A stretch of 62,984 nucleotides of DNA, counting the filler, from Basidiobolus ranarum (Eukaryota), in NCBI GenBank assembly GCA_040143965.1. It is 40 parts of 40 records of this genome, joined end to end, with 100 filler letters (N's around TTAATTAATTAA, not from the genome) between each part and the next. Parts side by side here need not be neighbours in the genome. Positions count along the whole stretch, not along the records: positions 25,293 to 26,770 come from JASJQH010005058.1; positions 26,871 to 28,348 come from JASJQH010005059.1; positions 28,449 to 29,925 come from JASJQH010005060.1; positions 30,026 to 31,502 come from JASJQH010005061.1; positions 31,603 to 33,079 come from JASJQH010005062.1; 35 more parts are not named here. One strand, given 5' to 3'. Position 1 is the first letter of the stretch. Every line of letters begins with the position of its first letter. A program made the position numbers and the translations under genes. Shown piece by piece: positions 1 through 62,984 of the stretch. The notes beneath the pieces were generated by a model. It saw nothing but the letters and a program-made list of their open reading frames with translations, was not told the DNA's origin and searched no databases.

Positions 1-755
1 AACAAGCCATAACACCAGCAAATAAAACTCATGGCTCTCCAACCTCAACTGGTACTTTTCAAAGTGTTGAAATTAGTCCCAAAGGTAAAGGCAAGCAAAA
101 AGCCATACAAACACCACAAAGCACCCACAGAAGTGTCACACTACAAGGATGTACAAAAATAGTCAAAGTGCTTCAGGAGTATTTTAAAAGTATGAAGGGA
201 AAAATGCAGTGCAAGTATGCAGAAAGTGGCTTCAGAAGAAGAACATTCAACTTGACATTCAGTCTGGTGTTGACCATGCAGATATCTGGGAAGAATTTAA
301 TACAGAGTGGCACAATATTACATGGTATCTGCCAGCTAGCTGGAAGAATGTTGATTCTGCAACGTTAGTACAATGGTGTGCTTTGATGGAGATATTGATA
401 CCAACTTGTGTTGGATATGAATTAAACCTTAGGTATGATGAACTCTATAAAATATACAGGAGAATATATCAATGAAAGTAGAAATTTTAAAGATGACAAA
501 TTAGCATTCACAGGGTAAATGTGTAAAATTTGAGTTACATTTTTTGCACATGTGTCAATCCATAGTTCTCTGAGATTGTAGCCAATCATGTGCAACTATT
601 TTGCAAGATCTTGAAATTTCATTCCTGAAACTGAAAAAATTGATTAAAATCAAATCTAACTTGACAATTTTGCAATGGTAAGTAAATGGTCAATCCCAAA
701 TGGATTAAAATTGTGATGGTTTTCCTACAATAACAATCCTCATATTTCTCTTAGA
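1..755 (+). mobile_element. Degenerate repeat R1 (accessory ORF plus one terminus of the CMC/EnSpm-like element)
   Basis: RKWLQKKNIQLDIQSGVDHADIWEE..WHNI.WYLP peptide shared with copies at 24820-25192, 41059-41844, 58370-59770 and 60685-61013; CpG-depleted with many stops. Confidence 0.75.
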
Positions 756-1063
756 TCTAATTTAGCTAATACGTAGTTGGGCCTTGCAGCATAAGGTTGC
801 ATGATTGTACCAGGAGTATATTACATAGGAAGCTGGCAGAGTGTGTGGCAAGGGACTATAATCTTGCAACAATAAAATGTTCAGCAAGGAATGTATGAAT
901 TATGACATGGATTCAGTATTTCTTTGCTAAATTGAGATTTATTTTTTTCACAACAGATTACAAAATATTTGAAATGCCAGCATATCTGGCAAAGACTGGC
1001 CAATATTGTACTAGGAATATATTGATAAGGTCTGCAAGCAACTCCTAGTTGATGAAAGTGGTC

Positions 1064-1484
1064 AGGGGATTTGGTAGTGTTTCAGACAAAATTGGTATTT
1101 TTGAATCAAACACTTGAGCTTTATTGCATTGAATATGCCTGGTTTATAGTTTACTATGAAACAGGATCGTCAGACAAGTTTAGTTCATATTGTACATGCC
1201 TGTAAAGCATGGGTGAGAATATCAGATGATTTAGAGAAGTTTAGTGAAAATGGTGGAGATCGGTATAAGCAATCTAATTGTTATATCTATCAGTTAGAGC
1301 ACTAAACACACATCTCTTAATGTTAGAGTTTAGTGCTAAAAAATCAGAATATGAATTGATAAACCACTAAGTATGATAAAAGTGTTTAGGGGATTTGGAA
1401 GTGTTTTGGACAAGATTTGGATTTGTGAATTAGACACTTAAGTTTTATTGAATTGAATATGTCCTATTTATAGTTTACTATGAA
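1064..1484. repeat. Pair of ~97-bp imperfect direct repeats in a CpG-poor unclassified repeat
   Basis: AGGGGATTTGG...TTTATAGTTTACTATGAA at about 1064-1160 and 1388-1484. Confidence 0.7.
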
Positions 1485-1584
1485 NNNNNNNNNNNNNNNN
1501 NNNNNNNNNNNNNNNNNNNNNNNNNNNNTTAATTAATTAANNNNNNNNNNNNNNNNNNNNNNNNNNNNNNNNNNNNNNNNNNNN
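1485..1584. other. Artificial contig linker N44-TTAATTAATTAA-N44 (first of ~39 copies)
   Basis: Identical 100-nt spacer with stops in all six frames recurs every ~1.58 kb; the contigs between copies shrink gradually from ~1484 to ~1471 bp. Confidence 0.99.
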
Positions 1585-2994
1585 CGAAATAAAATCTTTG
1601 TATGATGATTGTGGTGTAACAACTTCAAACAAGTCTGAAAAAATTAAAAAGGACGTAAAGGTTTGTTCTCCTGAGACTGCAAAGAGGGTTAGTAACGTAA
1701 CAGATCTTAGACGAGAGTTGCCGGAGTTATTTATAAATAATTATTCTCGTGAGTGCCCGAATTTGCCGATAATGGTGTCTGATGATGAAGCCAAAAAGGT
1801 TATAAATATGGGTGGGCGAGTGATCTGTTATCCTTACCCACGTACGAGTTATTCTAGATATTATACTTCACCTGATAAATTCTTTGTTGGCTTAAAAAAG
1901 AATAGGTTATCCAATAGGGATAAATTCTCGCATCTGGTAACTTGTTATACGACGGATCACATGAATAGGCCTGGGAGCGAAACGTATAAATATTATTTTG
2001 GGCAAGACGAGGAGGATAAATCAAGGGGCGAAGGGAAACCAAAAATAATTGGGTCGTTAAGACATCTTGAGGAAGAGAAGATGGGGCCATTACCGAGTGC
2101 GTTAATAGGAAATTTGTGTATCAAGAATACGTATTTCAGGGTTGGTGTTAACCAGGGTCCGTCATCTTTTTTGGCGTCCATTTTGTATGCTTTAAGTCCT
2201 GGGTCGTTTAAAGATATAAAAAATCAGATACGGACGGTGAGGGAGAATTTAAGTTCGGAGGGGTTGGAGATAACAAGGCAAGAGACGTGTGGAATTCCTT
2301 TTGACATGGTAGTTGAGACGTTTAAGGATCCGGAAAAGAATATGGATGGTAAGTATTACTATAGGTTTTTCGAAGAGATGTTTAGCGTGGATATTATTTT
2401 AATAGACGTCACGAAGAGTAAGGGATATGACATTTATATATCCAATAATGGAAAAAATATCTTTGGGAGCAGAAGTTTGATCATGGGATAATAATATTTA
2501 GGAATCAGACAAAGTTGTATCACAAGACAAAAATAACGTATGAGCCTGTGGTATCAGCAAAGGGTGAGATGGTGTTTACAAATGATGATGAGTTGTATTT
2601 GTCATTAATGGACACATAGGGATCTTTACTTCTTAACCCAAAGATAGTTCCAGGGAAGGATGCTTTTTTATTGCATGATCTTGATCATCCTGTGGAGATA
2701 GGGACAAGAAAGGTTAAGGCACAGTATATAAATAAGGATGGTATATCTGTTGCTATACAATGGGACGATGGTACTTTTCAGAGATGCTTTTCAAGACTGC
2801 TATGGAAGGTTCTGATGTTGGATAATCAGCTGTGGAACCCACTTAAGGAGCATCTTAATTTCATGAACAACATTAGGAAGAACTTGGGGTTAAAAAGGAA
2901 ATATTGGAGAAGTTCTGGGGACAAGGTAGTGTATTTACCAAATAGGCAGACAATGGAGAATTATAGGATGTGGTTATATAATGCAAACAAATGA
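1585..2994 (+). pseudogene. Giant-virus (Nucleocytoviricota) early transcription factor large subunit (VETF-L/A7L-like), C-terminal part, disrupted
   Basis: Intronless. Motifs LPELFINNYSREC..P, YYTSP...VGLKKNRLSN..KF..L.TCY, GPLP, YFRVGV..GPSSFL, QE, YYRFFEEMFSVDI, IIIFRN...YEPV and QYINKDG resemble iridovirus/Pimascovirales VETF-L. Frameshift near 2450-2456, in-frame TAG at 2617-2619, 5' end truncated by the contig edge. Confidence 0.75.
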
Positions 2995-3167
2995 GATTGG
3001 TAGTTTTGTTGCAAGTTTAGCACGTTTATGATAACGCGTAATAGTTGCATTTTTATTAAATAAGTTGNNNNNNNNNNNNNNNNNNNNNNNNNNNNNNNNN
3101 NNNNNNNNNNNTTAATTAATTAANNNNNNNNNNNNNNNNNNNNNNNNNNNNNNNNNNNNNNNNNNNN

Positions 3168-4650
3168 GATAGAGATCATCTATTTGTGTCTGTCCTATTA
3201 GTAACCACTAAAGAAGACTCAGAAACATGATACATTGATTCAGGAGCTTCCCAGCATATGTCAAACAGGAAAGATTGGTTTTCCAGCTTAAAACCAATCG
3301 AAACATGGAAAGTCTACTCAGGTAATGGCTTTGCACTAGATGCAGTTGGTAAGGGCACAGTTGTACTCAATTTAGACCAAAATTCAGCTACACCATCTTC
3401 AAAATTAGATGATGCACTCTATGTACCAAATATAGCCAAGAACCTACTCTCAGTAATCCAAACAACAACTTAAGGAATACGTTTTGTGTTCAATAAGGCT
3501 GGATGCAATATCACTGATCAGAATAATATCATTATTAGCTACTGGGATCAAGACTCAAAACTTATACAAGCTAGGAGTCAACAAATTGCATTTGGAGCAT
3601 GCAAACTGGGCCAAAACTGGTGAAATAAGTTGTCAAAGGAGGCATAGAATATTAGGCCACATTGGGGAAAAAAAACTGACCCAAATGATCCAAAATCAGC
3701 TTGTTTCAGGCTTGGAAATTGGAAATAGCACTAAATTGGATCTGTGTGAAGGTAGCATATATGGAAATCATCACAGACAGCCATTTCAAGCCCTGAAGAG
3801 ATCAAATCCACTCAGAATATTTCCCTGAACTCATTCTGACCTATATGGGCCCATGAAAAACGTCTCCCTGGGTGGGAAAGGGTACTGTATGACCTTTATT
3901 GATGACAAAAGAAGAAATACTTGGGTACTTGTTCTCAAATCAAAATCTGCAGCCTTAGCTACATTCAAGCACTACAAAGCAATGGTAGAGAAAGAATCAG
4001 CACAAAAAATAAGGGTACTAAGGAGTTATAAAGGAGGAGAATACTGCTCTAATGACTTTACTAGTTTTTGCTCTAAACATGGAATTAAGCAACAAACTAC
4101 TGTACCTTATACTCCACAGTAAATGGAGTTGCAGAACAGGCTAATAGGACCTATTGGAGATGGCAAGATCAATGTTACATGATCAAAAGTTACATTACCA
4201 ATATTGGGCTGAATCTGACTCCACTGCAGTCTATATCAAAAACAGATGCCCAACAAGATTGCTACAAAATTCTACTCCATTTGAAGCTCTCTATGGATCA
4301 AAACCAAGTGTGGATCATATCAAGATCTTTGGTTGCACAGCAGATTGCCTAATTCCAGCTCAAAAATGCTCAAAATTGGAACCCAAAAGCAGAAAGTGCA
4401 TATTTCTAGGTTATTGTGATGGATCCAAGGTTGATAGACTGCTTGATACCAAAGATCAGAAGTTAATCAAGTGCAGAGATGTGATTTGTCATGAAAAAGC
4501 AAACTTCTCACCTCAAATCTCAGTTCTTGATCTGGAAAACACAATCAGAACTATTCTGGAAATGTCCGATGAAATTTCAGTTATATCTGAGCCCTGTTCA
4601 ACAAAAATTTCAGTCCCAATTACATCAAAAGATGATTCAGGACCCAGAAG
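3168..4650 (+). mobile_element. Ty1/copia pol remnant (protease, GAG-pre-integrase, integrase)
   Basis: W(stop)YIDSGASQHM, HRILGHIG, CEG, FIDDK, RVLRS..GGEY, PYTPQ.NG, IFGC, KCIFLGY; frameshifts and stops. Confidence 0.95.
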
Positions 4651-4808
4651 NNNNNNNNNNNNNNNNNNNNNNNNNNNNNNNNNNNNNNNNNNNNTTAATT
4701 AATTAANNNNNNNNNNNNNNNNNNNNNNNNNNNNNNNNNNNNNNNNNNNNTTGCAACAAGAATTTAATCAGAAGTTGAAAGATATGTATATGTTTCTGTT
4801 GAAGTTGG

Positions 4809-5196
4809 TGTTGAAATTAGCATTGCATAAACACCTATATAGTCATATATAGCTTAGTACTTAGTTATCTTATATAGAACTAAGTTATTACCCATTATTC
4901 TCATGAGGCATTCATTATTTGTGGTTTTCACTTGTTGACTTATTGAGTAGAAAGTTGACATTTATAGTTTTGTCAAAATGTAAGCAAACTAACATGTAGA
5001 ATGTGTTAAGGAAGGTCCCAGGAACATGTGTGCAGAGTTTGGAGCTTCTAGCATAAGTTTGAAAAATCTATATATCTGAGAACTTCTAAGTAAATTTCAA
5101 TTGAAAATAATGGAAAATATCTTAGTGAAATATGAGATAACCAAGTACTAAGCTATATATGATTATATAGGTTCTTTGGCCAAGCTAATTTCAACA
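4809..5196. repeat. Two copia family-A LTR fragments in inverted orientation
   Basis: TGTTGAAATTAGC... start at 4809-4875 (+) and a longer reverse-orientation fragment at ~4918-5196 ending GCTAATTTCAACA. Confidence 0.8.
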
Positions 5197-6004
5197 GCAT
5201 TTACTTAGAATATTGATTTTGCTGATACATTGTTAATCAGATTAGCATATGGTAATACTGATGATTTCACATGGAGCAACATTTCACCAGAGGTGCACTC
5301 AATTGTGAACTCCCAGAGTGTATAGCAAGGACCTGTAATCTCTAAACACTGTGAAAGATGCAGCAGGGAATGTATCAAATACCAGCATAGATTCAGTCCA
5401 TCTTTTTTAAACCTGTAATAAAGTTTTTCATATCCAATTACAAAATCTTTGCACAGTCGCTGTATCTGCCTGAGATCTGCCAATGTGGGTTGATGCCATA
5501 AGAATATATTAACAATATCCACAAACAACTCCCAATTTTGCCAATACTTATCAGGCAGAAATCTTTTCAAGATTCCACTTGAATATATACGAATCCAATA
5601 CTTCCAGTGTTTGCATTTGAATAAATGCCTAGATGAGTGGATATTAATAGGAGTCCTGGTAAAGTGTGATGGTATCATGACATTTTAAAGCATTTTCCCA
5701 ATCAATTCAAACTTTGATCCTATCTTGAATGGCTTATTCATATTGAATTATGCACTATATAGCTGAGTAAGTAGTATGGGTATGTTGTTGAATAGTAAGT
5801 GCCTAGTGCTTAATGGGAAGCTCTGGCTCCTGCTGATCCCCTTTAGCAATATAACCTTAGGCTTATGGCTAATTCCAAGTTTGGTGTTAGACTGACTACT
5901 TGGTGAATTGATATTAGTGAGCATGTCAAAGTCTGACCAGGCTCTTGATGGTAAAGGCATGAAGTTTGGTGTTGTATTTGGATAGTAGTAATGTGTATTC
6001 CTGT
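5197..6004 (-). mobile_element. CMC/EnSpm (Transposase_21-like) transposase remnant, C-terminal half
   Basis: IPSHFTRTP...FKCKHWKYW, YEKLYY, HSLLHL...GP..TLWEF.IE motifs; matches 33560-34654 and 53651-55123. Confidence 0.8.
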
Positions 6005-6125
6005 CCCTAACAATAATAAAATTGATTTGATCCGGATCAGATCCACCCTCCAAAATATCAAAACCATCAGAGAACCGTCACAATAATGTTGGCTTGCATT
6101 CTGCCAGGGATTTTGATGGTGTGAT
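6005..6125 (-). mobile_element. CMC element terminus R2 (CCCTAACAA...) joined into a transposase copy
   Basis: Starts CCCTAACAATAAT; same sequence at 17140, 35847, 38255 and 60684. Confidence 0.75.
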
Positions 6126-6232
6126 TGTTGGAGGATCTTGACATAATGGGGTAGACTTTGAGTATTAGAAGCAACTTATGATAGTGTGTTTTAGTTAGTT
6201 TATTCTTAAGAGTATATGGTGACTTATATAGT
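6126..6232. repeat. LTR family E end (TGTTGGA...)
   Basis: Reverse complement of about 9620-9726, which ends TCCAACA. Confidence 0.7.
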
Positions 6233-6332
6233 NNNNNNNNNNNNNNNNNNNNNNNNNNNNNNNNNNNNNNNNNNNNTTAATTAATTAANNNNNNNNNNNN
6301 NNNNNNNNNNNNNNNNNNNNNNNNNNNNNNNN

Positions 6333-6458
6333 TGTTCCTTATAGTGTCCGATTGAGTGTTATAGGACCCAGCCATGGTAATTGACAGATCGCGCCAGATG
6401 GTGTACTAGCAGGCTGGATCAAGCGGCACAATCTGACCTGGTCCAATGGAACAAGTCT
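6333..6458. mobile_element. Terminus of a PHIS-type element/MITE ending GGAACAAGTCT
   Basis: Near-identical to 30340-30466; terminal motif shared with the 182-bp MITEs; flanked by AGT; inserted in copia RT. Confidence 0.7.
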
Positions 6459-7814
6459 AGTGCTAATGTAAGGATCTCATTTTTTGTTGCTTTGCTGTAA
6501 TTATTATGATCTGCTTTCATTGTTGGAACTCTAGTGATTTCAAATTGGCAACTGGCTTGTTGACACCATGCCCTGAGTGCCTGTTTGAGTCCATAGAGTG
6601 AGTTTGGCAGTTTACAAGCCATATCAGGGTATTTTGGGTCAACAAATCCATCTGGTTGATCCATATAGTTCTCTGCTTCTAGATATTCATGCAGAAAGGC
6701 TGTTTTAAATCAATCTGAAACAAAGGAATGTTACGTATGGCTGAGATTGCTAGGCTTGATCTAATGGAGGTAAACTTAGCTACTGGAGCAAAAGTTTCAC
6801 TAAAATCATCTCATGGAGTATGGGACTAACCTTTAGCAACTAATCTAGATTTGTACCTTTTTATGATTCCATCAGTATGGTTTTTGACTTTGCACATCAA
6901 TTTGCAACCTTTTGGCCTTCCCCCTGATGGTAGAAAACTTTAAACTCATGCTTTATTATATTCTCCAATATAAATAGCACTAGATTTTTGGTTGAATAGG
7001 GCTCAGATACAGCTAGGATTTTATCACACACTTCCTGAATAGTGCTGATTGTTTTATCTTGAGCAAGAACTGTGACTTGAGGAAAACAATTTGCTTTGTC
7101 ATCAAAAAATCTTGTCTTTGCTATTGATAAAGTTCAGATCTTTGGTTTCAAAAAGTCTGTATGTCTTAAATCCATCACAGTAACCAAGAAATATGCATTT
7201 TCTGCATTTGGGTTCTAATTCAAAGCCTTTTTGAGCTAGAATTAGGCAATATGTTGTGCAACCAAGGATCCTGAGATGATCCACACTTGGTTTTGATCCA
7301 CATAGGACTATGATTGGAGTAGAATTTTGTAGTAATCTCTTTGGGCATTAGTATTTGATAATGACTGCAGTTGAGACAGATTGAGCCCTACATTGGTAAT
7401 TCAATTTTTCAATCATTAAACATTGATCTAACCATCTCAACCATGGTCTTGTCAGCAAGTTCTACAACTCCATTTTGCTGTGGAGATAAGGTACAGTGGT
7501 TTGTTGCTTCATTCCATGTTTAGAACAGAAACTAGCAAAGTATTTAGAGCAGTATTCTCCACCATGATCACCCATTGGTATCCTTTTTTCATGCAGATTC
7601 TTTTGCTACTATTGCTCTGTAGTGCTTGAGTGTAGCTAAGTCTTCAGATTTGGATTTGAGAAAGAATACCCAAATCTTTCTTGATTTATCATTGCTGAAG
7701 ATCATAAAGTACCTTTCTCACCTGGTGAAGAATTTTTCATGGGCCCACATAGGTCAGAATGAGACAGGGCAAAATTCTGGGTGGATTTGATCTCTCCAGC
7801 ACTTGAAAATGGCT
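6459..7814 (-). mobile_element. Ty1/copia integrase-RT remnant
   Basis: DHLRILGC, KCIFLGY, MDQPDGF, SLYGLKQA.RAW motifs; degenerate. Confidence 0.93.
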
Positions 7815-7916
7815 NNNNNNNNNNNNNNNNNNNNNNNNNNNNNNNNNNNNNNNNNNNNTTAATTAATTAANNNNNNNNNNNNNNNNNNNNNNNNNNNNNN
7901 NNNNNNNNNNNNNNCA

Positions 7917-8045
7917 TCGAGGACCAAAAAGGTTATGGTACAAAGCAGAAAGGTCAAAGAAGAAAACTTACGGAAACACTCCAAACCAGGAACTGTCCCA
8001 CGTGTTGCCGAGCGCAAGAAGAATGTTGTTGGAGTTGCGAAGTAA
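7917..8045 (+). CDS. SOF1: C-terminal fragment of the SSU processome WD40 protein Sof1/DCAF13
   Basis: Frame 7917 reads SRTKKVMVQSRKVKEENLRKHSKPGTVPRVAERKKNVVGVAK*, resembling the KHSKPGSVP...E.KKHVVAV.K C-terminus of Sof1/DCAF13. Not in the ORF track. Confidence 0.82.
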   Translation, partial: SRTKKVMVQSRKVKEENLRKHSKPGTVPRVAERKKNVVGVAK

Positions 8046-9061
8046 AGTTTGCAAAGCTTATACACATTCTACATATCTTTGGAGTATTTTTCTGGTGACG
8101 CCCATAATTTCACAAACATCGAAACTGAGCTTTAACATTTCTTGTTTAAAAGCATCTGTTGTTTTATAACTGTTTTGCATCCTTCTTTCCTTTCATGTAT
8201 TAGAGCTGCTTGAATAAAACTGTATTTAATAAAGTAATGAAATTTAATGTAGATGTTAGATTATCTCATCAATGCCGAAAACGTAACAACCAAACATGTA
8301 TATATAATATATACTATTAGTGTGTGTTGTTGTCTGAGCCACTTCCGAAATATTAGAATTAATGGCAAACTACGGAAATAGGTGACTTGAAAACTATCGA
8401 TATTTTTCCTTGCTGCTTAGATGCCAGAACCCTGAGTGTACATGTTTTCTTGTTCTGTATTATCATTAGTGAACTTGTATGGATAGAGTGTAACTGTCTC
8501 AAATGACCTGACTTCAGCAAGAATAATGATTAGCTCATACTTTCGTCATTTTGACCCAGGGTAGCTCATTGACATGTTGAAGGGAATTTTATAATACACT
8601 TTGGTAACTTCAGGGTCTGCATTGTTATAACACCTGAAAGTTCAATCTTACTTCGATAAAGGTCTAAGGTATTGTAGAGAACGGTGTACTAGACTTAAAT
8701 ACAGGGTATGGCCCATCAAACTCTAAAGATTAATAGGTGTGCAACGACGTCGCGGATAAAAAATGGTTCGCATATAATTTTCTTAGTTGTCATGAGTTAA
8801 GCAGCATTCTGTCAATCTATCATAAAAACATTTAAATCAAAATGAAATAGACCTATGGAACCTCGATGATATTTTAAAGAATTCAATTCGTTTAAAAGTA
8901 TTTGAATCTCATATACTTCACCAAACATCAATGGGGTTGGGTGAATTCACAAAAAGGAGACCATTGTTCAGATGAGTGTCTTTCTCTTAACCTTTGTGGG
9001 CGAATATATCTTGCTCTTTGGAACCTTTTTTCTTGTGTTTTTAGAGTAAACAGCTGATATA

Positions 9062-9396
9062 ATGGTATATACTGACCTATTTATGAATCCAATCATTACC
9101 ATCATTCATCCATCTAATAGCATTCGATATACAGGGTCGTGTTCGTACTAAAACCGTAAAGAAGGCCTCCAGAGTCATCATTGAGAAGTACTATCCCCGT
9201 CTTACTTTGGATTTCCAAACCAACAAGAAGATCTGTGATGAAGTTGCTATTATTGCCTCCAAGCGTCTCCGCAACAAGATCGCTGGATTCACCACTCACT
9301 TGATGAAGCGTATTCAACGTGGCCCCGTTCGTGGTATCTCCTTCAAACTTCAAGAAGAAGAACGTGAGCGCAAAGATAACTACGTTCCTGAATTCT
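9062..9396 (+). CDS. RPS17: 40S ribosomal protein S17 (eS17), 3'-truncated, with an intron directly after the ATG
   Basis: ATG 9062-9064, GT-AG intron 9065-9134 with CTAAT branch site, then [86 protein letters not shown]. Confidence 0.98.
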
Positions 9397-9496
9397 NNNN
9401 NNNNNNNNNNNNNNNNNNNNNNNNNNNNNNNNNNNNNNNNTTAATTAATTAANNNNNNNNNNNNNNNNNNNNNNNNNNNNNNNNNNNNNNNNNNNN

Positions 9497-9726
9497 CCTA
9501 TATTCTAAATAGGAATATCTCTATATCTATATAACAAGTATGTCTTATTACCCCCACTTATCTATTATATCTTATTACACAAACTCCTGAATATCTCAAA
9601 CAATTGACTTACTTTTCTACTATATGAGTCACCATATACTCTTGGGAATAAACTAACTAAAACACACTATCATAAGTTGCTTCTAAATACTCAAAGTCTA
9701 CCCCATTATGTCAAGATCATCCAACA
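9497..9726. repeat. LTR family E fragment inserted in copia RT
   Basis: Ends ...GATCATCCAACA; matches 6126-6232 in reverse. Confidence 0.65.
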
Positions 9727-9790
9727 ATGTATAGTCAGTATTACTCTTTTGCAATTTGAGTCTTTCCAAAAAAAGCATGTATCTTGCTTT

Positions 9791-10139
9791 TGTTAAATTA
9801 TTTGAGAGCCTGTTGGAAGTGGTTTGGAGAAGTAGAGGAATTGGTGGTTTTCACTTATTGATTCATTGAGTAGAAAGTTGACATTTATAGTTTTGTCAAG
9901 ATGCAAACAAACTAACATGTAGAATGTGTTGAGAAAGGTCCCAGGAACTTGTGTGCAGAGTTTGGGGCTTCTGGCACAAGTTTGAAAAATCTATATATTA
10001 GAGAACTTCTAAGTTGGTAAAAAATATTCTAAGTAAATTCTGATTGAGAAGAATTGATAATATCTTAGTGAATTATCAGATAAATAAGTACTAAGCTATA
10101 TATGACTCTATAGGTGTTTAAGCAATGCTAATTTCAACA
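9791..10139 (-). repeat. Solo LTR, copia family A (~349 bp)
   Basis: TG...CA ends, flanks GCTTT/GCTAT (near-perfect 5-bp TSD), interrupts RT just after LKQSPRA. Confidence 0.9.
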
Positions 10140-10977
10140 GCTATTTCAGGCTCTTGGAGATTGTTTTAAGCCATAGAGTGTTTGCCAGAGTCTGCAAACT
10201 TCTTTAGGGTTCTCTAGGTCCACAAATCTATCTGGCTGGTCATTCAAAAAAGCAGTTGTAACATCCATTTGATGTACAAGAAATTGATATTTACCTGAAA
10301 TTGCTGAATTCAATCTGATTAAAAGAATCTTTGCTACAGGAGCAAAAGATTCTCTATAATCTATTCCTGACATTTGGGAAAATTTTTTGGCTACTAGTCT
10401 AGCCTTGTACTTTTCTATGCTGCCATCAGAGTTGTATTTAACTTTAAATACCCATTGGCAGCCAATTAATTTTCTATCATCAGGTAAGTTGGTTAAAGAC
10501 CAAGTTTGATTATCAATAAAAGCCCAGTACTCATCAGCCATAGCAGATCTCCAAGTTTTGTGTGAGAGCCATTCAAGGCCTCTTTTGCAGTCAGGGGTTC
10601 ATGAATTTGAGCTGTGCAGACATAGGCCTAATTTTGGGACTCATTGAAACATTAATCAGGGCTATTTCTGATCTGATTTGATCTCCTGGTTGGCGATAAA
10701 GGTACTACAACTTCTGGCATTGTATTAGGCACTTCAGTAGGCAAAATTTTGATTGAAGGGTCCACCGGAATGCTATTTTCCTCATTGTTCTGTTTGAATT
10801 AATTTGAATGATTGGATCAGGAGGAAACTGATTTTCATCATCATCTGAGGTCATTTTGGGTGAAAATTTTTCATTTTCATTAAACAAAACATCCCTGAAC
10901 TTGATTAACTTGGAAATTTTGGTATCATAGAGTCTGTAGGCCTTAGTTTGAGTACAATAACCCAGAAATATGCATTT
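10140..10977 (-). mobile_element. Ty1/copia RT remnant
   Basis: WVFKVKYNSDGSIEKYKARLVAK, HQMDVTTAFLN, LYGLKQSPRA. Confidence 0.95.
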
Positions 10978-11077
10978 NNNNNNNNNNNNNNNNNNNNNNN
11001 NNNNNNNNNNNNNNNNNNNNNTTAATTAATTAANNNNNNNNNNNNNNNNNNNNNNNNNNNNNNNNNNNNNNNNNNNN

Positions 11078-12558
11078 TTGTGGCTATGATTCAGTCATCC
11101 ACATATAGTGCCACAATAAGGATCCTATTTCTGGTTGTTTTGATGTAAATACTGTGGTCTGCTGTGCATTTTTGGAATTCCAGAGATTGCAAATAGGTAT
11201 CTATCTTGGTGTACCATGCCCTGGGTTCTTGCTTGAGTCCATAGAGCAATTTTTGCAGTTTACAGAATATAGCAGGATGTCATGGGTCAACAAATCCATC
11301 AGGTTGCTCCATATAGATCTCTTCTTCTGGATTTCTATTCAGAAAGGCTATTTTTACATCCATTTGATGTAGATCAAGGTTTTGGATGGCTGAGAGTGCC
11401 AGGATTGATCAAATGGAGCTAAACTTAGCATCTGGAGCACAAGCTTTATTAAAATCAACTCCTGGGGTCTGGGAATAGCCTTTTGCAACTAATCTTGCTT
11501 TGTGCCTTTCTATAGTTCCATCAGCTTGGTTTTTGACTTTGTAGACCCACTAGTAACCTATTGGCTTTCTCCCGGATGTAAGAGGACTTAAAACTGACAT
11601 TTTATTGTCCTGAAGTGAAGAAAACACATCTGACATTGTTTTTCCCATCATTTTGATTCTGGACACTTCAAAGCTTGATCTAGAGTCTGTGGCTTGTTCC
11701 AGAATGCTGCATAAACATATACATCATCATTGGAAGTGTTCCACCAGCTTCCTGGCTTATTTCTCCTTCTGGATGAACTTCTGGGTCCTGAATTGTCCTT
11801 GGATGTAATTGGGCCTGAAATTTTGGTTGAATTGGGCTCAGATACAGATGGAATTTTGTCAGACACTTCCTGAATAGTGCTGATGTGTTTTCTGGATCAA
11901 GAACTGTGATTTGAGGTGAAAAATATGCTTTTTCATCAAAAATCACATCTCTGCACTTGATATACTCCTGATTTTTGGCATAACACAGTCTGTAGGCCTT
12001 TGATCCATCACAGTAACCAAGAAATATGCATTTTCTGCTTTTGGGTTCAAATTTTGAACATTTTTGATCTGGAATTAGGCAATATGCTGTGCAACCAAAG
12101 ATCCTGAGATGATCCACACTTGGTTTTGATCCATACAGGGCTTCAAATGGAGTAGAATTTTGTAGCAATCTTGTTGGGCATCTGTTTTTGATATAGACTG
12201 CAGTGCAGACAGATTCAGCCCAATATTGGTAATCTAACTTTTGATCTTGTAACATTAATCTTGCCATCTCCACTATAGTCCTATTAACACATTCTGCAAC
12301 TCCATTTTGCTGTGGAGTACATGGTACAGTAGTTTGTTGCTTAATTCCATGTTTAGAGCAAAAACTAGCAAAGTCTTTAGAGCAGTTTTCTCCACCATTA
12401 TCACTCCTTAGTACTCTTATTTTTTGTGCTGATTCTTTCTCTACTCTGGCTTTGTAGTGCTTGAATGTAGCTAAGGCTTCAGATTTTGATTTGAGAAAGA
12501 ATACCCAAGTATATCTTGTTTTGTCATCAATAAAGGTCATAAAGTACCTTTTCCCACC
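11078..12558 (-). mobile_element. Ty1/copia integrase-RT remnant
   Basis: FIDDKTRYTWVFFLKSKSE, LRSDNGGE, TPQQNGVAE, HLRIFGC, then RT motifs; almost no CpG. Confidence 0.96.
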
Positions 12559-12658
12559 NNNNNNNNNNNNNNNNNNNNNNNNNNNNNNNNNNNNNNNNNN
12601 NNTTAATTAATTAANNNNNNNNNNNNNNNNNNNNNNNNNNNNNNNNNNNNNNNNNNNN

Positions 12659-13526
12659 TAAATCAAGCAGACCACTGGTGGTCGTCACAAGGCTTGGGTG
12701 TGTTGAGCAATTGGTTTGATAGTCCAGCCACAATCAAGAAAAATAATCAAGATGTCGGCCTGTGGGAAATCCCCATTCAATTGGTCGCCCTTCTAAGCTA
12801 TCCCGATAGTTACCCTTCGAAAAACCCAAGCTATGCAGGTCAGTACACTTGACGTTGTTGTATAAGCCTATCTAACCCGCCTTTTACTTAGAACTCCGAG
12901 AGATTTCACAGGTGACTCAGAGACGCTAGATGCTTGTGCTTCTGACTGTATATGCGTTGATTGTTCGATATGCCTCGTTCGATTTATTCCTTCTGGTACT
13001 TTTCGCTTCTCATTGTACTATACTCTTTTTGATGAAGAACTCCACCAAAGTAAATATGCAAATGGCCAAAAGGTGTAGTAATTGTCGCTAACAGTAATTC
13101 GAACGATGGTCAGTGTTTTAACCAGCTTACTGATATATTAGGACTGTCCGGCAACGAGTTAATTGGGCCAAGCAATGGGCGGGTGGTATCTTTCGCAAAA
13201 ATGGACCACCACCCAATTCAGTCCAACCACGCCCATCCAACATTGTATTATATCCTGGCAAGCAATCTTCCAACACATCTCCAACTGAAAGCCCTAATAC
13301 GAGCCAGCCCGATAGCACTCGATCACAAAAACGCTTCTTTCTGAGGGCAAAAAACAATACCAGCCCTGACTTGGGTAGCAACAATTTGGCTTCCGAGAAT
13401 CTTCCCTCACCGCCAGCCACGAAGCAAAAACGAAGATTCTTTAGCAAATCGAAGGGAAATAATCCAAATTTGCTTCCCCCCATTGAAACCTCCGATATAG
13501 AGCCTGATGGTTCAAAATTACTTTAA
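12659..13526 (+). pseudogene. Three-exon gene fragment for an uncharacterised membrane protein, with one in-frame TAG
   Basis: Exons ~12659-12838, ~12892-13072 and ~13142-13526 with GT-AG introns splice in frame to ...ELREISQVTQRR*MLVLLTVYALIVRYASFDLFLLVLFASHCTILFLMKNSTKVNMQMAKRTVRQRVNWAKQWAGGIFRK...; TAG at 12927-12929. Confidence 0.65.
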
Positions 13527-14238
13527 TGTCAACATACTTTAAATCAACTATATTCGAAACATCGTCATAGGGATTGATAATCGAGCTTCACCTATATTGC
13601 GCATCTCGATGTACCCGCTTTTCTAAGTTAGCCTTTCTCTGTAACTTCAGGATATTAGTTCTGCTTACATAAACATAAGATATATATTTTTGATGATACC
13701 ACCAACATGACTCGGTGCTGCATTGTTAGGGTTAGTCCACGCTGATACCTTTTGCTGTAGTTTTTACTTGGATGGAAGTTGTGGCAAGTGTACCATTCCA
13801 GAACACAATGCAGCTGAAGTTAAACAAATGGTACAATTGTTCAAAGCTTAACCCTCAGTGGATGGGTGCAGTTTGTGTGCGAGTGAGCATATCAGCAGGC
13901 ACATAATCATTTTTATAGCAATTATGCGTGAATGTAGAAATCTATGATATGTAAGGTGTATTGTATCCCATTATTTAACTTTACTTTATTCCTATCATAG
14001 TGAATTAGCACTCAATTATGCGATTCCACAACGGGATATTTTAGTTCCGATAGGTTGAACCAGCAACTATAGTTTTATCTTGAGGAATCTTAGCATCGGG
14101 AAATTACCTGTGATAAAATATATCTCAATATCAAACGCNNNNNNNNNNNNNNNNNNNNNNNNNNNNNNNNNNNNNNNNNNNNTTAATTAATTAANNNNNN
14201 NNNNNNNNNNNNNNNNNNNNNNNNNNNNNNNNNNNNNN

Positions 14239-14452
14239 GTTAATACTGATTGGATAATGATCATGTGACTGGTCATATGATATGATGGAAGGGATAAGCA
14301 AATAGATAGTTAGTCAGGTGATAGGTCATATGATAAAGTCACTGGATATGGTCAGGTGACTAGTTAGCAATAATGATAAACTAAACAGATATTCAAACAA
14401 GTTGTACAGATATGGCATAAGTTTAAACAACTTTGTATATTGGTGCACAACA
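14239..14452 (-). repeat. LTR family D end (TGTTGTGCACC...) inserted in copia
   Basis: Reverse complement of 19805-20017. Confidence 0.8.
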
Positions 14453-15718
14453 ATGAAGTGTGATTTGAGGTGAAAAATTTGCTTGTCATTAAGATGACCT
14501 AGCTGCACTTGATTAACTTCTGATTTTTGGTATCAGACAGTGTGTAGGCCTTAGATCCATCAAGGTAACCAAGACATATGCATTTTCTGCTTTTGGGTTC
14601 CAATTTAGAGTGTTTTTGAGTTTGAATTAGGCAATATGCTATGCACTCAAAGATTCTGAGATGATCTGCATTTGATTTGATTTATATAAGGCTTCAAATA
14701 GTGTAGAATTTTGTAGCAATCTTGTTGGGCATCTGTTTTTGATATATTGGTAATCTAACTTTTGATCATATAGCATTGATTGTGCCATCTCCACTATGGT
14801 CAACACTGGTACATTCTGCAACTGCATTTTGCTGTGGAGGATAAGATACAGGTATTTGTTGCTTAATTCCATGTTTAAAACAAGAAATAGTAAAGTCTTT
14901 AGTACAGTACTCTCTTCCATTATCACTCCTTAATACCCTTATTTTTTGTGCTGATTCCTTCTCTACCATTGCTTTGTAGTGCCTGAGCATAGCTAAGGCT
15001 TTAGATTTTGATATCAGAAATAATACCCAAGTATATCTTGCTTTGTCATTAATTAAGTTCTTAAAGCACCTTTTCCCACCTAGTGAGATGTTTATCATGG
15101 GCTTATATAGGTCATAATGATTCAGGGCACTATTCAGAATGGGCATGATCTCTCTACAGCTTGAAAATGGATGTCTGTGATGTTTTATATATATGCAACC
15201 TTCACACAGATCCAGTTTAGTGATATTCCCAACTTCTAAGCATGAAATAAGCTGATTTTGGATCATTTGGGTCAGTTTTTGTTCCCCAATGTGGCCTAAT
15301 CTTCTATGCCATGTTTGACAGCCTATTTCACCAGGTGTGGCCAAGTTTGCATGCTCAGAATGCAACTTGCTGATTTCTAGCTTGTATGAGTTTTGAGTTT
15401 GATCCCAGTAGCTGCTTTTGTCTTATTCTGATCTGTGATAGTGCATCCAGCCTTACTGAACACAAAATTCAGTCCTTGAGTTATTGCCTGGCTTACTGAG
15501 AGTAGATTCTTAGCTATGTTTGGTAACAGAGTACATCATCCAATTTTGCAGATGGTGTAGCTGTATTTTGGTCTAAATTGAGCACAACTGTGCCCTTACC
15601 AACTGCATCTTGTGCATAGGCATCACCTCAGTATACTTTCCTTGTTTCAATTGGTTTTAAGCTGGGAAACCAATGATTCCTGTTTGACATATGGTGGGAA
15701 GCTCCTGAATCAATGGCA
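14453..15718 (-). mobile_element. Ty1/copia protease-integrase remnant
   Basis: IDSGASHHM, WHRRLGHIG, CEGC, LRSDNGREY. Confidence 0.94.
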
Positions 15719-15818
15719 NNNNNNNNNNNNNNNNNNNNNNNNNNNNNNNNNNNNNNNNNNNNTTAATTAATTAANNNNNNNNNNNNNNNNNNNNNNNNNN
15801 NNNNNNNNNNNNNNNNNN

Positions 15819-16083
15819 ATACAGAAAACTAACACTGGGGTTGTGTTCAGAACATCTGTGGGAGTAAAATGAGCTATTTTTGGGGCAATTCGGACAAGTT
15901 TGAAATTTTCAATATGGAATTGCTAATTCTCACATTATTCACATATGTATATAATATATGTTCCAATTTTCTGCTAAGTGATATTTGACTAAGCAATGCT
16001 AACTAACTTATATGTGATATATGAAATAGTTAGGTGTATAAAGACAGTGATAATAAATATGATAAAGACAATAAACTTCAACA
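15819..16083. repeat. LTR family C (ends ...AAACTTCAACA)
   Basis: Same sequence at 40362-40812 and, reversed, at 28240-28348 and 32756-33079. Confidence 0.8.
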
Positions 16084-17139
16084 TAGGTAATGGAAGCTTT
16101 TACACAGCAGAACTTGATGGAGCAGAATCAGACTACCAGTTGCAGGGAACTGGCTACAGTTATTCAAAACTAGAGGAAATGACTCAACCTCCTGAGTTTG
16201 GTATTTCACTCAAGCTCAAAGTTCAGAGGGAGGTTGAAGTAGTGAGGTAGCATTGCTATGTGCTGACAGGGTGGCTTATTTCCGCTCCAAGCTCATATTA
16301 TTACTATTGTACAATTTCTATTTTATTATTCATATTTGGCATGCCCATGTTTTCTAGCCTATTGTAACACACCATTAGTATTATTCCCAATTATTTGAGA
16401 TTTATCAGTATTAACCCACAAAAGCCCTATTATTGTCTGGAAAATGCAACAATCTTCCAGAACATTCCACAAGATTCTTGGAATGTTTGATGTTTGATTG
16501 AATTTGACCAATCAAAACTTGTTTTTGCCTAAATATTCCATGACTTTTGGGATTATTCTACAATCTTCTGGAATATTTCCTGGATTACTAATCTTAAGAA
16601 TTATGACAATATCATAACCCCAGATCCCCACCAATAGAATTCTCTGGAACTTTCCCAAAATTCTCATTAGTAATCAAATCTACCTTCAGGAAAGTATCAA
16701 TTGGAGCCATTTGTTTATAAATAAAAATTATCCTTGTTTTCAACCAACAATTACTACTTGTGACCATGCCTTATATTTATCACCACTTACAAGACCTTTG
16801 AAGAGAAAGCTCAAGAGAGACTACTAGAGACAGCAACTGGCTGCTATTTGACTAGAAAGGACTTGACTGGTGCAAAGGAAGTACTGTCAGGTAGGTGTAA
16901 TATTTCTGATACTATATATCTCTTTCCTAGCTTTGTCTGCATAGGCAAGGCACTTTTCATATCTGTGGATAAATTACTACTAGTGCATACTTGTTCAACT
17001 CCCTGCTGACTGAGTTTACAGTTGTTTTTGATTGGATATACCTTTCTTATCTGGGCATTCTCAAAGGATGTTAAAGCTAGTATATTCTTTTGTCAGGTGC
17101 CAGCATATTTCTCAATATAAAGCTGGGCATTACACTGTG

Positions 17140-17298
17140 CCCTAACAAAAATAAAATCTCCAAAATAGCAAAACTGTCAGAGAACCGTCACAATATTGTT
17201 GGCTTGCATTCTGCCAGGGATTTTGATGATGTAATGGCGGTTTCTTGACGGTATCTTGGCGGTATTCATACATGTTAAAATATTGATCCTCAAATTTG
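17140..17298 (-). mobile_element. CMC element terminus R2
   Basis: CCCTAACAAAAAT followed by the R2 subterminal sequence. Confidence 0.7.
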
Positions 17299-17398
17299 NN
17301 NNNNNNNNNNNNNNNNNNNNNNNNNNNNNNNNNNNNNNNNNNTTAATTAATTAANNNNNNNNNNNNNNNNNNNNNNNNNNNNNNNNNNNNNNNNNNNN

Positions 17399-17800
17399 CC
17401 AGGCATCTTCAACATCATTCATCACTGAAGCTAGATAATTCTCACTTACTTGAAGCCTGGTATGGAAGCTTCTCCCACTTTTGCTACCATTAATAGTGCA
17501 CTGAAATCTGATTGGACAATAGTTTTTGTAGTAGCAAAACAAATTGACTAGCTGCTTTCTGGTAGGTATTGGAGTATATGAGCCATAGTATTTCTCAAAT
17601 ATAGCTTCTATGGTGGTGATAGGAAAGCCAGTAGTTGCTTTTAAATTAATAAGGAATGACTATTTAAAGTAGATGGAGAGCATGATATTAATCTTGTATT
17701 GAGCTGACACAATACTGATTGATCTGGTGCGTGCAAGTTGTTTATCTAAGAATTTCAATTATCATGGTAAAATTCCCTACATTCTGTATAATTAAATTTC
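17399..17800 (-). mobile_element. PIF/Harbinger-superfamily (DDE_Tnp_4) transposase, N-terminal remnant
   Basis: Near-identical to 31313-31502; upstream boundary approximate. Confidence 0.75.
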
Positions 17801-18068
17801 TGTTTGTGTTTATTATGCTAATTATTTCAATTATGTGTAATTGCATTTGAAATTTTATAATAAACTGCATCAGCAAAGTTAATCATAGTTTGATCCACAT
17901 CAATTTATTTAGCATACATATTGAAACTGCACAAAGTGGGATGCATTATGCTTGATCACACTATAGGAAATTAACTTTGACATTTTAACCAATAATATAA
18001 AACAATCCCTAATTCTGATTGAAACCAATAAAGTCTAACATAACAGATATATATGGTAGTACCATATC

Positions 18069-18770
18069 ATGTTAAAACAGATTCTTCCTGATTCACAACC
18101 TACTTTGGTACAGGAAACCACCACTTCCAAAATTTTGTGTGCACAGTCAAATGAAGGTGTGCATGGCACAAAGCAGCACATGCCTAACAATTTTACAGAT
18201 GCCCAGGTATCCACTATGAATTCTTGCTTAGCTATATGGGAGTTAGTGATAGACTTGACAGAAGCTGGGGAAGGAGGCATTAGACAAAAGTGGATGCAAA
18301 TTTTGGCTCTGCTTTGGAGAGAATACTATATCTTTATGCCTTCAGAAGTCTGCAAGAAAATATACAATAAGGATCATGAGGATAAAAAGTGTGAATTGAG
18401 AAATACAAATTTTGATTTTGAGTGCACAAACACACAATTCCAATTGCATTTTTGCTTGTATGGACTGGAAGCAACCATTGCAGCCTCAACTTTAGAGATA
18501 AAAGATGTTCTAAATTGATATTTACCACTACTCAATGAGACTTTGCAGCAACCGTTGATGGAGGTTGCAGAGTTCAAAACAACATTTCAGGACACTATGA
18601 TAAGAGTAATTAACAGAGGTGTAAAGAGAAAAGCAAGACAATTTATTGCATCAGAAGATATTGCCAAAGGCAAATTGGAGCAGTCTAGACCATCGCAGAG
18701 ATGTACTCAATCACTCCAATTCTCCTGATGAGGTACCTATTTCACAAGAAGAATATACATTGTAGTATGG
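18069..18770 (+). pseudogene. Probable Myb/SANT-like accessory ORF of the Harbinger-type element, divergent from the transposase
   Basis: NFTDAQV...KWMQILALLWREY...SEVCKKIYNK resembles a trihelix/SANT pattern; CpG-depleted and frameshifted; same contig as the transposase 5' end. Confidence 0.5.
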
Positions 18771-18978
18771 GATAGGGGTTTTAACTTAAATATTCAGTAA
18801 TAAAGCTTAATCCCACTACAAATCTCCAGCAAAGATGAATTTTTTATACTGGAAGCTTAAAAATATCGATAGGAGATANNNNNNNNNNNNNNNNNNNNNN
18901 NNNNNNNNNNNNNNNNNNNNNNTTAATTAATTAANNNNNNNNNNNNNNNNNNNNNNNNNNNNNNNNNNNNNNNNNNNN

Positions 18979-19804
18979 TTCTAACTTGTGGGTAAAGTCT
19001 CCCCCAAATCTTTGGGATCTCTACCAATCTCTCCACTGCCTTCCATCCCCAATCCAATGGCCAAGCAGAAAAACTCAACCAAGTTTTAGAACAATATTTG
19101 AGATGCACCATTAACTATGATAAAGACAATTAGAGACAACTCTTGCCTTTTGCGGTATTTGTTTACAACAACTCTTAGCACACTTCAATGTAACAAATGC
19201 CTTTTTTCAAATTATGGATTAAATCCTAGTCTCACAATTCTACCTCAGTTTGCTGCCTCATTTCAAGCCACTATCCTTGTGGACATCTGTAAACAATTAA
19301 TATCTAAGTTGGAGCATACTCAATCTCAATACAAGAACTTTGCTGTTAAGAAAAGAAAGGTTAACCCTGATCTCTAGACTGGAGATTATATATGGCAAAT
19401 CCAAAAAACTATCCAGACCACTATATCTATGATAAAGTTGATCATAAATGACTAGGGCCTTTCAAGATTATTAAGCAAATTAAATCAGTAGCCGTCCATC
19501 TAGAACTTGCAGACCATTTCAAAGCTCACATTGTATACCGTGTGTCTCTCCTAGAGGCATGTTTCAGAAACACCTTCCATGGCCAAAGCACAAACCCACC
19601 CCCAGCAATCAAATAGAAAAACACTCTGAATGTGAAGTTAGCAAAATTCCAGATTCAAGAATTTATCAACATAAATTGCAATATCAAGTGGATTGGATGT
19701 GATACTCAACAAATGATCAGTCATGGACTAGGAAAAAATGTTTTCAACTCAAGAAAACTTTGCCACAAGTTTCATGAAGCCTTCTCAGAAAAACCTGGCC
19801 CTAT
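18979..19804 (+). mobile_element. Ty3/gypsy integrase C-terminus with chromodomain (chromovirus-like)
   Basis: [36 protein letters not shown]...LQY.KWIG...KFHE....KPGP. Confidence 0.9.
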
Positions 19805-20457
19805 TGTTGTGCACCAATATACAAAGTTATTTAAACTTATGCCATATCTAAACATCTGGTGTGAATATCTGTTTAGTTTATCATTGTTGCTGAGTAGTCA
19901 CCTGACCTTATCCAGTGACCCTATCATGTGACTTATCACATGACTAACTATCTATTTACTTATCCCTTCTATCAGATTATATGACCAATCACATGATCAT
20001 TATCCAATCAGTATTCACCTCCAAGTCATCTGCCTAGACACAAGTCAATTTGAGTCATAAGATTCATAACTAATGATCTTTCACTGCCAAGACTTCAGCT
20101 GATGCATGACTCACTTTTCTATCTATATATCTATCCATTCTCATTTTCTTTTATCAGAATTAGTCATATAATATCTTGGTACTGACTAATTCACTTTGCT
20201 ATAAAGAGTATGAATAAAGCTAACTGAACCTTATGGTTTAGTGTTTGTCTCAACAAATATAGGATCTCAACACCTCTCAGTGTTTCTCAACAAATTCAAT
20301 ATTTCTCTCTCATTTCTATCCAAGCTTAGTATCCACTAGCACCAATAGAACACCAAGCCTAGCTGCCTAGCAAACCTACTCTCTACTGTAACATAGCAAC
20401 CCACTGCTATTCCCAAGACATATATTAGTTAGATCTGCTCTGCTGATATATCCTGCT
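19805..20457 (+). repeat. LTR family D (5' part)
   Basis: Starts TGTTGTGCACC; its distal part overlaps 34756-35152, which ends TTTGACA. Confidence 0.8.
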
Positions 20458-20559
20458 NNNNNNNNNNNNNNNNNNNNNNNNNNNNNNNNNNNNNNNNNNN
20501 NTTAATTAATTAANNNNNNNNNNNNNNNNNNNNNNNNNNNNNNNNNNNNNNNNNNNNGT

Positions 20560-20706
20560 CGTGGACGCTTTGGCCGTGGCCGGTTTGGCGGACGTGGAAG
20601 ATTTGGTCGTTTCGGTGGTCGCGGTTTTGGTAGATTCAGGAGATTCGGCTATGGTGGATATGGATGGAATGATGATTGTGGTGGAGATGACTGTGGAAGC
20701 TGTTAG
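20560..20706 (+). CDS. C-terminus of a small Gly/Arg/Phe-rich protein with an acidic Cys tail
   Basis: RGRFGRGRFGGRGRFGRFGGRGFGRFRRFGYGGYGWNDDCGGDDCGSC*; synonymous codon variation; AATAAA about 100 nt downstream. Confidence 0.75.
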   Translation, partial: RGRFGRGRFGGRGRFGRFGGRGFGRFRRFGYGGYGWNDDCGGDDCGSC

Positions 20707-21663
20707 TCGATACATGCCTCCAATCTGACGATCTTGAATGATCCTTGGAAATCTCTTTATACCTTACTTTCACACCCTTGGTTTACTAATTCTTTTGACT
20801 AATTGAATAAAATAATTCCATATGTGACTTTACATCATACTATTGAAGTATCTTATTTCCAACTACTAGTTTCAGCTGCTTGCACAACTAAAATTAAGCA
20901 TAATAAAAGCTAATTGATAAAACCCTCGTGACTTCTCAAACGGTATGCAATTTTAGAGGTCACAAAATATACATCTTAAATGTACAGCGTAGGGCATAAA
21001 GTGCTACGGACGTAACTGAAATATACAGTCCAACAACCATTACTAAATGCTGTAATAAGTAAAATATCAGTAAGACGTTGAATATACCAGTAAAAACGAG
21101 GCACCTGAATTATTCTGCGTGAGAAACACATCTCTGTGTCCATCTCTCACCAAGTGATCGACCACATATCCAAACACGATAATGTTGATCCCTTCCTTCC
21201 AGGTGCTCTGACCTATGAACGACACTAGTAATTTGTACGTCTAAGCTCCAGTGTTTAACGGAATTCGGTAGAATTAATCTGTGTTTGTAATGGCGTATAT
21301 TATACTTAGCTAATAACGATACTGTTAATATAAGTAGATATTTACACTACCTGCTTTCACATAAAGACGCAGTTACCTATGTGAGCATCTATTAATCTTT
21401 ACGGAGCGGTTCTTAAAGATCTGATGCTCTGTTTTAGGACAGGACCACAGCAGTATGTTAGGATGATTCGAGAATTTTTCTCCAACACAGTCCTCCTTCA
21501 TACGTTAGACTCGTAAAGTTAGCGAATACTGAATCTGGATTTGAGTTATTTTAAATTGCCTGCATCTTTATTATACCAAAAAACATTTTTGAAGATATAA
21601 AAGAGCGCGATAGTATCATGTCTTCATACAACTTCGGTTTGTTTTTCATCAGTCATACCGAAA

Positions 21664-22036
21664 ATGTTTCTCAGAATTACTCTCAGCATCACCATATTGT
21701 TAGCCTCTCTAACTAATGCGGCCGACACTAAGCCAAGCTTACCTGCTGACCAAACTAATGAATTTTCTGCATCTAGTCTTCCGTTAGATGAGAAGATGAT
21801 CATTGACGCGGATACCGATTTCTTCGTCCCCGACTTCATGTTAGATAAGGAAGTTGAACTCACCCCCAAAGAATCCCAAATGCGCCGTATCAACCTAAAA
21901 AAAGTATTATCTCGTTTGTCTAAAGCCTCTGGAGTAAAGAAAGGAAAATCCAACCCACTCAAGAGGATGGCACCAGCAATGAAGAAGAAGTTGTTGAACA
22001 GAAGGGTCCACTTGCGACCAATTTTGTTGGCAGCGG
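21664..22036 (+). CDS. Predicted secreted protein of unknown function, 3'-truncated
   Basis: Signal-peptide-like MFLRITLSITILLASLTNA, TATAAAA near 21596, acidic then highly basic segment; CpG intact. Confidence 0.7.
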
Positions 22037-22136
22037 NNNNNNNNNNNNNNNNNNNNNNNNNNNNNNNNNNNNNNNNNNNNTTAATTAATTAANNNNNNNN
22101 NNNNNNNNNNNNNNNNNNNNNNNNNNNNNNNNNNNN

Positions 22137-22597
22137 GGTTCACATTGAACCAAAACGCCGTTCTTCAAACCACAGGAACCATCAGGTGAAGTGATGATAT
22201 TGGTGGGACTGGGAACAACTGAGGTGGTTACACTAGGCTTCGCAGAACTAGTTGGCTTAATTGAGATGGTTGGCTTCACTGTAGGCTTAACGGTGGTGGT
22301 TGGCTTGGTAGTCTTGCACTGGAATTGGCAGTTGGCCACACAGTGGTCATTGCTACTTCCACACCTATAAACAAATTGAAATTAGTTCCTGATGGTCTTC
22401 ATAATTGAAGCAGGCCATTACCTGCAAACCACCAAATCAACTTACCATCCATATGAAGAGCAGCACTCGCCACTAGGACAAGTGACCTTTTCACCATTGA
22501 TCACACCGCAGCGGTCATCCTTAGAGACGCGGGCTTGCGTAGCTGTGACCTGGAGGAAAACGGCAATGGAGAGAAGCACAGCTTTCGAGAAATACAT
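22137..22597 (-). CDS. Secreted hevein/CBM18 chitin-binding protein, 3'-truncated
   Basis: Signal peptide, RCG...TCPSGECCSSYGW|CGSSNDHCVANCQFQC (intron 22365-22445), Thr/Pro/Lys linker, start of a second domain SPDGSCG. Confidence 0.92.
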
Positions 22598-23388
22598 TGT
22601 TAATTTAGAATAATACTACACTGCCATCCCCACTCCTCTATATTTATATAGCTCAAAGTCAGATTAGATATACATCACAATATTTATTTCCCACTGATGT
22701 GACACATGATTTGTCCTAAAGTTTAGTATTTCGATTGTTCACATTTGAAAAGAATCCTTTTTTGAAGTTTTATTTTTACACTGTACAACTCGAAGTCTGT
22801 CTTTGAGGTACCAACAGAATATCTAATTTACCATTGGTGCAATAATTGGAGAAATCAGGTTAGCAATGTGAGATTAAATTGAAAACACTCCTTAGAATAC
22901 AATTTACTTGAGCGGTATATTTGGCTAGTTTCAGCTTCCTAAATCTCTAAATAGATCTTTGTAGTAAATCGGATTTAGCGTGAACATTGGAATGGTGTAT
23001 CGGATTTAGCCTATATATGTATTTAGCAAGGTACAAACCGGAACAGCCCCAGTTGCCATTTATTGCTAGTATGTATTACTATTACAGCAATATTTCCCTA
23101 TACCTGCTTACTATCATGATAGCAGCCAATGATCAAAAGTCGATGTCGAACATTACACTCCAAACTTCTGCCGCTAGAGTTCGTCACCATCAGCAACAAT
23201 TCAATATTTATCAACGATAATCAGTTGCAGAATAGAAGTGATATGACAAAGAATAGTTCTTTGCATTGCTTTAAAAAATTTATTTTGATTTTGCTGCTTG
23301 AAAGTCAGCCATTAGATTATTTAGGTACTGAGCCTATATGCCTATGATGTAGAGGTATGATGTAGATATATGGGAAAACGGTAGGAAT

Positions 23389-23614
23389 CTAATAGTATAA
23401 GTCGGAATCACCGAGGCAATCAGCAACAGTGGTGATCTTGAATCCAGATTTGATCACGGTATCAAGAATACCAGCGGCAGCTTGGATAGTGCTGGGTTGA
23501 ATGTCATGTTGGAGAGAGATGAAACGGTCATTCTTGATGTTGGCCTTGGAAAGAACATCCTTGTACACTTTGAGGGACTTGGCTGGGTTCTTGTGTTCCC
23601 AGTCAAGAGTATCA
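23389..23614 (-). CDS. Chitin/polysaccharide deacetylase (CE4) C-terminus
   Basis: DTLDWEHKNP...FISLQHDIQPST...GFKITTVADCLGDSDLYY* contains CE4 motifs 4 and 5. Not in the ORF track. Confidence 0.9.
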
Positions 23615-23714
23615 NNNNNNNNNNNNNNNNNNNNNNNNNNNNNNNNNNNNNNNNNNNNTTAATTAATTAANNNNNNNNNNNNNNNNNNNNNNNNNNNNNN
23701 NNNNNNNNNNNNNN

Positions 23715-24819
23715 CAGAAGGCAAGATTTTATGAGCCAGAGGTTGTTATTGAGAACATTCCAAAATCAACACCAAGAACAACTGAACAAGGACCTTTGCA
23801 GCCTAACTAGCAGATGCAATCCAATATTAGCAAGAAGGCAGATCCTGAGACATTTACCAAGAGGATCTTAGACTCTTGCCCCTCTGTCACAATAGGGGAA
23901 CTAGTTAGTGTATCACCTACTGTCAGAAAGAATCTAGATGACAGTATATGTACTAGGAGATAACCTATTGATCAACCTTCTTCAAGATTAATACAGACAA
24001 CTCATGATAAACAACTTGCCAAGATGAACAAGGAAACACCAACATTTACATACTACTCAGTGGTCACAGCCATAGTTAGTGGGACTAATCATGGAGACCT
24101 TATACAATGCCATATTGATAGTGGTCAGAGATTTGTGTGATGCCAATGGGCTTCTATAAGACCTTACCATGCAAATACTTGCTCCCAATGGATGCTGACA
24201 TACACTGGAATATGCGCAATGCCAACACTGGAGTCTCTTAACTTTTAGGAGTCATTCATGTGTTTCCCATCAACATACTAGGAGTAGAGCACACTATACC
24301 TGTCTTCCTCCATCAAAAAGCAAACTTCAATCTACTACTTGGAACCATGAGAGATAAAAGCAAGAGCAATAGTCATGACTTACCCTGCTGGATCTGTTTG
24401 GTACACCATTTATGGGAGCAACCCAGGACTACTTGCCAACTTTTGTCAAGCACCAGCTACTGACCGTAGAACTCAAACTGAGTGCAGAAGCACCATCAAT
24501 TAAGATACTCACTACCAAATACATTATATATCCAACCTCAAACTTAGCTTGGGGATCTGCTTAGGACCTACAGTACAAGAAGCCATTGTTAGGACCAAGT
24601 ATATGATAGTTACTACTAAAGTAAAACCTTCCCTTGATCCACTCACTGATGGAACCAGACCAGCCACTCTAGAAAGGGTGCTACAAGACAATAACACTAG
24701 TCTCTAATTAATTCCATAGAGACTAGCTACTGTCAAGATTGGCAATGGCAACTTCACCCCTGAGGCAGTTTAACTAATCAGAGTTATGAATGTTGGACAT
24801 GACAGATTCTTTACATACA
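23715..24819 (+). mobile_element. Degenerate Ty3/gypsy-like gag-protease region
   Basis: HIDSG.EICVMP and NFNLLLG.PW aspartic protease motifs across frameshifts. Confidence 0.7.
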
Positions 24820-25192
24820 CCCTAACTGAAATTGGAGGATTGTGATTGTAGGAGAACCATCACAATTTTGATCCATTTGGGATTGACCATTTACTTACCA
24901 TCATAAAATCATCAAGTTAGATTTGATTTTAATCAATTTTTTCAGTTTCAGAAGTGAAATTTCAAGAACTTGCAAAATAGTTGTGCATGATTAGCTACAA
25001 TTGCAGAGAAATATGGATCAACACATGTGCAAAAAACATAACTCAAATTTAACATGCATACCACTTGAATGCTAATTTGTCACCTTCAAAATCCCTAGTC
25101 TCTTTGATACATTCTCCTGAATATTTTTATAGAGTTCTTCATACCCAAAGTTTAGCTCATACCCAACACAAGTATGAATCAGTATCTCCATC
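24820..25192 (-). mobile_element. R1 copy with terminus (CCCTAAC)
   Basis: Reverse complement of about 385-750. Confidence 0.75.
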
Positions 25193-25292
25193 NNNNNNNN
25201 NNNNNNNNNNNNNNNNNNNNNNNNNNNNNNNNNNNNTTAATTAATTAANNNNNNNNNNNNNNNNNNNNNNNNNNNNNNNNNNNNNNNNNNNN

Positions 25293-25553
25293 ATATTGGT
25301 CTGGCCAGGATTTTAACCTGGGGCCTCCTTCACTCTAGCAAGGTGCTCTAACCACTGAGCTACCAGTCCTTGTATGCTATGCCTATATTGCTAGGGAACC
25401 TTAGCCTAATCTGTCAATGTGTGGTATTTTTGGCATTTCAGCTTTACAAGCAACTGATTGGCCTTAGACTTTGTGTTCAGATGCAGTCACCATACTCCAT
25501 ATTTTCCTTTTTGGGAATTACTGCTTGTACCACAAGTCACCAGACTTTCAACA
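25293..25553 (-). mobile_element. tRNA-carrying LTR-like element (family B), 5' part, nested in a family-A-like 3' LTR
   Basis: On the minus strand it starts TGTTGAAAG at 25553, where similarity to LTR A stops. Confidence 0.65.
25297..25369 (-). tRNA. tRNA-like gene, anticodon AGA, short variable loop, inside an LTR-like element
   Basis: Cloverleaf as at 31615-31687 with two substitutions (T-loop TTAAAAT). Confidence 0.7.
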
Positions 25554-26290
25554 ATAACCAGATACTAAGCTATATATGACTACATAGATGTTTAGCAGTG
25601 CTAACTGCAACACTCTCTCTCAACTAAACAGTCATGCAAACTAATCCTAAGGAAGGTCTGAATTTCTAACAAATGTGTCTAGCTACTGGTTTGATTACTA
25701 TATCAGCAATCATGTTATTGGTAGAAGAGTAAGTTAAGTCAATAAACTCATCCTCTATAGTCTTGCTAACAAAATAATATCTAATTTCTAGATATTTTCT
25801 TTAAGCATGAAAAATGGGATATCTAGCAAAATTGCTACCACATTTATTCTCTTGAAATTTCATTGTTGGTGAATTTTTGAGAATATACCAAACCTGTTAA
25901 GAGTCTTTTTAGTCATAAGGCTTCTTCTGCTGCTTCACAAGCAGCCATATATTCTACTGCTGTAGCTGAAAGTCCAATGGCAGCTTATTTCTTTGAATTC
26001 TGATATAAAACTCCATTAGAGCAAAGAACTAGGTATACAGTTGTAGATTGCCTGTTTTCAATATCTCTTCCCCAATTTGCATCCAAATATCCCATCAGAT
26101 CAGAGGTAGATACTGAAAATTTGTATTTAAACACAGATCTACAGTGCCTTTCAAGTATCTAAAAATCCACTAAACTGCTATGATTTCATTTGATCAACAA
26201 CTTGGAAGGTATTAGGATATGACTCCAACAGAATATGCAGTATCTGGCCATGTTCCTGCAATAATACACATTAAACATCTGCCTGTAGAA
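25554..26290 (-). mobile_element. Copia RT/RNase H end, polypurine tract and start of the 3' LTR
   Basis: GYLDANWG...RQSTT, AVEYMAACEAAEEALWL, ADI..KP motifs; PPT AGTTGAGAGAGAG (25613-25625) directly before TGTTG at 25612. Confidence 0.88.
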
Positions 26291-26870
26291 AAATAAAAAA
26301 TTTGTGGCTTTCAATTGAATCCAAGAACATCTGATTTGAGTTGTTTTTAGTCAATTTAAGATTTGTCACCATTTTAAAGGATGGCACAGCAGATATGATG
26401 TCATAATCAAACAATAGAAGAGTTCTATTTGCAGTGGATGAGTATGCCAAGATCAGAATCATGACAGTATCCCCTCCTTTAGTGATGGCTTCCAGACATC
26501 ATAGAGCCAGGTTTTTCTGGCTAGGCTTCATGAAACTCCTTGCAAAGTTCTTTAGAGTTGGAAAGGTTTGTTGCTGGTTCCCATGATTGATTATTTGTTG
26601 AGTATCCCTACCAGTCCACTAAATATTGCAATTTATGTTGATAAATTCTGGAATCTAGAATTTTAATGACTTCATATTCAGAATGTTCTTCTACTTGGAT
26701 TGTGAGGGATGCATCAATAGATTGGCCATAAAAGGTATTTCTGGAATGTGGCTTTAGGAGTGACACATAGNNNNNNNNNNNNNNNNNNNNNNNNNNNNNN
26801 NNNNNNNNNNNNNNTTAATTAATTAANNNNNNNNNNNNNNNNNNNNNNNNNNNNNNNNNNNNNNNNNNNN

Positions 26871-28239
26871 ATAGTGACTTTGGTGACTTTGATAGTCTTC
26901 AAGTATATGCAGTGATCAGCTTTGCTATGATGGAAAAGATATTTTGTGAAGTTCTGATTGATTCTGCTATTCCATGTGAAGGAGCCTGTGTCAGACCATA
27001 TAGACTTCACTGTAGCTTGTATACTTGATGTTCTTTTCCTTTTGCAATATATCCCTCTGATTGATCCATGTATATATCTTCATCAATTTCTCCATTAAGA
27101 AGCACTGTCTTGACATCCATTTGTTCAATCAGCATTCCTTGGTGGGTAGCAATAGCCAAGATTACTTGGATTGAGGTAAACTTAGCAACAGGAGAAAATG
27201 TTTCTTCATAGTCAATGCCATGTTTCTGAGTATACTACCAATCTTGCTTTGTACCAGTTGATAGATCCATCTAGGTTGTGTTTCAGTTTCAGCACCCATC
27301 TATTACCAATAGCTTTTCTTGCAATAGGCAAGTCCACAAGGATCCATGTGTTATTCTTGATTAGGGAGTGAATTTCATTGTCAGTGGCTTTTCTTCATTC
27401 TGTTGCTTCACCAGATTTCAGAGCTTGTGTCAAGTTTTCTGGTTCAGGAAATGCTATGTGTGTAGATATATTCCACCCTGTTTCTTAATTCAATCTGTTG
27501 ATTTCATGCTTTGATTTGAGACATCCAAAGTCCTTGGTAGAATGGTCAGATGTTTCACTTAGAGGATGTTTCTGATTTCCACTTGATAGGATTTCTGAAA
27601 CCTGATTTCCTGAATTTTGTGATTGATAGAATACTTATTATGATTAATTGCATACTTCCAATAATTGATTGCATCCAATATCAGCCAAATTGAGAGTAGG
27701 ATATTTCTTAGGTATATGATTGGTAAGAAAATTATTGCCTTGTTTCTGAGTCAAATATCTTGCTTCCTGATTGGCTGGAAAATATACTTTTTCTGATTAC
27801 CATATTTTTCATTAGCAGAGATAATATGCTGATTTCCAGAAGCTGGTTGCAAATTATCAGTAACCTCAGAGTAATTATCAGGTTTTCTGGTATAAATTGA
27901 TATATTTCTGGTGCTTTCTAATATTTCACCACTCATATAGCTGCTTGATTCCAGAATATCATATAATAGTTTGTTCTCATTGGTTTCAGTACTCATAGTG
28001 AAGTTTGAGACAGGATTATGGCTTGTTGGTTTTCTGCTAAGATTATTCACCACAGGGATTGGTAATGATTTGAGGTTTGACATATATTCATTGATGGCTG
28101 CTGTTTTAGACCTTGTCCCAGATATGATATTTTCTAAATTTGGATAATGTTGATAGATAGTTTCAGATTCCAAATTTGGCCTAATTCCAGTATATATTTC
28201 CAATGTATCATTTTCCAAGTTGGTTTCAGTACTTGTTAG
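26871..28239 (-). mobile_element. Copia RT N-terminus and long integrase-RT linker
   Basis: NNTWILVDLP...AIG.RWVLK, QMDVKTVLLNG, SKADHCIY; LTR C inserted at 28240. Confidence 0.85.
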
Positions 28240-28571
28240 TGTTGAAGTTTATTGTCTTTATCATATATGTTATCCCTATCTTTATACACCTAACTATTTC
28301 ATATATCACATATTAGTTAATCAACATTATTTAGTCAAATATCACTTANNNNNNNNNNNNNNNNNNNNNNNNNNNNNNNNNNNNNNNNNNNNTTAATTAA
28401 TTAANNNNNNNNNNNNNNNNNNNNNNNNNNNNNNNNNNNNNNNNNNNNTCATATTTATTCAAGATTTGACAAAGATCATTTAGCATGTTTATTTACGAAT
28501 TTACACCGTGATTTGGTTGGATGTGACTAGGTTTAACGTATGTTTACAAATATGGTACTTTTGAGTGGTAT

Positions 28572-29531
28572 TTATTCAACCGTAGTAACATACACCATGG
28601 TTGTGGACTCAGCTTGGCTAGGTTTCTCAGTTGGAGTAGTGCTCTGAGTAGCAGTCGCTTCAGGTTGATCACTGGTAGTGGCTGTCTCGACAACAGTAGT
28701 ATCAGCGGGACTACCAGATTGAGAATCGGTAGGTGGAGTTGGGGTTTGTGTACTATTCTTGAGATATGGACAAGCATCCTCAAGATATGTAGCAAGCTTC
28801 CAATCCTTCAGGTCAGCATATTGTGGCTCAAGCTGCTTGATATCTGAATACCAAGTGTCAGCACAAGGAGGGCATAACTGCTCGGGATTTTCTTTCCATT
28901 TTCCAGTAAGGATGATCAGACTCTTGTTAATGTAGAACTGAGTGGCATCGGCAAGGCAATATTTATCATTGGTGCCAGCATTCCCATCACTAGTAGTTTC
29001 GGTACTGTTGTTTGGTAATTTTTCACATGCAAGTTTTCTCCAAGCTCCATAGTCTTTGATTAAAGCGGTAGCACCCTGTACCAAGGATTGTCGTTGGTCT
29101 TTAGAGTTGCAATTACTCTCTAACTGCTTAGAGGCCATGGTTAACGATTCCGATGGACATTCTGGTGCTTGGCATAGCAAGTCCAATCCCTGGGACACAT
29201 AATTGGCAATGTTGACTGGATCGTATACGGTTTGATTCCAGATTGGTAATAGTTGTTGTGCTGGCATGCAAGACTGTGCATTGCCAATGGCAACAATTCC
29301 TTTAATGGTATTCAAACACTTATCACTGATGTTTTCACCCATTTGTCCTATAACACCCTGACCAGGGATGCTGTTGGATGACGTTGGCTCAGTAGATGAT
29401 GAGCTTTGAGTGACAGTTACAACAACTGTCGATTGAGCAGTGGCTGTTGAATCCGATGCCTGAGCCGGAAGGGCTGAAGTGGAGGCAATGACAGTCAAGG
29501 CAGTGGTTAATAGAATGGCAAGAGATTTCAT
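28572..29531 (-). CDS. Secreted Cys-rich protein with Ser/Thr-rich flanks (cell-surface protein-like)
   Basis: Intact ORF; likely start MKSLAILLTTALTVIASTSA at 29531 (the ORF-track start overlaps the TATA box near 29581-29590); about ten spaced Cys in the core. Confidence 0.85.
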   Translation of the reverse strand: MKSLAILLTTALTVIASTSALPAQASDSTATAQSTVVVTVTQSSSSTEPTSSNSIPGQGVIGQMGENISDKCLNTIKGIVAIGNAQSCMPAQQLLPIWNQTVYDPVNIANYVSQGLDLLCQAPECPSESLTMASKQLESNCNSKDQRQSLVQGATALIKDYGAWRKLACEKLPNNSTETTSDGNAGTNDKYCLADATQFYINKSLIILTGKWKENPEQLCPPCADTWYSDIKQLEPQYADLKDWKLATYLEDACPYLKNSTQTPTPPTDSQSGSPADTTVVETATTSDQPEATATQSTTPTEKPSQAESTTMVYVTTVE

Positions 29532-30339
29532 GTTGGAGTAGAGTGTTTGTTGATGGTTGTTACTGATGAAAGGACCGGGCTTTATATATATCACCTAAGC
29601 CGGCCACACTTTATGATACCAATGTTATTAACCTGCTTTAAATGATCATTGCCAAATCAAGACTTAGGATGACCTGTCTCTTCTACCTCCAACATGCCAA
29701 GTATATCTGATCTATTGACATCGGACTATGTTAAGCGTAATCACAAGCGATTTCTTGTTCAAGTCGCTATAACCCAAGAATGTTGTCATCTCAAAGTGGT
29801 TATGGGCCATATAAGGGTTATGCAGTAATTTTGCAGAATTCGGCGAGCATGTTCCGCGCGCGTCCCCCGGAAAAAGTCATAATCGAATTCACGGACCCTA
29901 ATCAGCGCGAAACCAAAAGGCACCGNNNNNNNNNNNNNNNNNNNNNNNNNNNNNNNNNNNNNNNNNNNNTTAATTAATTAANNNNNNNNNNNNNNNNNNN
30001 NNNNNNNNNNNNNNNNNNNNNNNNNCCAAAACTACTAGTGTTTCATAATTAATGAGCCATTGGGCCCAATTGAAATACAGGTTATTGTGTTAGTGAGGGA
30101 CAAATGATTGGCCCAAAAACATGTGAATATCTTGGTTTTACATTTGATTGGGTAAGTTACTGTATAACCTGTTTATTGTTACACATGCAGTAATTGGTAG
30201 GTTACAAACTAGGGGATGTACTTGCTTTGTCAGTTGCCAAAATCTTAATTTGGCAATACTTGATTGGGTTGCTTAGTACAGGCTGGCACAATATCACCAA
30301 AAAAATCATTGTGTCCAATTATAATGGGATAGTGCCATA

Positions 30340-30466
30340 TTGTTCCTTATAGTGTCAGATCAAGTCTGATTGGACCTAGCCATGGTCATTGACAGATTGT
30401 GCCAGATGGTGTGATAGCAAGCTGGATCAGGTGGCATGATCTGACCTGGTCTAACAGAACAAGTCT
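30340..30466. mobile_element. PHIS-type element terminus ending AGAACAAGTCT
   Basis: Matches 6333-6458; flanked by ATT. Confidence 0.7.
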
Positions 30467-30613
30467 ATTACTAACATTGGGCTGAAAATGTCTCTACCAG
30501 TGTGTAAATAAAAAACAGATTCCAAAAAAGATTGCACAAGAGGCTACGGGGTTTAAAGCCCTCTATGAATGAAAACCAAGTGTTGATAAACATGGGATCT
30601 TTAGTTCAATAAC

Positions 30614-31502
30614 AGACTTGTTCTATTTTATTGAGCCAGATCAGGCCAGCTAAAAAGTGTGCCAGCACAAATTGCCATGATTGGTACTATCTGGCGCAAT
30701 GTTATTTACCATTTTGGAAACAGTTTATTTTGCTTATGTGCTGTTTTTAAGAAAAGTACTTTTAGACATTACTGCACATTCAAAAGATGATGAAAGCTTT
30801 TTCTACTTTGATTGAGGCCCACAAAATGATTTTCCACTATACTTTCCTGCTACAATGCTATATCTCTTTAGCAAACCAACGCTATGTTCTACTCATGCTC
30901 TAAAATAGGAAAAAATGACATTATAAAGCTTTTGCCTCTCTATGAGTATCCCTCCTCTGGGCCTCTTGTTAGCAGTGACACATCCTAGCCTTCTGCATTC
31001 TTGCCCAACACATACCAAATCAGCCATAGTCTTCCTATATCTTACAAATGGTGCATGCCTCTCAACCCAAAGCCTTTTGTCATGATGTCTCCCTGGATGC
31101 GGCCCACTAAACCAAATGATATTTCCTTTCAAATGTGTCAAAGCTGGAAACTTTACATAGTGGGCTTTGTACTTGCCAGAAGAGAATAGCTATTGGTTAC
31201 TTTTGGGCCTGTTAATTCTGACTGGAAATGTGTCAAGAATACTCCTGACATGAAGTCCATTAGGAAATACTCCAGGAAATGGAAGGATATTAGAGTTTCT
31301 AAATCTTTTGTCCCAGGCATCTTCAACATCATTCATCACTGAAGCTGGATAATTCTCACTTACTTGAAGCCTGGTATGGAAGCTTCTCCCCCTTTTGCTA
31401 CCATTAATAGTGCACTGAAATCTGATTGGATAATAGTTTTTGTAGTAACAAAACAAATTGACTAGCTGCTTTCTGGTAGGTATTGGAGTATATGAGCCAC
31501 AG
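30614..31502 (-). mobile_element. PIF/Harbinger-superfamily transposase remnant with one terminus (AGACTTGTTC)
   Basis: ILDTFPVRINRP, SGKYK.H..K, G.IIWFSGPHPGRHHD, MADL, KRPRG, YN......RA.VEH.VG are DDE_Tnp_4 motifs; TIR at 30614. Confidence 0.88.
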
Positions 31503-31614
31503 NNNNNNNNNNNNNNNNNNNNNNNNNNNNNNNNNNNNNNNNNNNNTTAATTAATTAANNNNNNNNNNNNNNNNNNNNNNNNNNNNNNNNNNNNNNNNNN
31601 NNCATAGCATACAA

Positions 31615-31687
31615 GGACTGGTAGCTCAGTGGTTAGAGCACCTTGCTAGAGTGAAGGAGGTCCCAGGTTCAAATCCTGGCCAGACCA
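31615..31687 (+). tRNA. tRNA-like gene, anticodon AGA (nominally Ser) but with a class-I short variable loop
   Basis: GGACTGG-TA-GCTC-AGTGGTTA-GAGC-A-CCTTG-CTAGAGT-GAAGG-AGGTC-CCAGG-TTCAAAT-CCTGG-CCAGACC-A; A and B boxes present; one mismatch each in the acceptor and anticodon stems. Confidence 0.75.
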
Positions 31688-31713
31688 ATATTTCTCCCTA
31701 AATAATTTCAATA

Positions 31714-32755
31714 ATGATAGCAGCCTTCCATCAATTACTTCTGCAAGGACTGGACTAAATTTCTTGATTGTTGGGATAGAGTGGGATCTGACAAAGGCAG
31801 AGTCAATAACACAGGAGGAAGCACCTGAAACAAGAAGTGCAGTTGTTTTTATTGACTTGGAACTTGGAAGCAGGAGTGCAATGGGCAGCTTTAATGATTG
31901 GTATGACTGCAGAGATTGTGAAGTATGGTGAAGAAGTATTTTTGAAGATGGTTGGGCCAGCTGCATGCCCATTGGACTTGTTCTCTGTGATAGTGCCAGA
32001 TTGTGCTGTATATATCATATTGGATAAAGTATTCTAAAATTTATGCAGCACAATTTGGCACCATCCATCACCCTCTGGCATGATCAATTTCAATCACATT
32101 TACTCTGATATATTGATACAAGGTCTGATAAATCTTGGCACAATGGAACAAGTCCATTATTGCAGCTGGTTGTTGAAGTTTTCTAATGGTTGGGAAGAGT
32201 TTTCTTCTACTTGCATATTGTTGATCTTAAATCCACAATTCTTTTTTGGACAGGTTCTTGCTACATGTCCAGGAGCTCCACAATAGAGGCATGGATTATC
32301 TTGTTGTTGTCAATATTTCTTCTCAGGGCTAAGCCTTCTGAATCAAGTTCCATCAATTTGCATTGGGTCATCTGCTTGAGCTGTATTTTCTGCTTGATGG
32401 AAGGGATGTCTGAAAGTAGATGAGGAAGAAGAGAAGAGAGGGGCCAAATTTTGTTGCTGTTGTCTTTCAAAAAACCAGTTGTCACATTTAACTGCCTGAT
32501 GGATAGCATCAGTCAAGGTCACTGGGTCAGCCATAGTTAGTAAGAGATCCTTGATATTTTCTTGGAGCCCTTATTGGAATTGATTGATTAGGGAAGATTC
32601 TCTCCAATTAAGATCACAGGCAAGAAGGCAGAATTCTGCTGCATAAATTGATGCAGGCTTTGACCCTTGTTTAAGTGCACAGAGTTTGGTGGCTGGAGTT
32701 CTTTCCTTATCTGGATTTCCAAATGTAGTTTCCAGATGAGACTGAAGTCTGAACA
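31714..32755 (-). mobile_element. Ty3/gypsy gag-protease remnant
   Basis: LKQGSKPASIYAAEF, DDPMQID, zinc-knuckle remnant, ALLVSGASSCVID, EVIDGR. Confidence 0.88.
31974..32155. mobile_element. 182-bp MITE, TIR GGACTTGTTC, TSD ATT
   Basis: GGACTTGTTC...GAACAAGTCC flanked by ATT/ATT. Confidence 0.92.
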
Positions 32756-33079
32756 TGTTGAAGTTTATTGTCTTTATCATATTTGTTATCTCTATCTTTA
32801 TACACCTAACCATTTCATATATCACATATAAGTTACTTAACATTACTTAGTCAAATATCACTTGGCTGAAAATCAGAACATTTTATATATATGTATGTGA
32901 ATAAAGTGAAAACTAGCAATTTCATATTGGAAATTTCAAACTTGTCTAAATTGCCCCAAAAATAGCTCATTTTACTCCCACAGATGTTGTGAGCACAACC
33001 CCAGTGTTAGTTTTCAGTATTTCCAGCAAAATGTATAAATGCTTTATCTCTGGTCAATAAATAATTATCTCACAAAGCT
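32756..33079. repeat. LTR family C inserted in gypsy gag
   Basis: Starts TGTTGAAGTTT; reverse complement of 15819-16083. Confidence 0.8.
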
Positions 33080-33179
33080 NNNNNNNNNNNNNNNNNNNNN
33101 NNNNNNNNNNNNNNNNNNNNNNNTTAATTAATTAANNNNNNNNNNNNNNNNNNNNNNNNNNNNNNNNNNNNNNNNNNNN

Positions 33180-34654
33180 TTACTGGGTTTACTACTGTAG
33201 GAATTCAAATTTTTATGCATGCCTTTATTTAGATAATTTAGGCTTTGTATTCCAGCCATGATGAGAATCAAAAAATACAAGAATCTTGTTGTGTTTAGTC
33301 TCTATATATGCACATACTTGATGAATTAGACATAACTCAACAACATCAATATGCTTTACCAGCAAACCAATGGTGGAAAAATTACTAAACATCTGAAATT
33401 ATGAATAGCACTGTCACTTGTAAGTAGGTGACTTTTGTTACCATTCATAATGAGATTAAGCTCTTGGATTTTGGCAAATTTCCATGAAGAACTCAGCCAT
33501 TGTATCTCTGACTTGCAGTCAACAAATGTCCTGCCACAAGTAGATGTGTCATTGCAGGAATATATTACCTCATTGCTAAAACAAAAATACTACATATCTT
33601 GATCTTTCTCACCAAGAAGTCTCTCTTGCAGCCTTCCTAAATATACCATCCAATTACAACACAAGCAAATTATTCCAATTGTAAATGTACTTACTATGTG
33701 TCCATGGATTGGCCTTTGTTGCTGTTGTTGTGTGCAAACAATGCAAAAACCCATGAGCACATTGGAAAGTGCCCTTTGTTGGCAGGTCGATTTACTCTGG
33801 AGTTTCCTTAACTCATTGCATTACATCCATCACTGATTTTTTTGATACATTGTTAATCATATTAGCATTTGGTTATACTGAAAATTTCACACAGAGCATC
33901 ATTTCACCACAGGTATGCTCCATTGGGAACTCCCAGAATGTATAGCAATGGCCTATAATCTCTAAGCATTGTGAAAGTTGTAGCAGGGAATGCATTGAAT
34001 ACTGGCATAGATTCAATGTATCTTCTTTAAACTTGTAATCAAGTTTTTCATATCCAATTACAAAATCTTTGCATAGTTGCTATATATGCCAGAGATCTGC
34101 CAATGTGAGTTGATGCTGTAGGAATATATTAACAGTATCCACAAACAACTCTCAATGTTGCCAATACTAATCAGGTGGAAGTCTTTTCAAAATTCCACTT
34201 GAAAAAATACAAATGCAATACTTCCAGTCTTTACATTTGAATAAATGCCTAGATGAATAGATATTGATGGGAGTCTGGGTAAAATATGAGAGTATCTTGG
34301 TGTTTTCAAGCATTTTTCCAATTGATTCAAACTTTGATCCTCTCTTGAATGGCTCACTCATATGGAAGTTTCCACTATATAGCCAAGGAAGTAGTATTGG
34401 AATGTTGTTGAATAATAACTGCAGAGTGCCAAATGGGAAGCTCTGGCTCCAGCTGATCCCCTTTAGCAATATAATCTTAGGCTTATGGCTAATACCAAGT
34501 TTGATGTTAGAGTGACCATTTGGTGAATGAATATCAGTGATCATGTTGAAATTGCACCAGGCTCTTGATGGTAAAATCATGAAGTTTAGTATCGTATTTG
34601 GATAGTAGTAATGTGTATGCCTGTTAGAGTAAACTCCATTGATTTGACAAAATC
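33180..34654 (-). mobile_element. CMC/EnSpm transposase 3' half running into R2 subterminal sequence
   Basis: Continuous from the transposase core into sequence matching 60070-60450 and 37908-38010. Confidence 0.85.
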
Positions 34655-34755
34655 TNNNNNNNNNNNNNNNNNNNNNNNNNNNNNNNNNNNNNNNNNNNNT
34701 TAATTAATTAANNNNNNNNNNNNNNNNNNNNNNNNNNNNNNNNNNNNNNNNNNNN

Positions 34756-36136
34756 CACATTTTCTTTTATCAGAATTAGTCATCTAGTATCTTGGTGCTG
34801 ACTAATTCACTTTGCTATCAAAAAGTATAAATAAAGCTAACTGAACCTTTTGTTTAGTGTGTGTCTCAACAAATATAGGATCTCAACACTTCTCAGTGTT
34901 TCTTAACAAATTCAATATTCCCCTCATTTATATCCAAGCCTAGTATCCACTGGCACCTACAGAACACCAAGCCTAGCTGCCTAGCAAACCTGCTCTCTAC
35001 CATAACATAACAACCCACTGCTATTCCCAAGACATATATTAGTTAGATCTGCTCTGCTAATATATCTTGTTTAAACATTTCTAAGATTCTGAACTTACTG
35101 TTTCTTTTGTTTAGTAAAGTTCAAGACTTTTTATCCATTTTTCTCTTTGACACAATATATGCTATGACTAAAGTGAAAGTACTGCATATCTTCTTCAATC
35201 TCACCAAGAAGTCTATCTTGCTGCTTTCCTGAGAATACTAACAATTTATGGCAACAATGTAATAGTTCTACCAGATATATACTTACTAAGTATCCATGGA
35301 TTTGGTTTTATTGCTGTTATTGTGCTCAAACAATGCAAAGCCCATGAGCACACTAATACGAGCCCTGTATGAGATAGCTACTACTATCCAGAGTTTCCTT
35401 TATTTATTTATCTGGCTAAGATGTGCCAATCTTAGTTATTGTTACAGGAATATATTTACAAGATTGGCAAACCACTTTCAAAGTTGCTAGTACTTGTCAT
35501 ATAGGAATCTTTTCAAGACCCCACTTTATTATATACAAATCCAACACTTCAAGTGTTTGCATATAAATAAATCCCAAGATGAGTGGATGTTTATGGGAGA
35601 CCTTGTAAAATATGCTAGTATATTGACATTTTCAAGCATCTGACCAATTGATTCAAATCTGGATCATATCTTGTGTGGTTAATTGAAATTGAACTCTCCA
35701 CTATAGAGCTGAGTCATCAATATTGGAATGTTGTTGCATAGCAAGTTTGTAGTATCTAATGGGAAACTCCAGCTACTGCTAATCCCCTTTAATTACAAAA
35801 TCTCAAGCATATGGCAGATCCAAATTATGATATCAGACTAACTATTCCTTAACAATAATAAAATCAATTTGATCTGGATTGGATCCACCATTCTGGATTG
35901 CAATACCATCAGGGAACCATCTTAATATTGGTGGCTTGCATTCTGCCAGGGATTTTGATGGTGCAATGGTGGCTTCTTGATGATATTTCAAAGGTATTCA
36001 TACATGTTAAAGTATTCATCCTCATATTTAGCATGTGTTATTTAATTTTGAGCAATTTTGCAAAAATACAATTTCTGAATGGCAAATTACTGGGTTTACT
36101 GCTGTAGGAATTCAAATTAATATGCATGCCTTCCTC
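34756..36136. mobile_element. Nested mosaic: LTR D 3' part (34756-35152), CMC transposase remnant (35153-35846), R2 terminus (35847-36136)
   Basis: Each segment matches other copies in the window. Confidence 0.75.
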
Positions 36137-36330
36137 TCGGGCGCCAGTCTTTCGATCTGCCAGAGTTTTTTAAATACTAAACAAACAAACGTCTTATTAT
36201 CTGACTGAACTTCATTTAAACAAATGAAAATNNNNNNNNNNNNNNNNNNNNNNNNNNNNNNNNNNNNNNNNNNNNTTAATTAATTAANNNNNNNNNNNNN
36301 NNNNNNNNNNNNNNNNNNNNNNNNNNNNNN

Positions 36331-37760
36331 NAAACTTTGATCCTATCTTGAATTGCTCATTCATATTGAATTTTCCACTATATAGCTGAGTAAGTAGTAT
36401 TGGAATGTTGTTGAATAGTAAGTGCATAGTGCCTTATGGGAAGCTCTGGCTCCAGCTGATCCCCTTTAGCAATATAATCTTAGGCTTACAGCGAATACCA
36501 AGTTTGATGTTAGACTGACTATTTGGGAATTGTTATCAATGATCATGTTGAAATCTGACCGGGCTCTTGACGGTAAAATCATGAAGTTTAGTGTTGTATT
36601 TGGATAGTAGTAATGCATATGCCTGACAGAGTCAACTCCATTGATTTGACAAAATATACAGTAAGAAAGTGCATTGGGCCCACAAAAACCTCCAGGTTTA
36701 CTGATGGCAGGTGTGTCACCAATGCATTCATTGATATTAGCTTTAGTAAAATATTCACCCATCTGAACCCCATTGGATAACCATTTAAATTTCACAATCA
36801 AAGGCGCCAAGAAGCTATCTCTAAGCCCTGGGGATTTAGGTCCAGATATGATGGATAGTGTCCAATAGTGTGACTCTTACACCATTCAGAAAGAGGAAGA
36901 TTTAAGTTAATTTAATACTCCACCTGCAAGCCTTTCCAACAGTATATTTGTTTAGCAAGAAACCATCCAGAGCCAATGCAAATGCAAGGTCATATGTGTT
37001 CTTAAAGAAACCTTGACTTTTCAGATTCTAGTAGTGATATCCATCAAGTATGTTTGTAATACTATCAGCTTTATGGTGAGTACTTTGGTATTGGATCAAT
37101 GATCTATATTTGGGTGACTTCATCAAAATTTTACGGCAGGAAATCAAAGGTATGTAAGCCATATATGAGTGATATTTACCTGATTCTGTGATTGGCAATT
37201 GTGTGCAAACAGTACATGACTTCAGGATTTTCAGATCACTGGTGAAGGCCAAACAACCATTTGGATATGAAGGCAGTTTAATTACTGAAGGATTATAAGT
37301 CATACAATTGATAAGTGTTTTCCACTTGTGCCAGGATTGCAGCAAGCAACAGTTGCTAAGCAACTGTATTAAAAGTTTAAGGAAACCAATAAACACCTGG
37401 TTGCTAAGATTGGATTGAACTCTCCACTCCTTAATAATCAAAACTGCTTCCTTTACTGTAACTGTTATGAGCAGACTAATGCTTTCCAATAATAAAGAGT
37501 CCATAACAAAACTGTCATCTTTTTCTTCAAGTTCCAATATATCACCATCAGTGCTGGAATAACTGAGGTCAACATCTAGCAGCATGTGCTCAAAGTAGTC
37601 TGGACTTACAGGTTTAAACAGAGTTGCATTTATATCTATGTTATTCTGGTCATATAACTGTGGTAACTCCATGGTAGCTTGTCTTTTGGCAGTGTTACCA
37701 AAACTTTGAGGCAAACTACAGTCAGTGGACTCAATAGGCAAAAATAAAGTCAGTACTCCC
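36331..37760 (-). mobile_element. CMC/EnSpm transposase N-terminal half
   Basis: PNGCLAF...CTVC...YIPL, ILDG, ALALDGF, GDTPA.SK..GF.G.N...C..C. Confidence 0.88.
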
Positions 37761-37907
37761 CCAATTATGTAGTAAATCAATAGTTGAGCAAAGTTCAACT
37801 GAAACACNNNNNNNNNNNNNNNNNNNNNNNNNNNNNNNNNNNNNNNNNNNNTTAATTAATTAANNNNNNNNNNNNNNNNNNNNNNNNNNNNNNNNNNNNN
37901 NNNNNNN

Positions 37908-38255
37908 GGGATATTCTATTTTTTGATTCTTAATATGGCTGGAATACAAAGCCTAAAATATCTAAATAAAGGCATGCATATTAATTTGAATTCCTTCAGC
38001 AATAAACCCAGTAATTTGCCATTTGAAAAATATGTTTTTGCAAAAATTGCTTGATATTGAATAACGCATTCCAAATTCAAGGATCAATATTTCAACGTGT
38101 AAGAATACAATTAAGATACTGTCAAGAAACCACTGTCACACCATCAAAATCCCTGGCAGAATGCAAGCCAACAATATTGTGTTGGTTCTATGATGGTTTT
38201 GCTATTTCAGAGAGTGGATCCAATCTGGATCAAATCAATTTTATTTTTGTTAGGG
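37908..38255 (+). mobile_element. R2 terminus ending TTGTTAGGG, inserted in copia integrase
   Basis: Sharp junction with copia sequence after 38255. Confidence 0.8.
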
Positions 38256-39383
38256 TCTGATATAGACTGCAGTAGAGATAGATTCAGCCCAACATTGGTA
38301 ATCTAACTTTTGTTCATGTAACATTGATCTTGTCATCTCCACTATGGTCCTATTAGCATGTTCTGCAACTCCATTTTGCTGTAGAGTATAAGGTACAGTT
38401 GTTAGTTGCTTAATTCCTTGTTTAGAGCAAAACTAGCAAAGTCTTTAGAGCAGTATTCTCCACCATTATCACCCCTTAGTACCCTTATTTTTGTGCTGAT
38501 TCTTTCTCTACCATTGCTTTGTAGTGCTTGAACATAGCTAAGGCTTTAGATTTTGCCTTGAGAAAAAATGCCCAAGTACATCTTATTTTGTCATCAATAA
38601 TGGTCATAGAGTACCTTTTCCCACCCTGTGAGACATTTTTTGTGGGCCCACATAGGTCAGAATAAACCAGGGCAAAATTCTCAGTGGAATTGATCTTTCC
38701 AGAGCTTGAAAACAGCTGTCTGTGATGCTTTCCGTATATGCTACCTTCAGACAGATCCAATTTAGTGATATTTCCAATTTCCAAGCCTGAAACAAGCCAA
38801 TTTTGGATCTTTTGGGTCAGTTTTTGTTCACCAATGTGGCCTAATCTTCTATGCTATGTTCGACAGCTTATTTCACCGGTTTTGGCCAAGTTTGCATGCT
38901 CAGAATGCAATTTGTTGATTTCTAGCTTGTAAAAGTTTTGAGCTTTGCTTCCAGTAGCAAATTTGGTATTATTCTGATCTGTAATAGTGCATCAAGCCTT
39001 ACTTAATATGAAGTTGAATCCCTGAGTAGTTGCTTGGCTTACTGAGAGTAGATTGTTGGTTTTATTTGGTACATAGAGTTCATCATCTATATAAGCAGAT
39101 GGTGTAGCTGAATTTTGGTCTAAATTGAGTACAACTGTGCCCTGACCAAATGCATCTAGTGCATAGTCAGCACCTAAGTAGACTTTCCTTGTTTGGATTG
39201 GTTTTAAGCTGGAAAACCAATCTTTCCCATTTGACATATGCTAGGAAGCTTCTGAATCAATGTACCATGTTTCTGAGTCTTCTTTAGTGATTACTGATAG
39301 GGCAGACACAAATAGATGATCTCTATCAGTGCTTGCTTGACTTGCTTGTTCCAATTTTAGCTTTTTGTCAACAATCCTATTTC
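38256..39383 (-). mobile_element. Ty1/copia protease-integrase remnant
   Basis: WYIDSEAS.HM, HRRLGHIG, YSDLCGP, DNGGEY. Confidence 0.94.
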
Positions 39384-39483
39384 NNNNNNNNNNNNNNNNN
39401 NNNNNNNNNNNNNNNNNNNNNNNNNNNTTAATTAATTAANNNNNNNNNNNNNNNNNNNNNNNNNNNNNNNNNNNNNNNNNNNN

Positions 39484-39887
39484 TGGGTGTTCCAGTCAGT
39501 TATTATCCTCACCAATATAGTCCACAGGTGTATGGTCGCTATGTGGGTAGTCCATGTATCCAACAAGGATATCTTTGTAGTCAAACGCGAGTAGTACCGG
39601 CTGTTAGTGTCCCAATACTAAGACAGAAATTTGTCACCATTACTCGTAAGCACGACAATCTCAATACTGCCGAAGCTAGCAATAAGAAATCCGCTAGGGT
39701 TAAATACCAGGATGGACCCAGCGCTGAAATTGAAGGAGAGCAAACTGCTTCAGTATATGCCAAGAAGCGCAGTGGGGACCACGCATTCAATCCTGTATTT
39801 GGTCAAGAGCAGTTTGGCCAAGTATTACCTTACATTCAAACTGAACCGATACAATCAGAGCAGAGCAATCCTTCCATTGAACAGTAA
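39484..39887 (+). CDS. 3' end of an uncharacterised host gene
   Basis: CpG-intact open frame ending ...SNPSIEQ*; exon structure not resolved. Confidence 0.45.
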
Positions 39888-40586
39888 GTGAAATGTCACA
39901 ACAATGCTTCCCACATATATTGCAAAATAAACTTTAGTGTTTGAGCAACTTTCTCGCTCACAGTATACCGGAGAGTATCTTTGTTTGCTTGGTTTAGTGC
40001 TTATACTGTCAAGTTATAATATTAGAGGGTGCATTTATCGATCTTCATGATTTTCTATAGCCTCAGATTGAGCCAAGAAGATTGCTGTGCACACTTTAGC
40101 TTTTTATTTGCATGGTAATACTTTAAAATTTTCTTGATAGCTTAATTTATTGCTCACGGCTTGGCGCTACTGAACCTCAATCGGTATGCTATAACTATGA
40201 GATATATAGCAAAATAGAATAAGACATTTCAATGAGTACTTTTTGTGAATCATAAATACATGGAAAGATGTCTAGCAAACCCAACTCAAGCATGTAATGT
40301 CAATGCTCTCTACCAGAATCATCTTATTGTAACTCCAATTAAGTGATCCAAATATGGTGGAAATACAGAAAACTAACACTGGGGTTGTGTTCAGAACATC
40401 CGTGGGAGTAAAATGAGCTATCTTTGGGGCAATTTGGATGAGTTTGAAATTTCCAATATGGAATTGCTAATTCTCACATTATTCACATATATATATCATA
40501 TATGTTCCAATTTTCAGCTAAGTGATATTTGAGTAAGTAATGTTAACTAACTTATATGTCATATATGAAATAGTTAGGTGTATAAA

Positions 40587-40768
40587 GGACTTGTTCTCTG
40601 TGATAGTGCCAGATTGTGCTGTATATATCATATTGGATAAAGTATTCTAAAATTTATGTGGCACAATTTGGCACTATCCATCACCCTTGGGCATGATCAA
40701 TTTCAATCACATTTACTCTAATACTTTGATCCAAGTTCCAATAAATCCTGGCACAATGGAACAAGTCT
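40587..40768. mobile_element. 182-bp MITE inserted in LTR family C (40362-40812), TSD AAA
   Basis: The empty site GGTGTATAAAGA is visible in other LTR C copies. Confidence 0.92.
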
Positions 40769-41058
40769 AAAGATAGAGATAACAAATATGATAAAGACAA
40801 TAAACTTCAACAAGATCTTCAAATGTTTTGTATCAGGTTTAACTCCAAGCCAAGCTTGCAATGATGTAGAGTAAGACAGACTTCTAGTAAAACTCCTATT
40901 CTTCAGATATACAGTTGTAGCTACAGTTTCTGCCCAAAAGTTATGAGAAACATTTTGTNNNNNNNNNNNNNNNNNNNNNNNNNNNNNNNNNNNNNNNNNN
41001 NNTTAATTAATTAANNNNNNNNNNNNNNNNNNNNNNNNNNNNNNNNNNNNNNNNNNNN

Positions 41059-42533
41059 TTTGGAAGTTTATCCAACACCTGGCACCTCTCAGCAAGCCAA
41101 AACACCAGCAAATAGAACCCACAGCTCCCCAACCTCAACTAGTACTTTTCAAAGCATTCAAATTAGACCCAAAGTTAAAGGCAAGCAAAAAGCCAACATA
41201 CACTACAAAGCAACCTCACTAGTGTCACTACAAGGACATATAAAAATAGTCAAAGTGCTTGTGGAATATTTTCAACAGTGTGCAGGGAAAAATTCAGTGC
41301 AAGCAAACAGAAAGTGGCTTCAGAAGAAAAACATTCAACTTGACATTCAGACTGGTGTAGACTGTGCAGATAATTGGGAAAAGTCTAATTCAGAGTGGCA
41401 CAATATTTTATGGTATCTGCCAGATAGCTGGAAGAGTGTTGATTCCATAACATTTATATAATGATGGGCTTTGCTGGAGATATTGATACCAACATGTGTT
41501 GGATATAAGCTAAACCTTGGCTATCAAGAACTCTATAAAAAAATTCAGGAGAATCTATCAAAAAAACCAGGAATTTTGAAGGTGACAAATTAGTATTCAA
41601 GTGGTAAATATGTAAACTTTGAGTTACATTTTTTACACATGTGTTGATCCATAGTTCTCTCAGATTGTGGCAAAGCATATACAACTATTTTGCCAGATCT
41701 TGAAATTTCAATCCCAAAACTGAAAGAATTGATTAAAATCAAATCAAACTTGACATCATTGTGATGGTGAGTAAATGATCAATGCAAAAGGGATTAAAAT
41801 TGTGACAGTTTTCCTACAATAACAATTCTCAAATTTCAGTTAGGCAAAATACTACCCTTATGTAAGAGGTGTTCTTTTTTCTGTCACATCCTTCTCCTGC
41901 CCCAACACTAACATTTAAAGAAGCTCTGCTATTATTGTCACTAATTCTTAGATGCCACACATGCACATAAGACTTATTATTCTCACCAAGTTGGATGTGT
42001 ATCCACACCAATCAGTTGATTGCTGATTACTCTGTGCTAGTACCAGAACTACAACTTTGGTAGCTTCTTTTTTGATATACACCCTTCTAGCTTGCACTAC
42101 CATCAGAGAGCCATCACAATATTGATGGCTTGCATTCCGCCAGGGATTTTGATGGAGTGATATCAGTTTCTTGATGTTAATTTGACAGTATTCATACATT
42201 TTGAAATATTGATCCTCATATTTGGCCTGTGTTATTGAATTTCGGGCGATTTTTGCAAAAATCAAAGTTTCAAATGGATGATTTCTGGGTTTACTGCTCT
42301 GAGAATTTGATTTAATATGCAGGCCTTTGTTTAGATATTTTAGGCTTTGTATTCCACTCATAATGCACATCACATAATACAAGAATCTTGATTGTTTAGT
42401 CTCTACTTATTCACATATTCAACCTATCAGACATGACTCAACAACATCAATTTGCTTTGCCATCACAGTAACGGTGGAAAAATTGCTAAACATCTAAAAT
42501 TTGAATAGCACTGACACTTGGCAATTAGCTGAG
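41059..42533. mobile_element. R1 copy (+, 41059-41844) and R2 copy (-, ~42085-42533)
   Basis: Match to the other R1 and R2 copies. Confidence 0.75.
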
Positions 42534-43047
42534 NNNNNNNNNNNNNNNNNNNNNNNNNNNNNNNNNNNNNNNNNNNNTTAATTAATTAANNNNNNNNNNN
42601 NNNNNNNNNNNNNNNNNNNNNNNNNNNNNNNNNATATACAGTTTGGTGTAGATGAAACAATGCATACATGGTGACTGGCCCAAGACAATTTGATATTATG
42701 GACAAGATGTATATGTTGCTGATAAAGCTTTGAGATTTTGGGTAGTGAGAACTGCTTCCTGGATAAATACTCCGGAATATCCTAGAGTTAATTTAGGGGT
42801 ATGCAGAATAGTAGATGCTGGGACTTAGATAAAGCTCTATAACTTATTCATATCCTGAGGAAACCAACTTATACTTATAGTATAACTTGAGTCTATTGAG
42901 TTAAAGATTTGCACTTATGTTACCAGAGTTGAAGACTTTGGCATAATATATTGACAACAGTATCATATTAATTTATTTATATAAACATACAAAGCACCTA
43001 ATGACAACCTTTATATTCCAGCAACATCAGCTATATTATAAAGCATA

Positions 43048-43229
43048 GGAGTTGTTCCATAGTGCCAGAATTTATCGGACCTTTGCTCAATATATCAGAG
43101 TAATTCTGAATGAAATTGAGCAGGCTAGAGGGTGTTGGATTGTGCAAAATTGTGTAGCATAAATTTTAGAATAAGCTGTCTGACATGTTATACACAGTAA
43201 AATCTGGCACTATCATAGGGAACAAGTCC
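43048..43229. mobile_element. 182-bp MITE, reverse orientation, more diverged
   Basis: GGAGTTGTTCC...GGAACAAGTCC flanked by ATA/ATT. Confidence 0.85.
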
Positions 43230-44208
43230 ATTCCATTCCTCACAGGGCAAATTTCATTTGATCTTGGTATAAGTAAGGGTATCTATGATCTTATTTTATA
43301 ACTATTCTAATTGTCTTTATTGTGAATAAAAGAAAAATATATACAAGTAAAAAAAGCAATAGATAGGGAATACGGCTAGTGTTTCCAACTTTTCATGCAC
43401 CCACTGATTTTCTTACTCGCAACTTATTGATTAACCCTTAGCCACATTTCGATCGAACTGTACCCTTTTGACCAGGCCTTGCCAAACATTAGCTGGCATG
43501 CTAATATTATGACTCAACCCAGCTAGGAGAACTCTAATACGGTTTTAGCCTCCTAGACAGGTCGCCAAACCCCAGGAGTCAAAGTAGAATCGATCTCACT
43601 AGCCATCCCTATCATTACATGAAAATATCCATAATATATAGAGTAAAATTTTGATCTTTTATCAACTTATGGGTCCATAACTATAAATTAATGTTAACAA
43701 TTTTGAAATATTTATTATCAACATGATAATCGATTTTATTGATGATTAATTTAATAAATCTTGATCCAATAGTCATTTCCTTGCCGATCACAATTTTGTT
43801 ACTACTTGTCTTGTATCATCCGTTAGACTATTAGTTACATCCATCAAATATGTTAGATTTTATTACTTAGATTATGCCAAGTAAGCACCTTGAACTTATT
43901 AGTCCAACATACTTCTGCAAAGAATTTTATGCCAGAGATGATGTTTGTGATGACATGCTACCATCTGGCAAATACGTAAAACCAAGAAATATTGTTAACG
44001 TTTTCATTCTTAGCACCAATACGTAACGTTCAGATCTGACGACTGTCACCGACGAACGCAGGAACTTGGATGCGGGCGCAAGCCCAACTCTTAATTCTTG
44101 ATCTCAAANNNNNNNNNNNNNNNNNNNNNNNNNNNNNNNNNNNNNNNNNNNNTTAATTAATTAANNNNNNNNNNNNNNNNNNNNNNNNNNNNNNNNNNNN
44201 NNNNNNNN

Positions 44209-45614
44209 CAGATATTAAATTCTTAGCAATATCTGGAATGTGTAGTACATCTTTAAAAGTATACACTTTTGCTTCAGATGCTCCAGTTAAATTGACTTGA
44301 ATTGTTCCCATTTCAATAGCACCCAGTGTGCAGTCATCTCCCATGAAAACTGTTCTAATTGGGATTTCTTCATAGTCCACAAGCCAATGCTTTTTGTTTG
44401 TAAAATGTTGTGAGGCTCCAGAATCAATATACCACATCTGAAAATCCTGTTGGTAGTCATAGATAAGGAAGATATGAACAAGTGATCTTTGGTTATAACT
44501 GCATTTCCAGATTCAGTATGTTTTTCTTCTTTTGCAATTTCTTTAAAGCAATCTTTACTTAAATGGCTAGTTCTTTTACAGTAATCACAGAATGCATTAC
44601 TTTTCTTCTTAATGTGCTTTTGACCTTTATAGGAAGGTTTCCCATAGCCTATTAAAGCATTTTCTTCATTCTTTTGGTTGGATCCTAATTTACATAAATC
44701 TTCATCCAGAAGTCTGCCAAATACATAATTTAAGGTCCAATTTTCAGTTCTTGATTCTAGAGCCATTACCAGGCTCCAAACTTGTGTGGCAGGCTATTCA
44801 GGCTGGTAACTATGATATCTAGATCAGTAGTAGGTAATCCAATGCATAGCATTTCATCCACTAAAATGATGACTCTTTTAATTAGTGATTAAATGTCTTC
44901 TCCTGGCTTCATCTTGAAGTTAAATAATTGTCTTCTTAAAACATCTTGTTGGCAGCAGAACCTGTTTGGTAGGTGTCTTCCAAGGCTTTCCATACCTTCT
45001 TGACAGTTTTTGCTCTTGAACATTGAATTAACAATTTGTCTTTACATTAAGACAAATGGTGTTAAAGGCACTATGTTCTTGTTTAACCTGGAGTAAAACT
45101 TTGGCTTGAGATAGTTTTGTATTGTATTCTTTGCCTAAAACAATGTTACAAAGTCCTTTTTCTTGCAGCAGCTTTTTCATTTAAACTTTTCAAACTTGAT
45201 AATTGGTTCCATCCAATTTTTCAGAAGAGGGAAAAGTTCCATAAATCTGAGAAGTAGACATTAAAGAGAGTGCAAACTTGGGGCTCATAACCTGTTAAAG
45301 TATTTGGGAGCCTCTTAGTAGTGGTTTGGAGAATTTAAGGAACTGGTGGTTTTCACTTATTGATTTATTGAGTAAAAAGTTGATATTTATAGTTTTGTCA
45401 AGATGTAAACAAGCTAACATGTAGAATATGTTAAGGAGGTTCCAGGAACATGTGTGCAATGCTTAGGGCTTCTAGCACAAGTTATCAAAATCTATATATC
45501 TTCAAACTTCTAAGTAAATGAAGAATAATTTAAAATATCTTAGTAAATTACAAGATAACTAAGTACTAAGCTCTATAAGACTATATAGGTGCTTATGCAA
45601 TGCTAATTTCAACA
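44209..45614 (-). mobile_element. Copia family A 5' end: LTR (45293-45614), PBS (45281-45292), gag-protease
   Basis: LTR TGTTG...TAACA, PBS GGTTATGAGCCC, gag ATG at 45261 (KLDGTNYQV), CDYCKRTSHLSKDC knuckle, WYIDSGASQH. Confidence 0.95.
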
Positions 45615-45782
45615 GAAATTCACTAAGGATATGGAACCAAAGACCTCTGAAGATATTGAAATCATGAAACATATTCCTTACCNNNNNNNNNNNNNNNNNN
45701 NNNNNNNNNNNNNNNNNNNNNNNNNNTTAATTAATTAANNNNNNNNNNNNNNNNNNNNNNNNNNNNNNNNNNNNNNNNNNNN

Positions 45783-46713
<931 letters not shown>

Positions 46714-47560
46714 CTGAAATGGATTTAGCGACTAATCAGTAAGGTAAGGTTGAGTATAAGAGACAATAGAGGCCAGGTATGGAGTAAAAAGCAATTGAGG
46801 ACTATACGGTCAATAAGGATAGTTAAATTGAAGTTTCTAGTATTAAATTACATACATTAATTTTGGAGTATCCATCGTGACACATTGAGGTGACTGGGTT
46901 ATTATTTAAGTTCAATTAGCATATTTATTAAGGAATTTTCCGATATTAATTTACAAAGACAATGACGTTATTGAGCATGACATGGAATCATCGTTCCTGA
47001 AAAACATGTCACTTCAACAATAATATAAAGCAGCCGATAAAGCTTGGGCAAATAGAATGTTCAAAAAACAGTGTTTGTATTTGATTTTCAAAGTTTTATT
47101 ATATTAGCTGGAGGGTGCGTTAAAATTAACAGACAGTACCAGAGCTGGAGGCAATTCTGGGCCATAAATCAGCACATTCCTTACCACCGGGACCGGTACT
47201 GGGGGAAGCCTGCCTCTCCCCCGGGGGGTTGAGAATGACACAGGCGTTAACTTCGANNNNNNNNNNNNNNNNNNNNNNNNNNNNNNNNNNNNNNNNNNNN
47301 TTAATTAATTAANNNNNNNNNNNNNNNNNNNNNNNNNNNNNNNNNNNNNNNNNNNNCAATCAAGAAGCTTTGGTTTGCCTTGAATTCATCTAGCCGAAGA
47401 TGGGACTCATCCATTTCTTGGGCTGCGAGCTATCTATATCTACACAATTAAAATCCAAACTTTGAGATTAATAGTATTAAGTAATAAATAGTGCATACAT
47501 GGTGGAGGAGATAGCGTATAAAATGCACCTCCATGGAATTAACTCTCTTACGCCTCTTAA

Positions 47561-48830
47561 ATGTCTAAGATCTTAGAACCGGTAACAATTGGGGGAATAC
47601 CTATAGGTCTAAAAAACTTGGCTAAACTCCAGAGACCTTCAACTTCCCCCGCGTTAGAAAAGGGCAAATCTCAAGAAAAGTATGAGAACAGGGAACGAAA
47701 TAAAAGAGTGAGAAAAGATGATATTGAGCCATATGAGTTGGATCTAGCCTTAACTCAAACGCCAGCAATGTTCACCGATGAGAGTCGAAAATCCAAAAAT
47801 CTATTCTTACCACCACCATCCAGAAGTATGACTAGCAAACATGAGTTAAATGAACCAAAACTCGAGGAGCATTTTGAAATTGATCTTGAAGTACCGAATG
47901 TTAAGTTCTTACTTTGCCATACTTTCATTAATTTTGAGTATTGAAATTACAGTCAATTGCCATCGATGGAGATGGCTTCTTTCAAGAACAGGAACATATT
48001 TTTGCATCCATGGATGATCTGAGATGTGCTGAGAATGATCATTTTGAAGAGCAGAACTCGTTGGAAAATAATGACTCTCTAGAACTTCCGGAAAATAATC
48101 GCCTTAACCAAAGTCAACCTACAACACGAACTACGACCGAAAATGTCAAGCAGAAAATAAAAGGTAACTGTTATTAAATTGAATTTTTATTTCATTTATA
48201 TTGTCATCTGATTTCTGGTGGGCATATTTCAGAACTTGAAAGCTTATTCCAAAAATCCTTTGATAAGATGATATCCTTGATCATGTAAGTGGAGAAGTTT
48301 CCAGCTGACTATGATATTGACTACGAGGTAAAACTGGCTTGAAATATAGGGCAAATGATGCATTTAAGGAAGAGATTTTCATGGACTTTCATGAGGTTCA
48401 AGTGAACCTAGATGAAAGAGATACTGCTCTAAACAACAAATGGGAATCGGTTCGGGGAAGTGCTTTACAGCTAAGGAAATTTGCTGAAAACGAGTTAGTA
48501 TGATTAGCACATACTTCACAGTAAGAGGTAGGCAGTTATTAGGCAATCTTGCACATTTTCGATGAATTCTTGTAAGTAAATGATTTGTTGGTATAATTAC
48601 GTCTAATAAACAATCTTGGAGTTTGCATGCTATATTGGCAGATTAGCAGTTTATTTAGCTCTCTTTATGGTTTTTTACCTGTCATTTGTCTAGGATGTTT
48701 GACCTTGCTAGCCAACATCTGATCGATTGAATGGCTAAATACATAATTGCACATCGAAAATCAATAGATATCCAGGATGTTGGCGCAAAAGGAAGATTTG
48801 CAACTGACTCGCAAACAACCCAAACCCTTA
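47561..48830 (+). CDS. Multi-exon host gene of unknown function
   Basis: CpG-intact open frames separated by short GT..AG segments; no family recognised. Confidence 0.5.
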
Positions 48831-48930
48831 NNNNNNNNNNNNNNNNNNNNNNNNNNNNNNNNNNNNNNNNNNNNTTAATTAATTAANNNNNNNNNNNNNN
48901 NNNNNNNNNNNNNNNNNNNNNNNNNNNNNN

Positions 48931-49972
48931 ACCATCACATCTATTCCCTAAACCTTTAATCGCCTGGCTCCCATAGCCTATTAAACTACTTTCTTCATTC
49001 TTTTGGTTGAATCCAAATTTGCATCAATCTTCATTCAAAAGTCTGCCATATACATAATTTAAGGACAAATTTTCAGTTCTTGATTCTGGAGCCATTACTA
49101 GGCTCTGAAACTTGTGTGGCAGGCTATTCAGGACTGTAACTATGATATCTTGATCAGTGGTAGGTACCCCAATGCATTCCATTTTATACACTCAAATAGT
49201 AACTCTATTAATTAGTGAGTTTATGTCTTCTCCTGGCTTCATCTTTAAGTTAGAGAATTGTCTTCTTAGAAACATCTTGTTAGCAGCAGAGCTTGTTTGG
49301 TAGGTGGCTTTTAAGGCTTTACATACCTTCTTGGGAGTTTTAGCTCTTGAACATTGAATTAGCAACTTGCCTTTCATATTAAGACAAATTGTGTTAAAGA
49401 CACTTTGTTCTTTTTTAACCTGGAGTAAAACTTTGATTTCAGATAGTTTTGCATTGTTTTCTTCACCTACAACAGTGTCCTAAAGATCTTTTTCTTGCAA
49501 CAACATCTTCATTTCAATTTTCCAAACTTGATAATTGGTTCCATCCAAATTTCCAGAGGAGGGAAAAGTTCCATAAATTTGAGAAGTAGACATTACAGAG
49601 AGTGCAAGCTTGGGGCTCATAGCCTGTTAGAATATTTGGGAGCCTGTTGGAAGTGGTTTGGAGAATTAGAGGAATTGGTGGTTTTCACTTATTGATTTAT
49701 TGAGTAGAATGTTGATATTTATAGGTTTGTCAAGATGTAAACAAGCAAACTTGTACAATGTGTTAAGGAAGGTCCCATGAATGTGTGTGCAAAGTTTGGG
49801 GCTTCTAGCACAGGTTTGAAAAATTCATATATGTGAGAACTTCTAAGTTGGTTTCAGTATTCCAAGTAAATTCCAATTAGGAATAAAGGATAATATCTTA
49901 GCAAATTATAAGATAACTAAGTACTAAGCTATATATTATTATGTAGATGTTTAGGCAATGCTAATTTCAACA
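48931..49972 (-). mobile_element. Copia family A 5' end: LTR (49625-49972), PBS, gag
   Basis: Paralogous to 44630-45614. Confidence 0.93.
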
Positions 49973-50513
49973 GATATAACTATATATTGGTGTAGCCGGA
50001 AATTTAGTAAACTGTTGCTATACTTAGATGGGAGTGGTTGTAATTTTAGTGTGTATATTACTTTATTGTGAAGAGTAGTAATAATGAGACTGGAGCATAG
50101 GATTGCAAAAGAGAAGAGTGTATTCTGGAATTGATTAGCAATGCCACTTAGTCAAAGAAGTCATACCAGGAAATAAATTTACAGTCCAGTATAAACCTGT
50201 GTTATGTCTTCTGTTTCTAACTCAATTTATTAATGAATTCTATGAAAAATAGAAGGATTTTTCCTAGAGATCCCGAGAGTTGAAGATGGGATACGAAAAC
50301 ATTAATTGGCTGGATTGTCAGAGTTGAAGCGAAGATCCCATCCTATTTGTGGTCCAAATTTAGGTAAAGTCTCGGCGACAGTATGGACATCCTTGTCACC
50401 ACGANNNNNNNNNNNNNNNNNNNNNNNNNNNNNNNNNNNNNNNNNNNNTTAATTAATTAANNNNNNNNNNNNNNNNNNNNNNNNNNNNNNNNNNNNNNNN
50501 NNNNTTAATCAAG

Positions 50514-50768
50514 CATTCCTTTATTCATAATAGAGTTATTAGTACCTGGTGGTTTATGAAAATCCGTTAGTTGAGCCCAAAAGGCTCAGTAGTGGCGTCA
50601 CTCTACTCCACGAGGCTAGACTGACCGCAGAGGGTGTAGCATTTCCACAGACAGCAAGCTGAGTAGAGAGTCTTTGGTTGGAAAGCTTTCCTTGACGAGC
50701 CAAGAACCCTAAGATTTGGTAATGGAGATGCTTGATGAAGCTTGAAGAGCGTAGTGGATGTTTGTATA
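50514..50768 (-). ncRNA. Candidate structured non-coding transcript, copy 1
   Basis: TATA-like box, 23-nt block shared with 51775-51797, several hairpins, shared AATAAA-containing 3' block, no substantial ORF. Confidence 0.4.
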
Positions 50769-51472
50769 TGGCTTCAAAGAATAGAAGATGCCTTTATATA
50801 TGGATAGAGGTTGTTCAACTGATATCCTCGTTAGTAACACCAGCTACACAACGGGAGAATAATTAGTACATAGAGATTGGGATTTGTTACAAGATGAGTC
50901 ATAATACCAGTCTTAACTATTCTAGATGAGTAGTCGCCGTATGTAAGATCATCATTGAAGTGAGTAAGGAGCTTTGAGGCCTTCATGGAAGTCATTTTGC
51001 TCCAAATCAGCATATCAAAAACCCGATGATGCTTCCTGAAACGATCTCAACACGACTTGCATTTGTTCTTATATTCGTTGCACTAAGATTAGTATATTCT
51101 ACAATTATGAGCAAGAGAGCTAGAAGTAGTGAGGAGGATATTCTATCACAGCTAGGTATGCATGTAAGAATAGACTCAATATTTACTTGTTGTGGTGGAC
51201 AAAATCTGTTATTTTACACTCCGCATTTTAGTAATGGCAACATCAATACGTTACCAGTATATTCGGGTTGAACACTAAGTGTATCTGAAAAGAACAATAG
51301 AGTCAATTGCATTGCAAGATACCCCTTCAATAGTAAGATGTGGGTAAAGTAGTGACAGAGATACCAGTTTGACTTATATTCTCTAGCTTAGTGATTTTGG
51401 TTCCGCCAAATTTTCAGCAAGCATTCATAGCATACACAAAAACTTATTAGTAAAAATCCGGTTTTTATCCAA

Positions 51473-51797
51473 CATTCCTTTATTCAATATCGATTGTTGT
51501 TACATCAAACGGTGATCCATGAATACACCAATGGTTCGTGCTAAAGAGTTCAAAAATAAAATTCCTTGCTCATGAAGCTATATTTAGTGGAGAACTTTCT
51601 TCTGGATACGGTTGGGAGTTCCCTACCCCTGAAGCTACATGATTCCATCATGTGACCAATTATCAAGGACAAAAAGGTGAACAGTGAGCTTTGAACCAGC
51701 TACCCCAGTGGAGATCTTCATCAAGATACCAACAAGCCGAAGACTAGATAACGGAGATGTCAGATGATGGTTCTAGAGCGTAGTGGATGTTTGTATA
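51473..51797 (-). ncRNA. Candidate structured non-coding transcript, copy 2
   Basis: Same architecture as 50514-50768. Confidence 0.4.
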
Positions 51798-52077
51798 CTG
51801 AACTGTGAATGTAAAGGCAGTTTTTATAGCCTATTTTTGATTGATAATCACACCAAGAACATATTAGCCTTTTACCGCTTCCACAATAATACTATTTAAT
51901 CCCAATATGAATATCCAGTTGGCATTGTACATACTGGAGTGTACTGGTTATATCGAGTTTAAGTGAGTCAAGGTAAGNNNNNNNNNNNNNNNNNNNNNNN
52001 NNNNNNNNNNNNNNNNNNNNNTTAATTAATTAANNNNNNNNNNNNNNNNNNNNNNNNNNNNNNNNNNNNNNNNNNNN

Positions 52078-53550
52078 TGCAGATGTCTTCTTGGAAAGTG
52101 CCTGAACTAGGCAGAGAAAGGGCAGTTGCACTAATTTGAAGTTAGTGGCATTTCAGTAAGGGAGTATTTTGTTGGCCAAAGGCCTCATTCCCTTCTTTAG
52201 GCTGATATTCTGCTCTACATGATAAGGTATCAGGTTTTCCTTGCTGGCTACCTGGTCAATGTGTAATCACAAAATCAAAACTGGCAAGAAATAATGACTA
52301 TCTTGCTTGATGATGGTTGAGAACTTTGGTTGTACTAAAATATTGAAGATTCTTGTGATCACAATAAACTGTGATTTTGTGATTTGCTCCATCCAAGTAT
52401 TGTCACCATTGCTCAAATGCAGCAATAATTGCTAATAGTTTGTTGTCATAGATCTCATAGTTGATTTCTGTGGCAGAGAACTTTCTTGAGTAAAAGGCAA
52501 CAGGGTGCAGTAAGTTGTTATCATCAAACTGTGATAGTACTGCTCCTAGAACAAAGTTGCATGCATCAGTTTCAACAATAAATGGCTTGTCTAGCTTGGG
52601 ATGTGCCAGGATTGGTGCTGAGGTAAAAGCACTCTTTAAAGTTACAAATGCATTTTGGCAAGATGGGTTCCAGTCAAATGGGAGTTCTTTCTTTGTAAGG
52701 TTTGTTAATGGAGCAGATATTTTGGAGTAGTACTTGACAAACCATTGGTAAAAATTTGCAAATCTAAGGAAAGATTGGAAATTGTTCACATTGTTGAGAG
52801 TATTGCATGACAGAACAGATTCAACCTTCTTAGGGTCCATGAAGATACCTGATGGGCCGATGTTATATCCAAGGAATTCAACTTGAGCTTGATCAAATTC
52901 ACATTTCTCAAGTTCAGCATAGAGCCCACAGGTTTTCAACTTTTCTAGGACTTGGCAAACATGAATATTATGTTCTTCTTGAGAGCATGAGAAGACCATG
53001 ATATTATCAAAGTAGATTGCCACAAATTGGTCAAGATACTTTCTGAAGATATCATTCATCATGTGTTGAAAGACTGCAGGGGCATTGGTAAGTGTTAAAG
53101 TATTTGGGAGCCTGTTGGAAATGGTTTGGAGAATTAGAGGAATTGGTGGTTTTCACTTATTGATTTATTGAGCAGAAAGTTGACATTAATAGTTTTGTGA
53201 AGATGTAAACAAACTAACATGTAGCATGTGTTAAGGAAGGTCCCATGAGCATGTGTGCAAAGTTTGGGGCTTCTAGCACAAGTTTAAAAAATCTACATAT
53301 CTGAGAACTTCTAAGTTGGTCAAAATATTGCAAGTGAATTCCAATTGAGAATAATTGATAATATCTTAGCAAAGTATAGAATAACTAAGTACTAAGCTAT
53401 ATATGACTATACAGGTGTTTTGGCAATACTAATTTCAACAGTAAGTCCAAATGGGATGACATTGTATTCAAAGTGTCCATAGCAAGTTCAAAAGGCAGTT
53501 TTCCGTTGGTCTCCTGGTTTGATTCTTACAATGTTGTAAGCACCTCTTAG
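52078..53550 (-). mobile_element. Ty3/gypsy RT-RNase H remnant
   Basis: PFGLTNAPAVFQ, IYFDNI (decayed YLDD), VETDA...GAVLSQ, HPVAFYSRK, NYEIYD. Confidence 0.95.
53093..53440 (-). repeat. Solo LTR family A (348 bp) with perfect GTAAG TSD
   Basis: GTAAG at 53088-53092 and 53441-53445; splits the PFGLTN codons of gypsy RT. Confidence 0.96.
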
Positions 53551-53650
53551 NNNNNNNNNNNNNNNNNNNNNNNNNNNNNNNNNNNNNNNNNNNNTTAATT
53601 AATTAANNNNNNNNNNNNNNNNNNNNNNNNNNNNNNNNNNNNNNNNNNNN

Positions 53651-55123
53651 TGAAAGATGCAGCAGGCAATGTATTGAATACCGGCATAGATTCAGTCTAT
53701 CTTTAAACTTGTAATAAAGTTTTTTGTACCCAATTACAAACTCTTTGCACAGTCACTGTATCTGCCTGAGATCTGCCAATGTGAGTTGATGCCATAAGAA
53801 TATATTAACAATATCCACAAACAACTCCCAATGTTGCCAATACTTAACAGGCTGAAATCTTTTTGAAATTCCACTTGAATATACACAAATCCAATATGTC
53901 CAGTCTTTGCATTTGAATAAACACCTAGATGAGTGGATATTGATGGGAGTCCTGGTAAAATATGATGGTATCTTGACATTTTCAAGCATATTCCCAATTG
54001 ATTCAAACTTTAATTCTATCTTGAATGGCTCATTCAAATTGCACTTTCCATGATATAGCAGAGTAAGTAGTATTGGAATGTTGTTGAATAGTAAGTGTAT
54101 AGCTCCTAATGGGAAGCTCTGGCTCCAGCTGATCCCCTTTAGCAATATAATCTTAGGCTTATGGCTAATATCAAGTTTGATGTTAGACTGACTATTTGGT
54201 GAATTGATATCAGTGGTCATATTGAAATCTGACTCGGCTTTTGACAGTAAAATCACAAAGTTTAGCGTTGTATATAGATAGCAGTAATGCGTATGCCTGT
54301 TAGAGTAAACTCCATTGATTTGACAGAATCTACAGCAAGATAGTGCATTGTGCCCACAAAAACCTCCAAGTTTACTGATAGCAGGGGTGTCACCAATACA
54401 TACAATGATATCAGCTTTAATAAAAAATTCACCCATCTGAACTACATTAGATAACCGTTCAAATTCTGCAATCAAAGGCTCCAAGAAGCTATCTATAAGC
54501 ACTGGTGATTTAGGACCAGATATGATGGAAAGTATAAAAATATTATGACTCTTATACCATTCAGAAGGAGGAAGATTTAAGTTGATTAAAATTATTGGCC
54601 AGCAAGCCTTTCCAACTATATATTTGTTTAGTGAGAAACCATCTAGAGCCAATGCAAATGCATGATCACACATGTTCTCAAAGAAACCTTGACTTTTCAA
54701 ATTCTGGTAGTGATATCCATCAAGTATATTGGTAACACCATCAGCTTTACAGTGAGTACTTTGGTATTGGATCCATGATCTATATTTGGGTGATTTCAGC
54801 AACACTTTGAGATGGGGAATCAATGGTATATAAGCTAAATATGATCAATATTTACCTGATTTAGTGATTGCCAATTGTGTGCAAACAGTACATGACTTCA
54901 GGTTTTTTGGATCAGTGGTGAAAGCCAAACAACCATTTAGACAGAAAGGTAGTTTAATTACTGAAGGATTATAAGTCATACGATTGACAAGTGTTTTCCA
55001 CTTGTACCAGGACTGTGGCAAGCAACAGTTGCCAATCAACTGTGGTAAAAGTGTAAGAAACCAATAAACACCTGGTTGCTAAGATTGGATTGAACTCTCC
55101 ACTCCTCAATAATCAAAGCTGCT
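53651..55123 (-). mobile_element. CMC/EnSpm transposase core, best preserved copy (356-aa open frame)
   Basis: ALALDGF...WPIILINLNLPP..Y...NI....IISGPKSP..DSFLEPLI.EF..L, GDTPA..KL.GF.GHN...CRFC. Confidence 0.92.
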
Positions 55124-55223
55124 NNNNNNNNNNNNNNNNNNNNNNNNNNNNNNNNNNNNNNNNNNNNTTAATTAATTAANNNNNNNNNNNNNNNNNNNNN
55201 NNNNNNNNNNNNNNNNNNNNNNN

Positions 55224-56696
55224 ATAGTCAAACCTAGTAGAGCTGCAATAGGAATCTTTATTATCTTATTATGATACAGGATATACTATCTAGTTAAGGA
55301 AAGGATGAAGAATATGGTGCAGTTTTGGATGTTGCTAAGGCTAGAAGCTTTTTCACTAGGGGGAAGGGTTGCTTATAAAAAGAAACTGCTTAGAATAAAT
55401 GCTATGCATTGGAGGCTGAGAATAAATGCTATGAGTGGGTGGCTTAGCATCTAAGTGCCAATAAGATCACCAATATAGTAACTGTGGCTTTGAAACTTTG
55501 AACACATCAGCATCAAGTACTGTCGCAACTCTGTGTAAAATTTGAAGAAAATTCATAAGCTGTTTCAAAAGTTAGTACTAATTTTGTGTGCATCTTGAAG
55601 TCCTCAATTCCTTTGTTCTGAATAAATGTTAGTGTTGATTTTTGTTTTGGCAATTTTGAAATGGTTGTAGCTCTACCAATAACAGATCAAATATTATGAT
55701 TCTTACACGGTTGAAAAGCTCTAATTCAGGAGTTCTTGATTGCAGCTAAATATATTGTCATAAGCTAAGTATTGGTGCAACTGTGAGAAATTGAATATTC
55801 TTGTTCTTTTTCTTGATCTATAAAAATATTATAAGCTATCAATATATAATATTCTTACAACTTATTATGTGCAATATATTGTTGGAATATTTCCAACACT
55901 ACACCGGTTTTTGTATGAGATTTCTACTATCATATGCCCAAGCAACTTTGGGTCATTGTGTAAGCTTATTGGTCCAACATGTATTCTGCACTGCCAGATT
56001 GTCACAGTCCACTTTGTATGTATGGTAGGGATTGATTGTACTCCTGTAGGAGAATGAATGGAGGTAGCAGCATGTTGCTGCAGGTTAAGTACAGTATTCT
56101 GAAGGGCTTATATCATTGTTGAGTGACTCTCTAACTGTTAAGTAGTTGCTTCAGAATGCTGCATTAGTTGCAATATTGTGGCGTTATTGCTTTTCATAGC
56201 CTGTATAGCAACTTTGTAGCTTTTACTTATAATTGCATACAAATCTTTATGGTGTTCTGCCTACAATTCCCTTGTAGTAATAATTCTATCCAAACTTTCT
56301 ACAGAGGATTGTTCAGTGCTGGGCAAAGTAGCCATTTTTGGAAGTTGATAGTCATGATGGTGCTTTTGTTAGACTTTGCTCAACTATTGATTTACTACAT
56401 AATAGAGGGAATACAATGGCTTCACTTGCACAATTGCTGGAAAGAAACACATCTGGTAAATTGCTCAATCCTTCATCATTACTTGAGTTAGTTTCCAGCA
56501 TTTTAATGCCTTGCAAAGTGGATAGTGGATCACTAGACTGCTCATCAATTAAGTCCTCTTTACTAGCTGGTTTTTTTCCTTTTGTGCCAGCAGGCTTTTG
56601 CTTTGAAGCCAATTTTGATTTAGATTTTGAATGCTTTTTGAATGGCATTGATAGTCTCACATGGTAAACTTGGTGTAATGAAATTGCTTAGAAACA
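55224..56696 (-). repeat. CpG-depleted degenerate coding repeat, family unknown
   Basis: Lys/Ser-rich ORF remnant; 56370-56405 matches 37765-37800 in reverse. Confidence 0.4.
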
Positions 56697-56802
56697 NNNN
56701 NNNNNNNNNNNNNNNNNNNNNNNNNNNNNNNNNNNNNNNNTTAATTAATTAANNNNNNNNNNNNNNNNNNNNNNNNNNNNNNNNNNNNNNNNNNNNAACA
56801 AT

Positions 56803-57678
56803 ATGGCAAACAAAGTCTGGTTGATTACTGGTTGTTCTTCAGGTATTGGTCAATACATGGCCTATGAGGCTTTGGGACGAGGAGACAAAGTAGTGGCAAC
56901 ATCTCGCAACCTTCAAAAGTTACAAAAGACCTTTTCCAAGTACCAGAGAAAGGAGCCAACAAAAAGTGCATCATTGTTGTTGAAAAAGATTGATGTCACG
57001 GACAATTTTGAGGTTATCCAGAAAACGGTCAAGGAAATTGTGGACGCCTTTGGTCCGATCGACGTCTTGGTCAACAATGCTGGTTACGTTGAAGAAAACT
57101 TTCTTGAGTTTGCCTCTAGCAAACAAACCTTAGATCAATTCAACACCAATGTCTTTGGCTTATTGACCATCACCCGTACTGTTCTTCCTTACATGAGACA
57201 ACAGAAAACAGGCACCATTGTTAACATCTCTTCCGGTGCTGGTTGGGACGGCTTCCCTATTACTGGTCTGTATGCTTCCTCTAAATTTGCGGTTGAGGGT
57301 CTCAGTGCGGCGTTGAGAAAAGAAGTGGCTCATTTGGGCATCAAGGTACTTGTGGTGGAACCAGGTTTTACCAGAACCGAATTCTTTCAAGAAAAGACAA
57401 TGGAAAAGATTGTCTGTGTTGATGATTACAAAGAGATGTTGGATGGTTACAAGAAGAACACCATGCTATACAACGGTCAGCAGCCTGGTGACCCAGCCAA
57501 ACTTGCCAAGAGTATTACAGATGTTGTCCGAGGAGAAAACTTTGCTGCTCACCATGAATTCCCAGACATTCTACCTTTCAGTGAAGATAATTACAATCTT
57601 ATTAAGAACAAGTGTGAAAATACTTTAAAGTTACTTGAAGAATGGAAGGAAGTGATTGTTGATGTCAACTTTGAATAA
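56803..57678 (+). CDS. Classical short-chain dehydrogenase/reductase (291 aa, intronless)
   Basis: TGCSSGIG, DVLVNNAG, NISS, YASSK, VVEPG; complete ORF. Confidence 0.96.
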   Translation: MANKVWLITGCSSGIGQYMAYEALGRGDKVVATSRNLQKLQKTFSKYQRKEPTKSASLLLKKIDVTDNFEVIQKTVKEIVDAFGPIDVLVNNAGYVEENFLEFASSKQTLDQFNTNVFGLLTITRTVLPYMRQQKTGTIVNISSGAGWDGFPITGLYASSKFAVEGLSAALRKEVAHLGIKVLVVEPGFTRTEFFQEKTMEKIVCVDDYKEMLDGYKKNTMLYNGQQPGDPAKLAKSITDVVRGENFAAHHEFPDILPFSEDNYNLIKNKCENTLKLLEEWKEVIVDVNFE

Positions 57679-58369
57679 ATAAAACAGCATAGTGAAACAT
57701 TTTAATTGCATCTTACGTCTAATTGCATCACAGCCTCATTTAAAGCAACTTTTAAGCCCTCTCTGTCCTCCTTTGGAGCAGTATTGTTGAGAAGGATTTC
57801 AAGAGTCCTTCAAGTATACGGCATATTGCTTTCTCATTTGCTACAGGTCTTGTAGACTTCGATATATTAGGTGAGGCATTAGAAAAGTAAACATATATCT
57901 AGTTTATTGTGTAGTGAGCATTTAGGCTCTTCCAGCTCTAGTTACACCATTGAAGTTATCATGCTCTCTAGTTACAGTAGTAAATGCTTGCTTGAGTCAC
58001 CAAACTGGCTCTGGCTGACTTTCAACACTTTCAGGTTGTTCACCAGTGGAAGTATCATCCTCCAAGTTTTTGGAGGAGGGAGCAGCTGAAGTTGGGGCCA
58101 GATATGTAGCACCACCTACTCCATTTGCTGATTTTTCGCAAGTGGATGGTCGGGTTGTGACTGGTGCTAACCCAGCCAGTGCCAAATCTACCGCAGATAA
58201 TGCCATCAGGTGTTCTTAAGTCTTTAAGAAAAATAATCTCTAGTATAATGATAATAAATTAATATATAANNNNNNNNNNNNNNNNNNNNNNNNNNNNNNN
58301 NNNNNNNNNNNNNTTAATTAATTAANNNNNNNNNNNNNNNNNNNNNNNNNNNNNNNNNNNNNNNNNNNN

Positions 58370-59770
58370 GTAACAAAAACTTGAGGATTGTTATTGTAGG
58401 AAAACTGTCAAAATTTTAATCCATTTGGGATTGACCATTTACTTACCATCATAAAATCATCAAGTTAGATTTGATTTTAATCAATTTTTTCAGTTTCAGG
58501 AGTGAAATTTCAAGCTCTTGCAAAATAGTTGCAAATTTTTGGCTACAATTGGAGAGAACTATGGATCAACACATGTGCAAGAAACATAACTCAAATTTTA
58601 TACATTTATCACTTGAATGCTATTTTTTCACCTTTGAAATTCCTAGTTTCTTTTATATATTCTCCTGAATATTTTTATAGAGTTCTTCATACCCAAGGTT
58701 TAGCTCATATCCAACACAAGTTTGTATCAATAGCTCCATCAAAGCCCACCATTGTATTAACATTGCTGAATCAACATTCCTCCAGCTATCTGGCAGATAC
58801 TCTGCAACATTGTGCCATTCTGTATTAAGTTCTTCCCAGATATCTGCATGGTCAACACTAGACTGAATGTCAAGTTGAATGTTCTTCATCTGAAGCCATT
58901 TTCTGAATACTTGTACTGTGTTTTTGCCATCATACTTTTGAAAATACTCCTCAAGCACTTTGACTATTTTTGTACATCCTTGTAGTGTGACACCACTGAG
59001 GGTGCTTTGCAGTGTTTGTATGGCTTTTTGCTTGCCTTTAACTTTGGGGCTAATTTCAACACTTTGAAAAGTACCAGTTGAGGTTGGAGAGCTGTGAGTT
59101 TTATTTTCTGGTGTTTTGGCTTGATGAGAGGTGCCAAGTGTTGGATAAACTTCCAAATTTAGTCCTCTTCCTACTGGTGTACCTGGTTCCATAGTGAAAT
59201 TAAGCTTTTTTTCCAGTATATCTGACTCTGTAAATGCAGATCTTTGTAATAGTGTGAGGAATTTGGTAAGTGGAACAGTAGAGCCTAAGCTCACTGGCTC
59301 CTTTGCTTTTCCCTTTGTTTTACTCACTTTGTGCTCCCGGAGTACTTCTCAAGCTGCTTTTCTTTGTTTTCCAAGTTGAAAACTGTGTACATTTCTGAGA
59401 TGTTCCATCAATAGGCCTATACTGGCCCAATGCTTGAAAAAACCCATGATAAGCCTCATGAAATAAGTCAAGAGCCTTCAGAGTCATGCCTGGTTCTTGG
59501 TTTTTCCACAGTTGGCTCAAGTCCAGGTGATTTTCCCTTGGGTTTACTAACTTCCTGCTCCTTCAGTACTTCTTTAGCTGCTTTTCTTTCTTTGCCAAGT
59601 CGATAATTGAGTACATTTTTAGGATATTTCATGAATACACCTATACTAGCCAATTGCCATTTGCTTGCAAAAACCCAGGATAAGCCACATGAAATTAGTC
59701 AAGAACCTTCAGAGTAATGCCTGGTTTTTGATTTTTCCACAATTGACTCAAATCCAGGTGATTTTGGGCA
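58370..59770 (-). mobile_element. Longest R1 copy (224-aa open frame plus upstream ~225-230-bp tandem duplication)
   Basis: ORF 58653-59327; duplicated blocks at ~59341-59535 and ~59565-59766. Confidence 0.75.
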
Positions 59771-60067
59771 AGATTCCACACAGTTTCCAAAATGTTAAAC
59801 CACTCATCATCAGAGCAAGTGACGGCAGCTCTGACATTCAGANNNNNNNNNNNNNNNNNNNNNNNNNNNNNNNNNNNNNNNNNNNNTTAATTAATTAANN
59901 NNNNNNNNNNNNNNNNNNNNNNNNNNNNNNNNNNNNNNNNNNGGATATGCGTAATGAGATTCGGTTATTCTTGCTCCTTTCTCCACTCAGTTTTTGGTGC
60001 ATTAATACAAAGATTTCCCAATTAATCATTTTGTCTTTTCCTTAAGCAATACGGGTAATCTCTTCAA

Positions 60068-61013
60068 GTAATGACACATCTATTTGTGGCAGGACATTTG
60101 TTGACTGCAAGTTGAGGATATTTTAGCTGAATTCTTTATGGAAATTTGCCAAAATTCAAGAGCGTATTCTCATTGTGAATGGTAACAAGAGTCAGCTATT
60201 TGCCAAGTGTCAGTGCTATTCAAAAGTTCAGATGTTTAGCAATTTTTCCACCATTAGTTTGGTGTAAAGCATATTGATGTTGTTGAGTTATGTCTAATCA
60301 GTCAAGTATGTGCATATGTAGAGGCTAAACACAACAAGATTCTTGTATTTTTTGATTCTCATTATAGCTGGAATACAAAGCCTAAAATATCTAAATGAAG
60401 GCATGCATATCAATTCAATTCCCTACAGCAGTAAACCCAGTAATTTTTCATTTGAAGATTAGATTTTTGCATAAATTGTTGGAAATTAAACAACACATGC
60501 CAAATATGAGGATCAATATTTTAACTTTTATGAATACTATCAAGATGCCATCATGAAGCTGCCAGCACATCATCAAAATCCCTGGCAGAATGCAAGCCAC
60601 CAATATTGTGATGGTTCTCTGATGGTTTTGCAATTCAGAAGGGTGGATCCAATCCAGATCAAATCAATTCTATTTTTGTTAAGGCTTGGGTATGATGAAC
60701 TCTATAGAAATATTCAGGAGAATATATCCAAGAAACTAGGAATGTCAATGGTGACAAATTAGCATTCAAGTTGTAAATGTGTAAAATTTGAGTTATGTAT
60801 TTGCACATGTGTTGATCCATAGTTTACTGAGTTTGTAGCCAATCATGTGCAACTACTTTTCAAGATCTTGAAATTTCACTCCTGAAATCAAAAAAATTGA
60901 TTAAAATCAAATCTAACTTGACAATTTAATCATGGTTAGTAAATGGTTAATCCAAATTGGACTAAAATTGTGATGGCTTTCCTACAATAACAATCCTCAA
61001 ATTTTTGTTAGGG
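60068..61013 (+). mobile_element. R2 terminus (to 60684) joined to the distal part and terminus of R1 (60685-61013)
   Basis: Segments end TTGTTAAGG and TTGTTAGGG respectively. Confidence 0.78.
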
Positions 61014-61289
61014 CTATTGTCATGATTCAGATCTCAATATACTCATCACCTGCAAACAGAACTCCACCATTATTAGATTATGACATCATATCTGCTGTGC
61101 CATTGTTTTTTGGCAATCTTGTGATTTGTTCATCCAGGTTACCTCATATGGAAGTCATATTCTTTGAAACATTCCATGAAACCTAACCAATCATGTCATT
61201 CCACAAATAGTGTATTTCCACCAAGACCTTACATCATCCCTCCATGTATTGGTTCTTAACATCCCAATACTTGAACTTGCTACAGTATA

Positions 61290-61413
61290 TGTTGAAATTA
61301 GAATTGCCTAAACACCTATATAGTCATATATAGCTTAGTACTTAGTTATCTTATAATTCACTAAGATATTATCAATTATTCTCAATCGGAATTTACTTAG
61401 AATATTTTTACCA
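61290..61413 (+). repeat. LTR family A 5' part
   Basis: TGTTGAAATTAG... Confidence 0.85.
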
Positions 61414-61739
61414 NNNNNNNNNNNNNNNNNNNNNNNNNNNNNNNNNNNNNNNNNNNNTTAATTAATTAANNNNNNNNNNNNNNNNNNNNNNNNNNNNNNN
61501 NNNNNNNNNNNNNAAATATTGAAAATGTTGTTAAAAGCTTTCTGCTCATGTTTTACAAATATTGACATACTACTAGCACTAAGCTCCATATATGTTTATT
61601 TATATACAAAACAACAAAATAGTCATTAAAATAAACTTTTGGGCTATGTAACCTGGCAGCACAAAGGTGCTACATATTTAAAAAGTTGTACCTAATGCAA
61701 TGTATTTGTAACTAAGGTATTCCAACTGATATAAATAAA

Positions 61740-62575
61740 AGCAACGTGCACTACAGAGCCCTCTATAATTTCAAAAACATACTAACTTTCAAGCTGTGTA
61801 GTATTGGAAACATGCCTTTATGCATTGCCCCTGATTTCATAGAGGCTACATAAGTGGTAGACTGTCAATGCACACTACAAATGCAAGCCTCTTTCTAAAA
61901 ACTTGTTTACTTCCATAGTGCATATCTGTTACCACATCATTATATTGTAACTCTGACTTTACAGGAGTCACAAAGACCACTCATCCCTTGATGTGCACTA
62001 CAAACTTAAGCCTCTTTTTAAAAACATATTTACTTTTGGCATGCATATAACTGATACCATGTCATTATTTTTCCCCTATGATTTTATAGGAGTTACAAAG
62101 ACTGCTCATCCCTTGACATGCACTACAAACATGAGCCTCTTTTTAAAAACATATTTACTTTTTGTTTGGGTATAACTTAGACTCCATAATGTTATTTTTT
62201 ACTTTTGAATTTAAAGGAGTTAAAAAGCCTCTCATCCCTTGATGTGTACTACAAACATGAGTCTCTTTTTAATAACATACTAGCTTCTGGCATGCATATA
62301 ACACATACCCTGTAATGATATTTCACTTTTGACTTTATTAGGGTTCCATGATTATACATCTCTCAATGCACACTACAAATGTGAGCAACTTTTTTATAAA
62401 ACCTGTTTACTTTTAGCACTTTTATAACAGATACTGCATCTTTATATTCTATTTCTGATTAAGTAGGAGTTAAGACAATCATAAATCATTAATTGTGCAC
62501 TACAAATGTGGTCAACTTTTTAAAAACTTTATTTTTTTGGCATGCATAATAGAATGACCATGTCATAAATTTGCT
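61740..62575. repeat. Tandem array of about seven ~125-bp units
   Basis: CACTACA(AA) anchor at ~61749, 61873, 61996, 62121, 62247, 62371 and 62498. Confidence 0.88.
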
Positions 62576-62984
62576 CTTGATGCAATGTTCTCAAACCTGA
62601 AAATATATGAAGTTACTGAATTTCCATATCCACTATAATAGGGTGGCACAAGTGACTACTGATGATTAACATGGTGATTACAGACAAGCCACTGCACATT
62701 ACAATTACTCCAGAGAAATACAATGGCTATACTTTATGATAACAGCTGACATGTCAACATTTACAAAGTATACTATTGATGAAAGATGAGAGTAAAGATC
62801 ATGGCTAGGTATGATAGTTGATATGATGAAGCATGCATCATTTCCGCCTTTGCTATATAACTATGGACATATCTTCTCAAAGATGATTTATTTAAAGGTT
62901 CAAGCAATATCATGCCACAAAAATATCAAGATTGCTTCCCACATCTACCTACTAGAAGAGGCAAAGGTAGTGTTCAAAGTGGGA

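Follow-up and report, generated by a model that had tools for sequence, protein, structure and literature searches.

The window analysed here, a stretch of 62,984 bases, consists of 40 contigs of 1471–1484 bp each, sorted by length and joined by 100-nt spacers, and appears to be a mixed assembly. Its two typed genic contigs point to early-diverging fungi, the matches of a Transposase_21 ORF (Atlas search) are divided between Basidiomycota and Mucoromycota, and matches to a Copia integrase, 36%–57% identical, are uninformative about the taxon, the named ones being from plants, an oomycete, and a sea anemone. ARAGORN calls two tRNAs in the whole window, each Ser(AGA) and each 73 nt long, at 25297–25369 (minus strand) and 31615–31687 (plus strand). 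The two modules score 56.4 and 58.6 bits against the Rfam tRNA model (gathering score 29). A permissive Rfam scan (E ≤ 5) of all 62,984 bases finds no tRNA-like match beyond them, and no match to 5S rRNA in the window even at that threshold. The cloverleaf that the earlier note had reported from two contigs is thus borne out by both programs, and the two fragments that carry it align across 89 nt at 97.75% identity (E = 1e-39). Of these 89 nt, 16 are flanking sequence. Since a contig end cuts each copy, the shared flanks are limited to 12 nt ahead of the tRNA-like part and 4 nt beyond it, and the "identical flanks" first described hold to that extent and no further.

Merged, the fragments give a unit of 283 bp, made up of a 184-nt arm, the tRNA-like part at unit positions 185–257, and a 26-nt tail. 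The earlier proposal of a unit of about 285 bp stands with both its outer boundaries, the size being corrected to 283 bp, and its placement of the tRNA about 185 nt inside and about 26 nt from the end was right. Copy 1 (25293–25553, minus strand) covers unit positions 1–261; it starts with TGTTGAAA at 25553, and the contig end at 25293 falls 4 nt past the tRNA-like part. Its 184-nt 5′ arm (25370–25553, minus strand), delimited by sequence comparison and presumed to be U3, occurs once in the window and resembles other LTRs in the first 8 nt only. Copy 2 (31603–31713, plus strand) covers positions 173–283; the cut at the contig start leaves 12 nt of it ahead of the tRNA-like part, and it closes with the tail (31688–31713, plus strand), which ends in ...TTTCAATA at 31713 and over its last 20 nt is similar to the 3′ terminus of a Copia LTR family. 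We attribute an 11-nt match to the unit start in an SDR contig (58027) to chance, as its score of 22 compares with a shuffle mean of 18.5 and a maximum of 24.

Each copy interrupts another transposon, and the two host contexts given earlier are correct. Copy 1 splits a Copia 3′ LTR of a ~348-bp family, the first 59 nt of which lie at 25554–25612 (minus strand) and are recognized from other copies of that LTR. Directly upstream of the interrupted LTR is a purine run, GAGAGAGAG (25613–25621, minus strand), which may be a polypurine tract. At the 5′ boundary (25553/25554), seven other host-LTR starts in six contigs match 25554–25612 and then diverge. Copy 2 breaks the N-terminal part of a gypsy-type retropepsin with a degenerate "LVSGAS" (31714–32014, minus strand; identified by matches to homologues), and the interrupted element also retains a gag zinc knuckle (32157–32309, minus strand; zf-CCHC, E = 8.4e-5). 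The truncated protease ORF has no Pfam match, and tblastn finds no paralogue of it in the window. For the 3′ boundary (31713/31714), a representative library was searched with the minus-strand ORF, in which residue 101 spans 31714–31712. The best-matching stretch stops at residue 99–103 in 47 of the 54 retropepsin-like matches, and two retropepsin homologues read on with "DGRPLASGNITMET" where the window has "DGRLLS" and then unrelated residues. Both outer boundaries of the unit are therefore confirmed against independent homologues.

The repeat that hosts copy 1 is a Copia LTR of 348 bp (322–349 bp across four copies). Behind it, two contigs carry both a PBS-like 16-mer and the Copia gag domains Retrotran_gag_2 (E = 1.7e-14), DUF4219, and Pol_BBD (E = 4.7e-22). 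A 5-bp target duplication is seen at one solo copy (CTTAC), and another has four of five positions matching (ATAGC/AAAGC). This order of LTR, PBS, and Copia-type gag, with the 5-bp duplication, places the repeat in the Copia superfamily. A reading of it as a MITE, from 98-nt inverted arms in contig 4, was dropped, since the four copies define a 348-bp LTR with PBS and Copia gag. The unit and this LTR are identical in their first 8 nt. In the three best copies, the last 20 nt of the unit align with the last 18 nt of the LTR at 15–16 identical positions, with 2–3 mismatches and two 1-nt gaps; the terminal 20-nt alignment is equalled in score by just 14 of 2,000 shuffles. The remainder of the two LTRs is unrelated, and the Copia LTR lacks a tRNA-like part. 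The earlier observation that the unit has the LTR-type termini of other LTRs here is thus upheld. The unit copies the ends of a family that makes 5-bp target duplications, which points to an LTR mobilized by Copia. Its presence inside two different transposons, with terminal sequences that match the resident Copia LTR, shows the unit to be mobile.

The module itself is degenerate. A tRNA-Ser needs a long variable arm; this module has a variable loop of 5 nt, and its stems contain mismatched or non-standard pairs at 3:70 and 31:39, so that the long arm and fully paired stems of a functional cytosolic tRNA-Ser are both missing. The description of the element as carrying "its own tRNA gene" accordingly fails in the functional sense, a Ser anticodon being set on a body with a short variable arm. 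In copy 2 the A box is TAGCTCAGTGG (31622–31632) and the B box GGTTCAAATCC (31666–31676); in copy 1 box B is damaged, with GGTTA for GGTTC. Judged by its sequence, the module cannot work as tRNA-Ser, yet it keeps putative Pol III A and B boxes. From the tRNA start to the unit end, the 26-nt tail included, there is no run of four or more T's. The folding energy of the two modules is no better than that of shuffles (z = −0.40 and −0.23), and no complementarity between the module and the Copia PBS-like 16-mer is apparent by eye.

Relatives of the unit exist in metagenomes. A 22-nt pattern found six loci, five of which carry the same 72–73-nt "Ser(AGA)" module; these represent four independent loci, because L005 and L006 are one, and the remaining locus, L003, was dropped as an ordinary unrelated tRNA cluster. 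A metagenome scan with an anticodon-arm pattern and a pattern scan of viral_contigs each gave zero matches. The related units measure 160–162 or 213 bp, start with TGTTGG (TTTTGG in L004), and end in CCAATA or CTGATA. Their arms are unrelated to those of the window unit, and no similarity to its 184-nt arm is detected at these loci. The ending ...CAATA is shared by metagenome families A and B (CTGATA in one of three family-A copies) and does not bear out the earlier account of the unit's 3′ end as one change from ...CAACA. Box B is intact at all five related loci; box A there is fixed by the search pattern itself. A 5-bp flanking repeat occurs at one of the four independent units (L001, a perfect GCTTG). 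The left boundary of family A is uncertain, because some 13 nt to the left of the TGTTGG start are likewise similar among its copies, and nhmmer finds no second unit at any of the five loci. The module common to at least three LTR families has the same acceptor and D arm and the same AGA loop; its cloverleaf is preserved in 88.8% of cells, with changes on both sides of two T-stem pairs.

LTR elements bearing a tRNA were described by Kojima in 2024 as Helenus/TRIMp3 (PMC10886601). That article ties fungal members to Copia and 5-bp duplications, states that many families survive as solo LTRs only, and reports that Helenus inflates predictions of tRNA-Ser-AGA, Thr-AGT, and Ala-AGC, its copies making up most predicted tRNA-Ser-AGA genes in rusts (Table 2); the published fungal hosts are Pucciniales and a few Agaricomycetes (PMC10886601). 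The earlier note's analogy with Cassandra, a tRNA inside an LTR, is the published Helenus concept, and the inflated tRNA-Ser(AGA) counts that it foresaw are documented there for Helenus. The concept is already in print, and the unit is a real but largely ordinary new example of it. The likeness to Helenus as published comprises the tRNA-like sequence inside the LTR, the A and B boxes (copy 2, with TAGCT...TGG and GGTTC, agrees with the Helenus motifs TRGCY, YGG, and GGTTC), and a predicted tRNA that is non-functional. The unit differs in that its host is perhaps an early-diverging fungus, and in that its LTR ends resemble those of its partner Copia, whereas Kojima reports the LTRs of LTR-1_PTrit and Copia-9_PGr as dissimilar (PMC10886601). 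Neither paired LTRs nor the PBS and PPT of the miniature Helenus structure are seen here, each window copy showing a single end and being cut by a contig boundary. Cassandra similarly has a Pol III-type small-RNA gene in both LTRs of a miniature element, with the same logic of a borrowed promoter (PMC10886601), but its RNA is 5S rRNA rather than tRNA, it is confined to plants, and it has no sequence relation to the window unit.

Both fragments probably come from a single ~283-bp LTR, one from its left part and the other from its right. This would be the solo or end LTR of a non-autonomous, Copia-dependent element of the Helenus (TRIMp3) type, in which a sense-oriented, degenerate tRNA module keeps a putative Pol III promoter. 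Pol III would start at or near the tRNA-like module of the 5′ LTR and, because the 26-nt tail holds no T-run terminator, could continue transcribing into a short internal region that contains a PBS and a PPT. Copia-encoded proteins would then package and reverse-transcribe the unit RNA in trans, and Copia integrase may recognize the shared termini and insert the copy, duplicating 5 bp of the target; recombination between LTRs would leave solo LTRs, which tRNA finders call tRNA-Ser(AGA). The proteins needed to mobilize the unit are likely to be supplied by the resident Copia. No PBS-like motif follows the ...TTTCAATA end in the window, where each unit copy shows one end. Several points weigh against this explanation: the lack of a visible paired LTR, PBS, PPT, or target duplication of this element, the 16-nt overlap outside the module, the single-copy arm, the damaged B box of copy 1, the shuffle-like folding energy, the lack of a second unit at the five related loci, the 5-bp repeat in one of four, and the uncertain family-A boundary.

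The merged unit could be an artefact, the fragments coming from two different LTR families that share just the tRNA-like module. The short overlap around the module would allow this, contigs 17 and 21 both end right at it, and metagenome families A and B have wholly different arms around one module. We think it improbable all the same: the window copies of the module are 97.8% identical to each other, versus ~82%–90% to other families, the 12 upstream nt are identical where families A and B are unalike, and both outer ends copy one Copia LTR family. That family also bears on whether the unit is instead a small DNA transposon (a MITE) whose 8-nt inverted ends are imperfect, or else a true tRNA gene that attracted targeted retrotransposon insertions. 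TGTTGAAA and TTTCAATA are near-inverted, no relative has a second LTR, and tRNA genes are targeted by some fungal retroelements. Yet the ends match the Copia LTR across 8 and ~20 nt, which exceeds what inverted repeats need, the flanks are transposon interiors rather than tRNA-gene surroundings, and the tRNA-like part is defective; this makes either version extremely unlikely.

An ordinary tRNA-derived, LINE-dependent SINE inserted in LTR debris, to which the LTR-like ends would belong, is very unlikely as well. Like the unit, SINE2 elements are dispersed repeats that hold a tRNA-derived module with both promoter boxes and are called as pseudo-tRNAs; the assembly breaks closely bracket the tRNA-like part, as if that part alone were the high-copy repeat; and Kojima proposes that Helenus arose by such SINE insertions (PMC10886601). 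The window module, however, lies 184 nt inside an inserted unit that behaves as an LTR-type repeat, and thus is no SINE head, as the earlier note had maintained. The unit has no LINE-type, A-rich, or simple-repeat tail, and the 26-nt tail that it does have brings a Copia-type terminus exactly to the break in the gypsy protease. Moreover, the 12 nt upstream of the supposed head are common to both copies, and the relatives carry the module within their units, between two arms that are both conserved. There is a similarly small chance that the LTR belongs to a full-length, protein-coding Copia-like element and not to a miniature one. No internal region is seen at the unit and its termini match an autonomous Copia family, but none of the 40 contigs contains a junction from this LTR to coding sequence, and, following Kojima's argument, a Pol III-type promoter fits only short transcripts; the known tRNA-bearing LTRs described in that article are all of miniature elements (PMC10886601).

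In practical terms, tRNA-bearing LTRs are a source of false tRNA genes, and they account for both of the tRNA calls in this 60-kb sample. A tRNA-bearing LTR that shares both termini with a co-resident Copia goes beyond the published fungal example (PMC10886601), and these common termini allow a concrete candidate helper element to be named. The persistence of one module, ~82%–90% identical, in three or more LTR families whose arms are unrelated, together with compensatory T-stem changes, would mean that the cloverleaf is selected at the RNA level. That the host is early-diverging (Mucoromycota/Zoopagomycota-like) and that the cloverleaf itself is under such selection beyond its promoter boxes is, taken together, a doubtful proposition. 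If the cloverleaf is selected, it might define the 5′ end of the genomic RNA via RNase P/Z or act by tRNA mimicry in packaging; if the host is an early-diverging fungus, the range of LTR elements with tRNA-bearing, Pol III-type promoters would widen past Dikarya.

The LTR-like element with an internal tRNA-like sequence described in the earlier note is real and was correctly described. Its two partial copies (25293–25553, minus strand, contig 17; 31603–31713, plus strand, contig 21) can be merged as proposed there, although the mapped boundaries give a unit of 283 bp and not ~285 bp, made up of a 184-nt arm, the tRNA-like module at 185–257 and a 26-nt tail. On contig 17 (minus strand), a purine run at 25613–25621 precedes 59 nt (25612–25554) that align to seven other copies of one repeat, in six contigs; beyond 25554 these copies stay alike, whereas contig 17 changes to TGTTGAAAGTC. 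On the minus strand of contig 21 a gag (zinc knuckle, E 8.4e-5; Retrotrans_gag under the cut-off) is followed by the degenerate beginning of a retropepsin. Compared with 1.84 billion representatives, it gave 54 retropepsin-like matches at E ≤ 0.001, 47 of which stop at query residue 99–103; two homologues aligned with it read on "...DGRPLASGNITMET", while the window has "...DGRLLS" and then unrelated residues. This stop in homology puts the 3′ break of the unit at 31713/31714, to within about 3 nt. The copies differ at two positions of an 89-nt alignment, one of them in box B of copy 1. The flanks called identical in the earlier note are indeed shared, to the extent of the 12 nt before the module and the 4 nt after it and no further, because a contig end cuts each copy.

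ARAGORN's two tRNA predictions for the window are the modules at 25297–25369 (minus) and 31615–31687 (plus), each called as a 73-nt "Ser(AGA)". The Rfam tRNA model scores them at 56.4 and 58.6 bits (gathering score 29), flagging non-standard pairs 3:70 and 31:39 in both, and a permissive Rfam scan of the window (E ≤ 5) found no third tRNA-like sequence. The modules fold with no better energy than shuffles. Cytosolic tRNA-Ser requires a long variable arm. The variable loop here is 5 nt, which rules out a working tRNA-Ser gene and identifies the sequence as a tRNA-derived module.

The repeat interrupted in contig 17 is the window's Copia LTR, a unit of 348 bp (322–349) based on four copies. Contig 34 carries a 348-bp solo copy (53093–53440, minus) with a perfect 5-bp duplication, CTTAC, within a gypsy RT/RNase H ORF; the contig 7 copy is flanked by ATAGC/AAAGC. 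On contig 4 (4806–5199) a copy adjoins a partial, inverted repeat of its own initial ~98 nt, the arms being 83% complementary and 198 nt apart, an arrangement that mimics a MITE. In contigs 29 and 32 the Copia 5′ LTR is directly followed by the PBS-like 16-mer GGTTATGAGCCCCAAG (45277–45292 and 49609–49624, minus) and then by Copia gag domains; this 16-mer is of a kind that, in keeping with Kojima's description, would pair with the initiator tRNA-Met anticodon loop. The tRNA-bearing unit has the same first 8 nt as the Copia LTR, and its last 20 nt match the last 18 nt of the three best Copia copies at 15–16 positions, with 2–3 mismatches and two 1-nt gaps, a score reached by only 14 of 2,000 shuffles. 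Apart from the ends the two are unrelated. Sharing just the ends used in integration and reverse transcription is the pattern that a non-autonomous partner of the Copia family would show.

A 21-nt anticodon-arm pattern had no match in the metagenome collection; a 22-nt acceptor and D-arm pattern matched six metagenome loci and no viral contig. One locus, L003, was rejected as an unrelated run of ordinary tRNAs. The other five fall into family A (L001, L002, L004) and family B (L005/L006, one locus seen twice, 94% over 2.5 kb), and all have a "Ser(AGA)" module of 72–73 nt, in units of 160–162 bp (A) or 213 bp (B). These units start TGTTGG (TTTTGG in L004) and end CCAATA or CTGATA, a pattern they share with the window's TGTTGAAA...TTTCAATA termini, and their arms are unrelated to the window arm. 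A perfect 5-bp repeat flanks the L001 unit and none flanks the other three independent units; the left boundary of family A is uncertain because about 13 nt outside the start are also similar. None of the five loci holds a second unit, so all look like solo copies. L001 (969–1235, numbered on its reverse complement) and L004 (146–411) also have in common a 267-nt repeat, 86% identical, which lies to one side of the tRNA-bearing unit in L001 and to the other in L004 and is probably another solo repeat. Across seven sequences (six distinct), whose first 22 alignment columns are identical by construction because the search pattern fixed them, 88.8% of cloverleaf cells are paired; both sides have changed in two pairs of the T stem and one of the anticodon stem, and pair 31:39 forms in none.

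The window is not a single locus: its 40 contigs (1,471–1,484 bp each) stand in length order with 100-nt spacers. SDR on contig 37 (56797–57678) matches Mucor plumbeus at 82% identity; RPS17 on contig 6 (9135–9395) is 100% identical to Basidiobolus, 94–100% to chytrids, 95–99% to Glomeromycotina and 91–95% to Mucorales, and its best 120 matches include no Pucciniales. CpG-normal contig 2 (1586–2488, plus) encodes a 301-aa giant-virus-type ORF (Pfam DUF5757, E 4.9e-21) whose closest Atlas clusters are labeled Nucleocytoviricota, some with Pox_VERT_large; the contig comes either from a giant virus or from an integrated piece of viral DNA. With this ORF and the taxonomic disagreement between SDR and RPS17, the assembly probably combines DNA of more than one organism. 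Contig 19 has a 340-aa ORF (28575–29594, minus) with a signal-peptide-like start, Ser/Thr-rich ends, a Cys-rich core and no Pfam family. All 40 contigs fall into two CpG classes, observed/expected being 0–0.18 in the transposon contigs, 17 and 21 among them, and 0.39–0.93 in the remainder, consistent with repeats that are heavily methylated at CpG and deaminated; the five metagenome loci are also CpG-poor (0.04–0.35). Two Transposase_21 (tnp2/KDZ-type) ORFs, at 53756–54844 (minus; Pfam, E 6.9e-17) and 37028–37807 (minus; no Pfam match), lie on CpG-poor contigs. Lax et al. 2024 (PMC11258239) describe 5mC as scarce in Mucor and most Mucoromycota, so the Mucor-like organism need not be the source of the transposon contigs.

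The idea put forward in the earlier note, an analogue of Cassandra, was right and is already in print. In Kojima 2024 (PMC10886601), Helenus elements are miniature LTR retroelements whose LTR contains a tRNA-like sequence (113 families in Pucciniales and a few in Agaricomycetes). They have 5-bp duplications and a PBS of Copia type that in most cases matches the initiator tRNA-Met anticodon loop; some families persist solely as solo LTRs. The tRNAs predicted from them are mostly non-functional and greatly inflate the counts for tRNA-Thr-AGT, Ser-AGA and Ala-AGC; in Cronartium ribicola, Helenus accounts for 154 of the 160 Ser-AGA predictions. Helenus, Ajax and Cassandra are grouped there as TRIMp3, and Pol III use by Helenus is stated to be unproven; judged on titles and abstracts, no further paper describing Helenus was found. 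The unit is quite likely, and best read as, an LTR of a candidate Helenus-type, Copia-dependent element. From the tRNA start to the end of the unit no T run exceeds 3 nt, so that a putative Pol III transcript starting in a 5′ LTR would reach the internal region unstopped.
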